Source of the DNA: an uncultured Chthonomonadaceae bacterium
Lineage (GTDB): Bacteria; Armatimonadota; Chthonomonadetes; Chthonomonadales; Chthonomonadaceae
Length of the DNA: 64,000 nucleotides
Assembly (NCBI GenBank): GCA_963835065.1
Contig: CAWIEK010000053.1
Span: forward strand, 384,001-448,000
Reading direction: 5' to 3'
In this document: piece after piece, positions 1 to 64,000 of the stretch
Layout: each line of letters opens with the position of its first letter
How positions within the stretch are numbered: the first letter of the stretch is position 1
Program-made: the position numbers and the translations under genes
Notes under the pieces: model-generated
What the model saw: the letters and a program-made list of their open reading frames with translations, nothing else
Databases searched by the model: none
Told to the model about the DNA's origin: nothing

Positions 1-296
1 CTGTCTTCTATCTGCTCTGGTCGCTGAAATACGGCGCGATTGCCGGTCCGAACCCCTGGGGCGCGAAGGGCTTAGAGTGGGAGATTCCCTCCCCGCCGCC
101 CTCCTACAACTTCGACGAGACGCCCATTGTCACGCACGAAGCGTATGCCTACGATGAGGACATGGAGGATCAGGCGCGGCAGGATCGCGACATCATGCCC
201 GGCACAGGCCATGCCCGCGAAGAAGAAGCGTACAACGACGAACACTTGAGCAGCAACCCGGCCCAGAGTTCGGGACGCAGCAGCGAGGAACTGTAA
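1..296 (+). CDS. ctaD: cytochrome c oxidase subunit I, 3' end (partial, runs off window start)
   Basis: Frame from nt 3 reads VFYLLWSLKYGAIAGPNPWGAKGLEWEIPSPPPSYNF..., the typical NPW...LEW...SPPP.YNF C-terminus of CoxI; TAA at 294-296 abuts the subunit III ATG. Confidence 0.9.
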   Translation, partial: VFYLLWSLKYGAIAGPNPWGAKGLEWEIPSPPPSYNFDETPIVTHEAYAYDEDMEDQARQDRDIMPGTGHAREEEAYNDEHLSSNPAQSSGRSSEEL

Positions 297-1154
297 ATGA
301 GTGTTGAGGTCGAACATCAGCAATACGCGCATCAGCATGTCTCGCACCAGTTCGAGGACATCGAGCAGCAGAACGAAGCCTACATCGTCGGCATGTGGAC
401 GTTCCTTGTCACCGAAATCATGTTCTTCGGAGCGTTATTTCTCGCGCTGACGATCTACCGTTCCATCCACGTCGCGGACTTCAACGACGCCCACAAGCAC
501 CTCAACGTGTTTTACGGGGGCTTCAACACGGTTGTCCTGCTGACAAGCAGTTTCTCAATGGTGCTGGCCGTGCGCAGCGCGATGCTGGCAAGCCGCCGGG
601 GAACGCTGTTCTTCCTGGGACTGACATTAATCGGCGCGTTCATCTTTTTGGGCGTAAAAACCATTGAGTACAAGGAAAAGTGGGACCTGCACTTGATTCC
701 CGGCCCTACCTTCCATTATGAGTCGGTGGGCGCGGAGAACAATGGCGAGTCATCGGCGGAAGCCCGCCAGCGCACATCTCTAGGCGCAGGTCCCGGCCAG
801 TACCACGAACGCGGCCCGATTGTCCGTTCGGGTGGCGACTTGTCTAACTCGTCGGTAAGTTCGGAAACCGGCGCGAACACCGGCGCGAATAATGCCGAGA
901 CCAACAAAAAAGGACTGGCGGAAGACGGCAAGCAGTTGTTCTTTTGCCTGTACTTCATCATGACCGGCCTTCACGCCATTCACATCATCCTGGGTATTCT
1001 GGTGATGGGCGCGTTATGGGTCATGTACGTGTTCCGGCATCCCGCCGTCGAAGACTACATGACGCTGGAAATGACAGGGCTATACTGGCACTTCGTAGAT
1101 ATCGTCTGGATATTCCTGTTCCCCATCCTTTATCTCGTGGGAGGACACCCGTAA
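297..1154 (+). CDS. ctaE: cytochrome c oxidase subunit III
   Basis: GMWTFLVTEIMFFGALF, NTVVLLTSSFSM, YFIMTGLHAIH and GLYWHFVDIVWIFLFP motifs. Confidence 0.95.
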   Translation: MSVEVEHQQYAHQHVSHQFEDIEQQNEAYIVGMWTFLVTEIMFFGALFLALTIYRSIHVADFNDAHKHLNVFYGGFNTVVLLTSSFSMVLAVRSAMLASRRGTLFFLGLTLIGAFIFLGVKTIEYKEKWDLHLIPGPTFHYESVGAENNGESSAEARQRTSLGAGPGQYHERGPIVRSGGDLSNSSVSSETGANTGANNAETNKKGLAEDGKQLFFCLYFIMTGLHAIHIILGILVMGALWVMYVFRHPAVEDYMTLEMTGLYWHFVDIVWIFLFPILYLVGGHP

Positions 1155-1155
1155 C

Positions 1156-1512
1156 ATGGCAGCACATACCGAACATAACGAACATCATAACGAAGATTCG
1201 CACGATCTGTCGCACCACATCCGACCGATTAAAGAATACGCGATTGTTTACGGCGTCTTGATGGTACTCATGGCCGCAACTATTGCGGTGTCCTACGTGA
1301 AATTCCCCATAGAAGCCATAAACGTCATCGTCGCGCTTGTGATCGCCATCATTAAAGCCGTGCTTGTCGTCCTATTCTTCATGGGCGTGAAACACGGGAC
1401 GCGCCTGACCTGGGTATGGGCCAGTCTGGGCTTCATCTGGTTCCTGCTGATGTTCGGCACGTTGGGCGATTACGTCACGCGCAACTGGATTCAACTGCCC
1501 TCCGGCTGGTAG
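1156..1512 (+). CDS. ctaF: cytochrome c oxidase subunit IV (caa3-type)
   Basis: Three TM helices, IAIIKAVLVVLFFMGVK motif, directly after subunit III. Confidence 0.85.
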   Translation: MAAHTEHNEHHNEDSHDLSHHIRPIKEYAIVYGVLMVLMAATIAVSYVKFPIEAINVIVALVIAIIKAVLVVLFFMGVKHGTRLTWVWASLGFIWFLLMFGTLGDYVTRNWIQLPSGW

Positions 1513-1521
1513 TTCCGGGAA

Positions 1522-1770
1522 GAAAAGGAGAAAAGGAGAAAAGGAGACAGAAACCGCGAAACACGCGAACCAAGACGAAAGAGGAAAATCCAAAAGAACA
1601 AACCACAGATTAAAACGGATGAAACGGATAAGAACATCGAAAGCCAGCCCGGTCTTGTTGTTCATCCTGTTTAATCCTGAAAATCCTTTTAATCCTGTCT
1701 ATTTTCCTTTTGTTCTTTTTTCGTTTATTTCGCGTGTTTCGCGGTTCCCTTCTCCTTTTCTCCTTTTCTT
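1522..1770. repeat. nested inverted-repeat (palindromic) intergenic element
   Basis: Left arm (GGAGAAAA)n, AACCGCGAAACACGCGAA, ACAGATTAAAACGGAT is mirrored by right arm ATCCTTTTAATCCTGT, TTCGCGTGTTTCGCGGTT, (TTTTCTCC)n; lies between convergent genes. Confidence 0.85.
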
Positions 1771-1774
1771 CCTC

Positions 1775-2506
1775 TCACCAGTACAGCCAGTTGTGGGTGG
1801 TGAGGACGTAGAGGCCGAGTACGAAGTTGGTGGTGGCGTGGGCGATGAGGCAGGCGAAGAGGCTGCGGGTTTGGCGCAGGAGCAGGCCATACGCGACGGC
1901 GCAGATCAGGGCGGCAAGCCATTCCGGGTGCGCGAGGGCGAAGGCGGCGGCAACGGCGGCAAACGCGCCCCACGAAAAGGCGTACGGCGGAATGGATTGG
2001 AATTTTTCGGTTGTGATGTAGCGGATCAAGAAGGAGCGCCAGAACAGTTCCTCCATGATGGGAACCATGACAGCCAATCCGAACAGGCGAAACGCGAGGA
2101 ATAAAGCGCGTTGTGGTTCGCTTAACGCCAAAGGATCGAAGGCGACGCGCTTGCCCATTGCCAGATGCGGCGTATATGGGTCAATGAGGATCCATTCGGC
2201 AAACACGAACACGCCGACGAGAACAGCGGGCAATAGGACGCGCCATTCAAACAGGTAATCCCGCAGGGTTTTGCGAAACACGACCAGACTCAGGCTAACG
2301 ACCAATACTTTTAGAATGTAAATCCACACGTAGTTGTTTTTGTTGCCGCCCTCCAGCATGGATAGTCCGGTGAATAACAGCATCGGAACCACGTAGCCAA
2401 CCCATGACGCCCCTGGCAAGAAGGCTGACACCGGTTCCGGCAAAACCTCTCCCATTTCGGCGTCAAGCGGCGCTCCTGCGGAATTCGTTTGTTTTACTTC
2501 ACTCAT
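1775..2506 (-). CDS. CAAX prenyl protease-related intramembrane protease (CPBP; resembles PEP-CTERM-associated TIGR03008 family)
   Basis: VPIMEELFWRSFLIRY, FALAH and IAHATTN motifs; start taken at MSEVKQ (2506). Confidence 0.85.
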   Translation of the reverse strand: MSEVKQTNSAGAPLDAEMGEVLPEPVSAFLPGASWVGYVVPMLLFTGLSMLEGGNKNNYVWIYILKVLVVSLSLVVFRKTLRDYLFEWRVLLPAVLVGVFVFAEWILIDPYTPHLAMGKRVAFDPLALSEPQRALFLAFRLFGLAVMVPIMEELFWRSFLIRYITTEKFQSIPPYAFSWGAFAAVAAAFALAHPEWLAALICAVAYGLLLRQTRSLFACLIAHATTNFVLGLYVLTTHNWLYW

Positions 2507-2735
2507 GCGTTGGCTCCGTAGGTTCAACCAGTTTGCGATATACAAACTGATCTTTGATTTTACGGTCAAAGAACGCGCCTTTGGACTCGGCGTTCATCAG
2601 TTCCAGATAGATACCGGCGGGAACGCCCAAATAAAGATAAATGCCGCCATCCCTGAAACTTATCTCCAAGTCCCCTTTTTTCGTGTCGTACCCGACCGTA
2701 AAAATCACCGACGACTCCACAATCAATCGCTCCAT
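2499..2735 (-). CDS. KTSC domain protein
   Basis: VESSVIFTVGYD...LEISFRDGGIYLYLGVP...LMNAESKGAFFDRKIK. Confidence 0.9.
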   Translation of the reverse strand: MERLIVESSVIFTVGYDTKKGDLEISFRDGGIYLYLGVPAGIYLELMNAESKGAFFDRKIKDQFVYRKLVEPTEPTHE

Positions 2736-2769
2736 CCCTGCTCCCTCTGCTTGATGTTAGTTCCGGGTT

Positions 2770-2807
2770 CCTGAACACCCGAACACCTGAACACCTGAAC
2801 ACCTGAA
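2770..2807. repeat. 8-nt tandem repeat (CCTGAACA)x4-5
   Basis: cctgaacacccgaacacctgaacacctgaacacctgaa; same unit as an inverted pair at ~60542-60653. Confidence 0.85.
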
Positions 2808-2840
2808 TTGCCGACACGACAGTATACCCAATTAGATGCG

Positions 2841-2869
2841 GGAACAGAGATTTGCCGCGTCCCGTCTAT
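2841..2869 (+). promoter_or_regulatory. putative ECF-sigma promoter upstream of dps
   Basis: GGAAC-N18-GTCTAT, resembling the GAAC(T/C)...GTCT(A) ECF consensus; same motif precedes both copies of the 19.1/50.8 kb element. Confidence 0.45.
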
Positions 2870-3014
2870 TTACCGGACGCCCCCACGTCATCAAAGATTG
2901 CAGCCGCAGACAACTGCGGCTGCAATACTGTCAAGTACATGATGCAGATTTTTGCCTACCCATTGAACTTTGCGCATCACAAGTAAACACCATTGAAGTA
3001 CGAAGGAGATCGAA

Positions 3015-3644
3015 ATGCCGACCGCTTATCAGCGCGTGAAAGACGTGCTGCCCAATCCGATTGGATACAAACAGGAAGATGCCGAAAAGATCGTCAAAGC
3101 GTTCAACGAGCATCTGAGTATGACTTATGTGCTGTATTTTCAGGTGAAGAAGCATCACTGGCTGGTGCGCGGCCCGCAGTGGCACGACATTCATTTGCTG
3201 CTGGACGAAGTGGCTGCGGAACTGCTGGAGCAGGCCGATTTCTTTGCCGAGCGAATCACCTATTTCGGCGGCATCCCCATTTCCACCATGCGTGAATTTG
3301 AAAGCGTTTCGCCCATCAAGCCGGAAGGCGATGACCTATTCGACTTGAAGGAAATGCTTGCCAATGATATTGTCGGCACAGTGACGAGTTTGCACAAGCT
3401 GCGCGAAACGCACGAACTGACCGATGAAATCAAAGACGTGTTCGACGCCAGCCAGATTGAGAACTACATCGGCCAGCGCGAAAAGTTCTGCCACGAACTG
3501 CACTTCTACATCGAGCCGGATCAATTGGCCGCCGACACCAAAGACCCGCACAAGGACGTGCTATTGCAGGAACCCCAACTTGCGCAAAAGATCGCGTCTA
3601 ACGGCAGCAACGAAGTGAGAGAGCCTGCCGGAGCCGGTAAGTAA
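3015..3644 (+). CDS. dps: Dps family DNA starvation/stationary phase protection protein
   Basis: KKHHWLVRGPQWHDIHLLLDE...ADFFAERI ferroxidase motif; RBS AAGGAG. Confidence 0.9.
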   Translation: MPTAYQRVKDVLPNPIGYKQEDAEKIVKAFNEHLSMTYVLYFQVKKHHWLVRGPQWHDIHLLLDEVAAELLEQADFFAERITYFGGIPISTMREFESVSPIKPEGDDLFDLKEMLANDIVGTVTSLHKLRETHELTDEIKDVFDASQIENYIGQREKFCHELHFYIEPDQLAADTKDPHKDVLLQEPQLAQKIASNGSNEVREPAGAGK

Positions 3645-3729
3645 CGAAGATCATATTTCTAACTTCTCAGGTACTGCCAATCACCTAACCTGGCAGTTCT
3701 TGCGTTATGAGACTATCGGTATATAATTC

Positions 3730-3762
3730 AACGCCGCACAACAAAATTGTGCGGCGTTGCTT
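3730..3762 (+). terminator. probable intrinsic terminator hairpin after dps
   Basis: CAACGCCGCACAA-caaaa-TTGTGCGGCGTTG perfect stem. Confidence 0.6.
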
Positions 3763-3949
3763 ATATGTGCAAATCCGTAGATTTCTGCAACAGTGTTTCT
3801 GCTAATGAAGTTTCTATCAAAAATACTTCTTGTCAAGAAGTATGAATCGTGCTATCATCCTGAATGTATGTTCTGTAGACATATTCGCTACCCATGCTGG
3901 TTTGGTTCGTTCCTGATGATATGGCTTTCAGCCATGAAAGGATGGTTGC

Positions 3950-4411
3950 ATGAAACATTCTTCTATCTTCCAATGGCTCTCCGTAATAACGTTGAGCCTC
4001 TTGCCTGTTATAACGCAGGCGGACACAGTGACAGCAACAGTCACTGTGTCTTCTCCCGCCCAAAATGCCTCCTATACTATTCCTAATGGCGCTCCGGGGG
4101 CGAATGTCACTATTTCCACGACAGGTCACAAAGTGACAATTCAAGCGGCTTATGCCTCTTACTTGAACGTGTCATGGCGATTGTGGATTACCCTCGATTC
4201 ACCCTTAAACGGTACGTGGCAATCAGACAATGCCACTGCCACGAGTGCGACAACGAATGCGGCTGGATATTGGGAACATCTAGCTGTGATGTCCTCCACG
4301 CAAGGCGTTCCTGCGGGCAGTCACACGGCTATTGGGTACAGTGAGATTGACGTTCCTGCCATTGGCAATCAAGATACGACTTCATCTCACAATTTCACTG
4401 TAACAAGGTAG
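3950..4411 (+). CDS. hypothetical secreted protein (beta-rich, Ig-like)
   Basis: Signal peptide ending TQA-D, T/S/V-rich mature part. Confidence 0.6.
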   Translation: MKHSSIFQWLSVITLSLLPVITQADTVTATVTVSSPAQNASYTIPNGAPGANVTISTTGHKVTIQAAYASYLNVSWRLWITLDSPLNGTWQSDNATATSATTNAAGYWEHLAVMSSTQGVPAGSHTAIGYSEIDVPAIGNQDTTSSHNFTVTR

Positions 4412-4455
4412 TCATTCTTCAATCACTCCTGCTGCCAGTCAACTGAGTAGCAGGA

Positions 4456-5449
4456 GTGATAGCACTGTGGGGAAATATCATGTCTTGCCGAATTTGTTAC
4501 ACAGTCTGGATGCTAATGTTGTTTCTTACACCGATAGCAAGGAGCGCACCGATCACGCAGGAAATGCGGCAGGCAGATAAGCGTTTGGAAACCCTCATTA
4601 CTCTTGCTGCCCCACGTATTTACTTGGGCGAACTCTTGGAACAGGTTTCCGCACAGAGTCACGTAAGCATAACTACATCACTCCGTGAGCCGATGTCGGG
4701 CGCGCGGCTTACAATTTCATTTCGCCGTATGCCCCTTGCAGATGTGCTGAACGGCCTGTACTCTCTTCTCAGTTTTCGGGATGCGGAATGGCGTTGGGAG
4801 CGTACCGGGAAACCGGACACGAGCGACAACTATACCTACCATTTTATAATTACAGAAGCCGCGCGTTCCCTGCCTGACCGCCTGCGCCAGAAAGCGCAGG
4901 CGGCCTTTGAGCATGAGGCCATGTCCTTGCTCGGCGCGGTGAAGATGACGCAGCAGGAACGTGATGCTCTAGGGCGCAAGGAACCGGAAACAGGACAACT
5001 ACTAACCGAGCCGCGCACAATGGAGGGATTAAATGCCATTTCCGAATCCGTGCCGGCGGAACACCTGCCGCAGCTATTAAGTGGCAAAGAGCAAGTTCGC
5101 GTTCCTTTTGACAAACTATCGGCAAGGGCGCAGGAGTACGTTCGCTCCGAGTTTGCAGCATCCCAATCCACAAGCCCATTTCCTACATTTGTTATATTTC
5201 ATATGGATCGCCCGGATAGATTTCAGGCTGCCGGCTTGTTTATGGAAATTGAACACATCGGCGGCAATGCTCAAAGGTGTGAACGGCATGCCGCCTGTTG
5301 AGGGTGACATCAGCCAAGTACGCTTACGCCTGCTGACGAAAACAAAACCGGAGTACCCAAACAAACGGTTCGTAGAATTTCACATGACACGCGAAGACGG
5401 GCAGTTTATGGGCGGCTACGGGTTTGCTTACGAGCCTCGGAAAGGCTGA
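4456..5449 (+). pseudogene. hypothetical exported protein (STN-like N-terminus), frameshifted near 5270
   Basis: ORF 4456-5301 (DKRLETLITL...LGELLEQVSAQSHVSI) appears to continue in the frame of ORF 5081-5449. Confidence 0.45.
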
Positions 5450-5579
5450 GATAGCCGCGCAGGTTTCGCGTTCTGACGCCACCGACAAACAGCCTTTGCC
5501 AACAGACAAGTAATTTCTTTGGGTAAGCAGGTCAGTATGGTATACTCTATTTCACAAAGCGGAGAGGAGGAACCTGACG

Positions 5580-5858
5580 ATGGCAGTCAAAAAACACGAC
5601 ACGATGACATTGGAAGAGTTTGACAGGCGACTTGAGCAGAACAATGCGCGGCTACAGCAAGAATTGGTCGAAGCGCAGGACCGGGTTGCTAAATTGGAAG
5701 CGCTGATTGCGCGTAAACAAGCGTTCTCCCAACGCCTGACTCAAATATTGACCGAAATTGAGCGCGAAGAAAATGAGATTGCCACAATGGAAAAAGGAGT
5801 GCGCCCTCCACGCAAGACCAGTCGCCAACGCGCTGCTGCCACACAATCCCCGCTATGA
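5580..5858 (+). CDS. small coiled-coil hypothetical protein
   Basis: RBS GAGGAGG, heptad-rich E/Q/L sequence, ATGA overlap with the HNH gene. Confidence 0.7.
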   Translation: MAVKKHDTMTLEEFDRRLEQNNARLQQELVEAQDRVAKLEALIARKQAFSQRLTQILTEIEREENEIATMEKGVRPPRKTSRQRAAATQSPL

Positions 5859-6331
5859 TTTCTGCTCATCTGCGTCGAACCGTCCGCGCTCTTTATGCGT
5901 TCGCCTGCGGGTATTGTGGGATAACGGAAACTGAAGCCGGTTCGCAATTGACTATAGACCATTATCAGCCTAAAGATGCAGGCGGCTCAGATGACATCGC
6001 CAATCTGGTGTATGCCTGCCATGCGTGTAACCTGCTCAAGTCTGCCGCATGGAACCCTCTCAATGCCCCTGTATTGCACCCGCTTCGCTCCGATATGAAC
6101 GACCACATCCGCCTGCTTCCTGACAGCATATTGCAAGGGTTGACGCCGGAAGGGACACGCCATATAGAAACGCTTCATCTCAATCGCGTTCCATTGGTGG
6201 CACATCGCAAGATTCGCCGGGTCATGGAAGCAATCTTCGAGCGAGAAGAGCGCCTTCGCGCGCAAGATACACTGGAAGATCAAGAAATCCACAAAAAACA
6301 AAGAATGATCCGCAGAAGCAGACGGCGATAG
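5855..6331 (+). CDS. HNH endonuclease
   Basis: CGYCG...TIDHYQPK..GGSDDIANLVYACHACN..K. Confidence 0.9.
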   Translation: MISAHLRRTVRALYAFACGYCGITETEAGSQLTIDHYQPKDAGGSDDIANLVYACHACNLLKSAAWNPLNAPVLHPLRSDMNDHIRLLPDSILQGLTPEGTRHIETLHLNRVPLVAHRKIRRVMEAIFEREERLRAQDTLEDQEIHKKQRMIRRSRRR

Positions 6332-6478
6332 CCGTAAAATAGAGGGGCAAGCGGCGCGAATGGCGCTTTTCGGCAACATTCGCGCACTTTTTACGTTTGG
6401 AACGTTGGCGAGACAGGTATTTATCCGATAAATGGCGAATTTACGGGTACACCAGCGTTATCAAAGGAGAAGAACTCA

Positions 6479-7123
6479 ATGCCTGAACCACCCATGTACC
6501 ACCCGCAACTGCCCGCTTATCTGGAAAGCCTTGTACCGCCCCGCGATCCGATCATGGAGGAAATGGAAGCGTATGCCCGTGAAGTGGGCTTTCCTATCAT
6601 CGGCATACCCGGCGGCTATTTCTTGTACCAGATTGCCCGGATGCTGAAAGCCACGCAGATTTTCGAACTCGGCTCCGGGTATGGCTACTCGACGGCATGG
6701 TTCGCCAAAGCGGTCAAAGAAAACGGCGGCGGAACCGTGCATCATGTGGTTTGGGACGAGGAGTTGTCTTCTAAAGCGCGGGGCTATCTTGGACGGCTTG
6801 GCTTTGACGACATTGTACAGTACCACGTTGGCGAGGCGACCGAAGCCTTGAAGCAGACTGGTGGAACCTACGACATTCTGTTCAACGACATTGACAAGCA
6901 CATGTACCCCGCTTCCATGCCCATCATCAAGCAAACGCTGCGCTCCGGCGGCGTTCTCGTCATTGACAACATGCTGTGGCACGGCGCGATTTTCGACCCG
7001 AACAACCACACTCCCGACAACGAAGGCGTTCTGGAAGTGACCAAAATGCTGACAACCGACCCGGAGTTCATTTCAACCCTGATTCCCCTGCGCGACGGCA
7101 TGATTGTGGCCTACCGCAAGTAG
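6479..7123 (+). CDS. O-methyltransferase (Methyltransf_3 family)
   Basis: FELGSGYGYS SAM motif, DIDKHMY, GGVLVIDNMLWHG, IPLRDGM. Confidence 0.9.
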   Translation: MPEPPMYHPQLPAYLESLVPPRDPIMEEMEAYAREVGFPIIGIPGGYFLYQIARMLKATQIFELGSGYGYSTAWFAKAVKENGGGTVHHVVWDEELSSKARGYLGRLGFDDIVQYHVGEATEALKQTGGTYDILFNDIDKHMYPASMPIIKQTLRSGGVLVIDNMLWHGAIFDPNNHTPDNEGVLEVTKMLTTDPEFISTLIPLRDGMIVAYRK

Positions 7124-7455
7124 CGCTTGCATTGACGCCGCCCTGCTTGAAACCGTTGTTCATAAATTTACAGGCGTTCACACATTCGCCTGCGCGAAAA
7201 GACAGCACAACATCCGAAACCTGTGGTATAATGCGTTTACATGGAGAAAACGCGCTTTTTTACTGTCGCGTTGTTGCCGTGCAGGAATTCGCGCCCCGTT
7301 GCCGAATTCTTTCCTTAGAGGAACCCATCGCCGCCTGCTTATACGGCTGCGCTCGCCATTCTTCCTCCCCCCGTGCCGTCAACCTGGCCCCGGCCTGATC
7401 GCGCCTGCCCCCGCTCGCCCGCTCCCGCCGCGCCCATGTGAAGACTGTCGCAGGA

Positions 7456-7571
7456 AGGCATCAGGCATTAGGCATTAGGCATTAGGAAATCCGCTGTCCA
7501 TAAGATTGCTCAATCCTCAGTACATCTCATGCAGTTCTTTCCTAATGCCTAATGCCTAATGCCTGATACCT
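7456..7571. repeat. inverted arrays of heptamer AGGCATT
   Basis: aggcatcaggcattaggcattaggcattaggaaa ... tttcctaatgcctaatgcctaatgcctgatacct. Confidence 0.9.
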
Positions 7572-7591
7572 GACATGCGCAGGGTGGAACC

Positions 7592-10500
7592 ATGCTCAAG
7601 TCTTACCAACGCCGCGCTTTTCTCGCGCTTGCCGTCGTCGCGCTGGAACCGATTGCCGTTCCGGGCGCCCATGCCGAAGAACCTCGCGCCGCCGAACCGC
7701 TGACCCTGTGGGAAACGCTCAACCACGTCGAGCGCAAGTCGGACAAGAAAACCGATGACCCCGATGAGCCGACTCTGGTTCCGCTTGGAACGGTTCCCGG
7801 CTTCAGCCTGCCTTCGCTGGATCGCGTCGGCAGCAATTCGCCTTCCCTCGGTAAGAAGAAACAGTATCGCGGCATGTTCGGGCCGATGTCCCGCCTGTGG
7901 GATACCGTGCTGACCGCAACCGGCAGCAAGATTGACGTCAAGGGCGACGCCACGCTGTCTTTGCGGCAGGACAATGTTTCAGGCGGCGCTCAAGCGACGC
8001 AAACCTATCAGGATCAGAACTACTACGGGCAGGGTTCCAATGGTATTTACACCAACACCAGCCTGCACGTAGACTCGACCCTGTTCAAGTATTTTCACTA
8101 CAGCAGCACCATCAGCAACAGCCCCTATCGCTCGCCCGGCGAGAACCGCGTCAAACTGGATTATAATACCAAGCAAACGCGCTTTCAGGCGGGCGATATC
8201 AACGCCGGCTTTTCCGGCAACAGCCTCATAGACTTCAACCGCTATCTGAGCGGCGTCCAATTTGAGAATCAGTGGTCCAAGCAGCTAAAAACCTCGATGC
8301 TGTTTTCGCGCACCAAAGCGGAAACCAAGACATTGACGGTTGCGGGCAATGACTCGGCAGGGCCGTATTATCTGTTCTCCGGGCAGATCGTGGACGGCAG
8401 CGCCCATGTGCGCGTGGATAACCGCGACCTGGCTCCCGGCAAGGATTATACGCTGGACTCCAATACGGGGCAGCTGCAGTTCCTCAACGGCAATGTCGTC
8501 CTCCACTCGCAGACCATTGCCATCACCTACGAAACGCTGGGCTACAACCAGTCGCAGGGCACGATTTACGGCTTCCGCACCCAGTTTGCGCCCCGCGCTT
8601 CCACCAACATCGGCCTGACCTACGTGACGCAGCAGACCCGCGCCCTGTCCGCCATTTCGCAGCGTACGCAGCAGTTTTACGGCGTGGAAAACGCCGGCGG
8701 CCAGTATACGATGGACTCGGCCATTGACAGTACCAAGCCTCTCAATGTTACCGTCAACGGGGTTCCTCTTGTGCAAGGGACGCCCGCTTCCGGCGATTAC
8801 TGGCTGGACAGCGTGTTTCCTCAGACGCTACACATCCGCAACCCCATCCCGTCCACGCAGCAAGTAATCGTTAAATACGTGCCGCTTGACACCAGCCCGA
8901 CTCCCGGCAACCGCAGCGTGATGGGCGTGGATGGACACATGGGGTTGGGACGATGGGGCGGCGTGACGCTGGAAACCGCGCTGTCCGGCCTGGACTTGAC
9001 CGGTAAAAGTTACACCGGCAAAGCGGCGCAGCTGCGTTTCGATTTGAACCCACTGCGCAACCTGAGCACGCATATCACGGTGCGCGATGTGGGAGCGACG
9101 TATTCGTCCATCCAATCGCCGGGCTTCAACCGCAACGAGAAATCGCTGGATATTGCGGGCGAGTATTCCCCTTCCTCGCGGCTGCACTTCAATTACGGCT
9201 GGCAAAACGCCAAACGGCCCTCTTATACCTACGCAACGGGGGCTGTCACAGGATCGCAGTACAACATTACCAGCAATGGCGAGGATACGTACCGGCAGTA
9301 TTCGCTGGGCGCTTCTTACGATCTCACGCGCAACACCAAACTGAGCCTGACCCGCAATACGCTGGGAACCGATTACATCGTTGGCGGCTTCAGCAAATCC
9401 ACCAGCGACACGCTGGACTTTAACTGGAACCTGCGCCAGTTCTCCGTCAATGCCGGCCTGAGCCGCAATATCTCGGACACCAACGCGCCGAATGGCTACT
9501 ACGGCCTGACGACGGGAACTACCGGGCTTGCCACAACAGCCACAACCGGCGCGTACAATACGCAATCTTCCACCATAACCCAGCGCGTCGGCCTGAACTG
9601 GGACCCGCTCAAATGGCTGCACTTGAACTCCAGCCTGTCGGACAACCAGATTCACAACACGGGTACGGGCTATACGGGAGCGCTCCAGCATACGAACGCG
9701 ACGGATCGGCAAATCTCCGCCCGCATCACGCCCGGACGCGGCCTGTCCTTCACCTACTCCTATGACCTGTCCGATACGGGCACGGCCAACACTCTCGGTG
9801 GCCTGACCACCATCGCCGGAACCGGAACCACTGTGGCGACGGGTGGAACCACGACAACGACAGGAACAACGGGCGCGACGGGGACTACAACCGGAACAAC
9901 AGGAACCACTACGGGCGTCACGGGAACGGGTATCGCGGGAACCCGAAGCGTGATCTTCCGCCCCTGGGTGTCGCCGATCACCCGCGACAGCACGACGGGC
10001 AATACGACAACCGGCTTCGGCACGACCACAGCGGGCTCAACGGTGCTGACTCCGGTGGGAAGTTTATCAGGCGGCGGCATCAACTACAATCTGGGCGCGG
10101 CGGGCAACTACAGCGGACTACTGGGCAACAGTTCCAACAGCATCGGCGTGACCAGCCTGGGCGGGCGCAGCGGAACCAACCGCATCGGCATGGACTACGC
10201 GATTTCCCGCGCCCTGCATCTCAGCATGGGCTACGACGCTTCCACCAGCATCGGCGATTACCAGTACAACAGCAACCGCAACAACGGGACGCTGGGCCTC
10301 AACTACAACCCTTCCGACCGTTGGGCCTTCAACATGAATGTGAACGCGCAGAAGGTTGCTTATACCGGCTCCCTCGGCGGCACGAACAGCAGTTCCATGC
10401 AGTTCGGCTTTACGGGCCGGCCCTTCGGCAACAAAATCAGCACCACAATCAACTGGCAAAGCGTTCGCACCAAAAGCGACCTGAACCTGTCCAGCCTTAC

Positions 10501-10852
10501 GGGCGCTGTTACGGGCGTTTCGACCGTCGCATCCGGCATTTCGACAATTACGAACCCTCTGGTCGCCGCTTCCAACAACGCGAGTTCCAACCTCAGTTCG
10601 CTCGGCGCGCGCGTGGATGTGCCGGTATCAAGCCGCTACGTGCTGTTCGTGGACTGGCTGCACTCCGACGCAAGTGGCTATCTGGGCAACACGGAAAGCA
10701 ACCTGCGTTTCGGCACGGACATCTATCTCAATCAGGTGCTGAAATTCTCGCTCGGCTGGCAGACCATCAACCGCCTCAACAAAGACAGCGCCTTGTCCAG
10801 CTACAACTACCATTCCAGCAGCCTGCTCGCCGAGTTCGGCCTCCACTTCTAA
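7592..10852 (+). CDS. large exported, probably outer-membrane beta-barrel protein with Thr/Gly low-complexity inserts
   Basis: Signal peptide (AHA-E), alternating aromatic beta strands, C-terminal Phe (AEFGLHF), LAPGKDYTLDSNTGQLQF motif. Confidence 0.7.
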   Translation: MLKSYQRRAFLALAVVALEPIAVPGAHAEEPRAAEPLTLWETLNHVERKSDKKTDDPDEPTLVPLGTVPGFSLPSLDRVGSNSPSLGKKKQYRGMFGPMSRLWDTVLTATGSKIDVKGDATLSLRQDNVSGGAQATQTYQDQNYYGQGSNGIYTNTSLHVDSTLFKYFHYSSTISNSPYRSPGENRVKLDYNTKQTRFQAGDINAGFSGNSLIDFNRYLSGVQFENQWSKQLKTSMLFSRTKAETKTLTVAGNDSAGPYYLFSGQIVDGSAHVRVDNRDLAPGKDYTLDSNTGQLQFLNGNVVLHSQTIAITYETLGYNQSQGTIYGFRTQFAPRASTNIGLTYVTQQTRALSAISQRTQQFYGVENAGGQYTMDSAIDSTKPLNVTVNGVPLVQGTPASGDYWLDSVFPQTLHIRNPIPSTQQVIVKYVPLDTSPTPGNRSVMGVDGHMGLGRWGGVTLETALSGLDLTGKSYTGKAAQLRFDLNPLRNLSTHITVRDVGATYSSIQSPGFNRNEKSLDIAGEYSPSSRLHFNYGWQNAKRPSYTYATGAVTGSQYNITSNGEDTYRQYSLGASYDLTRNTKLSLTRNTLGTDYIVGGFSKSTSDTLDFNWNLRQFSVNAGLSRNISDTNAPNGYYGLTTGTTGLATTATTGAYNTQSSTITQRVGLNWDPLKWLHLNSSLSDNQIHNTGTGYTGALQHTNATDRQISARITPGRGLSFTYSYDLSDTGTANTLGGLTTIAGTGTTVATGGTTTTTGTTGATGTTTGTTGTTTGVTGTGIAGTRSVIFRPWVSPITRDSTTGNTTTGFGTTTAGSTVLTPVGSLSGGGINYNLGAAGNYSGLLGNSSNSIGVTSLGGRSGTNRIGMDYAISRALHLSMGYDASTSIGDYQYNSNRNNGTLGLNYNPSDRWAFNMNVNAQKVAYTGSLGGTNSSSMQFGFTGRPFGNKISTTINWQSVRTKSDLNLSSLTGAVTGVSTVASGISTITNPLVAASNNASSNLSSLGARVDVPVSSRYVLFVDWLHSDASGYLGNTESNLRFGTDIYLNQVLKFSLGWQTINRLNKDSALSSYNYHSSSLLAEFGLHF

Positions 10853-11029
10853 ACAAAACGGCGCATCTCTTTCGGCGCTTACATCCTATTCCGGCAACAG
10901 ATACAGGCCGCTTGCTTCAAAATTTTGAACAAGCGGCCTATATTGTTTCTTCATTTTTTCTTCATGGTAGCGTTGCCTCAGATATACTATTTGTACAGGT
11001 GGGCAATTTGCAGAAAGGATTCATTCACG

Positions 11030-11479
11030 ATGGACGAACAAGAACGTGGGCCGGAACGCACGCATTATGCGAATACAGATTTGGAACTGACTGCTGATTG
11101 CGAACCGCTGGCATTGAAGGCGGCTTTCGATCAGCATGATTTCTGCGATTTATGGGAACTGACTTCGGAAGATAGTCCCTGGGAAGGCTGCTTCGAGACG
11201 GGCGAATCGTATTACGAGCCGGACGGCAATATCGCGGGCTTTCTGGCTGCTATTGAGTCGTTGGAGGGGGAAGCGCTGAGGGAATGGCAGACATGTACCC
11301 GGCGGGCGTTCGACATCGGCTACCATGTGGGATACGAGCCGTTCGATTTCTCCCAAGCCTTATCCGCCGAAACCATCCGCAGAATAGCAAACGTCGGCGC
11401 GTCCCTCCGCATAACAATCTATGCCCCTGACAAACCGAACAGCCCAATACCCGTTTCCGCTGATGCTCCGCGCGATTAA
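11030..11479 (+). CDS. hypothetical protein
   Basis: Acidic 149-aa ORF starting MDEQERG, candidate RBS upstream. Confidence 0.6.
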   Translation: MDEQERGPERTHYANTDLELTADCEPLALKAAFDQHDFCDLWELTSEDSPWEGCFETGESYYEPDGNIAGFLAAIESLEGEALREWQTCTRRAFDIGYHVGYEPFDFSQALSAETIRRIANVGASLRITIYAPDKPNSPIPVSADAPRD

Positions 11480-11601
11480 GTTTGTTGTCAGGCTGCATTA
11501 TCGTTGTGTCTCGCGATCAGGTGGAGGAAGGCAGCAAGTTTCGGTGTATAATGAAGTGGAGAGCAAGTAGGTTGCGCTTTGCTTTTGAAAAGGATGAAGA
11601 T

Positions 11602-11877
11602 ATGAACGTTTCGCAGGCGAGATACAGCAATGAGGAAATCGGACGTATCGGGGAAGACATTTATCACCGCGATATTCGTCCCCAGGTTATGCCGCAGCAC
11701 AAGGGCGAGTTTCTGGTTCTGGATATCGAAACCGGCGATTATGAAATGGGCACTGACGACTTGCAAATCGTGAAGCGCCTCCGCGCCCGTCGTCCTGACG
11801 GCGTTCTTTATGGTTTGCGAATTGGCTATACTTCCGCTTATTCGCTGGCGGGAAGACTGGTGGAAGATCGCCCATGA
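11602..11877 (+). CDS. small hypothetical protein typically paired with clan AA aspartic proteases
   Basis: EEIGRIGEDIY...HKGEFLVLDIETGDYE...YGLRIGY; ATGA overlap with the protease gene. Confidence 0.7.
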   Translation: MNVSQARYSNEEIGRIGEDIYHRDIRPQVMPQHKGEFLVLDIETGDYEMGTDDLQIVKRLRARRPDGVLYGLRIGYTSAYSLAGRLVEDRP

Positions 11878-12243
11878 TGACCGGGATTGTCAACGTCTTT
11901 CTGGAAGCCACTCTTTCCCTGCAAATATATGGCCCGGTCAATAGCATCACCAAAAATAACCGTGATAGACACTGGTTACAATGGGGCGCTTACCCTGCCC
12001 CTCGCAGTTATCACGGCACTTGCTCTTATTCCGTTAGTGTCACGCGCAGTAACATTAGGTGACACAAGCCAACGGATTCTGGATTTCTACGAGGCGGAAG
12101 TGGTATGGGATGGTCAACGGCAGAGTATTCAGGTTCTCTGCGTGGAAGGTGATCCTCTAATCGGCACCGCATTGCTCAACGGCTACAAAATGGAAACCGA
12201 TTTTGTTGTCGGCGGGCAAGTACGCATCAGTTCCGTTCCGTAA
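11874..12243 (+). pseudogene. clan AA aspartic protease (AF_0612-like), frameshifted at ~11955
   Basis: MMTGIVNVFLEATLSL in one frame; VIDTGYNGALTLP...PLIGTALL (DTG active site) in the next; break near CACCAAAAATAACC. Confidence 0.8.
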
Positions 12244-13918
12244 TCCAGCCGATTTTTTGATAAATAGCGTTGTCAGAAACCAACGAAAACCGCTATACTA
12301 TGGGAGGGAATGGAAACCTGTGCTTCCGTTCGCTCCCTATTTGTCGTCAAGCCGTTGTTCAAGGAGGTTTCGCGCCATCAACGCACCACGCTTTTTCCGC
12401 TTCGCCCATCGCCGCGCTGTCCGCCCCGGAGTTGGTTCCTTCCATTTCCTGCCGCTTTCGCGCCTGTTGCTGCCTGCCTGCGGCTTGCTGCTGCCCCTGT
12501 CTCTCGCGCAAGGCCAGCATGTCACGCCGCGCCATAAGGCCACGCTAACGGCAGAAAAGGAGAAAAGGAGAAAAGGAGAAAAGGAGAGGGCGGCAGAAAC
12601 CGCGCAAACCACGCGGGATGAAGAAGCGGATGAGGGAACCATTGCGGGACAGGGAACTCAGGACAACGCGCCCGGCCAGATTCCGACACAGGGGCAGGAA
12701 CTCCCACGCCCCGGCGACAGCCCTAACACCCCTGCGATTAAGGCTGTCAGCGCCATACTGATAGATGCGGTATCGGGGCAGGTGCTGTATGAAAAGAACG
12801 CCGACCAGCCGCGCCCGATGGCAAGCACGACCAAAATCATGACCGCGCTGCTGCTGTGTGAGCATGTGCCGGACGAAAATACGCTTATCAAGGCCAGCAA
12901 ACTCGCCAGCATGACGCGGGAAAGCTCGCTGCACCTGAAAATGGGCGAGAAGATTTCCGCGCATGACCTGCTCCGCGCGATTCTTATGCGCTCGGCCAAT
13001 GACGCCTGCGTTGCGGCTGCGGAACACGTCGGCGGCAGCGTGTCCGGTTTTGCCGATCTGATGAACGCGCGCGCGCAACAATTGGGCTGCACCCACACGC
13101 ACTTCGTCAACCCACACGGCCTGCAAAACAAGCTGCATTACACCAGCGCCCGCGACCTTGCCCTGATTGCGCGGCAGGCCATTCAGCAGCCGCGCATCAG
13201 CGAAGTGACACAGTTGCGCAAATGCCGCATCGCGCGCTCAATGGATAAGTTCGACGTGACCATGCGCAACCACAGCCACAAGTTTCTGGAAAAGTATCCG
13301 GGCGCGGATGGCATCAAGACCGGATGGACCGTTCCCGCCGGGCATTGCTTTGTCGGGTCGGCTACGCGCGGCGGCTGGAGGCTGATCGCCGTTGTTCTGA
13401 AAAGCCCGGATTTCGTGCAGGAAACGTCCGCGCTGATGAACTACGGCTTCAGCCACTTCGAGCGGCGCGGCTTGACCACCGCCGGGTACAAAGTTGGCGC
13501 GTGTCCCGTCCAGAACGGCGTCATGCCGAGCGTACCCACCGCGACCAAACAGGCGATGCAGGTAATCGTTCCGAGAACGCCGCTTACCCCTCCCACCGCC
13601 ATTCAAACCCGCATGGTAACGCGCCCGCAAATGGCTCCGGTGCGGGCCGGCGCGGAAGTGGGCATGATTGAGGAACAACTGAACGGCGTGACCGTATGTA
13701 CCACGCCCCTCATCGCAACGGCAAGCGTTCCGGCAGCCGCCGCGCCCGCCCTGCTGATCAAAAGTAAACGTTCCAGCAAATCCCTGCTATTACTGACTTC
13801 CATTTTTGTCGCTGTCGTGGTATCCTTAAAGTATGGAAAAGGATTTACCACGACTACAAAAAACGCTCGCCGCCGCTGGCGTCGCCTCAAGAAGAGCATG
13901 CGAGGCTCTTATCGCTGA
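12203..13918 (+). CDS. D-alanyl-D-alanine carboxypeptidase (peptidase S11); true start uncertain
   Basis: MASTTKIMT (SxxK), RSANDA (SxN), GIKTGWT (KTG), C-terminal TM helix. Confidence 0.9.
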   Translation: MLSAGKYASVPFRNPADFLINSVVRNQRKPLYYGREWKPVLPFAPYLSSSRCSRRFRAINAPRFFRFAHRRAVRPGVGSFHFLPLSRLLLPACGLLLPLSLAQGQHVTPRHKATLTAEKEKRRKGEKERAAETAQTTRDEEADEGTIAGQGTQDNAPGQIPTQGQELPRPGDSPNTPAIKAVSAILIDAVSGQVLYEKNADQPRPMASTTKIMTALLLCEHVPDENTLIKASKLASMTRESSLHLKMGEKISAHDLLRAILMRSANDACVAAAEHVGGSVSGFADLMNARAQQLGCTHTHFVNPHGLQNKLHYTSARDLALIARQAIQQPRISEVTQLRKCRIARSMDKFDVTMRNHSHKFLEKYPGADGIKTGWTVPAGHCFVGSATRGGWRLIAVVLKSPDFVQETSALMNYGFSHFERRGLTTAGYKVGACPVQNGVMPSVPTATKQAMQVIVPRTPLTPPTAIQTRMVTRPQMAPVRAGAEVGMIEEQLNGVTVCTTPLIATASVPAAAAPALLIKSKRSSKSLLLLTSIFVAVVVSLKYGKGFTTTTKNARRRWRRLKKSMRGSYR

Positions 13919-15410
13919 AGGCCGCGTCACCGTCAACGGCAAGGTTGTGCGCGAAATGGGCGCCAAACCCAACCCGGATAAAGACGACATCCGCGTGGAC
14001 GGGCAGCCAATCCGCAAGCAGGAAACGCGCAAACCGCTTTATATTATGCTCAACAAGCCCATCGGCTATACCAGCACGGTCAGCGATCCCCACGCGGAGC
14101 GCACCGTGCTGGAACTGCTGCTTCAGATCGAAGAACGCATTTATCCCGTCGGACGCCTGGATGTGGACAGCGAAGGCATGCTCCTGTTGACCAACGACGG
14201 CGAGTTCGCCAACCGTCTGACTCACCCGCGCTACCATGTTCCCAAACTGTACCGCGTTCGGGCGCGCGGCTTTGTGGGACGGGAAGCGGCGACCCGGCTT
14301 GCGGAAGGCGTCGACTTGGAAGACGGCAAGACCGCGCCCGCTGAAGTGCGCTTTATCGAGTACGACACGGCCTCCCAATCTACGATCATTGAAGTCACGC
14401 TGTACGAAGGCCGCAACCGGCAGGTACGCCGCATGTTCGATCAGGTCGGGCATCCCGTGCGGCAACTGACGCGCATCGGTTTCGGAACCCTGCGCCTGCA
14501 AGCCCTGAACCCCGGCACATGGCGCAAACTCCGCCCCGAAGAAGTGGACGCCCTGCTCGCCCTCGCGCTGCCCACCGCCACGCCGCCCAAATCCGCCCGC
14601 CGTCCCAAGTCGTCTGCTCCCTACCGCCCGCGTAATGCCGGGAGAGAAGAAGGGGAGAGGGGGAGAAGAGGAGAGGGGGAGACAGAGGCAGGGAACAGGG
14701 AACAGGGAACAGGGAACAGGAAAGAAGAGCCGGTCAACGCTCCCATTGCTGCGCCTGCCGCGAGATTTACGTCTGCCACCAAACCGGGGTACGATGAACA
14801 GCCTGCTTTTGGCGCGCGGCCTGCTTTCGCAAATAAAAACGCGCCCGTTTCGCGTCCTGTGCCTGCCGACATTCCGGCGTCTTCGGACAGACCGGAGTAC
14901 GGTACTCGCCCCGCTCCAAGCGGTAAACCCAAGTATGGAGCCAAGCCTGCCTATGGCGGCAGGCCGGATGCAGCCAACCAACCTGCGCATAATGGCAGAC
15001 CGGCAACAGGCGGCAAACCTGCCTATGGCGCTAAACATGAAAACACGCCTGCGGCCAATCCTGCGTTTGCGGTTGGAAATCCGCGCTACGCCAATCCATT
15101 GAACAACCCGCTGCTCAAAGCAAGGCCCGCCAAGTTCAAACCGTCGCGCCCTGCGCCCAACGCGGAACAAACGCCTGCCGCAAGCAGCAACCAACAGCCT
15201 AAATTTGCCGGTCCAAAACCAAAGCCCGAGAAGCGGCAATCGGCAATCGGCAATCGGCCATCAGCAACCGAAAATCGAAAATCGAAAATCGAAAATCCCA
15301 AAGGGGCTGTTGATTTCTCCTCCAACAGCGCAGCGGGACGCAAAGCGGGGCTACCCTTTCAGCCCCGGCCCAAGCAGGGACACCGCGCGTTCGGGAGGGC
15401 CAAGCCATGA
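13833..15410 (+). CDS. rluB: rRNA pseudouridine synthase RluB family with long low-complexity C-terminal extension
   Basis: S4 domain RLQKTLAAAGVASRRACE, LNKPIGY, PVGRLDVDSEGMLLLTNDG, EGRNRQVRRM. Confidence 0.9.
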   Translation: MEKDLPRLQKTLAAAGVASRRACEALIAEGRVTVNGKVVREMGAKPNPDKDDIRVDGQPIRKQETRKPLYIMLNKPIGYTSTVSDPHAERTVLELLLQIEERIYPVGRLDVDSEGMLLLTNDGEFANRLTHPRYHVPKLYRVRARGFVGREAATRLAEGVDLEDGKTAPAEVRFIEYDTASQSTIIEVTLYEGRNRQVRRMFDQVGHPVRQLTRIGFGTLRLQALNPGTWRKLRPEEVDALLALALPTATPPKSARRPKSSAPYRPRNAGREEGERGRRGEGETEAGNREQGTGNRKEEPVNAPIAAPAARFTSATKPGYDEQPAFGARPAFANKNAPVSRPVPADIPASSDRPEYGTRPAPSGKPKYGAKPAYGGRPDAANQPAHNGRPATGGKPAYGAKHENTPAANPAFAVGNPRYANPLNNPLLKARPAKFKPSRPAPNAEQTPAASSNQQPKFAGPKPKPEKRQSAIGNRPSATENRKSKIENPKGAVDFSSNSAAGRKAGLPFQPRPKQGHRAFGRAKP

Positions 15411-16390
15411 AACGCCGTCCCTCCCACGCGCCCAATCTGCTGCTTGTCGCCTGTGTTATTTTGATCGCCTGGACGCTGCTGCGCCCGTCCAAACACGCGC
15501 CGGTTCCCGCGACAATTTCCCCGGCGAACACGGCACAACCCGGAGTGTCTGCCTTTACGGCTGCGAATGTGCCCATTTATCCGCGCATAATCATAGATGG
15601 CCGGGGCAAATCGGTTACGGTCAAAGCTATGCCCATCCATATCGTTTCGCTTGCGCCGAGCGTGACAGAAATTCTATATGCGCTGAAACTGGGAGACAGA
15701 TTGGCGGCGGATACGCCTTCGTGCGACTATCCGCCCGAAGCCACCAAAAAGCCGCATGTTGATCCGCTGAACGGCGACCGGGAAAAGATTGAAGTTTACA
15801 ATCCCGATTTGATTCTGGCCGTTGATAAAATTGACAGCCCGAAACTGATTGCCGCGCTGGAAAGCGACGGGTTTCCGGTTGTCGTGATGAAGGCCGAAAC
15901 ACTGCAGGAAACGTATGACGGCATCAAACTTATCGCGCAGGCGACAGGGCAGGATCATGCGGGGATGCAGATGGCGAAGGACATGCAGGCGCATATCGCA
16001 GACGTAGAAAAAACCGTCAGCGCGGCTCCCGACAAACCGGGCGTTCTGCTGATGTACGGCGATAACCCGATTTACACGACGGGCGCGAACAGCTACATTA
16101 CCGACGTTATCCGTAGCGCGGGCGGAACCAACATTGTCACCGAACCCCTGCCCTCCGAAATCATCGCGCCCGAAAAAGTGGTGGAGCGGCAGCCGGACGT
16201 GATTATCTGTTCCCCGATGCTGATTCCGAAAGTGAAGCAGTTGCCGGGCTGGAACGTGGTTCCCGCGGTGGCGCAGAATCGGTTCTTTCAAACGGGAGGG
16301 GAAAGCGCCCTTGTGCGTCCCGGCCCGCGACTGGCGCAGGCGGTGGAAAACCTCGCCCGCTACCTGCATCCCGCTTTGTTTCCGAAATGA
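15407..16390 (+). CDS. ABC transporter substrate-binding protein (BtuF/iron-siderophore family)
   Basis: IVSLAPSVTEILYAL, CDYPPEA, RPGPRLAQAVE. Confidence 0.85.
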   Translation: MKRRPSHAPNLLLVACVILIAWTLLRPSKHAPVPATISPANTAQPGVSAFTAANVPIYPRIIIDGRGKSVTVKAMPIHIVSLAPSVTEILYALKLGDRLAADTPSCDYPPEATKKPHVDPLNGDREKIEVYNPDLILAVDKIDSPKLIAALESDGFPVVVMKAETLQETYDGIKLIAQATGQDHAGMQMAKDMQAHIADVEKTVSAAPDKPGVLLMYGDNPIYTTGANSYITDVIRSAGGTNIVTEPLPSEIIAPEKVVERQPDVIICSPMLIPKVKQLPGWNVVPAVAQNRFFQTGGESALVRPGPRLAQAVENLARYLHPALFPK

Positions 16391-17508
16391 CGGCAACCGT
16401 GACGACTTCCCCTGCCCCCCACTCGGACGCGACGGTTGCACATCTGCCGCGCATGGACGAACGGCAGCCCAAACGCGCGCTGCTGATTTTACTTGGGATG
16501 CTGTTGCTGATGCTCATTGTTGACATCGGCGCGGCTCCCAAAGAAGTGGCCTTGCGAACGCCCGCGCCGGTTGTTATCGGCGTCATCGCGCAGCACATAC
16601 CGCTTATCGGCAAACATATCCACCTGCCGCCGAGCGTCCGGGATGTTGACCACAGCATCGCGTGGAGCATCCGCCTGCCCCGCGCATTGTGCGGCGTCGG
16701 AGTCGGGATGCTGCTGGCACTGGCGGGAGTGGCGTTCCAATCCCTGCTGATGAACCCGCTTGCCGACCCTTATACAACGGGCGTCGCATCCGGTTCCGCA
16801 TTGGGAACCATTGTGCTGACGCTGGCGGGCGGCGCGGCGTGGCTGGGCGGCTTTGGGCTTGTCGGCGCGTCGTTTGCGTCGGGGCTGCTGGCGGTCAGTA
16901 TCGTGTACATGCTGGCGCGGGTGGGCGGGCGCGTGTCGGCGCAGACGTTTTTGCTGTCGGGAACCATTGTCGGCTCGTTTTTCTTCGCGCTCATTCCACT
17001 CTTGTTGTCACGGGCAAGCAATGGCGGCGCCGATGCCAAAGCCATAATTTTGAACAGTCTGTTCGGCAGTCTGGGTACAGTCGGCTGGCCGCAAGCGTGG
17101 CTGCTGCTCCCGTTTTGCGCATCGGGCGTCTGGCTGCTGTGGCGTGGCGCGGCAGAACTGGATATTATGGCATTTGGCGAGGAAAGCGCGGCGCACCTGG
17201 GCGTGGATACCGAAGCGTTCAAGCGGCGTATCATCGTACTCGGCTCCCTGTTGACGGCGGCGGCAGTGGCGGTGGCGGGCATCATCGCGTTCGTCGGGTT
17301 TCTCGTGCCGCATCTCGCTCGCCGGTTGGTGGGCGCGGGGCATCGTGACCTGGTTCTAGCCTCAGCCCTGCTCGGCGGTATCGTGCTGACACTGACGGAT
17401 TACCTGTCCCGCGTGTGGCTCGACGACCTGCAAATCGGCGTCGTCACCTCGCTGCTCGGCGTCCCGTTCTTCTGCGCCCTGCTGCGCCGCCGAATGGTCA
17501 AAGGCTAA
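16387..17508 (+). CDS. FecCD/BtuC family ABC permease
   Basis: IRLPRAL, QSLLMNPLADPYTTGVASGS, FGEESAAHLGVD, IAFVGFLVPHLARRL. Confidence 0.9.
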   Translation: MTATVTTSPAPHSDATVAHLPRMDERQPKRALLILLGMLLLMLIVDIGAAPKEVALRTPAPVVIGVIAQHIPLIGKHIHLPPSVRDVDHSIAWSIRLPRALCGVGVGMLLALAGVAFQSLLMNPLADPYTTGVASGSALGTIVLTLAGGAAWLGGFGLVGASFASGLLAVSIVYMLARVGGRVSAQTFLLSGTIVGSFFFALIPLLLSRASNGGADAKAIILNSLFGSLGTVGWPQAWLLLPFCASGVWLLWRGAAELDIMAFGEESAAHLGVDTEAFKRRIIVLGSLLTAAAVAVAGIIAFVGFLVPHLARRLVGAGHRDLVLASALLGGIVLTLTDYLSRVWLDDLQIGVVTSLLGVPFFCALLRRRMVKG

Positions 17509-17519
17509 ATAATTATCTC

Positions 17520-17680
17520 ACCACAGAGGCACAGAGACACAGAGGATTCACAGAGGAAAAGAGAGAAAAGGAGAAAAGGAGAAGAGGAGAGGGAACTGCG
17601 AAGTATACGAAGGATCATAATTTTCTTTCTCCTTTCTCTTTTCTCTCTGTGACCCCTCTGTGTCTCTGTGCCTCTGTGGT
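17520..17680. repeat. inverted repeat element (26-bp perfect arms) with inner GGAGAAAA arrays
   Basis: ACCACAGAGGCACAGAGACACAGAGG (17520-17545) and its reverse complement (17655-17680). Confidence 0.9.
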
Positions 17681-17702
17681 TCAAATTTCATTTAGGAGGC
17701 GC

Positions 17703-18227
17703 GTGACGCAATATCAGCAGGCGGTTTCCAATCAGGTGTCGTTTACGATCTCGGAACAGGAGTACCAGAAATCTATGTGGTTGCACATGAAGCAAAAGAA
17801 CTGGCGCGTGGCAGCCATTCTCTTGACCGCGTTGGTCGGCTTCTTTGCGATTGTAGATGGCGTTGCTACGGCCTTGCCGATGGGCATATTCTTTGCGCTG
17901 TATCTGCTGTTCTTGATGTGGGTGGTACGGCGCAACATCAGCAAAATCTACCGCAGCATGCCGCAACTGCACGGCGAACAGACCATTCAGTTCAATGAGG
18001 AGGGGCTTGTCTGGCACAACGCTTACGCGCTTTCCAAAGTGAAGTGGCAGTTGTTCCAAAAGTTCGACAGCGACGAAGACCTGTACCTGCTGTATCAGGC
18101 GCCACATCTGTTCAACATGATTCCGCGCAGCGCGTTTCACAGCGAAGAGCAGGAAGAAGCGTTTCGGATGCTGCTGGAAATCAATGTCAGGCCCGCCACA
18201 AAGCGCCGTCCGAAACGCGCCCGGTAA
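17703..18227 (+). CDS. YcxB-like membrane protein
   Basis: RBS AGGAGG plus GTG; two TM helices then FNEEGL...KW..F...DLYLLY...MIPRSAF. Confidence 0.75.
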   Translation: MTQYQQAVSNQVSFTISEQEYQKSMWLHMKQKNWRVAAILLTALVGFFAIVDGVATALPMGIFFALYLLFLMWVVRRNISKIYRSMPQLHGEQTIQFNEEGLVWHNAYALSKVKWQLFQKFDSDEDLYLLYQAPHLFNMIPRSAFHSEEQEEAFRMLLEINVRPATKRRPKRAR

Positions 18228-18235
18228 TTCCAATT

Positions 18236-18808
18236 ATGTCCCGACCACCTTCCCGCCCCGGCCAAAAACGGCCTGTTCCGGCCAAACCCAAACGCCCCGC
18301 GCCCTCCCTGCCGCGCGTGGGCGTAACGTCTGTTGATCCGCAAACGGAGCAGGCCGTCAATCGCCTGTTTATGCGCCTGATACGCCGCGTCGCGCTCACT
18401 TGCGGCATCATGCTGGCGACAGGTTGGCTCGTTACATGGGCGGCGAAATCCTCCCACGCCGTCAGCGTTCCCATCATCTACTATGCCATTCTGCTTGGCG
18501 TCGCCATCGTGTATTATCGCGGCGTGGAGCAGGTGTTTGCGGATGTGCGCCAACTTGGGATTGAGAAGCTGAAGCAGCGACGGTACGCGGATGCCGTGTT
18601 CGCGCTGGAAAACTTTCATCGCCTGGGCAACATGAACCGTGACCGTACGGGCGAAGCGCACTACTATCTGATGCAGGCATATCGGAGCATGGGACAGACG
18701 GAGAAAGCAACCGAAGTGCGCGACTGGCTGCAAAAGCATCGCGCCAAATCGGAATGGGCCACGCGCTCTGCGCAGGAAACCCCGGCCGCTTCTATTACAC
18801 AAGGATAA
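18236..18808 (+). CDS. hypothetical membrane protein with C-terminal TPR-like helices
   Basis: Two TM segments, then GEAHYYLMQAYRSMGQTEKA. Confidence 0.65.
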   Translation: MSRPPSRPGQKRPVPAKPKRPAPSLPRVGVTSVDPQTEQAVNRLFMRLIRRVALTCGIMLATGWLVTWAAKSSHAVSVPIIYYAILLGVAIVYYRGVEQVFADVRQLGIEKLKQRRYADAVFALENFHRLGNMNRDRTGEAHYYLMQAYRSMGQTEKATEVRDWLQKHRAKSEWATRSAQETPAASITQG

Positions 18809-19024
18809 GTCATTCAGTTAAGGGGCCGTAAATCTATAACTGTCCGAACCAGCGGGAAGCCCAGCTCTTGCCTACGAGAAGTCCTGCAAACCCATCGGAA
18901 CAGCGGCAAGCAGGAAAAGGTTAGCCGCGAATACACGCGAATGAACGCAAATATCGGAAAACACGAAACAGCGAATGGAAGACGATCTTGTGTTCGCTGT
19001 TCGTTTTGCAGAGCGAACGCTTCT

Positions 19025-19190
19025 AAAAAGGAAATATGTAGAGAGATCGTCGAAATCTTGGCAATACAGCGCTTCCAGCCCGATGTCTCGTTGTGTCAGA
19101 TTGTAGGAGTGAGGCATCGTGACCTCGGAAGCGTCAGGGCGAACGGGAGGAGTGGAACATGGGCCTGTACCTCCTTTGCTGAATAGTAGA
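19025..19190 (-). ncRNA. candidate structured small RNA with mini-ORF (MFHSSRSP*, 19134-19160), copy 1
   Basis: Near-identical core shared with 50762-50921; SD AAAGGAGGT 8 nt before ATG; predicted rod-like fold; ECF-like promoter upstream. Confidence 0.6.
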
Positions 19191-19202
19191 CACTTGTACT
19201 AT

Positions 19203-19231
19203 TTAGACAGGAGGAATGGGGCAAAAGGTTC
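19203..19231 (-). promoter_or_regulatory. putative ECF-sigma promoter for copy 1
   Basis: Minus strand GAACCT-N17-GTCTAA with an A-rich upstream tract homologous to copy 2. Confidence 0.55.
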
Positions 19232-19324
19232 GCTGTTTTCGGGTTATTTTGCCCTTTTTTTTCTGTTTTTTTCGGGATTGTTTTGGCGGGAGGGTTGCTG
19301 TTGGCATTATGTGCCGTCGCACTG

Positions 19325-19744
19325 ATGACGAAAATGAAGATGGCGGCAAAAGACAGGCCCAAGGTTAAACTGGAATGTCTGCGTCTCCTGACGACATTAA
19401 GACTCGACCCGGCAAAGTCAAAGCTTATCGGAGGGTTTGTTGACGGCTACCTGCGCTTGACGCCGGCAGAGACTCAACGCTATGCGCGTGAGTTCGCCAA
19501 ACTTACGGAGACAGAGAAGGAAACCACGATGGAAATCGTCACGAGTTGGGAAAAAACAGGGATGGAGCGCATCGTTTTGCATCTGTTGCACAACCGACTT
19601 GGAGATGTGCCGAAAACTTTAGAAAAGCGCATCTCCAATTTGTCGGCAAATCAACTGGAAAGCCTCAGCGAAACCATTTTCGATCTAAAAACGCCTAATG
19701 ATCTCGAACAGTGGCTATCACAACACGAGTTAGCGATGCGCTAA
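19325..19744 (+). pseudogene. 5'-truncated Rpn-like / DUF4351 domain protein
   Basis: LMTKMKMAAKDRPKVKLECLRLLTTLRLDPAK...IVTSWEKTG...LHNRLGDVP...QLESLSETIFDL; the N-terminal nuclease-like half is absent. Confidence 0.7.
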
Positions 19745-19788
19745 ATTTTGCAGGGCGTTCGCCTGTTGACTGGATTGGCAGATTATGT

Positions 19789-20787
19789 TTACGGCGTCAG
19801 CGCCAGTGAGCGTATTTCTCCGAATTCATGCGGCAGTTTGCGCCATGTCGCGCCGCCGTCTGCACTGAGATAGACATAGCCCAACACGCAGGCGGCGGCA
19901 ATTGTGTTTGGCAAGGCGGGATGGGTGGCAAACGTCCAAATGGTGCTGTTGGGCGTGGGGGTAAGTTCGGCCTGCCGCCAGTTGTTCCCGCCGTCGCGCG
20001 AAATGTGGAGGCTGCCCGTATTGCCGGGCGGGCCGCTGCCATTGCCGACAAATAGGGTTTGCGGATCGTCGGCCTTGTGGGTGATGCCCCGGCAATAGCG
20101 GTGCGGGAAATGCGACGCGACGTTTTGCGGTTCCCACGTTTTGCCTGCATCCACGCTGATGTTGAGGTCGTTATTGGTGCTGGCAAGGATTGTCTGCGGG
20201 CGCGTATCGGTACGCGGCAGAATGGTCAGCGAATGAATATCGGGCGAACTCATGCCCTCATCGCGGCGCTCCCATGTTTCGCCGCCGTCCGCGCTGCGCC
20301 ACAGGCCGTCAATCTCCACGCCCGCCCAAACAATGTTCGCGTTGGAAGGGTCGGCGCAAAAACACGTGACGCGGGTGTAGCGGATGTAATTGCACGTCGG
20401 GCTGATAGGCGCGTTCAGCTTCTGCCACGATGCGCCGCCGTCCTGTGAGCGATACAATGCGCCGGGACACGTTCCCACATATAGATGTTCCGGGTTTGCG
20501 GGGTGTACGAGCAGCGACCAGATCAGCGTTCCCGCCTGCCAGCCCTGCCCGGCATCCCAGGGCGTGTCCAATCTTGCCCACTGTTCGCCGCCATTGTCGC
20601 TGCGGTACAATCCCGCGTCCGTGCCCGCATACAGAACATTGGATTGGTCGGGATGAACCGCAAGGGCGCGAACTTCCGCTTCGATAAACATCTCGCCACA
20701 CGCCAGCCGAAACGTATTCCCGCCGTCCACGCTGCGCCAAACCGCCTGTCCCGCCGTTCCCACAAAGATTTTTACATCATCCGCCAT
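19789..20787 (-). CDS. BNR/Asp-box repeat beta-propeller protein (Ycf48/VPS10-like)
   Basis: Repeated S-x-D-G-G-x-x-W Asp boxes; start taken at MADDVK. Confidence 0.85.
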   Translation of the reverse strand: MADDVKIFVGTAGQAVWRSVDGGNTFRLACGEMFIEAEVRALAVHPDQSNVLYAGTDAGLYRSDNGGEQWARLDTPWDAGQGWQAGTLIWSLLVHPANPEHLYVGTCPGALYRSQDGGASWQKLNAPISPTCNYIRYTRVTCFCADPSNANIVWAGVEIDGLWRSADGGETWERRDEGMSSPDIHSLTILPRTDTRPQTILASTNNDLNISVDAGKTWEPQNVASHFPHRYCRGITHKADDPQTLFVGNGSGPPGNTGSLHISRDGGNNWRQAELTPTPNSTIWTFATHPALPNTIAAACVLGYVYLSADGGATWRKLPHEFGEIRSLALTP

Positions 20788-21061
20788 GCTGCGCTCCCTG
20801 CTTTCCATTAGACCTCTTTGATAAATAACTTTTTCATAAATCCTTGTGACCGACACAAAGCCTGGCTTGTCGAGCGAACTTATGAAATAATCGGGTGGTT
20901 CTCGTTGATAGAGCAATCAAAGTACGCTTTTACTCCCGCGTTTCTTCCCAAACAGGCGATTCATTCTGCACCCCTTAAAATCCTGCAACATGCGCCAATC
21001 CTTTCATCCGTTTACCAACCATTTCACCCGTTCCCGCTACAAAGTAAGTGAGGAACATTTC

Positions 21062-21667
21062 ATGATTGTGGATGAAGCCAATTTGATCGCCAAAATTCGC
21101 GCCGGGGACCAGGGCGCGTTTCGCCTGCTTTATGAAGGCTATGCGGACCGCGTAACCGGCTTTGTGCTGCGCCTGACCGGCAGCCGGACGGACACGGAAG
21201 ACATTGTGCAGGAAGTGTTTATTGCCGCGTATGCCGGACGCGCTTCTTTTCGCGGCGATTCCAAACTGCTGTCATGGCTGTTGGGAATTGCGGTACGCCG
21301 CTGGCGAGACCGCAGCCGCAAGCAATCCCTGCCGACAACGCCGTTTACGGCGGATGGGGATATGGACGCGCAAGCTACGCAGGTTGCCGGCGGCAGCCTG
21401 CTGGAAACGGAAGTTGTGAATTCTTTAACGCTGGCGCGGGCGCTGGAACAGCTTGAACCTTCGTTTCGCGCGGCCCTGCTGCTGGTCGCTTCGCAGGGGC
21501 TGACGTATCGCGAAGCGGCAGAAATCATGGCCGAACCTGTGGGAACGATAAAGTGGCGCGTGTTTGAAGCCACGCGAGAGATGGCGCGTTTGCTTCAGGC
21601 CATCGAGGAAGAATACAATGCGATGCAGCAACATTCAGAAAAAGATTGCTCTCCTTGCCGCCGGTGA
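21062..21667 (+). CDS. ECF RNA polymerase sigma factor
   Basis: GDQGAFRLLY, DTEDIVQEVF, SWLLGIA, GLTYREAAEIMAEPVGTIKWR. Confidence 0.9.
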   Translation: MIVDEANLIAKIRAGDQGAFRLLYEGYADRVTGFVLRLTGSRTDTEDIVQEVFIAAYAGRASFRGDSKLLSWLLGIAVRRWRDRSRKQSLPTTPFTADGDMDAQATQVAGGSLLETEVVNSLTLARALEQLEPSFRAALLLVASQGLTYREAAEIMAEPVGTIKWRVFEATREMARLLQAIEEEYNAMQQHSEKDCSPCRR

Positions 21668-23599
21668 ACTTTCGGGCTGGCAGAAGCGCCGGGTTGAGCG
21701 GCATTGCCAAACCTGCGCCGATTGTCGGCAGCAGCAGGAGCAAACGCGGCAGCTATGGGCGCGGCTGCGCGGCAGTAACTCAGAGCCTACGCCGGAGCGC
21801 GTAGGGCTTGCCGTATTCGCCGCTCTGTCGGCAGAAAGCCAACCGGCTCCCACCCCTGCCAATATCTCCGCCCCTGCTTTTGATGCCTGGCAGCCGGCGT
21901 TGATATTGGAACCTGAGCATTATGCCACATCAACATGGCAGCGCGTGTGCGCCAGAATGCCCGCTCTTGAAACCGCCTACCTGACCGCAGTGGACTTTGT
22001 TATGGAGTTTCCCCGGCCCCGCAGACGCCCTGCGCGCATCGCCTGCGCATTGGTGGCAGTGGTTGCTTTAAGCGTCGCCACGCCAAAAGCCTACCGCCAG
22101 TACCGAAACAGCGTTCAGCGTAACCTGAATACCAGCCTGATTGCCGCTGTGCAGGCAAAGAACGTGGCTGCCGTTCGTGCGCATGACTGGACCAAGGAGC
22201 CGACCCCAACAGCCGCGCGGCTCCCCTGAATGATAGAGGACCAGGATTACGCGCGTTAGACGTGGTGGTGCAACTGAGGCAATCTATCTCGCCTGATGAA
22301 GAAAAGATAGCCTGCCTGCTGGTACAACATGGCGCAGACATTTCCGGGAAACATGGGGGTTACTACCTGTCAATGGCTTGCCAAAGTGGCGGCACCGAAA
22401 TTGTTCGTATCCTGCTGGAACATGGCGTAGATCCCAGCCACTCTGAAGGCATTTACCAGACTCCATTTGATGCCGCCATTAGTTACGCAACGGGTTCCGT
22501 GTTTTCATACAATATCTCTGATGCGCAAATGGAGGCGATGGTTCGGCAAAGGACTCCCATCAGCCGGGAACTCGTGCGACTGCTGCGGGAACACGGCGCG
22601 CGTCTGAACCTGTGGCAGGCCGCTCGCGTAGACGACGCGGAAGCGGTACGCGCCAATCTCGACGCGGGAACGCCGATTGACCAACCGAAATATGAGAGAA
22701 ATGTTAGCAGCACATTCAAAGAGCCAACGGCGCTGACCTTGGCGGCACAGGCGGGCAGTATTCATGCCGCGCGCCTGCTGCTCGAACGTGGCGCAAATAT
22801 CAACGCTCGAAGCGATTATCCGGGTACACCCCTGACAGGCGCCATCATGGGCAAACATCTTGAAATTGCCCGTTTGTTGCTCAATCGGGGAGCCAATGTC
22901 AATACCTACGCAGCCAATGTCATTACCTCCTCATCGAACTATTACTCGCCGCTCGTGTATGCTTGCAATTTCCTGCCCAGCCTTGTACCGGAGATGCTAC
23001 AGCGCGGCGCAAACCTGAAAACTGCGAGCGGCCCGGCTTTAAGCGCCGCGATACAACACAAAAACTCTGAGTTGGAGCGGTTACTCCTGGAGCGTATGGC
23101 GCGCGCCCACGTCAAAATTGGATACCAAGTTTTACAAACAGCGGTTCGGGAACAGCCCAACCTTGTGCTTCTCCTGCTTGCGCGCGGAGCCAGCGCGCGG
23201 GAAACCTCTCAGCAAGCCGGTGGCCTGATAAGCAGCGCCGTCCATTACAAGCGCAAGGATCTGATTGTGCCGTTGCTGCGCGCCGGAGCCAGCGTCAATG
23301 TTCAGCATGGGATTGTGGAAAGTACGCCATTATCCGAAGCGCTGGTGCAGGATGCGGACACAGTGGAACTATTGCTGAACAAGGGAGCCGATCCCAACAT
23401 GGCTTTCCATTCCGGCCAAACGCCCCTGATTGCCACAGCGCAGGCAGGCAATGCGTCCCTTGCGCGTCTGCTGCTTGCGCATGGAGCCGCCGTCAACGCC
23501 AAAGGCAGATTGGGGCATACGCCGCTCTACTTTGCGCGCAGACACAACTACCCCGCCGTAATCGCGCTGCTGGAACGCGCGGGAGGAAAGGAAGAGTAG
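21618..23599 (+). pseudogene. zinc-finger (HxxxCxxC) anti-sigma fused to ankyrin repeats, frameshifted near 22190
   Basis: MRCSNIQ...HCQTCADC, a TM helix, then the ankyrin start SLIAAVQAKNVAAVR breaks frame; ORF 22262-23599 holds many ankyrin repeats. Confidence 0.7.
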
Positions 23600-23695
23600 A
23601 CGGCAGGTTCCGGTACAGGCCAGGAGGTTCTTTCAACTATTAAACCTCTTTCATAAGCCCTATAAACGGGGCAAGACTTATCTCATCAAACAGAC

Positions 23696-24274
23696 TTATG
23701 AAAGAGGTCTATTAGAGGCGGGCGGACAGCTCCTTTGGAAAAACAGGCATCCATCGCTCCAGCATCTGTACTGCAGCGGCGTCGCCACCCTGTTCGCCCG
23801 CAAACTGCGCCCCCAGATTGACCGCCGCCTGCCAGAACAGTTCCGAGGCTCCGTAACCGCGCAGGATATTGAGACTGTGCTGTATGCAGGCTTCGGCCTC
23901 GCCTTTCCGGTCATGCAGCATCAGCCAGGTGGCATGAATGACCTGCACCCGCGCCAGCAGGCGCAGCGCGTTCGCGTTTTCGCCGGCAACGGCCCGCGTT
24001 CTTCGGTCAGCGCGGGGGAAGAAAGCGCTTCCTGGCGAGAAAGACGCATGCCCCTGGCAGTCGGCAGCAGCGCCATTGCCCGGGCGCGTTCCTGCGGCGT
24101 GAGTTCCAGGACGGTCAGGACGCTTTCCAACTCCCATTGACACGGCGAGGTCGTTCCCGCCTCCCAGTAGCGCAGCGCGCGGTCAGAGATTTGGGCGCGT
24201 CGGGCCAATTCGGTCTGTGAGAGCCTGCGTTGGTGGCGCAGAGCGCGCAGGAACGCGGCAAAGTCGTGGTTCAA
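23696..24274 (-). pseudogene. XRE-family HTH regulator remnant
   Basis: LRALRHQRRLSQTELARRAQISDRALRYWEAG HTH; downstream part fragmented over several frames. Confidence 0.6.
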
Positions 24275-24576
24275 CGTGTCTATCCTTACTTCTGGTGATT
24301 TGCAAAGCCGCGCCGGAAAAATAAGGCGCCCCTCTTGTTTATACTACCTCATACTGACAATCAAAATGACCCCAAGCAGGCAAACCGGCAAAATTGTCAG
24401 ATTTTCAGTAAAACCGGCAAACTTCACGCGACATCCCCCTTTGTGGCACGATTCTTGCATCTTCCTGATATAGCGGCTGTGCTTTCAGTTCGCCCTCTTC
24501 CTCTTCAACAGGGCCGCTTCCTGACGTTGTGTGAAGACGGATTTCTTCGCAGCAGATATAAAAGGACTACACACGT

Positions 24577-25171
24577 ATGCAACGCACGCATCTCTCTCTC
24601 GTTTCTGGCGCTCGCCTGTCTTGCCCTCGCGCCCGCTGCCAATGCGCAGTTGATAGGCACTTCCGTGGCCGGCACACTGCGCGGCATCATTACACCCACC
24701 GCCCTCCCTCCCAATTACTTCGACCCGGCCAATGGGCGCGTTCCCGATGGCTACAGCAATAAAACACAGGGGCCGACGGTGACGGTAGCGGACCCGGCCA
24801 TCGAGTTCGGTTACGCGGATTCCACCAACACCGTTACTGCCGACATCACCAACACTCAGGTTATCCTGAACGATTTTACGTCGGTCGGGAGTTCGGGCTA
24901 CACCGTGACGCTGACCGATGCCGGCTTTGACAGCCTGGTCAAAATGTCGGATACGTTTCAGAATGGCGGCATACGGGCCTCGCGGTCGGGCAATCTGCTG
25001 ACCTTCAGCGTACCGGCCTTCACGGTCAACGGCCTCACGTCTCTGGGCGGCTATTCCGCCGTATTCACAGTCAACTCGTTCGCCCCCGTTCCCGAACCCG
25101 GCAGCATCGCGCTTCTGGTCGGCATAGGCGTGACCGGAGCCGCCTTCCTCAACCGCAAGCGCCGCAAGTAA
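24577..25171 (+). CDS. PEP-CTERM sorting-domain protein; ATG out of frame at a (TC)5 run
   Basis: C-terminal VPEPGSIALLVGIGVTGAAFLNRKRRK; signal peptide FLALACLALAPAANA. Confidence 0.85.
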
Positions 25172-25195
25172 GCAGGAATTTTTGGCTTGCGCGTC

Positions 25196-25228
25196 AAACT
25201 CCCCGGCATGTATTGCCGGGGAGTTTTT
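25196..25228 (+). terminator. intrinsic terminator
   Basis: AAACTCCCCGGCA-tgtat-TGCCGGGGAGTTTTT. Confidence 0.75.
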
Positions 25229-25274
25229 CATTGTGCCCCCATGCGTGTTTTCATGGAAAAGCGAGGGGAGGTAG

Positions 25275-25804
25275 TTGGCAACAAAAACTCTGGACGCGCA
25301 AGAACTTTTGACGCTGATTACAGATGCCTCGGAATATGGGCCGGGGCAGGCGGGCGTTAAGCTGGAGTATGTCAATGGCATTCCCGCATGGGAGGCGATG
25401 CCCATTTACCGTCACCAGAAGAAAACGCTTGCTATGCAGATGTCGCTGCTCGCAAACGCCGGGCAGGATGTACGCGCCTGTATTCCGGTTGCCGATGTGA
25501 CGATTCTTGTTCCCCGACGGTTCCCTCAAGCGCCCCGATATTGCCGTCTACTGTACGAAGCCGACAGATCAGGACAAAGCCGTCACCGTACTGCCCGAAG
25601 CCGTGATCGAAATCATCAGCGTGGGCTACGAGACGAAGGATACTGTATATTAGCCTGCCGTTTTATTTCGCGCACCATATTCCCGACATCGTACTCTTCA
25701 ACCCGGAAACCAATCGCGTGGCGCACTATCACGACGGACAAACGGAGGAACACGATTCGCCCGTCCTCTTGACCTTCCCCTGCGGCTGCCGCGTCGTGGT
25801 ATAA
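25275..25804 (+). pseudogene. Uma2-family (PD-(D/E)xK) endonuclease, two frameshifts
   Basis: KLEYVNG, FPDGSLKRPDIAVYC, PEAVIEIISVGYETKD assembled across breaks at ~25510 and ~25645. Confidence 0.75.
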
Positions 25805-25868
25805 TCTATTCCTGCAACGACAATCAACTTGTCATACCTGGTATATTTGTGTTTTGGAGGAGTGAGCA

Positions 25869-26276
25869 ATGGCTGTTTCAACCCTTATCCCAAAAGTTTC
25901 AGCAGAACCAAAGATTGCGGTTCCACAATCGGACAATGCGCAAGAAGCCGTTAAAGGCGAAAGCGCAGCCCCGCCACCTGTAACCGGCGCAACAGTTAGC
26001 CTTTCACAGACCGAACAGGCGAACCGGGCCTTCCTGAACGCGGTTCAGAATATCCCCGGCGTACTGGCCGCAAAACTCTACGGAGGCAAAACACTCGCCG
26101 AACAATCCATTGTCGTGGTTATTCCCGCCATGCAGAGTTCCACATCAGGACAGGTATTCGAGTTGGAAGGGGAGGTATTCCGTGCCTATCCTGATGCGCG
26201 CCTGGACGTTCGCGTGATTGGATTGCAGGAACGCGGACTTGACGTGTCTCAACTGGAAACCGTTTTGCCCCAATAG
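25869..26276 (+). CDS. hypothetical protein, putative partner of the downstream HEPN-like gene
   Basis: RBS GGAGGAG; 8 nt from the next gene. Confidence 0.65.
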   Translation: MAVSTLIPKVSAEPKIAVPQSDNAQEAVKGESAAPPPVTGATVSLSQTEQANRAFLNAVQNIPGVLAAKLYGGKTLAEQSIVVVIPAMQSSTSGQVFELEGEVFRAYPDARLDVRVIGLQERGLDVSQLETVLPQ

Positions 26277-26284
26277 GATGCCCT

Positions 26285-26683
26285 ATGCCGCCCGACTACT
26301 TTCCCAAAAAGGCGAAACAGCATGTTGCGGAAGCCTGGCGAAACTACTGCCTGTACGACAAATGGGTAGATAAGGAACCCAGTTGGGCCTTAGTGTTGTT
26401 GTTCTACTCAGCATTGCATCTTGTACAAGCCCACGCAGAGAACCAGTACGCGAAGAAGCCTAACATCAGCCTGCCCTCAAAGCATCTTGAGCGAACACAG
26501 TACATTGCCGGGAATTTGCAAAAGATCATCATTGATTACCGGGAACTGCAAACCGCCAGCGAAGATGTAAGGTATGACATGGTTCGTTACTCTCTCAGCG
26601 GCGTTCTAAACTTCTATACAGGGCCGTTTTCCAGAATAGCGGAGGATTTGCGCAAAAAGGCGTTTCCTGGGAGTTACAGCTAA
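26285..26683 (+). CDS. HEPN-like domain protein
   Basis: WALVLLFYSALHLV...SKHLER...YRELQTASEDVRY, the FY.A.H / H..R / L...S...RY pattern of small HEPN proteins. Confidence 0.55.
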   Translation: MPPDYFPKKAKQHVAEAWRNYCLYDKWVDKEPSWALVLLFYSALHLVQAHAENQYAKKPNISLPSKHLERTQYIAGNLQKIIIDYRELQTASEDVRYDMVRYSLSGVLNFYTGPFSRIAEDLRKKAFPGSYS

Positions 26684-26768
26684 CAGCAGACGAGCGCAAT
26701 GCCATCTTGAAGGAATTAGAGCAAGTCATCTGAAGAACGAAAATGGTTCCAGATAAGGAATGGGGTAG

Positions 26769-28418
26769 TTGGTGAATACACTCTACTACGGCGACAATCT
26801 GGAAGTTTTGCGCAAATACGTCCGGGATGAAACCGTTGACCTTTGTTATTGCGATCTGCCCTTCAATTCCAAGCGAAATTATAACCAGATTTATAACAAC
26901 GTCGGGAACGAAGACCGGGCGCAGGCGCAGGCGTTTGTGGATACGTGGGTGTGGGACGCGCAGGCGGACGCGGGCTTTGCGGAAATCCTCGCCAATGACC
27001 ACGCCCGGTTCGCGTCCCAAACCGTAGACCTGCTCAAAGGGCTTGCGCCCGTGCTGAAAAAGGGCAGTCTGTTCGCCTATCTCGTCAGCATGGCCCTGCG
27101 CATTACGGAAATTCACCGCGTCCTCAAACCCACCGGCAGTTTCTACCTCCATTGCGACCCCACCGCCTCGCATTACCTCAAACTTGTTCTGGATGCAATT
27201 TTTGTCTCACAGGGCGGCGACTTCAAAAACGAGATTATTTGGGAACGCACTACCGGCAGAAAGTCACTCGGCCAATTCGGACGTGTGCATGATGTCATTC
27301 TATTCTATACAAAGAGCGGCACATACATTTGGAATCCACCAAGCATTGTACAAACGGCTACAACGGCGCGTGGTCACGATTTAATGAGCGATAGCGGCGG
27401 TGTTTATCGTATGAGCGACCTGACGGGCGCAGGAGCGGGGCCGAGTCGTAAGTTCGGCGAGTTGGAACTCGCGCCGCCCAATGGACGGCATTGGATGTTT
27501 GACCAAAAGGGCCTTGACGAACTATCAGCATCAGGGCGCATCGTTTTTAGTCGTGGCGGAAAGCCGCGATTGAAGACATATATCGAGAATTTACCGGGTA
27601 CTTCTGTACGTGATGTTTGGACGGACATTGAGCCTATCAATTCTGCCGCTGCGGAACGTCTCGGCTATCCTACTCAAAAACCGGAATCGCTGCTCGAAAG
27701 AATCATTGCCGCGTCTTCAAACGAGGGCGATACGGTTCTGGACGCCTATTGCGGGTGCGGAACTACGGTCGCCGTTGCCGAACGCCTGAACCGCAAATGG
27801 ATCGGCATAGACATTACCTACCAGAGCATCGCCCTGATTTTGCGTCGGCTGGAAGCGCAGTACGGCAAGGGTGTTCTGGACACGCTGACGCTCAACGGCG
27901 TTCCCCGCGATGTGGACGCCGCCAATGCGCTTGCCCACAAAAAAGATGACCGCGTTCGCAAAGAGTTCGAGAAGTGGGCCGTTCTCACGTATTCCAACAA
28001 CCGCGCCCTCATCAACGACAAAAAAGGCGGGGATGGCGGCATTGACGGCATGGCCTACTTCCTGACCGGCAAAGACGATAACGCCAAAATCGTATTTCAG
28101 GTAAAAAGCGGGAACGTGGGCCGGGGCGACATCAGCAAGCTCAACAACGACCGGCAGCGCGAAGGGGCCGAACTCGCCGTGTTCCTCACCCTGCTGGACG
28201 CCACAAAAGGGATGCGCGATGAAGCAAGCGCGGCGGGCTTTTACGCCCACCCGCTGATGGGCAAAACGTATCCTCGCGTCCTCATTGTCACCATAGCGGA
28301 CATGCTCCAAGCCGGTTCGCGGCTCGACATTCCCATGAGCCTCGAAGTCCTTAAATCCGCCCGTACCGTAACGGAAACCGCTGCCCACCCCCAACTCTTC
28401 GACGATGACGCGGAATGA
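26769..28418 (+). CDS. site-specific DNA methyltransferase (N6/N4, beta class) with C-terminal Mrr-like endonuclease domain
   Basis: LYYGDNLEVL, CDLPFNS (normally DPPF), YPTQKPESLLERII, DAYCGCGTT, GDGGIDG...FQVKSG. Confidence 0.9.
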   Translation: MVNTLYYGDNLEVLRKYVRDETVDLCYCDLPFNSKRNYNQIYNNVGNEDRAQAQAFVDTWVWDAQADAGFAEILANDHARFASQTVDLLKGLAPVLKKGSLFAYLVSMALRITEIHRVLKPTGSFYLHCDPTASHYLKLVLDAIFVSQGGDFKNEIIWERTTGRKSLGQFGRVHDVILFYTKSGTYIWNPPSIVQTATTARGHDLMSDSGGVYRMSDLTGAGAGPSRKFGELELAPPNGRHWMFDQKGLDELSASGRIVFSRGGKPRLKTYIENLPGTSVRDVWTDIEPINSAAAERLGYPTQKPESLLERIIAASSNEGDTVLDAYCGCGTTVAVAERLNRKWIGIDITYQSIALILRRLEAQYGKGVLDTLTLNGVPRDVDAANALAHKKDDRVRKEFEKWAVLTYSNNRALINDKKGGDGGIDGMAYFLTGKDDNAKIVFQVKSGNVGRGDISKLNNDRQREGAELAVFLTLLDATKGMRDEASAAGFYAHPLMGKTYPRVLIVTIADMLQAGSRLDIPMSLEVLKSARTVTETAAHPQLFDDDAE

Positions 28419-28598
28419 TTCTCTGAGCGGCCATTCCCTGTGAGCAAGGAAAGAGAATAGACAGGGAAAAGGAAATAGACAGGATTAACACAGATTATTT
28501 GGATTAGACAGGATTTCTTCTGGAACGCTCCAGAATAATCCTGTTCAATCCCTCTAATCCTTCCTATTGCCTACTGCCTGCCCCCTACTGCCTGCTTT

Positions 28599-29666
28599 TC
28601 ACGGCTGCTTGATCGTGTCTAAATGGACGAGCAGGTCGCCGCCTTTTTGCACGGAGCCGTTGAGGATGCCCACCGCGAGTTTCAGGCCGTAGCGCCCCAT
28701 CAGGTCGGGATGCTGTTCAATCGTGGCCGTCAGGTCACCGGAAGCGAGCGCGTCTTTCACGCCGGGAATGTTGTCGTAGCCCACGATTTTAACCTGGCCT
28801 TTTTTGCCCGCCTGGGCAACGGCTTTTAAGGCGCCGATAGCCATGTTGTCGTTGGCGCAGAAAATGCCGGCCAAATCGGGATTGGTTTGCAGAATCGTCT
28901 GCGTTTTGGCATACGCTTCTTCGGTTTTCCAGTTGGCCGTTTCCGTCGCCACGATGTTCATGTCCGTATTGGAGGTAATCGCGCCCAAAAAGCCCCGTTT
29001 CCGCGCCTCGGCATTGTCCACGCCGCGTATGCCTTCCAGAATGGCGATTTTGCCCTTGCCGCCCGTTGCCGCCAGCATTTCCTCGCCCGCCAGCTTGCCG
29101 CCTTCCTCGTTGTCGGCTCCCACATAGCCGCCCGGTTCCAGTCCCTGCGCTTTGGCGGTGGCCGGGTCGAGCCGGTTGTCCAGATTGACGATCAGAACGC
29201 CCTTATCCTGCGCGGCTTTCAGGACGGGAATCAGCGCTTTGCTGTCCGCCGGGGTAATCAGGATCGCCTTGACGCCGTTGTTCACTTCCGTTTGCACCAG
29301 GCCGACCTGCTGCTCCACGCTGGTTTCATCCGCCGCCGCCTGCACTTCGCCCTTGACGCCCAGTGTCTGCGCGGTTTCCTCAAACGCGGCGATCATCGGC
29401 TTGAAAAACTCGTTGTTGCGCGTTTTCACAATCAGCGCGATCTTGTAGGGTTCTTTCGCGCTCGTCACGGCGTCCAGTTCTTCCGTCGTAATAGCACGGT
29501 CGGAGGGCGGCGCGGTAAGTACCTTGTTTCCGTTGGAGTCGGAAGCGCCTGCCGCCATCTTGGGCATAGTCGGGGCGGTTGTCGTGGTTTCCGTCTGCTC
29601 CTTGCCGCAGCCCCACAGCGTGACAAGGCCGATCAGCGTCATAAGGGTCGCAAAATAGGGTCGCAT
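28599..29666 (-). CDS. sugar ABC transporter substrate-binding lipoprotein (RbsB-like)
   Basis: Lipobox LWGC, KTRNNEFF, YVGADNEEGG, IFCANDNMAIGA, VGYD. Confidence 0.9.
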   Translation of the reverse strand: MRPYFATLMTLIGLVTLWGCGKEQTETTTTAPTMPKMAAGASDSNGNKVLTAPPSDRAITTEELDAVTSAKEPYKIALIVKTRNNEFFKPMIAAFEETAQTLGVKGEVQAAADETSVEQQVGLVQTEVNNGVKAILITPADSKALIPVLKAAQDKGVLIVNLDNRLDPATAKAQGLEPGGYVGADNEEGGKLAGEEMLAATGGKGKIAILEGIRGVDNAEARKRGFLGAITSNTDMNIVATETANWKTEEAYAKTQTILQTNPDLAGIFCANDNMAIGALKAVAQAGKKGQVKIVGYDNIPGVKDALASGDLTATIEQHPDLMGRYGLKLAVGILNGSVQKGGDLLVHLDTIKQP

Positions 29667-30025
29667 CCATTTCTCCTTTATCGTTCCCGCGCAGGGTAGG
29701 CCCGGCGCGCGGCGATTGCCTGTATTTCTCGCGCTACCGCGTTGGATTTCACTCACATTAGATTGCAAATATTGCAATAATGTTACGTTAAATTGGCCGT
29801 TGATGTTCCGGTTTCCTGCCTGCGCCGCCTGGCTTCGCGCGCGGATTTTGGCGCGCAGGGAGGAACCGGGCGTAGATTCCTTGAACATGAGAACGCGCCA
29901 ACAATTCACAAAAGCCTTGCTTTAGGAAACGCCTCATTACCGGCAGCGACATACCTACGTTGCTGACCTCAATCCGGCTTCCCTATTTTGGCGCGCAGGA
30001 CAATGTTGTCAGGAAATTAACGAAA

Positions 30026-30714
30026 ATGAAATTGCTGATTGTGGAGGACGAAGCGCCGACAGCCGCGTATCTGCGGCGCGGATTGAGCGAGGAGGGGTTC
30101 GAGGTCGAAGTGGCTTCCTGCGTGGCTGCCGCCGAAGCCGCCCTCACCGCCTCTGCCTGCCATGCCATTCTGCTGGATGTGATGCTGCCCGGCGGCAGCG
30201 GCTTCGATCTGTGCCGACGCTGGCGCGAAGCGGGCATCACCACGCCGATTCTGTTTTTAACCGCGCGCGATGCTATAACCGACCGCGTACAGGGCTTGAA
30301 TCTGGGGGGCGACGATTACCTTGTGAAGCCGTTTGCGTTCGATGAACTGCTGGCCCGCGTTCGCGCGCTGCTGCGGCGGGGCAGTCTCCCCCCCAGAGTA
30401 AGCGCCTGCGCGTGGCTGATCTGGAACTCGACACGGAACGGCGGCGCGTCACGCGCAATGACCAGGCGCTTCCCCTGACAGCGCGGGAGTACCAACTGCT
30501 GGAATACTTTGTGGTCAATGCCGGCAAGGTCGTCTCGCGCGCCGATTTGTGGGACAACGTTTGGGGCAGCAATGCCGAACCGGACTCGAATGTCGTGGAT
30601 GTATACGTGCGCTACCTGCGCAACAAGCTGGGACGCGCGCCGGTCATTATTGAAACCGTGCGCGGAGCCGGGTATATGCTGAACGCGGGTAAGAAGTTGA
30701 TAGTTGATAGTTGA
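30026..30714 (+). pseudogene. OmpR-family response regulator, frameshifted in a C-run at ~30390
   Basis: MKLLIVEDE...LLDVMLPG...DDYLVKPF, then the winged-helix LTAREYQLLEY...NVVDVYVRYLRNKL in the next frame. Confidence 0.85.
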
Positions 30715-30745
30715 TAGAAGCACAGGAACTATCAACTATCAACTC
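30697..30745. repeat. inverted heptamer arrays (GATAGTT)n / (AACTATC)n
   Basis: ttgatagttgatagttgatag...aactatcaactatcaact; same unit at 36893-36925. Confidence 0.85.
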
Positions 30746-30771
30746 CTAACCCGCATCGCTGGCAACAAACG

Positions 30772-32328
30772 ATGGGAGAAAAGCGAGTGAACCGCAGGAC
30801 CGCAGGACAGGCGGAATGGCTCCGGCTGTTGCGTCCGTCCACATTTCGCGCGCGCATCACGCTGGTAATGACGCTGCTGGCGCTGATCATACTGGCGCTG
30901 GTAGACGCGGCTGTCTATGCCGGGCGCTATCGCATGCTTCAAAACAACCTGGACGCTATTCTCCTGAACATTGCGCGTGAGCAGACCGGTTTCTTCCTTG
31001 AAGAATTGGGCAACGACTCCAACCCCGCAAACGCATCGGCGGCAAAGCCACTGGCGCTGCAGCTGCCCAGCGGCACGGCGTACGAAACGTATGTCCAGAT
31101 TGAGGATCGGACAGGCCGCATCCTGGCCCACACGTCAAACCTGGAGCATTTGCCGAGATTGCGCGTCCGGCAGGGAACGCGGGCGCAGGCGGAAACGGAC
31201 GGCCCGGTTTTTGAGGACATTGGGCCGGGCGCGGAGCCGATGCGTTGCCTGTGCTATCCGTTTGTTGGCGCAGGCGAAAGGCCGTTGCTGGCGCTGATTG
31301 CCGTGTCGGAAGAGCCGATGGTCAGCAGCCTGCGCTCCCTGACAATGCTGTTGAGCGGTTCTCTCGTGTTTGGCGGACTTGCCTTTGCGCTGGCCTCGTC
31401 GCGCCTGTCCCTGCGCCTGACGCGCCCTTTGGAGCAGATCGCGGCCGTTGCCCGCAATGTGGAAGAGACCAATCTGTACGCCCGCCTTCCCGAAGTGTCG
31501 CCGGATAAGGAACTGCGCGACGTGACGGAAGTGCTGAATGAGATGCTGGAACGCCTGGAAATAGCGTTTGCGCAGCAGCAGGCGCTTGTGGCCGAACAGC
31601 AGGCGCTTGTCCTTGCGCAGCAAAGGTTCGTGGCGGATGCGTCGCATGAACTGCGCTCGCCCCTGTCCAACCTGTATGGAACCGTTGAGGTGGCGCTTCG
31701 CCGCCCGCGCGCGCCGGAGGATTATCGGGATACGCTGGCTATCGCCCTTGCCGAAATTCAGCGCTTATCGCGCCTTGTGGAAGACTTGCTCACGCTGTCG
31801 CGGGCGGATGCCGGCCAATTTTCCCTGAACCGCCAGGCGTGTGACCTGGGCGCTATCGCCTGCGATTCGATGCAGGCACATGCCGCGCGCGCCGAACAAA
31901 ACGGCGTGATGCTGCAGCTTTTCAAGGCCGAGCAGACGCCCGTGTACGGGGACCGGGACCGGCTGCGGCAGGTGGTGGACAATCTGCTGGACAATGCCTT
32001 GAAGTACGCGCCGCCCAAAACCGCCGTTGAGATCACGGTTGAGCGGGACGGGCAGGAGTGCCGCTTGAACGCGCGGGATTATGGGCCGGGGATCGCGCCC
32101 GAGGACGCGGCGCAAATTTTCAATCGGTTTTACCGCACCGATCTTTCCCGAGCGCGGGCTTCGGGCGGCGCGGGGCTGGGATTGGCAATCGCGCAGGCCA
32201 TTGTACACGCGCACGGCGGCGAATTGGCGGTGGAAAGCGCGCCGGGCGTGGGAACCACGTTTCGCCTCAGCCTGCCCGCAGCCGGCGAACAGGCGGATGA
32301 CCTATTGGGAGATCAGCATGAAGAATGA
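30772..32328 (+). CDS. HAMP-domain sensor histidine kinase
   Basis: FVADASHELRSPL H-box, NLLDNALKY, DYGPGI, GAGLGLAIA. Confidence 0.92.
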   Translation: MGEKRVNRRTAGQAEWLRLLRPSTFRARITLVMTLLALIILALVDAAVYAGRYRMLQNNLDAILLNIAREQTGFFLEELGNDSNPANASAAKPLALQLPSGTAYETYVQIEDRTGRILAHTSNLEHLPRLRVRQGTRAQAETDGPVFEDIGPGAEPMRCLCYPFVGAGERPLLALIAVSEEPMVSSLRSLTMLLSGSLVFGGLAFALASSRLSLRLTRPLEQIAAVARNVEETNLYARLPEVSPDKELRDVTEVLNEMLERLEIAFAQQQALVAEQQALVLAQQRFVADASHELRSPLSNLYGTVEVALRRPRAPEDYRDTLAIALAEIQRLSRLVEDLLTLSRADAGQFSLNRQACDLGAIACDSMQAHAARAEQNGVMLQLFKAEQTPVYGDRDRLRQVVDNLLDNALKYAPPKTAVEITVERDGQECRLNARDYGPGIAPEDAAQIFNRFYRTDLSRARASGGAGLGLAIAQAIVHAHGGELAVESAPGVGTTFRLSLPAAGEQADDLLGDQHEE

Positions 32329-33308
32329 AAACCGGAAGAGTGAAGAACAGAAGATTGAACAACAGACAGACTGAACAACAACAGAACAAATACCCGCAAA
32401 GCGAAATTCACAAGGCGCGGTTGAGCCGTCGAGCCGCGATTTCGCTGGCGGTGGGCGCGGCGGGAACGCTGATGGCGAACGAGGCCGGGGCGGAGCAGGC
32501 AAATCCTGTAGCGCAGCCTGCCGGTACTGCTGCGGAGCCTGTCAAGCCACTGAAAGGGCACATTCATCAATCGGTATGCCAGTGGTGTTATGGACGCATG
32601 GCGCTTGACGAATTGTGCCGACAGGCCAAACAAATGGGATTGGTCGGCATTGACCTGCTCCATGAAAACGAATGGGAAACGGTGAAGCGTCACGGGCTGA
32701 TGTGTACGATGGCGTATGGCATCGGAACCATTCCCGACGGCTGGAACCACGTGGAAAACCATGACCGCCTTGTTGCGGAAGCGGAGCAAATCATCCCGAA
32801 AGTCGCCAAAGCGGGCTGGAACAATGTGATTACGTTTTCCGGCAATCGCAAAGGGATTTCCGACGCGCAGGGATTGGAAAACTGCGTGGCGGGATTGAAA
32901 CGCATCGCCAAAACCGCCGAAGCCAATCAGGTCACGGTTTGTCTGGAATTGCTCAACAGCCGACACGACCACAAGGATTACCAGTGCGACCATACGGCGT
33001 GGGGCGTGGAGATGTGCAGGCGCGTGGGTTCGGAGCGAATCAAACTGCTGTACGACATTTACCATGCGCAGATCATGGACGGGGATGTATGCGCCACCAT
33101 CCGCGAAAACATCGCGTACATCGGCCATTTCCATACGGGCGGCGTTCCCGGCAGGCACGAGATAGACGAAACGCAGGAGCTGAATTACGCCCGCGTATGC
33201 CGCGCCATTGCTGAAAGCGGTTATCACGGGTTTCTCGCGCATGAGTTCCTGCCCACCCGTGACCCCATGACTTCACTCCGCCAGGCCGTGCAGATTTGTG
33301 ACATCTAA
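32325..33308 (+). CDS. hydroxypyruvate isomerase-family TIM barrel with Tat signal
   Basis: LSRRAAI Tat motif, QSVCQWCY, LELLNS..DHKDY, LLYDIYHAQIMDG, HTGGVPGRHEID. Confidence 0.85.
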   Translation: MKTGRVKNRRLNNRQTEQQQNKYPQSEIHKARLSRRAAISLAVGAAGTLMANEAGAEQANPVAQPAGTAAEPVKPLKGHIHQSVCQWCYGRMALDELCRQAKQMGLVGIDLLHENEWETVKRHGLMCTMAYGIGTIPDGWNHVENHDRLVAEAEQIIPKVAKAGWNNVITFSGNRKGISDAQGLENCVAGLKRIAKTAEANQVTVCLELLNSRHDHKDYQCDHTAWGVEMCRRVGSERIKLLYDIYHAQIMDGDVCATIRENIAYIGHFHTGGVPGRHEIDETQELNYARVCRAIAESGYHGFLAHEFLPTRDPMTSLRQAVQICDI

Positions 33309-34188
33309 AACAGCCTGTGCCGCGCTTTCTCCAGCGGTCTTCCTATCAGGCTCATGCAGGTTGAAGTTAGCAATCAGCGCTTCGCGGTTCAGAACGCGCG
33401 TGTTGCCGTTCTTTTCCGTATTCATGCCGGACGCGGATTGAACAGCGATTGTAAAGGCGTTTGGGAACAAAGCATGGATTTGGGGCGTGTCGTAGGAGGA
33501 ATATATCCATTGGCAGGTGGAACGTCGCAGCCGTGCCGCCAGTTCCTCATGCTCCTCCCATGTTCGCATGTTGTGCTTGTAGTTGCAGCCGTTTTCCGGG
33601 TAGGGAGGGTCAACGTACAGGACGGTTCCGGCGCGGTCATAACGATCAAGGCACTGCCGCCAATCCAGACATTCGATAATAACGGAGCGTAAACGGTTAT
33701 GCACAGGTTTCAAGCGTTCCTGAAGCGTTTTCAGTGCGCCGATGAGACGATTGCCGCCGCCACCATCCGTAATGCTGGTTTGAAAGCGGGGGTAGTCCAG
33801 TTCGCCGCCCCATCCCGCCATGATTAGGTAGTAAAAACGATGGGCGCGTTGTACTTCATCAAGTTGTATTGGATCAAGACCGGCAAGGCGCTGAAACTCG
33901 GCGCGGGCGACAAGTTCCCATTCAAAGGATTGAAGCAATTTTTCGGGACAGTGTTTTACGATGCGAAAAAAGTTGATGAGTTCCTGGTCAACATCATTGA
34001 GGACTTCTACAGGACTCGGCGGCTTGCCGAACAACACCCACGCGCCCCCGGCAAACGGCTCTACGTAGCAGGTATGCGGAGGAAGCAGGGGAACGATCTG
34101 CTTTCGCAAGCGTGATTTGCCGCCGACCCATCGAATGGGACTGTTGATAGTTTTGTACTCGGTGGAAGGGGCGTTTTTGGTTGCCATG
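33273..34188 (-). CDS. Dam-family (D12 class) DNA adenine methyltransferase
   Basis: RWVGGKSRL, YVEPFAGGAWVLF, EVLNDVD, YVDPPY. Confidence 0.9.
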
Positions 34189-34305
34189 CAAATCCTCTTC
34201 ATTAAGATATTCTGCTGATAGACTTAATTTTAGCACGAGTATGATTCAACAAAGCCGCCGGCCTACTTTCCCGACAAGTGGCAGGCTCGCATGTGAGGAT
34301 ATGAT

Positions 34306-35337
34306 TTGACGGAGTTGAAACTCACGGTCTGTGGTCATACGTCGCACAGTTACCTTAGCGAACTGGAAGCGGGCAAGAAAACACCGACTGCGGAATTTAT
34401 TCTTGGCGTAGCGCAGTTATTCGGCGTTTCCGCCGACATTTTATTAAAGGATGAGCTTGAACTTCCCTCCTCAACTTCAACTTCATTGTCAACGTCGGGA
34501 GAAACCGGCATGTCACTGGCTTTTGTAGAGAGAGCGCCGACAGCAGGCGAGTTGGAAAAGATACGCCTGCTTCTCAGTACCTATCAAGATGGAACCGGCA
34601 TGTTGGCGGCCGACGATGGCAAAACACGGCCCGGTTGGCGCGATTTTGAACGCGCCGTCGCGCTGGCTCTGACAGGCAAAGCGTCTGAAAGCAAGGAGAT
34701 ATTTGATGTAGTTTTGTCACACCCGGAAATGCCGTCCTCTGCGCCGAAATATGGTTTGTCCTGCAAAATGCGCTCCGAGTTGAACCGCATAGAACGGGAT
34801 GGTCGCGTGACGATTGAGGTTTCCAATTCGGCAGGCAAGTTTTGGGATCATCTGGCTTCCAAAGGCATCAGCCAGAGCAACTACAAAAGTAGACCGCAGG
34901 AAGTGGGACACGCGCTAATCGAATTGGTGACAGCCTGGCATCAGGCGGAAAGCGCTACGACAGGCGGCAGCATTGATCTCGCCAAAAGCGGCTATCTTAT
35001 TCTATCCTGGAACCGCGCCGGTTTCTACCAACTGCATCAATTTAGGCTGAACATCGTGGATGCGGCTGTGTTGCGCTGGCATGTTCCGACAAGACAGGTC
35101 AAGGGGGAACAAACAGTAGGCAGGCGTATCAACGGCGATGATGAACGCGGTACACGGGTTGAATGGTACGGCGAATCAGGCGGGCAGCTAAAGTTTTACC
35201 CGTTCGCAACGGAAGCGGTATGGCAGTCCGAGCGGTTTACGTTGGAACCGTTGCCCGGTACAGAACATGGCATACTCAATAAAGCTGCCGCTTACTTTCC
35301 CGACAAATGGCAGGCCGCATGTGAGACTACGATTTGA
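34306..35337 (+). CDS. putative type II restriction endonuclease (from ATG 34510) preceded in frame by a 5'-truncated XRE HTH
   Basis: SYLSELEAGKKTPT...LFGVSADILL half-HTH; DFERAVA...FDV...GLSCK PD-(D/E)xK-like spacing; divergent from the MTase. Confidence 0.6.
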   Translation: MTELKLTVCGHTSHSYLSELEAGKKTPTAEFILGVAQLFGVSADILLKDELELPSSTSTSLSTSGETGMSLAFVERAPTAGELEKIRLLLSTYQDGTGMLAADDGKTRPGWRDFERAVALALTGKASESKEIFDVVLSHPEMPSSAPKYGLSCKMRSELNRIERDGRVTIEVSNSAGKFWDHLASKGISQSNYKSRPQEVGHALIELVTAWHQAESATTGGSIDLAKSGYLILSWNRAGFYQLHQFRLNIVDAAVLRWHVPTRQVKGEQTVGRRINGDDERGTRVEWYGESGGQLKFYPFATEAVWQSERFTLEPLPGTEHGILNKAAAYFPDKWQAACETTI

Positions 35338-35461
35338 CGGAGGCAGAATATCACAGGTATGTTTGGCAGGAGTGTTTTCGACACTTGCAAGACACTAACG
35401 GCAAAGAAGCCCGTCCTGCCACAAATAAAAATCCCCCGCCTGATAAAACCCCATAGCAGGC

Positions 35462-36817
35462 TCAGGAAAGTGTTTTCAAGGGTATGCTGTCTTCGAGGGG
35501 AATGGTGAACAGGAAGGTGCTGCCCTGCCCCAGTTCGCTTTCCACCCAGATTTTGCCGCCGTGCGCTTCGACGACCATTTTGCAGAAGGTCAGTCCCAAT
35601 CCGGTTGACATTTTGCGCCCGGCCTTGCGGTTTTCCACCTGCCCGAATTTTTCAAAGATGCGCCCGAACGATTCGCGCGGGATGCCTTCGCCCGTGTCCT
35701 GTACCGTGAACAGCAGGGCGTTTCCGGTCTGCGCGTCGGCGTTTGCAATTTGCGTATTGGCGTTTGCGGTACTTGCGTACTGTTGTCTTCCTTTTGCGGC
35801 GCGTGTTGTTCTTGAATTTGTTCTTGAAGGCGTACCGAAACGGTAATATCGCCGCTGTCGGGCGTGAACTTGATGGCGTTGCTGACCAGATTGACCAGGA
35901 CGCGGCGCAGTTTTTCCTCATCCGCCCACAGGGACGGCAAATCGGGCGCGATTTCCTGATGCAGATGCAGATGCTTGGACTGCGCCAATGCTTTCACCTG
36001 CTGCAAGGCTCCCCGAATCAGCGCGTCAGGCGCGACTTCACCCCGCTCCAATGCAAGCGAGCCGTCCTCCATTTTGCTGACATCGAGCAGGTCGTTGATC
36101 ATGCCGAGCAGCGTGTTTCCGCCGGACACGCTCACTTCCAACATCTCCGTTTGTATCGCGTCCAGGTCGCCGATAGCTTCCAGTGTTTGCAGGCCGGTGA
36201 GAAGGGAGGTAAGCGGGAGTGCGCAGGTCATGCACGATCATGTAGGTCAGGCTGTCGCGCAATTGCTCCAGGTCTTTGAGCTGCCGGTAGCGGGTTTCCA
36301 GTTCGTCCCACATCTGCTTTTTGTCCAGACAGGCGCGAACGCGGGCGCGGAGCAGGGCCGGCTCGAAAGGTTTGGGCAGGTAATCTTCCGCGCCAATCTC
36401 AATGCAGCGCGTGACCAGTTTTATATCGTCTACGCCCGAAATCATCACGACAGGTATTTCGCGCAGTCCTGGGTCTTCCTTGATCTGCTTCAATACCGCG
36501 TAGCCGTCCATACCCGGCATCATCATGTCCAGCAGCACCAGGTCGAACGACTGCTCCCCCAGCAATTTCAGGGCGTCGCGCCCATCCCCGGACAGCGTGA
36601 CTTGATGCCCCAGTTCGCGCACATGCCGCGCCAGCATCAGGCGTATGGTGGCAAGGTCATCCACAATCAGCACATGGCCTGATCGCGTCGGCATTCCCAG
36701 GCCACTGCGCGGCAGAACTTTCGGCTCCTGCTCAGGAAGAGGAATCGGCACGGACGCTCCTTCTATGCCTGCGCCCGCCGCCACATCGTTAATAATTTCG
36801 CTTACACTTTCACCCAT
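35462..36817 (-). pseudogene. receiver + histidine kinase hybrid, frameshifts at ~36220 and ~35830
   Basis: VLIVDD...LLDMMMPGMDG...[41 protein letters not shown]. Confidence 0.85.
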
Positions 36818-36933
36818 GCTTGCGGTTATACTTTCTACTGTACTTGCGCTTGTGCCAAATGAATAGTCGCTGAAAGTTCGCAGATACTGTATCCCTATCA
36901 ACTACGAACTATCAACTATCAACTCCTTAACGC

Positions 36934-39900
36934 TTACTCTTGCTCTTGCGCTACCTGTTCCAGCGCGCGGCACAGGCGCTCAAATTCCTTTTCTACCTGC
37001 GGCATCAGCGCGATAGCGCCGTCAACGCTTCCCGCTCGTCCCTTTTTTTCCAATTCCGAACACAATCGCGCCAGTTCGCGCCCGCCCAGATTGGCCGACA
37101 CGCCCTTGATGCCATGCGCGGCGGACGCCAGCAGCGCGGGATTATTGGTAGTTTCGGCTTCCCGCATGGCGGCCATGCGCGGCACTACGTCGTTACGCAG
37201 GGTTTCCACGAGTTCGAGCAGCACGTCGCGCATCATGCGCAAGTCTTCCAGGAACGCCGGGTCAATCACATCTTCAACGATTAAATCTGCTGTAATCGCG
37301 CCGTCTGTAACATTATCCTGCATAGCGGCCTCCTCATTGTTCGTCCTGCCTGCCCACGGTACGGGTGGTTCCTGATGCGATAGGAGTTCCTGAGACAATG
37401 CGCTTTCCGATGCTTTCTGTTGCTTCTCCTCCGCGGTTTCGACAAGTACAGCCGTATCGGGAGGCACGGCAGGGAATAAGGATTTGTTTTTCCGCGCCTG
37501 CGCCCATTCTCCGCAGCGCGTCAGCGCGGCTTGCAGGGCGGTGGGATTGACCGGCTTGGCGAGGTAATCGTCCATGCCCGCGTCCAGGCATGCCTGCTGA
37601 TCCTCTTTCATGGCGTTAGCGGTCAGGGCAACGATGCGCGGACGCTCCGACTTCGGCAAAACGCGCATTGATGTACCGCGACGCTTCCAGGCCGTCCATT
37701 TCCGGCATCTGCACGTCCATCAAAATCACGTCATAAGACTGCCGCTCCAATGCTTTCAGCACTTCCAGGCCATTGGCGGCGGCATCGGCGCGATAGCCAT
37801 ACTTGCCCAATAAACTGTGCATCAATTTCTGGTTTACGGCCAGGTCTTCAGCCATGAGAATACGCAGGGGCAGGCGCTGCGCAAGGGTTCGGTCATACGT
37901 GGGCACATCCCTTACTTTCAAGGGGCGATCCTGCGCCGAAAGAATGTTTGCCAGCACGTCGTACAACTGCGACTGCTTGACGGGTTTGGTCAGCATGGCC
38001 GCGAACCCGCCCTCCTCGATTTCCGCCAGGCGTGGCCCCACCGAACTCAGCCCCACAAGCGGCAGGTTTTCCGCCACGCGGCGGCGATGTATCTCCTTTG
38101 CCAGCATGATGCCGTCCATATCCGGCATTTGTATGTCCAGAATGGCAAGATCGAACTTTTCTCCGCGCCCCAGATGTTCCAGCGCTTCCCGCGCGCTTGC
38201 GCACTCCATTGCTTCCATGCCCCAGCTTCGCGCCTGCAGGAGCAGTATCTGCCGATTTGTCTGGTTGTCGTCCACAATCAGCAGCCGGCAGCCCCGCAGC
38301 GTGGCCGGATGCGCGTCTAAGGGCGTCCGCACGTCCACGGACGATACTTCGACGGGCAGGGTCACAAAAAAGGTCGAGCCTTGCCCCACCCGGCTTTCCA
38401 CCCGGATACTTCCGTTCATCATCTCGCACAGCCGCTTGCAGATAACGAGGCCAAGCCCGGTTCCGCCGTATTTGCGCGTGGTCGAAGCGTCTACCTGACT
38501 AAATGAGCGGAACAGGCGATCCATTCGGTCGGCGGGGATACCGATCCCCGTATCGCGCACGGTAAATTGAAGTTCGGCGCGTTCTCCCTCCCCTGCCTGC
38601 GCCGACAGGCTGAGAACAACTTCGCCCTGCTCCGTAAACTTCACCGCGTTGCTAAGTAGATTGACCAAAATTTGCCGAACCCGCGTGACATCGCCCACCA
38701 CTGTCGTCGGCGTGTTCGGCTCAATTACATACGCCAATTCCAAGCCTTTTTCCGCCGCCCGCGTGGCAAGCAAGTCCATCGCGGTTTCGATGCACTCGCG
38801 GACATCGAAGGGCCGATGCTCCACTTCCAACTGCCCGGCTTCGATTTTCGAGTAATCCAGAATGTCGTTGATAATCGTCAGCAGGGCGTCGCCGCTGTCG
38901 CGGATGATGTGGGCGTATTCCTGCTGCTCCAGCGTCAGGTTGGTATCAAGCATCAGGCCGGTCATGCCGATGACGGCGTTCATGGGTGTGCGTATCTCGT
39001 GGCTCATGGTCGCCAGAAACTCGCTTTTCGCGCGCACCGCCGCTTCTGCCGCGTCTTTTGCCCGCAGCAGTTCCTCTTCGTCCTGCTTGCGCTCCGTGAT
39101 GTCAATGTGGACGCCGACCCATTCCCGGATGCTGCCATCGGTTTCCAGCACGGGTACGCCGCGCACCAAAAATTGCCGGTACACGCCGTCATAGCGCCGA
39201 ACGCGCATTTCGATGTGGTAAATCGCGCGATTGGAAACGGCCTTTTTCCATTCCTCAACGGAGTATTCGCGGTCATCGGGGTGAACCGCGTCCGCCCAGC
39301 CATACCCCTGATACTGCGCGTAACGCTGCCCTGTGTACCGCGCCCATCCCGGCTGATCGCCGCGCATTTCGCCCTGCGCGGTATTGGTCCAGACGATCTG
39401 CGACGTGGCTTCAATCAGGGAGCGGAACCGTTCTTCGCTGTGGCGCAGGTCTTCTTCGGCCTGCTTGCGCTTGGCGATGTCGGTAAACGTCACCCCCGCG
39501 CCCTGAATTACGCCGTTTTCGATAATGGGCGCGGACGAGTATTCGACAGCGAAACTGCTGCCGTCGCGCCGCCAGAACACCTCATCGTCGCGCCGGCACG
39601 ACCTGCCATTGCGAAACGCCTGATAGATAAGACAGGATTCGACAGGATACGGGGAGCCATCCGGGCGATGATGGTGCGTGAGGGCGTGGACGTTTTTGCC
39701 GATGATTTCTTCCGGCGCGTAGCCCAACATCCGCGCGCCCGCCTTGTTGATAAAGGTGCAGTTGCCGTTCAGATCAACGCCGTAAATGCCTTCAATGGTG
39801 GAGTTGAGCAGGAGGTTGTTGGAACGGGCAAGTTGGGCGCGTTCCTGCTCCACGCGCTTCATCCCGGTCAGGTCGCGCACATAGCCGACGAACAGGGGCT

Positions 39901-40327
39901 GTCCCGGCTGCTCCAATCGCGCAACCGCCAGTTCGATGGGAAATTCCTCGCCACTGCGCCGGACAGCGGTGATTTCAAGACGCTTCCCGACAACGGCATT
40001 CTCGCCCGTTTCCAGATAGCGGGCCAGGCCGTGCCGGTGGGTGTCGCGCAGGGCGGGCGGAATAATCAAGGACGCCATTTCCTGCCCCACCGCTTCGTCA
40101 CGGGCGTAGCCGAAGATATGCTCGGCAGCCGCGTTCCAGCGCAGTATCTTGCCCTCGTGATTCATCATCACAATGGCGTCCATCGCGGCTTCCATCACCG
40201 CGTCTTCTATCGGCGCCACAGGCGGGCGGGGCATCAAATCCATGTTCACGACCTTACGACGCGCGAAATTGACAAACGTATCTCCTCTCCATTTACGCGC
40301 TGCCGGGCATAATAGTGCCAGATACAA
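36934..40327 (-). pseudogene. PAS x3 hybrid histidine kinase with two receivers and Hpt, frameshift at ~37670
   Basis: MSHEIRTPMNAVIG, NLLSNAVKFT, GGTGLGL, two REC domains, [13 protein letters not shown]pt in ORF 36934-37668. Confidence 0.88.
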
Positions 40328-40490
40328 GGCATCCGGCCTTCAGGTGTTCACGCAACAGGGTTTTGGCTTTTACCTGCAATAAGATTCACGAATGTAGCCT
40401 AAAGTGTACTCAAAGGGAGGTATAATGTACTATTAGAACCACTTCTTGATGCTACCGTAGACGCGAGGAACGTGGCAGAAAGGCAATGGA

Positions 40491-40925
40491 ATGGAAACAG
40501 AAAACAGTATAAGCGGAACAAGTGTGGAAGCCTTGCTCTCCCCCGATCAAGCGGCGGCGGCGCTAGGCGTTCGGCGACGCACATTAGAAGATTGGGTTCG
40601 CGCCGGAAAAATTCCTGTTGTCAAGCTAGGACGATTGCATAAGTTTCGTCCGGCAACACTGCAGCAATTTATCGAAACACAGGAAACGCTTGTCACCACA
40701 AGAAACAAGCCCGTTCAAATCGAAACATCTGTTCCTTCCGATTTGGAGAAGGCTGCCGTACAGGACGCTGCCAAACGTCAAAGGCAAATTGCCTTGCTGG
40801 AACAATGGAACGCCGAAGATGCGACTGACGATCCGCAGGAGATTGCTCGGCGAGAAGCCGAATGGGGAGCGTTTGAAAAGAGCCTGGAAGCGAACCGCCT
40901 TGCGTTGCCTGTCTCGGAGGTCTGA
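40491..40925 (+). CDS. excisionase-type HTH protein, putative antitoxin
   Basis: LLSPDQAAAALGVRRRTLEDWVRAGKIPVVKLGR; TGATG overlap with the PIN gene. Confidence 0.75.
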   Translation: METENSISGTSVEALLSPDQAAAALGVRRRTLEDWVRAGKIPVVKLGRLHKFRPATLQQFIETQETLVTTRNKPVQIETSVPSDLEKAAVQDAAKRQRQIALLEQWNAEDATDDPQEIARREAEWGAFEKSLEANRLALPVSEV

Positions 40926-41389
40926 TGCTATCTGCAATTGTGCTGGATGAAAGGCCGCTCAGTCTGGCTGCGCAAGATCAAAGCAAACCGGAGGCGATTG
41001 CTTTTCGCAAGTGGATGATAGACTGGATCAGGCGCGGCGCTACATTTTATATCCCGGAGATTACCGATTATGAGCTGCGGCGCGAACTGGTTCGCGCCGC
41101 GAAAACGGAAAGTTTGGTAAGATTGGACGCGCTGCCGCAAATCGGCATCTATCTGCCTCTGACCACAGCGCAAATGCGCGAAGCCGCCCGATTGTGGGCG
41201 CATGTACGCAATTTGAACCTGACCACTGCGGACAAACAGGCGCTCGATGGAGACGTGATCTTGTGCGCTCAGGCGCTGAGTTTGGGAATACCTGCCGACC
41301 AAATTATCGTAGCAACCAGTAACGCCGCTCATATAGGACGCTTTCTCAATGCGGCGGCATGGGCAGACATTCAGCCCGAAGAGGAGTAA
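40925..41389 (+). CDS. PIN-domain (VapC-like) ribonuclease, putative toxin
   Basis: IVLD, PEITDYELRREL, AARLWA, DGDVILCAQA, ATSNAAHI. Confidence 0.8.
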   Translation: MLSAIVLDERPLSLAAQDQSKPEAIAFRKWMIDWIRRGATFYIPEITDYELRRELVRAAKTESLVRLDALPQIGIYLPLTTAQMREAARLWAHVRNLNLTTADKQALDGDVILCAQALSLGIPADQIIVATSNAAHIGRFLNAAAWADIQPEEE

Positions 41390-41477
41390 GCGCACCGCAA
41401 CATTCGTGTCCGCCAACGGTTAGCACAAATACTTTGTTGCGCCATACTTTGGTTCAGGAGACGCCAATGCCTGATGG

Positions 41478-42674
41478 CTAATGCCTGATGCCTGCTCTGC
41501 GGCGGATGTTGTCCAGAAACACGGTTAGAATGATCACCGCGCCCAGGATTACCGGCTGCAAATCGTTTTTAATATGTACCAGCACCAGTCCTATTGTGAT
41601 AACCGTAATGGTCAATGCGCCGACTAACGCGCCTAAAATGCTGCCCCTGCCCCCGCTCAGGCTTGTGCCGCCGATGACGACGGCGGCGATGGCGTCCAGT
41701 TCGGCTCCCGTACCGGCGTTTGTGCTTGCCAGTCCGAAGCGGGCTGTGACCAGCAATGCGCCTACGCCCGCTCCCAATCCCGCCAGCGCATACGCCAGCG
41801 TTTTGTTTGCGGCCACATCCACGCCGCTCAAACGCGCCGCCTGCTCGTTGCCGCCAATGGAAAGCATGTACCGGCCCGAACGAGTACGGGTCAGCAGCCA
41901 GGTTCCAAGCAGCACCATCAGCAATGTGATAATGACAAGCGGCAAACCCTGCCCCAATGCCAGCAGGCGCGGATAGGGCGTTGCTACGCTGCTGCCGTCA
42001 GTTGCCGTCAGTGTCAGTCCGCGCGCAATCGTGAGCATCCCCAGCGTGGCGACAAACGGCGGCACGCGCCCAAAGGAAACCACCAGGCCGTTAATCACCC
42101 CACATCCCATGCCGACGAGCAGGCCGATGATAATCGCCCCTTCCACTTTCAGCCCGCTCGCTACAGCGCGTGACACCAGTAATCCCAAAAACCCTTCCAC
42201 CAACAGGAACACGCACAGTGACGTGATAAACTGCGGGTTCAAAAGCGCGTTTTCACTGCTGAGACGTGACGTTTTCTGCCGCAGGAAGACGAGCCAGGCG
42301 CACAGTACGGCAACCGGACTTACTGCAAGGCCCACAAGCCACAGAGGCATAACCGGCTTGCCTGTAAGCGCCATTGCCAGCCCTACGCCCGACAGCGCTA
42401 AGACAGACCCGATAGACAAATCTATGCCGCCCGTCAAAATCACAAACGACATGCCCACTGCCAGCACGACATTCCGCGCCGACTGCTGAAGCACGTCCGG
42501 CAAGTTCGCCGCCGTCCAGAAGATGCGCCGAAAATCGGGGTGCAGCGAAAACAGGGCGCACACCAATATCAGCGTGAGCCAGGGACGCAGTATGCCCAAC
42601 AGCCGCGCCTTCCACAAAGCCGTGGCTGCATTTACTTCTACGGAGTGCGGCGGGGGTAAAGGAGGGATGGTCAT
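41478..42674 (-). CDS. sugar ABC transporter permease (RbsC-like)
   Basis: GMSFVILTGGIDLSIGS, PPFVATLGM, IGGNEQAARLSGV, ELDAIAAVVIGGTSLSGGRG. Confidence 0.92.
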   Translation of the reverse strand: MTIPPLPPPHSVEVNAATALWKARLLGILRPWLTLILVCALFSLHPDFRRIFWTAANLPDVLQQSARNVVLAVGMSFVILTGGIDLSIGSVLALSGVGLAMALTGKPVMPLWLVGLAVSPVAVLCAWLVFLRQKTSRLSSENALLNPQFITSLCVFLLVEGFLGLLVSRAVASGLKVEGAIIIGLLVGMGCGVINGLVVSFGRVPPFVATLGMLTIARGLTLTATDGSSVATPYPRLLALGQGLPLVIITLLMVLLGTWLLTRTRSGRYMLSIGGNEQAARLSGVDVAANKTLAYALAGLGAGVGALLVTARFGLASTNAGTGAELDAIAAVVIGGTSLSGGRGSILGALVGALTITVITIGLVLVHIKNDLQPVILGAVIILTVFLDNIRRRAGIRH

Positions 42675-42779
42675 AAAAGGTGAATTATCCTTGATGCTGC
42701 AAGTTGTGCAGGAGTTTGCCTGTAGAGCGTGGAACACGCTGTCAATGATCCCTACCAACGAACAGGAGAATTGAAATCA

Positions 42780-43634
42780 ATGACGACAACTATTCAACCG
42801 GAAGCAACGCCTGATCTGGAAAACCTGCCCGATTTGTCCGGCGAATATGCGCTGGGCGAGGAACAAATTGCCGCCTTCCGGCGGGACGGGCATGTGCTGC
42901 TGCGCCATGTGTGTACGCCCGATGAGATCGCCATATACCGCCCTGTCCTCAACAACGCCACTTATGCGCTGAACAACGAAACGCGCCCGATGGCAGAACG
43001 CGACACGTATGGCCGCGCGTTTTTGCAGACCATGAACCTGTGGCGCAGCGACGAAGCCGCGCGCAAGTTTACGCTGGCAACGCGCTTCGCCAAAATCGCC
43101 GCCGACCTGATGGGGGTGGACGGCGTTCGCCTGTACCACGACCAATCGCTGTACAAGGAAGCGGGCGGCGGGCACACGCCCTGGCATCAGGATCAATACT
43201 ACTGGCCGCTCGATACCACGCACACAGTTACGCTCTGGATGCCGCTCGTGGACGTGCCGATAGATATGGGCGCGCTGACGTTTGCGACGGGTTCGCATCA
43301 GGAAGGATTTCTAGGCCATATCGCTATATCCGACGAGTCCGAGGAGCGGTACGCGCAAATCGTCCAACAAAAAGGCTACAACGTTACCAATGAAGTGATG
43401 CAGGCGGGCGACGCCACGTTTCACGCGGGTTGGACGCTGCACTCCGCGCCCGGCAACGCAGGCAATGCCACGCGGGAAGTGATGACTATTATCTACTTCG
43501 CGGACGGCACACTCGCCCTGAACCCCGACAACCCCAACCGCCAGAACGATCTGGACTCGTGGCTGCCGGGAGTGAAACCGGGTGAACTCGCCGCGAGTGA
43601 AATAAATCCGGTTGTGTACAAGCGCGGAAAATAG
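42780..43634 (+). CDS. phytanoyl-CoA dioxygenase family (Fe/2OG)
   Basis: TPWHQDQYYW, GSH, GDATFH..WTLHSA. Confidence 0.9.
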   Translation: MTTTIQPEATPDLENLPDLSGEYALGEEQIAAFRRDGHVLLRHVCTPDEIAIYRPVLNNATYALNNETRPMAERDTYGRAFLQTMNLWRSDEAARKFTLATRFAKIAADLMGVDGVRLYHDQSLYKEAGGGHTPWHQDQYYWPLDTTHTVTLWMPLVDVPIDMGALTFATGSHQEGFLGHIAISDESEERYAQIVQQKGYNVTNEVMQAGDATFHAGWTLHSAPGNAGNATREVMTIIYFADGTLALNPDNPNRQNDLDSWLPGVKPGELAASEINPVVYKRGK

Positions 43635-43682
43635 TTCGTTTTTTGTGTGGTTATAGTTTACCTCACGCGGCAAAGGGCTTTT

Positions 43683-43780
43683 TGTCTTGAACCATGATTT
43701 ATGTGATTATTAGGATGAGCATGATGGGCTGTTCTTCCTCATGGTAATCATCAAAATCACATAAATCATGGTTCAAGACA
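43683..43780. repeat. AT-rich inverted repeat (26-bp perfect arms)
   Basis: TGTCTTGAACCATGATTTATGTGATT / AATCACATAAATCATGGTTCAAGACA; a single arm recurs at 57038-57074. Confidence 0.85.
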
Positions 43781-43800
43781 ATTAAAATGGAGCGAGCGAC

Positions 43801-45496
43801 TTGAAGTTGGCTGAAGACATTGAGGCAATCAAACTTCGGGGCGCGTACTATACCTCTCCCCTGCTTGTGCATGCCTGCCTGCAGCGCATTGCAACCCTGA
43901 CGGATGCCGGACGTTGTCTGCGGGTTCTGGAGCCTTCCGCCGGGGATGGCGCGTTTGTACGGGGGTTTCGTGATTTTGCGGCGCGCGGGCAATTGGCGTC
44001 GCCGCATCTTACCTGCATCGAACTTTCCGGGGAGGAAGCCGCCAAATGCCGCGAGGCTATGGACTGTTATGGCATTGCAGGACAAACTATTCACAGCAGT
44101 TTTTTCGCCTGGGCGGATGGAAACGAGGAACGTTTTGATGCCGTTGTCGGCAATCCTCCGTTTGTCCGCTATCAGTTTGTGCCCGCGCAAGACCGCATGT
44201 TAGCCGAAATGTTGCTGCGAAGCGAGGGGATTACCTTACAGGGCGTGTCGAACCTGTGGATTCCGTTTGTCCTGTTAAGCCTGCGCCGTTTGAAGCAGGG
44301 CGGGGCGTTTGCGCTCGTGCTGCCGAGTGAACTGCTGACAACCATTTCGGCGGGGCAGGTACGTTCCGACTTGATACGCCACTGCGACGCGCTGCAAATA
44401 GACTTATACCCCCGCGATGCGTTTCCCGACATTTTGCAGGATGTGGTGATTGTCAGCGGCATTTACGCGCAGGACGCGCAAACGGAACGCGCGGCGACAT
44501 TTTGCGAACATACGTCGGGCGGCGTACACTCCTGGCGGCATCGGGTTTCCGCTTCGAGTGAATCCTGGATGCGCTATCTGCTGACGGCTCAGGAATGGGA
44601 AGCGTTCGACAGGGCGCAAAGACTTCCGGGCTTTCACCAACTCAAAAGCGCGGCCACGCTGGGCGTTGCCATTGTCACGGGAGCCAATGACTTTTTCACC
44701 GCAGATGAAAACACCGTTAATCAGTTTGAACTTCACGCCTGGGCGCGTCCCCTGCTGGCGCGTACCGCAGACAGTCCCGGCATCATTTTCAACCAATCAG
44801 ATCAGGAATACGCGCGAACGCAGGGCCGCAAATCGTGGCTGCTGGATTTCAGCGCGTCTCGTCCCGACCCGATGCGGCATCTGCTTGCCGCGCAGTATCT
44901 TCAAGCGGGCGTTGAGCGCGGATTGCCTGAACGGTACAAATGCCGTATTCGCGCCCCCTGGTATCGCGTCCCGCACATCAAATCGGGCGCGCTGATGCTG
45001 CCCAAGCGCGCCCACCAACACCACCGCTTGCTCTTAAACCACGCGCAGGTATTCACTACGGACACCATCTACCGGGGCGAAATGACGCCCGCCTTTGCCG
45101 GCAGGGAAGCCGACTTGGTTTCCGGCTTCCACAACTCCCTGACCCTGCTTTCCGCCGAACTGGAAGGCCGAACCTATGGCGGCGGCGTGTTGGAACTGGT
45201 TCCCTCGGAACTCGCCCGCTTAATTGTTCCCCTCGTCCACACGTCACCTTACTTGGAACATCTGGACAACATCAGCCGACAGGCAGGCGGGCAGCGAGAT
45301 GCCTTCGACGTACTGGTTAAAGAAACGGATCAACTGCTTGGCTGCGATAATACCGGAATATGCGGAAGTGCAGCCATGCCTTAATGCCGCCAGAAAACGC
45401 TTGTGCCTACGACGCTTTCATGGCAGCGAGGGCAAGGTGACAGTACAAGAAAGGATGAACCGCCACCTGCCAAACACCTATTTCGCCATCTCATAG
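43801..45496 (+). CDS. N6-adenine DNA methyltransferase (gamma class); likely frameshift at ~45345 near the 3' end
   Basis: RGAYYTSP, VLEPSAGDGAF, GNPPFVRYQ, EGRTYGGGVLELVPSE. Confidence 0.85.
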
Positions 45497-45501
45497 AACG
45501 C

Positions 45502-46914
45502 CTATTTCGCCATCTCATAAAACGCTTGCGCGTAGATTTTGGCGGCGTTGAGGAGGGTGGACACGGCGATGCGCTCGTCGGGTTCGTGGGCGGGGCCGTC
45601 GCTGCCGCCGGGGAAGCCTGCGCCATACGCGACGACATGGGGCGTGGCGCGGGCGTAGGTTCCGCCGCCCATTGTGCCGGGCTGCGAATCCTCATCTCCC
45701 GTATTTTCGCGGTAGACGCGCAGCAGGGTGGCAACCGGTTCCTGATCTAACGGCACGTACAGCGGGGCTTGATCGTGGATTTCCGCCAGCGTCCAGCCGG
45801 CTTTTTCGCCTACGGGCGTATACGCGGCAATCAGTTCGTCCTTGCTCCACGTCACGGGGTAGCGGATGTTGTAGGTGATGCGGACCTTGTCTTCCGTCGC
45901 TTCCAGTATGCCCAGATTGCTGGTCAGCGGTCCGGCTACGTCGTCCGTGTGCGCGATGCCGAGCGCCTGCCCGGTCGGGTCTACCGTGTCGGCAATCCAG
46001 TCAAGCCACAGTTCGGTATCCGGCAGGTTGAGGGTGGCGAGGGCGCGGGCTAGGCGGGCAACGGCGTTATCGCCACTGGCAGGGCGGGCGCCGTGCGCGG
46101 ATTTGCCGAATGCGGTGATTTTCAGCGTGTCCGCGCCCGGAACCAGAATCACGTTACGATCCCAATAGTTATCCAGAGTTTCGGCAGCGTGGGCAAGCGC
46201 GTCCGGTGAGCCGGTGAGCAGGGCTTCGGCGTAATCGGGAACCATATTGGGGCGCCGCCCACCCGTTGCGCTTGCAATGCGCAGTTCCCCGGCGGTTTGC
46301 GGACGGGCTTTTTCCAGTATTAAGTTGGCGATCCCTTTTTCCGCATAGATGAGCGGGAATCCGGCGTCGGGCGTGAAGCCTAAAACGGGCCGTTCCTCAT
46401 TGGCAACCTCAAAATAGTGGTGAACGCAGCCGAAACCGGACTCTTCATCGCAGCCGAAAATCACGCGGATGCGGCGGCGCAGGGGCAGGCCGCTGTCCAG
46501 CACGGCTTTGGCGGCGAACAGCGCGGCATACGTCGGGCCTTTGTCATCGGAACTGCCCCGCGCATAGATATAGCCGTTGTCCAGTTCCGCGCCATACGGC
46601 GGATGCTGCCAGCCGTCGCCTTCGGGCACGACATCCAGATGCCCCAAAGCGCCGACGTATTCCGCGCCCGCGCCGAATTCCGCATGGCCCGCGTAGCCGT
46701 CTACGTCTTTGGTTTGAAAGCCGAGTTGCTGACATAGATTCAGGGTGTAATCCAGCGCCTCGCGGCACGTCGGGCCGAACGGCGCGTTGGGCTGCGGGTC
46801 GGCCTTCAGGCTGGGGATGCGCAGGACGCCCTGCAAGGCCGTAACGATCTGCTCTTCATGGCTGTCAATCCAGTCATGGAGTTTCTTCACATCGGGATTG
46901 GTGGTCGGGTTCAT
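45502..46914 (-). CDS. pepV: M20 family dipeptidase PepV
   Basis: LGHLDVVP, RGSSDDKGP, GCDEESG, TPDAGFPLIYAEKG, GGGTYAR, HEPDE. Confidence 0.9.
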   Translation of the reverse strand: MNPTTNPDVKKLHDWIDSHEEQIVTALQGVLRIPSLKADPQPNAPFGPTCREALDYTLNLCQQLGFQTKDVDGYAGHAEFGAGAEYVGALGHLDVVPEGDGWQHPPYGAELDNGYIYARGSSDDKGPTYAALFAAKAVLDSGLPLRRRIRVIFGCDEESGFGCVHHYFEVANEERPVLGFTPDAGFPLIYAEKGIANLILEKARPQTAGELRIASATGGRRPNMVPDYAEALLTGSPDALAHAAETLDNYWDRNVILVPGADTLKITAFGKSAHGARPASGDNAVARLARALATLNLPDTELWLDWIADTVDPTGQALGIAHTDDVAGPLTSNLGILEATEDKVRITYNIRYPVTWSKDELIAAYTPVGEKAGWTLAEIHDQAPLYVPLDQEPVATLLRVYRENTGDEDSQPGTMGGGTYARATPHVVAYGAGFPGGSDGPAHEPDERIAVSTLLNAAKIYAQAFYEMAK

Positions 46915-47148
46915 AAGGTTCTTCATTCGCTTTCTGTGGGTTATAATTCGCTTGCTTATTCGCCTGCTTAACGCTTGTGCAAGTTGTTCTGCGCCCATTA
47001 TAGCAAACCACGCGCCGGAAGAAAAGCCCTGCAAGGATTTCCGGGAGAATTTCATTCAAATAGCAGGTTTTTGAACTCCGTTCCGCGCGATTTTTGAGTT
47101 ATAATAAAGCATGATTGTTCGGGAAATGCTTTTCAGGAGAATTGCCTT

Positions 47149-48921
47149 ATGACCGCTCCCCACACCCCGGCTCCGTCCGATACCCCGGTTCCTGCGCCTA
47201 CTGCGGAATACTACGAAAAAATCGTCACCACGCCCCGCCATTCTTCGCGGACGGGCAGGTACATACTGCTTGCCCTGCTGCTGCTGCTGACAGGCGGCGA
47301 GGTGTTGTATATACGGCATGTCCGCGCCAATGACCGGCTGCGCGATGCCGTGCTGCAAGACGACGCCGAACAGACGCGCGACATGCTGCGATTGGGAGCC
47401 GATCCCAATCAGCGCTATGTCAGCGCATTGGAAGAGACGCCCGGCCTGTGGCGCTACATTCCCGGCGTCCGCTCGGCGGAAACCACCTCCACAAAAGGCA
47501 AAACCCTGCTGATGATTGCCGCCGGAGCGGGCCGAAGCGACGTGACGCGGACGCTGCTGGAGCATGGCGCAAACCCAAATGTAAAATCCGCGTCCGGCAT
47601 GACGGCACTGCTGGCCGCATCCGGCGCGCGCGACCCGCTCACGGTAAAACTGCTATTGGATAAAGGGGCCGACCTGCGCGTCCATGACAGCGAAGGCCAC
47701 GCGCCCCTGCACCTGGCCGCCCGCCTTGGCAATGTGGAAACGCTGACCACCCTGCTGGACAACAAAGCGGATTTGGAAGCAAAAGACATGCAGGGCGAGA
47801 CAGCCCTGTTTCTGGCCGCCGCCAACCATCAGGAGGAAGCCGTCAAGCTGCTGCTGGCGCGGGGAGCCGATATCGATTCTTTGTCCGCCGCGCAAACTGA
47901 CCGCTCCAATGCGGAACAACGTTCGCCTTCACAACCTCCAACGGTCATGCAGGAGCATACGACGCCCCTGCTGTGGGCCGCGCAGTTAGGGTCGCCCTCA
48001 CTTGTCAGCGCCATTTGGGACAAGCGCATGGATGCCGATGCGCGGCTCAATTACGGCATTCTGGCGCTGATGCGGGCTGCGCAGTCCGGTTCGGCGGAAA
48101 CCGTGAAAGCGCTGCTGGAGCGCGGCGTTGAGGTTGAAACGCCGGTTCCCACCACGCAGCGTCAATCGCCCTCATACTATTATTTCACGCCCCTGATGAT
48201 TGCCGCCGGTCAGCACAATCCTGCCATTTGCCGCCTCCTGCTGGATAAGGGCGCAAACGTCAATCGGCAGGATGAGGGAGGCTTGACGCCCCTGCTGGCG
48301 GCGGCTACCGCCTCGAACGGCGAAGTTGTTGATCTGCTGCTGGCGCGGGGGGCCGAGGTCAACGTTCACAATGCGCAGGGGGAAACGCCGCTGATGGTGG
48401 CCTGCAACTCGCTTGACGCCACTCGCGCGCTGCTAGCGCATGGAGCCGATGTCAATGCCCGCGACAATCACGGCAACACTGCGCTGATGCACTCGCAAAA
48501 CAACGACGTGATGCGGCTGCTGCTGCAACATGGAGCGGATGCGCATAGCCATAGCGTGGATACCATGCTGCTCGCCCGCGCTACGACGGCGGACGTCGTT
48601 GCCTTGCTGATTGCGCATGGAGCCAACGTCAACGAGCGTGACTCGCGGGGCAAAACCGCCCTGATGCGTACCTTCTATGATCCTGCCATTCCCGCCCTGA
48701 TCGAGCATGGCGCGGATGTCAACATGCGCGATTACGCGGGGCGTACCGCACTCCACGACGCCGTATCGCAAATGTCCCTTCAGCGCGTCAATCTGCTGAT
48801 TGCGCACGGAGCCAACGTCAACGCCGCTGCCACAAACGGTGAAACGCCCCTGTCCCTGGCAAAACAGCGCAATTATGCGCTGGTAATTGATGCGCTCGTG
48901 AAAGCCGGCGCGACGAAGTAA
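47149..48921 (+). CDS. membrane-anchored ankyrin repeat protein
   Basis: N-terminal TM helix, then many G.TPL..A...LL..GA.VN repeats. Confidence 0.9.
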   Translation: MTAPHTPAPSDTPVPAPTAEYYEKIVTTPRHSSRTGRYILLALLLLLTGGEVLYIRHVRANDRLRDAVLQDDAEQTRDMLRLGADPNQRYVSALEETPGLWRYIPGVRSAETTSTKGKTLLMIAAGAGRSDVTRTLLEHGANPNVKSASGMTALLAASGARDPLTVKLLLDKGADLRVHDSEGHAPLHLAARLGNVETLTTLLDNKADLEAKDMQGETALFLAAANHQEEAVKLLLARGADIDSLSAAQTDRSNAEQRSPSQPPTVMQEHTTPLLWAAQLGSPSLVSAIWDKRMDADARLNYGILALMRAAQSGSAETVKALLERGVEVETPVPTTQRQSPSYYYFTPLMIAAGQHNPAICRLLLDKGANVNRQDEGGLTPLLAAATASNGEVVDLLLARGAEVNVHNAQGETPLMVACNSLDATRALLAHGADVNARDNHGNTALMHSQNNDVMRLLLQHGADAHSHSVDTMLLARATTADVVALLIAHGANVNERDSRGKTALMRTFYDPAIPALIEHGADVNMRDYAGRTALHDAVSQMSLQRVNLLIAHGANVNAAATNGETPLSLAKQRNYALVIDALVKAGATK

Positions 48922-48956
48922 GCGCTGCTGCGGGTGGGTTGGAAAAAGGATAATGG

Positions 48957-50675
48957 ATGTTTCCCTTTGCGTTTGTGTTCTCGTGCCTGTCACCGTTTCT
49001 GCCGCTGACAACTTCGCCGCCTGCGGATACACCCGTCGCCCCTGGTAAAACGGAAGCGCAAAAAGATACTCCCGCCCTGCCGCAGCGGAATACAGGCGGT
49101 ACTCCTGTTTCTTCCGTTGCGCCTGTGCTTCCCACGCTGCCTGATGCGCAGGCGAACGGGCAATCGTCTCCACCTGCACAAGAGACTTCACGCCCTGCCC
49201 CTGCCTCGCAAACGGCTTCGCAGGGCGCGGGGCCGGTATCGCCCGCTTATTATCAGCCCGGTTCTCCCACGCCCCCGCCCCTCAACCGCGCGGGTTATCA
49301 GGTATTCGGAACCCTGCGATTGCGCGAGGAAGATTACAACTGGTTCCCCGCCAACAAAGCGAACGGCGCGTACACGTTTTTGGGCGGGTTTGCGCGCGTC
49401 GGTGTCAGCCGGGCGACGCGCACCGAAGATTTTGTCGCCGAGTTCGCCGCGCCGTTTCTGGCCGGACTGCCGACGCAGGCGATTGCGTCCGGCTCGGCTG
49501 GCTCGTTGGGACAGGGCGCGAGTTATGAGGGGGCGAACCACAATCAGGTGGCGAGTTTTTATCTCAAGCAGGGCTATGTCCGTTTCAAGAACGCGGGCAA
49601 TCCGGCCAATACGGTTCGCCTGGGACGCTTTGAAGCGACGGACGGCCTGGAAACGGTCAGCGCCGATCCCTCCCTGGCGTGGATCAAGCAAAATCGCATC
49701 GGGCAGCGACTAATCAGCCCTTCCATTTATACCAACATCGGGCGCAGTTTCGACGGCATACAGGTGGTCAACAACACGCGCCTGCGCAACATCACTGCGG
49801 CGTTTCTGCTGCCCACGCGGGGCAACTATGACCTGAACGGGTGGGATACGCTTTCCGATATTCGGCTCGGCTACCTTGCGGCAACGTATCCGCAACCCGG
49901 CCCTCATGCCAGTGGCGAGGGCCGCTTGTTCGCCCTGCTGTACAATGACAGCCGCGACGGCGGGGTGGTCAAGGTGGACAATCGCCCGCTGACGAACGCG
50001 CAAAACCAGCCTGTTCGCGCCGGGGATAAGGGCGCCATTACGTTTCTCACGCTTGGCGGCAACTACGAGCGCGTGGAACCGTTGGGAAACGGCAAAGTGG
50101 ACGGCATGGTGTGGGGCGCGGGGCAGATGGGACGGTGGGGTTCGCTGCGGCACGGGGCGTTCGCGTTTGTAGCGGAAGCCGGGTATCAGCCTCCTCTTCC
50201 CGCTCTCAAGCCCTGGCTGCGCGTCGGCTACAACTACTACAGCGGCGACGGCAATGCCAACGACGCCATTCACGGCACGTTTACCGCCCCGGAATACACG
50301 TCGCGCACGTTTGCCCGCTTCCCCTTTTTCAATCAGGCCAATCTGGAAGATATTTTCGCGCAACTGCTGCTGCGTCCTACTCCCCGCGTTTCCATTCGCG
50401 CCGACGCGCATGGCCTGCGCCTTGCCCAGAGTCAGGACTTGTGGTATTCGGGCAACGGCGCGTATGAAATCCACAACTTCGGCTTTACCGGCCGTCCAAG
50501 CAACGGCCACAGCAATCTCGCCAATCTGTACGACATCAGCGTAGATTATCAAGCCTATCATGCGCTCACCCTGTCCCTGTACTTCGCGTATGCCGACGGC
50601 GGCGACGTAATCTCCGCCATCTATCGCGGCCACGAAGCCACGTTCGCGTATGCCGAGGCAACGTACCATTTTTGA
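48957..50675 (+). CDS. alginate export (AlgE-like) outer-membrane porin family protein
   Basis: YLKQGYV, VRLGRFE, RSFDG, YSGDGN....HGTF, C-terminal YHF. Confidence 0.7.
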   Translation: MFPFAFVFSCLSPFLPLTTSPPADTPVAPGKTEAQKDTPALPQRNTGGTPVSSVAPVLPTLPDAQANGQSSPPAQETSRPAPASQTASQGAGPVSPAYYQPGSPTPPPLNRAGYQVFGTLRLREEDYNWFPANKANGAYTFLGGFARVGVSRATRTEDFVAEFAAPFLAGLPTQAIASGSAGSLGQGASYEGANHNQVASFYLKQGYVRFKNAGNPANTVRLGRFEATDGLETVSADPSLAWIKQNRIGQRLISPSIYTNIGRSFDGIQVVNNTRLRNITAAFLLPTRGNYDLNGWDTLSDIRLGYLAATYPQPGPHASGEGRLFALLYNDSRDGGVVKVDNRPLTNAQNQPVRAGDKGAITFLTLGGNYERVEPLGNGKVDGMVWGAGQMGRWGSLRHGAFAFVAEAGYQPPLPALKPWLRVGYNYYSGDGNANDAIHGTFTAPEYTSRTFARFPFFNQANLEDIFAQLLLRPTPRVSIRADAHGLRLAQSQDLWYSGNGAYEIHNFGFTGRPSNGHSNLANLYDISVDYQAYHALTLSLYFAYADGGDVISAIYRGHEATFAYAEATYHF

Positions 50676-50761
50676 GGGGAGCATTGAGCGTTGAGCGTTG
50701 AGCGTTGAGGGTAATGCAGCCGCCGAACGTCGGGGCGGCAGTGCTTTGAGCGCATGGGAAA

Positions 50762-51010
50762 AGAAAAGAGATATGTAGAGAGATCGTCGAAATCTTGGCA
50801 ATACAGCGCTTCCAGCACGAGGTCTCGTTGTGTCTGGTTGTAGGAGTTAGAGGCGTCGTGACCTCCGAAGCGTCAGGGCGAACGGGGAGAGTGACCAGGC
50901 ATCTTCTTGCACCTCCCTTCTGGGTTAGATTGTTGAGAGTGGAGAAGAACTCCGAACTTTCAATGGCCCGCCACCTAGCTAGTTAGCAGCCTTTATTAAG
51001 TAGACATTCA
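50762..51010 (-). ncRNA. candidate structured small RNA with mini-ORF (MPGHSPRSP*, 50873-50902), copy 2
   Basis: Homologous to 19025-19190; SD AAGGGAGGT 8 nt before ATG; GC hairpin at ~50716-50743 downstream. Confidence 0.6.
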
Positions 51011-51017
51011 TGTAGTA

Positions 51018-51046
51018 ATAGACCGCGTATGCAGGGAAAAGGTTTC
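51018..51046 (-). promoter_or_regulatory. putative ECF-sigma promoter for copy 2
   Basis: Minus strand GAAACC-N17-GTCTAT. Confidence 0.5.
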
Positions 51047-51321
51047 TATTTTCCAGGCTGTTTGAAACTTTTTTGTCTGTTTTTTCTGGAAGTTGTTGAG
51101 GTGGTCGTAAGCCCTGTTGTGTCCCTACGTTTGGGAACTTAGAGCCTATCCCAACTGGCCGGGTATTGAAAATACCCGGCAGGAAAGTGCAAGCGTCCTG
51201 CGGACGCGAATTCCCGCCTATCGGCTTCAACATTCCACAATTCTCAACTTCGTCCAGCCTTACAAGCCTGAGCGGTTGTCGCTATAATGTACGCATCCGG
51301 CAACAAGGCCGTGACGTGCCA

Positions 51322-51675
51322 ATGGATGCAGAGACAGCAACTATGTCAGATTGTACACGGTCAGAACGTCTAAAGTGGTGGAGTGGCGGTTCTCTTATTG
51401 TCGCTTCTCCAAGCCTTATTTATGCTGCCTATTCCTTCTGTTCTGGTCAGACTTCTATCGGATGGGCTGCGTTGTACGCTGCCGCAGGAGCCATACTGCT
51501 GTATTTATTCATCGTGTGTTTTGTCTTTCAAGATGAATTTATTGAGATGGGGATTATCCCTGTCCTGATCCTATCTATCCTTTTCGTTATTCTCTTTCCG
51601 GTGTTTTTGCAAGCGCGGCAGAAAGCACAAAGGGGACATAACCCACAGATACAAAAGAGCCAGAGGAAGTTGTAG
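51322..51675 (+). CDS. small hypothetical membrane protein
   Basis: Three hydrophobic segments; ends ILFPVFLQARQKAQR. Confidence 0.55.
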   Translation: MDAETATMSDCTRSERLKWWSGGSLIVASPSLIYAAYSFCSGQTSIGWAALYAAAGAILLYLFIVCFVFQDEFIEMGIIPVLILSILFVILFPVFLQARQKAQRGHNPQIQKSQRKL

Positions 51676-51741
51676 AGTTCTTTCGCCTTGCCACTCCAAG
51701 CATTGCACCCTCAACTCTCAACCCTCAACCATTACCCCCTA

Positions 51742-51771
51742 TTGCCAGCGCCCGTACAAAACAGATATAAT
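51742..51771 (+). promoter_or_regulatory. sigma70-type promoter for gatCA
   Basis: TTGCCA-N18-TATAAT about 155 nt before gatC. Confidence 0.5.
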
Positions 51772-51926
51772 GAAGAACCTTTTCCCGCGTTGATGTTGCT
51801 GTGTTGACGGCTTGCGGGAAACTATTTGCGGCCTGAATTTGTCGGTAGAGGAAACAGCGCGGCGTTTTGCCGCACAATCGTTTCTCTTCTCATTCGGCAA
51901 TTGGGAACGCATGACAGGAGTTTGTT

Positions 51927-52217
51927 ATGGCTTTATCCGCTGAGGAAGTGCGCAAGGTCGCGCTTCTGGCCCGCCTGGAATTGACGGACGAGGAGATTGA
52001 TACGCAGGCGACCAACCTCAACAACCTGCTGGCGCAGTTCGAGGCGCTGCAAAACCTGGATGTGACGGGCATTGAGCCGACGTCTCATTCCATCCCGGTT
52101 TTTAACGTTTTGCGCGAGGACGCGATTCGCCCGTCCCTGTCCCGCGAACAAGCGCTGGCAAACGCGCCGGAACAGCGCGAAGGCTGCTTTGTCGTGCCGC
52201 GCATTATAGGGGAGTGA
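51927..52217 (+). CDS. gatC: Asp/Glu-tRNA amidotransferase subunit C
   Basis: EEVRKVALLARLEL...NVLRED...ALANAP...FVVPRI. Confidence 0.95.
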   Translation: MALSAEEVRKVALLARLELTDEEIDTQATNLNNLLAQFEALQNLDVTGIEPTSHSIPVFNVLREDAIRPSLSREQALANAPEQREGCFVVPRIIGE

Positions 52218-52332
52218 TGAGTGATGAATGATGAGTGATGAATGTTCTGTATATGGCTTGCCGTCTTGCACGAAGAACGCTCTACCTGTACAGTTCCTCC
52301 ATTCATCATTCACCACTCATCACTCATCATTA
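52213..52332. repeat. inverted heptamer arrays (GTGATGA)n between gatC and gatA
   Basis: agtgatgagtgatgaatgatgagtgatgaatg ... cattcatcattcaccactcatcactcatcatt. Confidence 0.85.
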
Positions 52333-52350
52333 CGAATTGGGGATTTCTGC

Positions 52351-53808
52351 ATGTCGGAACTTTTTGAATTGACAGTAGGCGAGGCGCAGGAACAGCTTGC
52401 CGCCAAAACAATCTCTTCCCGCGAACTGACCCAATCCGTTTTGGCGCGGATTGGCGCGGTGGAGGAGCGGGTAAAGTCGTACCTGACGGTTCTGCCCGAA
52501 GCCGCATTAGCGCAGGCGGAGCAGGTTGATGCGCGCCGCGTGTCGGGTGAAAGCCTGCCCCCGCTGGCGGGCATTCCCATCGCGCTGAAAGATAATATGT
52601 GTACGACGGGCGTGACCACAACGGCAGGGTCGCGCATTTTGCATAACTTCGTGCCGCCGTATGACGCGACGGTTGTGCAGAAACTGCGGGCGGCGGGAGC
52701 GGTGTTTGTCGGCAAGGCGAATCTGGACGAGTTTGCAATGGGGTCGTCTACGGAAAATTCCGGTTTTCATACCAGCCACAACCCCTGGGATCTGGCGCGG
52801 GTTCCGGGCGGGTCATCGGGCGGGTCGGCGTCTGCCGTTGCCGCCGGGGAAGCGCTGGGGGCGCTCGGCTCGGATACGGGCGGGTCTATCCGGCAGCCGG
52901 CCAGTTTGTGCGGCATCGTCGGCCTGAAACCTACGTATGGCCGCGTCAGCCGTTATGGATTGATTGCGTACGCCAGTTCGCTGGATCAGATCGGGCCGTT
53001 GAGCCGGGACGTTCGGGACTGCGCCCTGCTGTTCGACGCCATTGCCGGGTACGACCCGCTCGACAGCACCAGCACGAACATGCCCGCGCCGGATACGGCA
53101 AGCCATCTGCAAGGCGGAATCAAGGGACTGCGGCTTGGCATTCCTAAAGAGTATTTCGGCGCGGGGGTTGCGCCTGAAGTGGCGAGCGTGGTACAGGCCG
53201 CCATTCAGAAATTAACGGAATTGGGCGCGATAGTGGGCGAGTGTTCCCTGCCGTACACGGATTACTGCCTGGCCGCGTATTACATCCTCGCCCCTGCGGA
53301 GTGCAGCAGCAACCTGGCGCGTTTCGACGGCGTGAAGTACGGCCTGCGCAGCAAAGAACTCGCGGGGCATATCGGCCTGACGGAAAAGACGCGGGACGAG
53401 GGTTTCGGCGCGGAAGTGAAACAGCGCATTATGATCGGCACGTATGCCCTGTCTGCGGGCTATTATGACGCTTACTACAAGCGGGCGCAGCAGGTGCGGA
53501 CACTTATTCGGCAGGACTTTGACCGCGCGTTTGAAACCTTCGACGCGCTGGTAACGCCCACCTCGCCCGTGGTCGCGCCCAAAATCGGCGAAAAGGCGGA
53601 CCCTCTGGCGATGAAACTGCTCGATATCTGCACCCTGCCCGTCAACATGGCCGGCCTGCCCGGACTGTCGCTGCCATGCGGCTTTGTGGAGGGCCTGCCC
53701 GTCGGCCTGCAATTCATCGGCAAAGCCTACGACGAGGCCACGCTGCTCCGCGCCGCCTACACCTACGAACAGGCAACCGACTGGCACAAGCAGCGCCCGG
53801 CGTTGTAA
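52351..53808 (+). CDS. gatA: Asp/Glu-tRNA amidotransferase subunit A
   Basis: [52 protein letters not shown]. Confidence 0.97.
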
Positions 53809-54023
53809 AGTGTTCACAATGTTTTTTGCTGTTTGCGCCGTAAATAGATGAACAAAATCGGGGTTTCAGCCGACACTCAGAAAATACAACACGTCGCTTC
53901 TGAGAGCAGGCTGTCCTGGGGTTGAAGCTAAGGAATGGTTCGCTGTAATTGCGGGCGGATTTCCTCTTCCCTTGCTTTCTGAAGCGCCGCGAGTCATAGC
54001 GAACGCAACAGGAAGTAACCACG

Positions 54024-54572
54024 ATGAACGCGCAACTGAATACACAAAACGTTTCCAATCGCCTGCCGCTTGTCAATTACCTGGCCGTGCAATTGCAGGA
54101 AATTATCTGCATGGGGCCGGGACATACGATGATGTGGGCGGACAATCACGCGCATCACGCTTTGCAGTCGTTTGCGCGGCCTGAAAACCTGCACGACTGG
54201 CTGCAGGTCAGCGTACAGGGCGGCGCGGAATGTCATTTGATGGTGCAGTTTCCCCTGCCCGAAGCCGTTGGCGAGGCTGCCAAGCGCCAGATGGATCATT
54301 TGTTCGCGCAGTACGGCTGGACGCACGAGCAGGCGGACGGGCGCGAGTGCCTGGTCTATTATGTGGCGCAATCTTCCGACCCGCGCCATTTGCTGGACGA
54401 AGCGGAAACCGCCGCGCAGCAATGCGCTCAGGTCATGGAGCGGTTGTGGAGCGCCCATGACGTAAATGACATCGCCCTGCTTGCGGCGCGCGGTCCGAAA
54501 CTGGCGCAATCGCGCGCCCTTGCCAACCCTGCAAATCAGCCCATGACCCAAATCCTGTCCCGCGCCGCCTGA
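54024..54572 (+). CDS. hypothetical protein
   Basis: 182-aa ORF in operon orientation with plausible RBS. Confidence 0.6.
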   Translation: MNAQLNTQNVSNRLPLVNYLAVQLQEIICMGPGHTMMWADNHAHHALQSFARPENLHDWLQVSVQGGAECHLMVQFPLPEAVGEAAKRQMDHLFAQYGWTHEQADGRECLVYYVAQSSDPRHLLDEAETAAQQCAQVMERLWSAHDVNDIALLAARGPKLAQSRALANPANQPMTQILSRAA

Positions 54573-54717
54573 TACGCGGCAACAATCCGGCGGCAGGTTT
54601 TCCCACAGGGGCGTGATCTTTCTCACGCCCCTGATTGTGTTTTTCCTGTGACCGTAACCTTCCTGCCCCCGCGCAGGAACAAACGTCAGGAACACAGATT
54701 ACGAAAATGAGGTTGCC

Positions 54718-55230
54718 ATGCCTGTTGCCGTTCGCCCCGCCACTGCCAACGACCTGCCCGGCATTTTGGACATTTACAATCACGCCGTCGCGCACACCAC
54801 CGCCACCGCCGATTATGAGCCGCACACGCTGGAAATGCGCGAAGCGTGGTTTGCCGAGCGTACCGGAAAAGGCTTCCCCGTTTTCGTCGCCGTCCAAACC
54901 GAGACGGGGCAGATTGTCGGCTGGAGCGCATACGGTCCCTATCATACGCGCATCGGGTATCGCTTCACCGTAGAAAATTCCGTATATGTTCATGCCGATT
55001 GGCGCGGGCAGGGCATCGGCAAATTGCTTCTTGCCCCGCTCATCGAACACGCCACCCGTCACGGCTTCCATGCCATTCTCGCCAGCATTGACGGCAGCAA
55101 TGAGGCCAGTATGCGCCTCCACGCGGCCTTCGGCTTCACGCAGGCCGCCCGCTTGAAAGAAACCGTGTACAAGTTCGACAAATGGCTGGATGTCGTGTAC
55201 ATGCAATTGTTATTACCCCCGCCTGCGTAA
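54718..55230 (+). CDS. GNAT N-acetyltransferase (phosphinothricin/methionine sulfoximine type)
   Basis: ILDIYNHAV..TTAT, YRFTVENSVYV..DWRGQGIG, NEASMRLH, KFDKWLDV. Confidence 0.9.
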   Translation: MPVAVRPATANDLPGILDIYNHAVAHTTATADYEPHTLEMREAWFAERTGKGFPVFVAVQTETGQIVGWSAYGPYHTRIGYRFTVENSVYVHADWRGQGIGKLLLAPLIEHATRHGFHAILASIDGSNEASMRLHAAFGFTQAARLKETVYKFDKWLDVVYMQLLLPPPA

Positions 55231-55279
55231 GAACAAACAACTGTTTGTACTTGTAAATTTGTCAGTGAGGAGAACAGCA

Positions 55280-55541
55280 ATGGCCGAAACAATTGAACAG
55301 CCGGAACGTTTTCCCGAAGAAACGGAGGAACATCGATCCTCTTCCGCGAATGTGAATGCATGTAGTGGAACCATCCACTTCCACAGAGCTATTTGTCGCG
55401 CAACATCCAAAGCGCGTGGAACTCTCCGAAGAAGAAGTTGTAAGGCGCATGGAAGCGTTTCCGGCACGAAAAGACAAGTTCGTTGCCGCTATTCGAGAGG
55501 GTAAGAATCGAAGCGTATATCCCTTAGAAGCAGGAGTTTGA
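55280..55541 (+). pseudogene. small hypothetical protein, apparent frameshift at ~55355
   Basis: RBS GAGGAG plus MAETIEQ...; continuation in ORF 55356-55541 after a GAATGTGAATGC micro-duplication. Confidence 0.4.
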
Positions 55542-55547
55542 ACTCGT

Positions 55548-57011
55548 ATGACAGCTATTGAAACCAAGACGAAAATTGAGTATGAGCCGGTTGTGGGTAT
55601 GGAGTGCCATGCGGAACTGCTGACGGAAAGCAAAATGTTCTGCGGGTGCGAGAACAAGTTTGGCGGCGAGCCGAACACGCGCTGCTGCCCTGTGTGCATG
55701 GGGATGCCGGGTTCGTTGCCCGTGATGAACAAGAAGGCCGTTGAGCATGTCATGCGTACCGCACTGGCGCTCAATTGCCGCATCAACCCGGTTGCCAAAT
55801 TTGACCGCAAAAACTACTTTTATCCCGACCTGCCCAAAGGCTACCAGATCAGCGAGTATGACTTTCCGATTGGCGTCGAGGGATGGATGGACATTGATGT
55901 GAACGGCGAAACCAAGCGCATCCACATTCGCCGCGTTCATCTGGAAGAAGATACGGGCAAGCTGTTCCACGTCGCGGGCAACGACAGCTATGTGGATTTG
56001 AACCGCTCCGGCGTTCCCTTAATGGAAATCGTCACGGAATTTCCGCCCGACATCCATTCTTCCGAAGAAGCCCGCGCGTATCTGACAAAACTTCGCGCCA
56101 TTCTCACGTATATTGACGTATGTGACGGTAAAATGGAAGAGGGGTCGCTGCGCTGTGAGCCGAACGTGTCCATACGCCCCAAAGGTTCCGGCACGTTCGG
56201 AACCAAGTCCGAGATTAAGAACCTGAACTCGTTCCGAGCGGTGCAGAAGGGCATTGATTTTGAAGTGGCGCGGCAGGCCGAACTACTGGAGCGCGGCGAA
56301 ACCATACGGCAGGAAACGCGGGGCTGGAACGACGCCAAGCAGGAAACGTTTGCGCAGCGCAGCAAGGAAGTGGAGCAGGAATACCGCTATTTCCCCGAAC
56401 CCGACCTGGTTCCCCTGCACATCACGCCCGAATGGATCGCGGAAGTTCGCGCGTCCATGCCCGAACTGCCCGATGCGCGTAAAGCCCGCTTCATGTCCAC
56501 GTTCGAACTTTCTTCTGTAGATGCCGGGTGGCTGACCGATTCGCGCCCCATCGCCGATTACTTCGAGCAGACCGCGCAGATCAGCAGCAACGGCAAGGGC
56601 GCGGCCAACTGGATCATGGGCGATTTGAGCAAACTGCTTAACGCGGCGGGCAAAGACATTACGGCCTGCCCGATTACGCCCGCTAATCTCGCCGCCCTGC
56701 TACAGATGATCGCGGACGGCATTGTCAGCGGCACGATTGCGAAAGAACTGCTGGAAAGAATGTTCGCAACGGGTGAAGAGCCGAACCTCATTGCTGACCG
56801 CGAAGGCTTGAAAACCGTCAAGGACACGGGCGCGCTGCAAGCCATTGTGGACAAAGTGTTTGCCGAAAACGCGGATGTGGTAACGGCCATCAAGGAAAAA
56901 GGCCTGGTCAACAAGCGCGGCTTTCTCGTCGGGCAGGTAATGAAAGCCGGAGGCGGTAAGATTGACCCGAAAGACGTCAACGCGGCGGTGGACGAGAAAC
57001 TGAAAGAGTGA
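55548..57011 (+). CDS. gatB: Asp/Glu-tRNA amidotransferase subunit B
   Basis: [44 protein letters not shown]. Confidence 0.97.
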
Positions 57012-57094
57012 CTTTTCTTATGCGTCAAACCTTTATCTGAACCATGATTTATATGATTTTGATTATTACCATGATGAACAGGATTTACCGAAAG

Positions 57095-59231
57095 ATGCAG
57101 TTAGAGCAGGCACACGGCAGCCTGAATACGCGAGTGGTTTCCCCGGCAATGCGGAGAGTGGCTACAGGCTTGGCTAATCGGCCAGCGAATAGAATCAAAC
57201 GGGAGAGTTGTACGTCTGCAACAATAGGCGCGCTCCTATTTTCGGTCCTTTGCGCTCCTGTACAAGGGCAGGCCGCGCAGGGTGGGAATGGGACGGCGAA
57301 ATCGCCTGCCCTGCCGAATGCGACGCAGGCTGCGCCTTCCCCTGTCCCGGTTACGCTGGCCTCGCTGGACGCGGAATTACAAACGACGGTGAAAAATGCG
57401 CCCGATGCCGCGAAATGGCCGGGGCAGGATTACGTGACGCTGCTGGATTCGGGGGATGTGACGGCGCAGGCGGATGGAACGCTGATACGACGCTATCGCG
57501 TGATTCGGAAACTGTTTCGGGAAAGCGCCCGCAGTCAGGCCGAAATCAGCCTTTCCTACTCGCCGCTTTCTGAAACGATGACCGTGCTTCATGCCCGCAC
57601 CATACAGGCGGACGGACAGGTTCGGGAAGTGGCGGCGGCGGACGTTCGCGCCAACAACGGCGGCAGCGCGTATCCTTTGTATGAGGACATGCGCTCCATG
57701 AGTTTTTCCCTGCCCGGCATCGAAGACAACTGCGTGATAGATTACGAATGGGAAGTGAAAGACCGACCGCTGCTTCCCGGCCAGTTCTGGCGCGGTTGGC
57801 GCTTCAACGGCACATCTCCGGTTATGCGCAGCCGCTTCGTCGCGCATGTTCCCGCCGACAAGACCGTGCGCTATCAGGTAGTCAAAGCCAACACGATTAC
57901 GGAGGAGGCCGCGTGGAAGCCTGTGATCTCGTTTTCCGCCGATGGCAAAACGCGAACCTACGCCTGGGAACACGCCAACATTGCGCCCCTTGCCGACGAG
58001 CCGGGGATGCCTCCATACTATCTTATCAATACTCGGGCAATAGTCAGCAGTCTGAACTCCTGGCAGGCGGCTGCGGATTGGTACTGGAAGCTGTATCAGC
58101 CGCGCGCCGTTGCCAATGACGCCATTCGCGCCAAAGCAAACGCGCTGATTGCCGGCAAATCTACGGACGAGGCCAAAGCCCGCGCCGTGTACGACTGGGT
58201 TGCCAACCATGTGCGCTATGTGGGATTGGAGTTCGGCGTTTCCGCGTATCAGCCGCATGATGCCGCCGTCACCTTTGATAAACTGTACGGCGATTGCAAA
58301 GACAAGGCTACGCTGCTGATTACGATGCTCGGCGTGGCGGGCATCAAAGTCTGTCATGTCCTTCTCAGCGCCAATGACAGCCGAACCGTTCACGCCTTCC
58401 TGCCCGATCTGAGTTGGTTTGACCACTGTATTGTAGCGGCGGACATTGGCGGCAAAAATGTGTGGCTGGACGCCACTTCCGAGTTCCTGCGCGTATGGCG
58501 ACATTCCGATTGAAGACAGGGGCGCGGACGCGCTGGTAATTCGTGACGGCATCGGCAAATTTGAATTAATTCCGCCCTACCGTCCCGAACAAAACGGCCT
58601 ACAGGTGGAAGGCGAAGTTCACCACGACAAGGCAGGCAAGCGCATTGCGAACCTGCAAATTACCGCGATTGGGAGCGCGGCGCAGGGCTGGCGCGCTTCG
58701 TTTCGCGCCATGACGCCACAGCAACGCCATGATTTCGCGGCGGGCATTTTTCATGCGGATGACAACGATATGAAGGTCACGCAGTCTGTTTTCCCCGATG
58801 AAAAGGAGAAGTCCGACCCGTTTCTGATAAAATGTGGGCTTGCCTCTAGTGAAGCTGAAGCGGACAACAATGCTGCGATCACGTATGAAACGGGCATTGC
58901 GTTCCACCTGGGCGACCCACTGCCGCTCACGCTGGAAACCCGAACGCAGCCCCTTGTGATGCTGGCGCAGCAGCATCGCGTTCACGTCGTTTTTGATATA
59001 CCGAAAGGATACATTGCCGCATCCCTGCCGCCCGATGTGTCGCTGTCCGGGCCGCTGCATCATTACGAAAAGAAAACGGTTGTTTCCAAAGATAATAAAA
59101 CAGTCACGCTTTCCATCACGGACACCACTGAAGCGGGACAGGTGATGCCGGACAAGTACGCCGCGTTGAAAACCTACGTCAAAAAGGTTGCGGATGTGCT
59201 GAAACAAGACATTGTTCTGATCAGGCATTAG
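57095..59231 (+). pseudogene. DUF3857 + transglutaminase-like exported protein, frameshift at ~58487
   Basis: VRYVGLEFG, YGDCKDKATLL, FDHCI, WLDAT; continues YGDIP in ORF 58446-59231. Confidence 0.8.
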
Positions 59232-59321
59232 ACAGGTTTGACTGTTGGGCATAAAGCGCCCAATAGTAAATGACAGGTTCCTACCCTTGCGTTCAAAATT
59301 ACCTTTACTCTCAACAGTGTT

Positions 59322-60536
59322 TTGCCGCAAACTGCGTTTTCTGTTATACGCAAGCGCTTTGCTGGCTTTTTCGGCCGCTTGCCTGTCGTACGCGCCGACC
59401 GCGTGGATGACCTGATAAAGCAGCTTGGCTCGCCGCACGTTTCCCTGCGTTCGGATGCGGCGGAAGCGCTGGTGCATGAAAAGAACAAACGCGCTATTCC
59501 TGCCCTGATTACGGCCTCCGGGGATGGGGTGGAGTCGGTGCGGGGGCAGGCCGTGCGCGCGCTGGCTTCTACGGTTGGGAAAAGCGATACGGCTTTGCTG
59601 CTGAGCGCTTTGAGCGACCGGGGCAATGCGTACCGGCGAACGGGCGCGGCGATCTTGTTGGGCATTGTAGGCGATAAAAGCGCGGCGAATGGCCTTGCGA
59701 TTGCCGTGAAAGACCCGGATGCGGGAGTACGGGGGGCGGCGACAGAAGCGTTGGGCAGTTTGGGGGATGCGCGGGCCGGGGATGCGCTGCGCCCGCTCTT
59801 GTCAGACCCGAACCCGCGCGTCCGCTTGAAAGCCGCAAGCGCGTTGGGGCGAATACGCGATAAAGCCAGCGTAACCCCGCTTCTTGCCCTGCTGCGCGAC
59901 CCGCGCCGGGATGTGCAGAGCGCGGCTGCGGTTGCGCTTGCGGGCATTGGCGACAAATCCGCCGTGCCCACCTTGCTCCAAATTGCAAAAAGCAGCGAGG
60001 CGCAGCCGTTCGGATTGCGCTTTTACGCCGCTTATACGTTGGGATCGCTTGGAGATCGAAGCGCCACGCCCCTGCTGATTGCCGGATTGCAGGATCGGGA
60101 CAAATACCTGCGCAGCCAGGCGGCTGGCGCGCTCGGCCTGCTGCGCGACCCGCGCGCTGTGGAGCCGCTCACCCGTACCTTGCGTCAGGATGCGTTTGTC
60201 TTGGCGCGCTGGACGGCGGCGCAGGCGTTGGGCAATATCCGCGATAAACGCGCTGTCGGCCCATTATGCAAAGGTTTGAAAGACGCCAATGAGGACGTGC
60301 GCGAACAAAGCGCGAAAGCGTTGGGCAAAATCGGCGACAAGTCCGCCGTGCCTGCCTTAATAGGGGTTTTTAGCGACAGCGACGAAGCCATTCCGAAAGC
60401 CGCCGTGCTTGCCATCGGGCGCATTGGCGACCCCGCCGCGCTGCCACAAGTTCGGACGCTGCTCACTCACAAAGACCCGACGGTTCGGCAGGCCGCCTCG
60501 GATGTCGTTGCCATGCTGTCGCCGAGTAAGAAGTAA
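59322..60536 (+). CDS. HEAT/PBS-lyase repeat protein (start uncertain)
   Basis: Many L.D....VR..AA.ALG.IGD..AV..L repeats. Confidence 0.85.
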   Translation: MPQTAFSVIRKRFAGFFGRLPVVRADRVDDLIKQLGSPHVSLRSDAAEALVHEKNKRAIPALITASGDGVESVRGQAVRALASTVGKSDTALLLSALSDRGNAYRRTGAAILLGIVGDKSAANGLAIAVKDPDAGVRGAATEALGSLGDARAGDALRPLLSDPNPRVRLKAASALGRIRDKASVTPLLALLRDPRRDVQSAAAVALAGIGDKSAVPTLLQIAKSSEAQPFGLRFYAAYTLGSLGDRSATPLLIAGLQDRDKYLRSQAAGALGLLRDPRAVEPLTRTLRQDAFVLARWTAAQALGNIRDKRAVGPLCKGLKDANEDVREQSAKALGKIGDKSAVPALIGVFSDSDEAIPKAAVLAIGRIGDPAALPQVRTLLTHKDPTVRQAASDVVAMLSPSKK

Positions 60537-60680
60537 TCGGTATTCAGGTGTTCAGGTGTTGGCAGGAAATTGGTCATCTGAATGAACTACGGGCTGGTGT
60601 TGGTTCCTGAAAATGGAACGGTTTTAGGACAGTGCCTGAACACCTGAACACCGAAATCGTTTATTTTGGATCTATTCATT

Positions 60681-61487
60681 ATGCCATTTTGTTTTCACAT
60701 ATCTCGGATTTGCAGCGCTGCCTTATTTTGTATTGTGGGCATGGGCGCGTTGTTTGCGTCACCCATTGAAGCGCAGACGCCGGTTCCACAGGATAAGCCT
60801 GTGCCGCCGTCCGCTTCGCATCCTGAAATCGGCAAACCGCAAACCATGAAAACGCCTGCTGCCCTGAAGTCACCGGCAACGAAAGCGCCTGCCCTGTATC
60901 CGACAAGCGCGGAAGAAACGGCGGATGCTATTCTGGCCGACAGCCTGGAGCGCCTTTCCGAGAAAACGGATGCCCATTTTCATGAAGGCGAGTACAACCA
61001 CGCGATTAACCTGAACCGCATTATCATGCAAGGCGATCCGCACAATGTGGAAGCGTTCGGCAATGTGGCGTATCTACTGTGGAGTACGAGCCGCAGCGAT
61101 CAGGCGGTTGAGGTTCTGAAACAGGGAATCGAAGCCAATCCCGACACGTATTATATGTATGATGAAATGGGCAATCACTACTGGCTCCACTTGAAGGACC
61201 CGACTGCCGCCCTTCCCTACTATGAAAAAGCCGTGACGTTCAAATGTCCCTGGGCGACGTGGCACAGCCTGGCGCTGTGCTACGAAAAAACAAGTCAGTG
61301 GGACAAGGCGGTTTCCGCATGGGAAAACGCGGCGCGTTTCCCGGATGACAAAGTGGCTCCCGGTCGGCTGGAACGCGCCCGGCAGGAACGCGACAAACAC
61401 AAAGCCGATACTGACAAAAGCAATAGCGACAAAACCAGCAGCGACAAAAGCAACAGTGGTAAAACCGACAACAAACAAGAACGATAA
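60681..61487 (+). CDS. exported TPR protein
   Basis: Signal peptide, TPR-like helices, C-terminal DKS(N/S)S repeats. Confidence 0.75.
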   Translation: MPFCFHISRICSAALFCIVGMGALFASPIEAQTPVPQDKPVPPSASHPEIGKPQTMKTPAALKSPATKAPALYPTSAEETADAILADSLERLSEKTDAHFHEGEYNHAINLNRIIMQGDPHNVEAFGNVAYLLWSTSRSDQAVEVLKQGIEANPDTYYMYDEMGNHYWLHLKDPTAALPYYEKAVTFKCPWATWHSLALCYEKTSQWDKAVSAWENAARFPDDKVAPGRLERARQERDKHKADTDKSNSDKTSSDKSNSGKTDNKQER

Positions 61488-61528
61488 CGACACAAGCCGC
61501 CGCGTCAATTGTAAAGGATAATTCCGCC

Positions 61529-61807
61529 ATGTTCTTTGCCTCCGCCACATTCGGGAGTATTCTCGCTTCCCTGCTGGATTTATTGACGACCTTGATTGTC
61601 GTGGAATGGGCGGTCACGTGGCTGGTGCTGTTTCGCGTATTGTCGGAGTCTTCACCCTTTGTAACAGCCGTCAAGAAACTGACCGACCCAATTCTTGATC
61701 CGATTCGCCGCGTAATTCCGCCCCGCGCATTCGGCGGCATTGACATTTCGCCCGCTATCGCCATTGTGGTTATTCAGATGGTCGCAAGCCTGCTGCGTTC
61801 GCTGTAA
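61529..61807 (+). CDS. yggT: YggT family membrane protein
   Basis: KLTDPILDPIRRVIP...GIDISPAIA. Confidence 0.88.
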   Translation: MFFASATFGSILASLLDLLTTLIVVEWAVTWLVLFRVLSESSPFVTAVKKLTDPILDPIRRVIPPRAFGGIDISPAIAIVVIQMVASLLRSL

Positions 61808-61890
61808 AGAACCTTGCCAAAGCAGGCGAATACAAAAGACTACGCAGCAAAGAAGCATTATCGAAGCGCCGTCACCTAAAGAAACTGCTC

Positions 61891-64000
61891 ATGACCTATG
61901 ACAATCCCACGCCGGAGTTGCCGACTAGCGCGCCGGAGTTGCCATCTGCCGCATCGGAAATGCCGAGTAATGCGCCGGAGGCATTGCCCCCAACGCGCCG
62001 CCAGCGTTTGCGGCTCCAGATGGAGGCCGCGCTCCTCAACCGACGCCTGCTGACGGTAACATTGCTGCTTTTGCTGACGGGATTGGTGGCGCGAACCCTG
62101 CTGTTTGCCCGCGAAACGCCGTCCCGCCGCGCCCTGTCGAGCCTGTACATGGATTCGTATGACGCCCTCAGCGCGACCAAATCCGCCTACACTCCCGGCC
62201 TGATTTTTAACGATCCTTCAGCGCAGCCCGGTTCTGCTTCCTCGTCCTTGCTTGCTTTGCGGAACGCATCGGGTGAAAAGAACCATAATGCGGCATCCGG
62301 TTCCGGCGACGGTTCCAATACTTCAATGTCCGGCGCTCATGCGGCGACGGGTTCTGCGCGTCCACCTGCGCAGATTGTTCGTTCCGCCACTGCGCCCGAT
62401 GCCACTTCTGGCCGCTCCACTTCTGCCCGTTTCACAAAAAAAACGCTGGCGCAGGCGCGGGGCGAGCAGGCCGCGCAAAAGTGGCGCGATGCCGCCCAAA
62501 GCAAGCAGGCGCAGGCGGCGGAGTGGCGGCGGTTGGGCATTGTTCTGGCGTTGTTCCATCGTCCGGGCGTACTGGAAGCGCTGGCGCATGTGGCCGACAA
62601 GTTTCCGCCGCTTCCTGTTTCCGAATCGTCTCCTGGCCGCGCCTCGATGCAGACCGGCAACAGCAACATAGACCCGTTTGGGCACGGACGGACGGGCGTC
62701 AGCGTGGCGCAGGAAGTGGCTGCCTGGCAAGCGGTGTATGGGGCGCAGAAAGTGACGGCGGCGCAGGCAGTCGGTTTGCGCAATACGCTGCAGCAGCTTC
62801 GGCTTGGCTGGTTTGAAAACATCGCGCTGGCGCACCTGTACCAGAAAGCGGGGCTTCATGCCGATGCAGTGCGGGCGGCGGAGGAAGCCAATCGCACGGC
62901 AAGTTCCGTCCGGGCGTATGAGAACACCGAAATCAATATCATGCTGTTCGGCTTTGTCGGGCTGTTTTTCGGGGGTGTTTTCGCGCTTGTCCGTTTTCTG
63001 CAAAGCCATCGAAACCGCCGCGATGCCAAAGCCGCCCAAGCCTTTTTCATTCAAATGCAGGCCATCCCGCCGCCGCCCGCCCCGTTCAACGTTCCGAGCG
63101 TTTATGCGCCCCCGTCGCAGCCGCAGGCAGAAGGAATTGCCGCGCCGATGTACCCGGCGTATCCGGCAGGCCAATTTCAAGTCCCTGCGCAAACGGGTGG
63201 CGGACAGCCCCTGCCCAACTTTGTCGCGCCTTCCGCCCCTTTGCTTCCCCAACAGCATAGCGCAACCTCCCGTATGGCTTCCGGGCAGCGCAATGCGGCA
63301 CAGGCGGACGCCGGCGACACAAGCCGCCTTAAATTTCTATCGCAATGGCTTCCCGCTTCCCGCGCTGATGTTGCTGCCGCCCTGCTGCTGGCGTTTATTT
63401 TGTACCTTGTCGGGCATACGGGGTTGGGGCTGCTGACGCGGTATGCCCTGCGCCCGTTTTCCGCGCGCCTGGATGCTATGACCACTTCGCAGCTGATGCG
63501 CCTGGAATGGACGCTTCAGTTTGCGCTGTACATACCGGTCATGCTGCTGCCCCTGCTGGCGCTGCGGGCGCGGCTTGCGCGTTACCGGCAGGCGGGGGAA
63601 GCCTTGAAGTTAAGGGAACTGCTGGCGCATCTTGGCTATCGTACCCGCAGCCTGCCTGCCGAAATAAAAACGGCGGTGTTCGGGTATATTTTACTGGCTC
63701 CATTCCTGCTGCTGGCCGGCCTAGTTTCCCACGCGCTGTTCCACAATTTTCACACGCCGGTCAATCCCGCGCAGTTCGAGACAATGGCCGCGCAGCAGAT
63801 GGTGGACAAAGTATTGATTTTCGCGCTGGCGGCGGTGGTCGCGCCGATTGTGGAAGAAACCATGTTTCGCGGCCTGCTGTACTCGGCGTTACGCGCCCGG
63901 TTCGGCATTGGCGGCGCGGCGATGCTGTCCGCCGCCGCGTTTTCGCTCGTCCATCCGACCCTGCCGGGCGGCTTCCTGACGATCTGGGCTATCGGCATCG
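61891..64000 (+). CDS. CPBP (CAAX) intramembrane metalloprotease with long N-terminal region (partial, runs off window end)
   Basis: ATG 61891 is in frame with APIVEETMFRGLLY...FSLVHP at the window end. Confidence 0.8.
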   Translation, partial: MTYDNPTPELPTSAPELPSAASEMPSNAPEALPPTRRQRLRLQMEAALLNRRLLTVTLLLLLTGLVARTLLFARETPSRRALSSLYMDSYDALSATKSAYTPGLIFNDPSAQPGSASSSLLALRNASGEKNHNAASGSGDGSNTSMSGAHAATGSARPPAQIVRSATAPDATSGRSTSARFTKKTLAQARGEQAAQKWRDAAQSKQAQAAEWRRLGIVLALFHRPGVLEALAHVADKFPPLPVSESSPGRASMQTGNSNIDPFGHGRTGVSVAQEVAAWQAVYGAQKVTAAQAVGLRNTLQQLRLGWFENIALAHLYQKAGLHADAVRAAEEANRTASSVRAYENTEINIMLFGFVGLFFGGVFALVRFLQSHRNRRDAKAAQAFFIQMQAIPPPPAPFNVPSVYAPPSQPQAEGIAAPMYPAYPAGQFQVPAQTGGGQPLPNFVAPSAPLLPQQHSATSRMASGQRNAAQADAGDTSRLKFLSQWLPASRADVAAALLLAFILYLVGHTGLGLLTRYALRPFSARLDAMTTSQLMRLEWTLQFALYIPVMLLPLLALRARLARYRQAGEALKLRELLAHLGYRTRSLPAEIKTAVFGYILLAPFLLLAGLVSHALFHNFHTPVNPAQFETMAAQQMVDKVLIFALAAVVAPIVEETMFRGLLYSALRARFGIGGAAMLSAAAFSLVHPTLPGGFLTIWAIGI

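Follow-up and report, generated by a model that had tools for sequence, protein, structure and literature searches.

We found that the 64,000-nucleotide stretch of DNA analysed here (the window) carries two members of a dispersed family of predicted small RNA genes, and that the 8.0-Mb, 92% complete assembly holding the window (G000) contains 162 copies with a full-length core, each scoring above 80 bits (blastn and nhmmer). We propose, with a probability of roughly 40%, that the gene specifies an RNA, induced by stress, which retains a ribosome at termination and exposes a 3' motif to that ribosome or to a partner. The original prediction had recognised a near-identical pair of units with an invariant block; a covariance model trained on 31 copies and the sequence agree on this pair (model matches at 19033-19150 and 50770-50889, both on the minus strand, with nothing else in the window above 11 bits), but the description as a two-copy unit gives way to the larger family. 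The dispersal of the 162 copies also rules out the pair as attL/attR or as the ends of a 31.7-kb island.

Of two congeners, G002 yielded at least 47 model matches, one of them weak, from 53 candidates scored, and G001 yielded 13 copies on 6 Mb with the covariance model, giving a twelvefold range of copy number within the genus (13 to 162). The model found no member of the family in 65 other genomes of the order and none in 150 other genomes of the phylum, the latter under strict filters with 24 candidates scored per genome; the genomes matching it, among the matches listed, are Chthonomonadaceae. The twelvefold difference and the lack of a match in the 65 genomes indicate that the element is dispensable for close relatives. 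Viral contigs gave no match, and metagenome scans gave none in one case and 17 in another, none above 14 bits. Among the matches listed, one from the genome scan (L066) proved to be a chance match within a coding gene, and another (L073) is a true homologue in single copy. The contig of L073 is labelled as another phylum, its element abuts genes of two other lineages, and the assembly looks chimeric. As predicted, the unit could not be assigned to a known family: Rfam gave no match at the gathering score in the window and none up to an E value of 10 in 18850-19350, and a suggested 6S-like rod finds no support, given this result and the lack of any long rod. A literature search, with most subscription papers and supplements outside its scope, returned no description of such a gene.

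The unit consists, in order, of an A-rich tract, promoter, leader, Shine-Dalgarno (SD) sequence, mini-ORF, 7-nt spacer, hairpin H1, A/C-rich linker, rod H2, TACATA and pyrimidine tail (Table 1), with a predicted transcript of 146 to 318 nt (median, 217 nt). Both window copies have GGAGGT exactly 8 nt before the ATG, the two predicted mini-ORFs, the AAC-GTCTA promoter-like motif with its A-rich tract and, between them, a 2-nt indel after the stop, all as first read. The peptide of copy 2 is of the type seen in copies within an ISAs1-type transposon shell, and shell ends were not detected at copy 2. Beside copy 1, an Rpn-like gene fragment ending in DUF4351 (19283-19744, plus strand) appears to be 5'-truncated, since it is homologous to a paralogue only as far as the upstream edge of the copy. 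Other small repeats, namely REP-like palindromes, 7-nt microsatellites and cargo-less ISAzo13 miniature inverted-repeat elements (MITEs) of 78-108 bp, are abundant in intergenic DNA, both in the window (18922-18960, 50684-50709 and 51150-51210) and genome-wide.

Table 1. Features of the two copies in the window, with predicted elements named as such
Feature	Positions	Strand	Basis
Copy 1, A-rich tract, UP-element-like, upstream of promoter	19240-19285	-	Sequence; A in 67-88% of copies here
Copy 1, ECF-type -35, GAAC with T-tract	19224-19231	-	Same motif before ECF sigma orthologues
Copy 1, ECF-type -10, GTCTA, 19 nt after AAC	19204-19208	-	Sequence, motif among copies
Copy 1, second -10-like motif GTCTACTAT, predicted 5' leader	19183-19191	-	Present in 157/162 copies
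Copy 1, Shine-Dalgarno GGAGGT, predicted pairing with the ORF's own CCUCC	19169-19174	-	Sequence, folding
Copy 1, mini-ORF MFHSSRSP-stop, ATG at 19160	19134-19160	-	Coding pattern among copies
Copy 1, hairpin H1, beginning 7 nt past the stop	19111-19126	-	Compensatory change, spacing
Copy 1, rod H2, imperfect, with AGCGCTGYATTGCCA invariant at the apex (19059-19073)	19041-19089	-	Covariation, conservation
Copy 1, TACATA (conserved) and pyrimidine tail as the predicted 3' end, no canonical terminator	19025-19040	-	
Copy 1, decayed right terminal repeat of ISAzo13-type shell, then TTA	18822-18846	-	
Copy 2, ECF-type promoter AAACCTTTT ... GTCTA, 18 nt after AAC	51019-51045	-	
Copy 2, Shine-Dalgarno GGAGGT (50911-50916) and mini-ORF MPGHSPRSP-stop (50873-50902, ATG at 50902)	50873-50916	-	
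Copy 2, H1 (50850-50865), linker, H2 (50778-50826, invariant 50796-50810), TACATA	50772-50865	-	

Promoters of at least 14 bits were located at 151 of the 162 copies and in 2 of 300 random intergenic windows, a comparison that is circular in that the matrix was trained on the copies; the spacer between AAC and GTCTA is 18 nt in 117 copies and 19 nt in 33. Independently of the copies, the motif GTAACCT..-N-CGTC[TA]A[A] (CGTCTAA/CGTCAAA-type) was found upstream of the ECF sigma gene in 13 of 14 fetched orthologue loci. The candidate sigma gene lies on a G000 contig (C69:22510-23280) and is present in 36 of 42 Chthonomonadaceae genomes. The promoter of the copies matches the bipartite motif of this sigma's own promoter, and transcription of the copies by the candidate sigma is predicted. 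For Bacillus, the available text of PMC5758882 reports ECF promoters with AAC, a T-tract and CGTC. Since 157 of 171 strong matches of the copy-trained matrix in G000 fall at copies, the family may be the main output of the sigma in this genome. A loose genome-wide promoter pattern gave 57 matches as against 79 in a reversed control, and we therefore claim no regulon. A second motif, GTCTAC-TA, present in 157 copies and following the first at 10-16 nt in 156 of these, is a candidate for a sigma pause element or a housekeeping -10.

The concentration of strong promoter matches at copies would also suit a mobile promoter or antisense cassette placing its neighbours under ECF control, as with Correia elements, or a sink for ECF holoenzyme. 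Hairpins had been thought to follow the units, but no canonical intrinsic terminator was found behind either copy, and the downstream gene is convergent, often less than 100 nt away, in 99 of 162 copies, all of which would favour such a cassette. The convergent neighbours foreseen in the window are there (18044-18808 and 48957-50675, both plus strand), but the statement that no gene follows is not general, because 62 copies have a downstream gene on their own strand and only one has none. We nevertheless hold a promoter cassette or sink to be very improbable, since the neighbouring genes are unrelated between copies and mostly not common to congeners, and since the ORF, H1 and invariant loop would be superfluous. 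These unrelated neighbours, together with a preference for antiparallel placement in tandem gene contexts (62 antiparallel, 24 parallel; p = 5e-5), also indicate that the unit is not a leader.

Transcription of the family is barely supported by the RNA evidence, which consists of contigs from one RNA run: one 197-nt contig of a soil metatranscriptome matches 19049-19106, continues H1-like and is of fitting size, the contig being unstranded and a DNA origin possible. A second read comparison gave matches to other repeats only. In 4 of 23 loci (C49:86054 of G000, listed as L191, and L190, L192 and L196), including those of G000 and G001 and excluding G002, the ECF motif was also seen upstream of efp, at a distance of 167-215 nt; the efp product, EF-P, relieves proline stalling. 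The sole promoter-and-leader-only remnant seen (G000, C54:109077-109190) lies 17 kb from an intact copy, and its leader continues into an inverted duplicate of the end of a convergent gene.

An SD sequence and ATG are present in 160 of the 162 copies (two have no start), and in 155 of these 160 the ATG and the conserved stop share a frame, with 24, 27, 30 or 33 nt between them (8-11 codons), the other five being shifted; congener ORFs reach in-frame lengths of 45-48 nt. The last codon is CCN in all 162 G000 copies, followed by TGA in 156 and TAA in six, and all four proline codons and all three stops occur among the 39 of 43 congener copies that were anchored, two G002 copies ending, by eye, in Thr or Ser instead of Pro. 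The Pro-stop was sought within 20 nt of H1, which favours its detection; its position is nonetheless fixed. Because the proline codons and stops vary synonymously, the mini-ORF is likely translated. Part of the apparent peptide conservation may instead reflect RNA pairing, and initiation may be rare, since the C-rich codons of the ORF pair with the SD sequence (mean pairing of 0.85, against 0.75 in synonymous shuffles, with 113 of 143 above the shuffles). The residue at position -3 is Leu in 9 and His in 6 of 106 distinct ORFs, so the ending is not a true RAPP motif. A longer core peptide (the 'DLVLEALYCQDFDD' frame) was rejected, as frames are not common to copies and stops vary. The suggestion of a translated paralogous sRNA family with an ECF promoter and a stalling-type mini-ORF was thus borne out in part, by the coding pattern, the match to a conserved sigma self-promoter and the lack of an Rfam match.

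The stop lies 7 nt from H1 in 157 of 162 copies in G000, 25 of 28 in G002 and 11 of 11 anchored copies in G001, and this length is kept though the last three bases of the spacer are highly variable. H1 in turn stands 36-40 nt from the invariant motif, whereas the leader between promoter and SD varies sixfold (28-184 nt) and often contains simple repeats. Fixed distances downstream of a variable leader point to a geometric constraint relative to the ribosome. With a stop codon in the A site, a further 7 nt brings H1 to the mRNA entrance. Recoding signals (SECIS elements and stimulators of readthrough or frameshifting) likewise place a hairpin a fixed short distance 3' of a stop, but here TGA, TAA and TAG all vary and linker indels break the downstream frame. 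A selenocysteine or readthrough cassette was rejected on the TAA and TAG variants and because linker indels of 1-4 nt leave no common frame.

We found compensatory changes in both helices: an A-U to U-A change in H1 in 4 of 31 aligned copies, from one G001 subfamily, and several changes in H2. Two-sided changes occurred in 17 cells, a number reached by 0 of 500 shuffles, which ignore relatedness, and 2 of the 20 tested pairs are poorly supported. The structured RNA tail of the original prediction is upheld by this covariation but not by fold stability, which is no greater than that of shuffles (z = -0.62 in copy 1, and a mean of +0.2 over 21 cores); with a thermodynamically ordinary fold, it is covariation that argues for the structure. 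The apical 15-mer (AGCGCTGYATTGCCA) shows no mismatch in any of the 161 non-redundant copies of G000 or the 43 of the congeners (204/204). Private mutations numbered 0 of 2184 at apical sites and 5 of 7020 at other rod sites (p = 0.6), and with such scarcity over the whole rod, selection on individual copies is inseparable from fast gene conversion. A switch of conformation involving the bases after the stop and the invariant motif was discarded, being present in some folds only and not kept in congeners.

It is typical of a protein-bound RNA to have an invariant unpaired motif on a rod of low stability, high dosage fits titration, and ECF-driven sRNAs are known, at least from the parts of the literature available to us. 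The RNA could accordingly be a protected sponge or trans regulator, translated only for stabilisation against Rho or nucleases, whose loop would titrate some protein or base-pair with other RNAs. We regard this as unlikely, since a free sponge would have no need of the fixed 7-nt and 36-40-nt distances, and since no long base-pairing target was seen: in G000 the exact 14-mer and its complement are confined to the copies, with five scattered one-mismatch sites elsewhere.

The best interpretation of the never-varying Pro-stop, 7-nt spacer, H1, linker length and apical loop is that they form a single complex with a bound ribosome. On this proposal of a ribosome-holding RNA, the family-wide ECF stress sigma would transcribe the stand-alone gene; the SD hairpin would open and a ribosome would initiate on the 8-11-codon ORF; termination would be slowed at the Pro-stop, as known Pro-stop behaviour suggests; H1 would sit at the mRNA entrance of the paused ribosome; and the invariant loop would engage the ribosome or a bound partner. 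Ribosomes would thereby be parked under stress, and the output of 162 promoters could hold many of them. ISAs1- and ISAzo13-type shells, each having captured the gene on its own, may have increased its dosage, and the parts may be kept intact by gene conversion among copies and by selection. A broader claim, advanced tentatively and in our view doubtful, is that the family represents a new class of bacterial RNA machine, that is, a sigma-driven ribosome-parking RNA that recruits its own ribosome, freezes it at a Pro-stop and locks it with an RNA domain, at a dose of 13 to 162 set through two domesticated shells, with the copies spaced.

Transposon ends were found around some of the copies. An ISAs1-type shell (subfamily B), with repeats starting CAGGG, is present at both ends of 16 copies and at one end of 17 more, forming a MITE of roughly 460 bp; in 9 of the 16 two-ended copies the 10-bp target duplications match at 9 or 10 of 10 bases. 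The same terminal repeats flank ISAs1 transposase genes in G002, which gave eight transposase matches, while none was found in G000 or G001. An ISAzo13-type shell (subfamily A) has both ends in 5 copies, the right end only in 28 and the left end only in 7, left-end detection giving 11 matches in the wrong orientation as a control; G000 also holds two 1361-bp autonomous elements with ISAzo13 ends, of which the one scanned encodes PF07592. Judged by these ends, subsets of the copies are members of ISAs1- and ISAzo13-type MITE families. The whole family cannot be described as a MITE, because 93 of the 162 copies have neither shell, there are no fixed ends and the core is more conserved than the shell ends, which are about 70-80% identical pairwise. 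Downstream flank homology stops 4 to 141 nt out, barring six duplicated copies. An apparent circular permutation, with a motif both upstream and downstream, proved to be the ISAzo13 terminal repeats. A match to IS or MITE ends had been named as grounds for abandoning the prediction; such ends are present in subsets, but they explain the spread of the unit and not its nature, since the cargo is common to two unrelated shells, is shell-less in those 93 copies and occurs in 13 copies in G001 without any shell ends.

Comparison of G000 with G002 placed 9 of 30 copies of G002 in the vicinity of one in G000. In seven pairs with matching flanks the orthologue ranked 3rd to 149th of 162 by similarity, a same-genome paralogue being closer in six, and all 10 tested site pairs showed four haplotypes, showing that sites persist while their interiors are overwritten. 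Clean paralogous sites without the element were few, one having an 85-nt replaced stretch and one a diverged 59-nt duplication. This overwriting, the amplification by two unrelated IS shells, the spread from 13 to 162 copies in one genus and the copy 2 site, which in G002 is occupied by other DNA, would all be expected of a selfish cargo, in which the RNA or its DNA motif makes a copy the favoured donor in transposition or conversion with little gain to the host. The chance of this is in our judgement small, though real: shell ends decay while the cargo stays intact, copies that have lost both shells cannot transpose, no ISAs1 transposase was found in the 92% complete G000, the only common reverse transcriptase belongs to a type XIII retron with its own ncRNAs, and a host stress sigma and a Pro-stop ORF would serve no evident purpose in DNA mobility.

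The placement of the copies is one of short-range exclusion and not of regular spacing. In G000, 4 of 105 gaps are shorter than 10 kb where 22.6 were expected (0 of 2000 simulations), the depletion holding for both orientations (3/58 and 1/47); G002 has no gap below 13 kb where 3.1 were expected (P = 0.03, from an incomplete list of copies), and five other repeat families show no short-gap depletion, with low power in three. Contig-end bias is small (16 versus 10 copies within 3.5 kb). Additive dosage alone leaves this avoidance of close neighbours unexplained. It could follow if the unit were a local chromosome element acting in cis, such as a domain boundary, a nascent-RNA tether or a protein-binding site, of which close copies would be redundant or harmful. 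We consider this improbable: gaps extend to 217 kb in G000, 13 copies serve 6 Mb in G001, there is neither a lattice nor a strand bias with GC skew, and target immunity or instability of near repeats could yield the same pattern.

Several known systems share parts of this architecture. TnaC ends in a Pro-stop, and a 2002 paper by Hayes is said, by its title, to concern slowed termination at this sequence. All 162 copies share the Pro-stop ending with TnaC-type leaders but not the conserved downstream regulated operon. PMC11890864, in its available part, treats TnaC and PepNL and describes the slowing of termination at the Pro-stop; these peptides, and ApdA and ApdP of the RAPP/RxPP type (PMC10951233, in part), resemble the mini-ORF in their short length, constrained last residues (R-S/P-P) and stop after proline. 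According to the same portion of PMC10951233, RAPP/RxPP arrest places RxP at the P site and, at the A site, a codon for Pro (or Gly), upstream of a protein-localisation gene, whereas here a stop follows RxP and the neighbours are unrelated. The family is also like tmRNA, SRP RNA and SprF1 (PMC8938821, available in part) in comprising a small RNA for which an action on ribosomes during stress is proposed, and like tmRNA in combining a short ORF with structured domains; it differs in having no tRNA-like domain, Rfam match or toxin partner, in loading a ribosome by its own SD sequence and in its amplification by transposon shells. The genome's own tmRNA is located elsewhere in G000.

As to the vehicle, MITEs with promoters or sRNAs, such as Correia of Neisseria and QMITE1/2 of Coxiella, are, in the accessible text of the review PMC10969869, likewise short, non-autonomous, IS-derived repeats with target duplications, many intergenic copies and an internal promoter, and sRNA output is reported for QMITE; that text mentions no ISAs1 or ISAzo13 case. 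Unlike those elements, the present cargo lies in two unrelated IS families, is shell-less in most G000 copies and throughout G001, is more conserved than its ends, carries an ECF rather than a sigma70-like promoter and includes an ORF under coding-type constraint. We rate the vehicle as of a known kind and the cargo architecture as new. If our reading of a ribosome-holding RNA is true, translation would be damped under stress by an RNA and not by hibernation proteins or toxins, and transposon shells would have multiplied the dosage of a complete small-RNA gene more than tenfold within a genus, with concerted evolution maintaining it, as is known for rRNA operons and was not found for a 200-nt gene in our literature search. 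Approximately 200 natural variants offer a ready mutational scan of the stop-hairpin geometry, the Pro-stop and the invariant loop, and the step from candidate sigma gene to promoter is testable in a laboratory host. Even as selfish DNA, a host stress promoter with a translated ORF would be an unusual MITE cargo.

A retron as source of, or substrate relation to, the element was rejected, because the type XIII reverse transcriptase has its own conserved ncRNA-like repeats upstream of its operon, the model (R1) scored at most 10 bits in seven retron loci and the enzyme also occurs in four genomes of the family without the element. One retron ncRNA copy of G000 is identical to the apical loop over 11 nt, but congeners do not preserve this identity. 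Upstream of the retron operon of G000 (C50:59700-60500; L160:1216-2004) lie three msr-msd-like ncRNA units, arranged in tandem, diverged and differing in their long hairpins, and similar units precede the retron in G001 (two; L161:1621-2336), G002 (at least two; L158) and G020 (one seen). In addition, a reverse transcriptase beside a cas1-like gene in G000 (C49:681400-683500; L125) is probably part of an RNA-spacer-acquiring CRISPR module, and the same genome contains a 16-gene tRNA array (C49:430274-432286) and a predicted tRNA with a TTA anticodon (C42:1858-1953).
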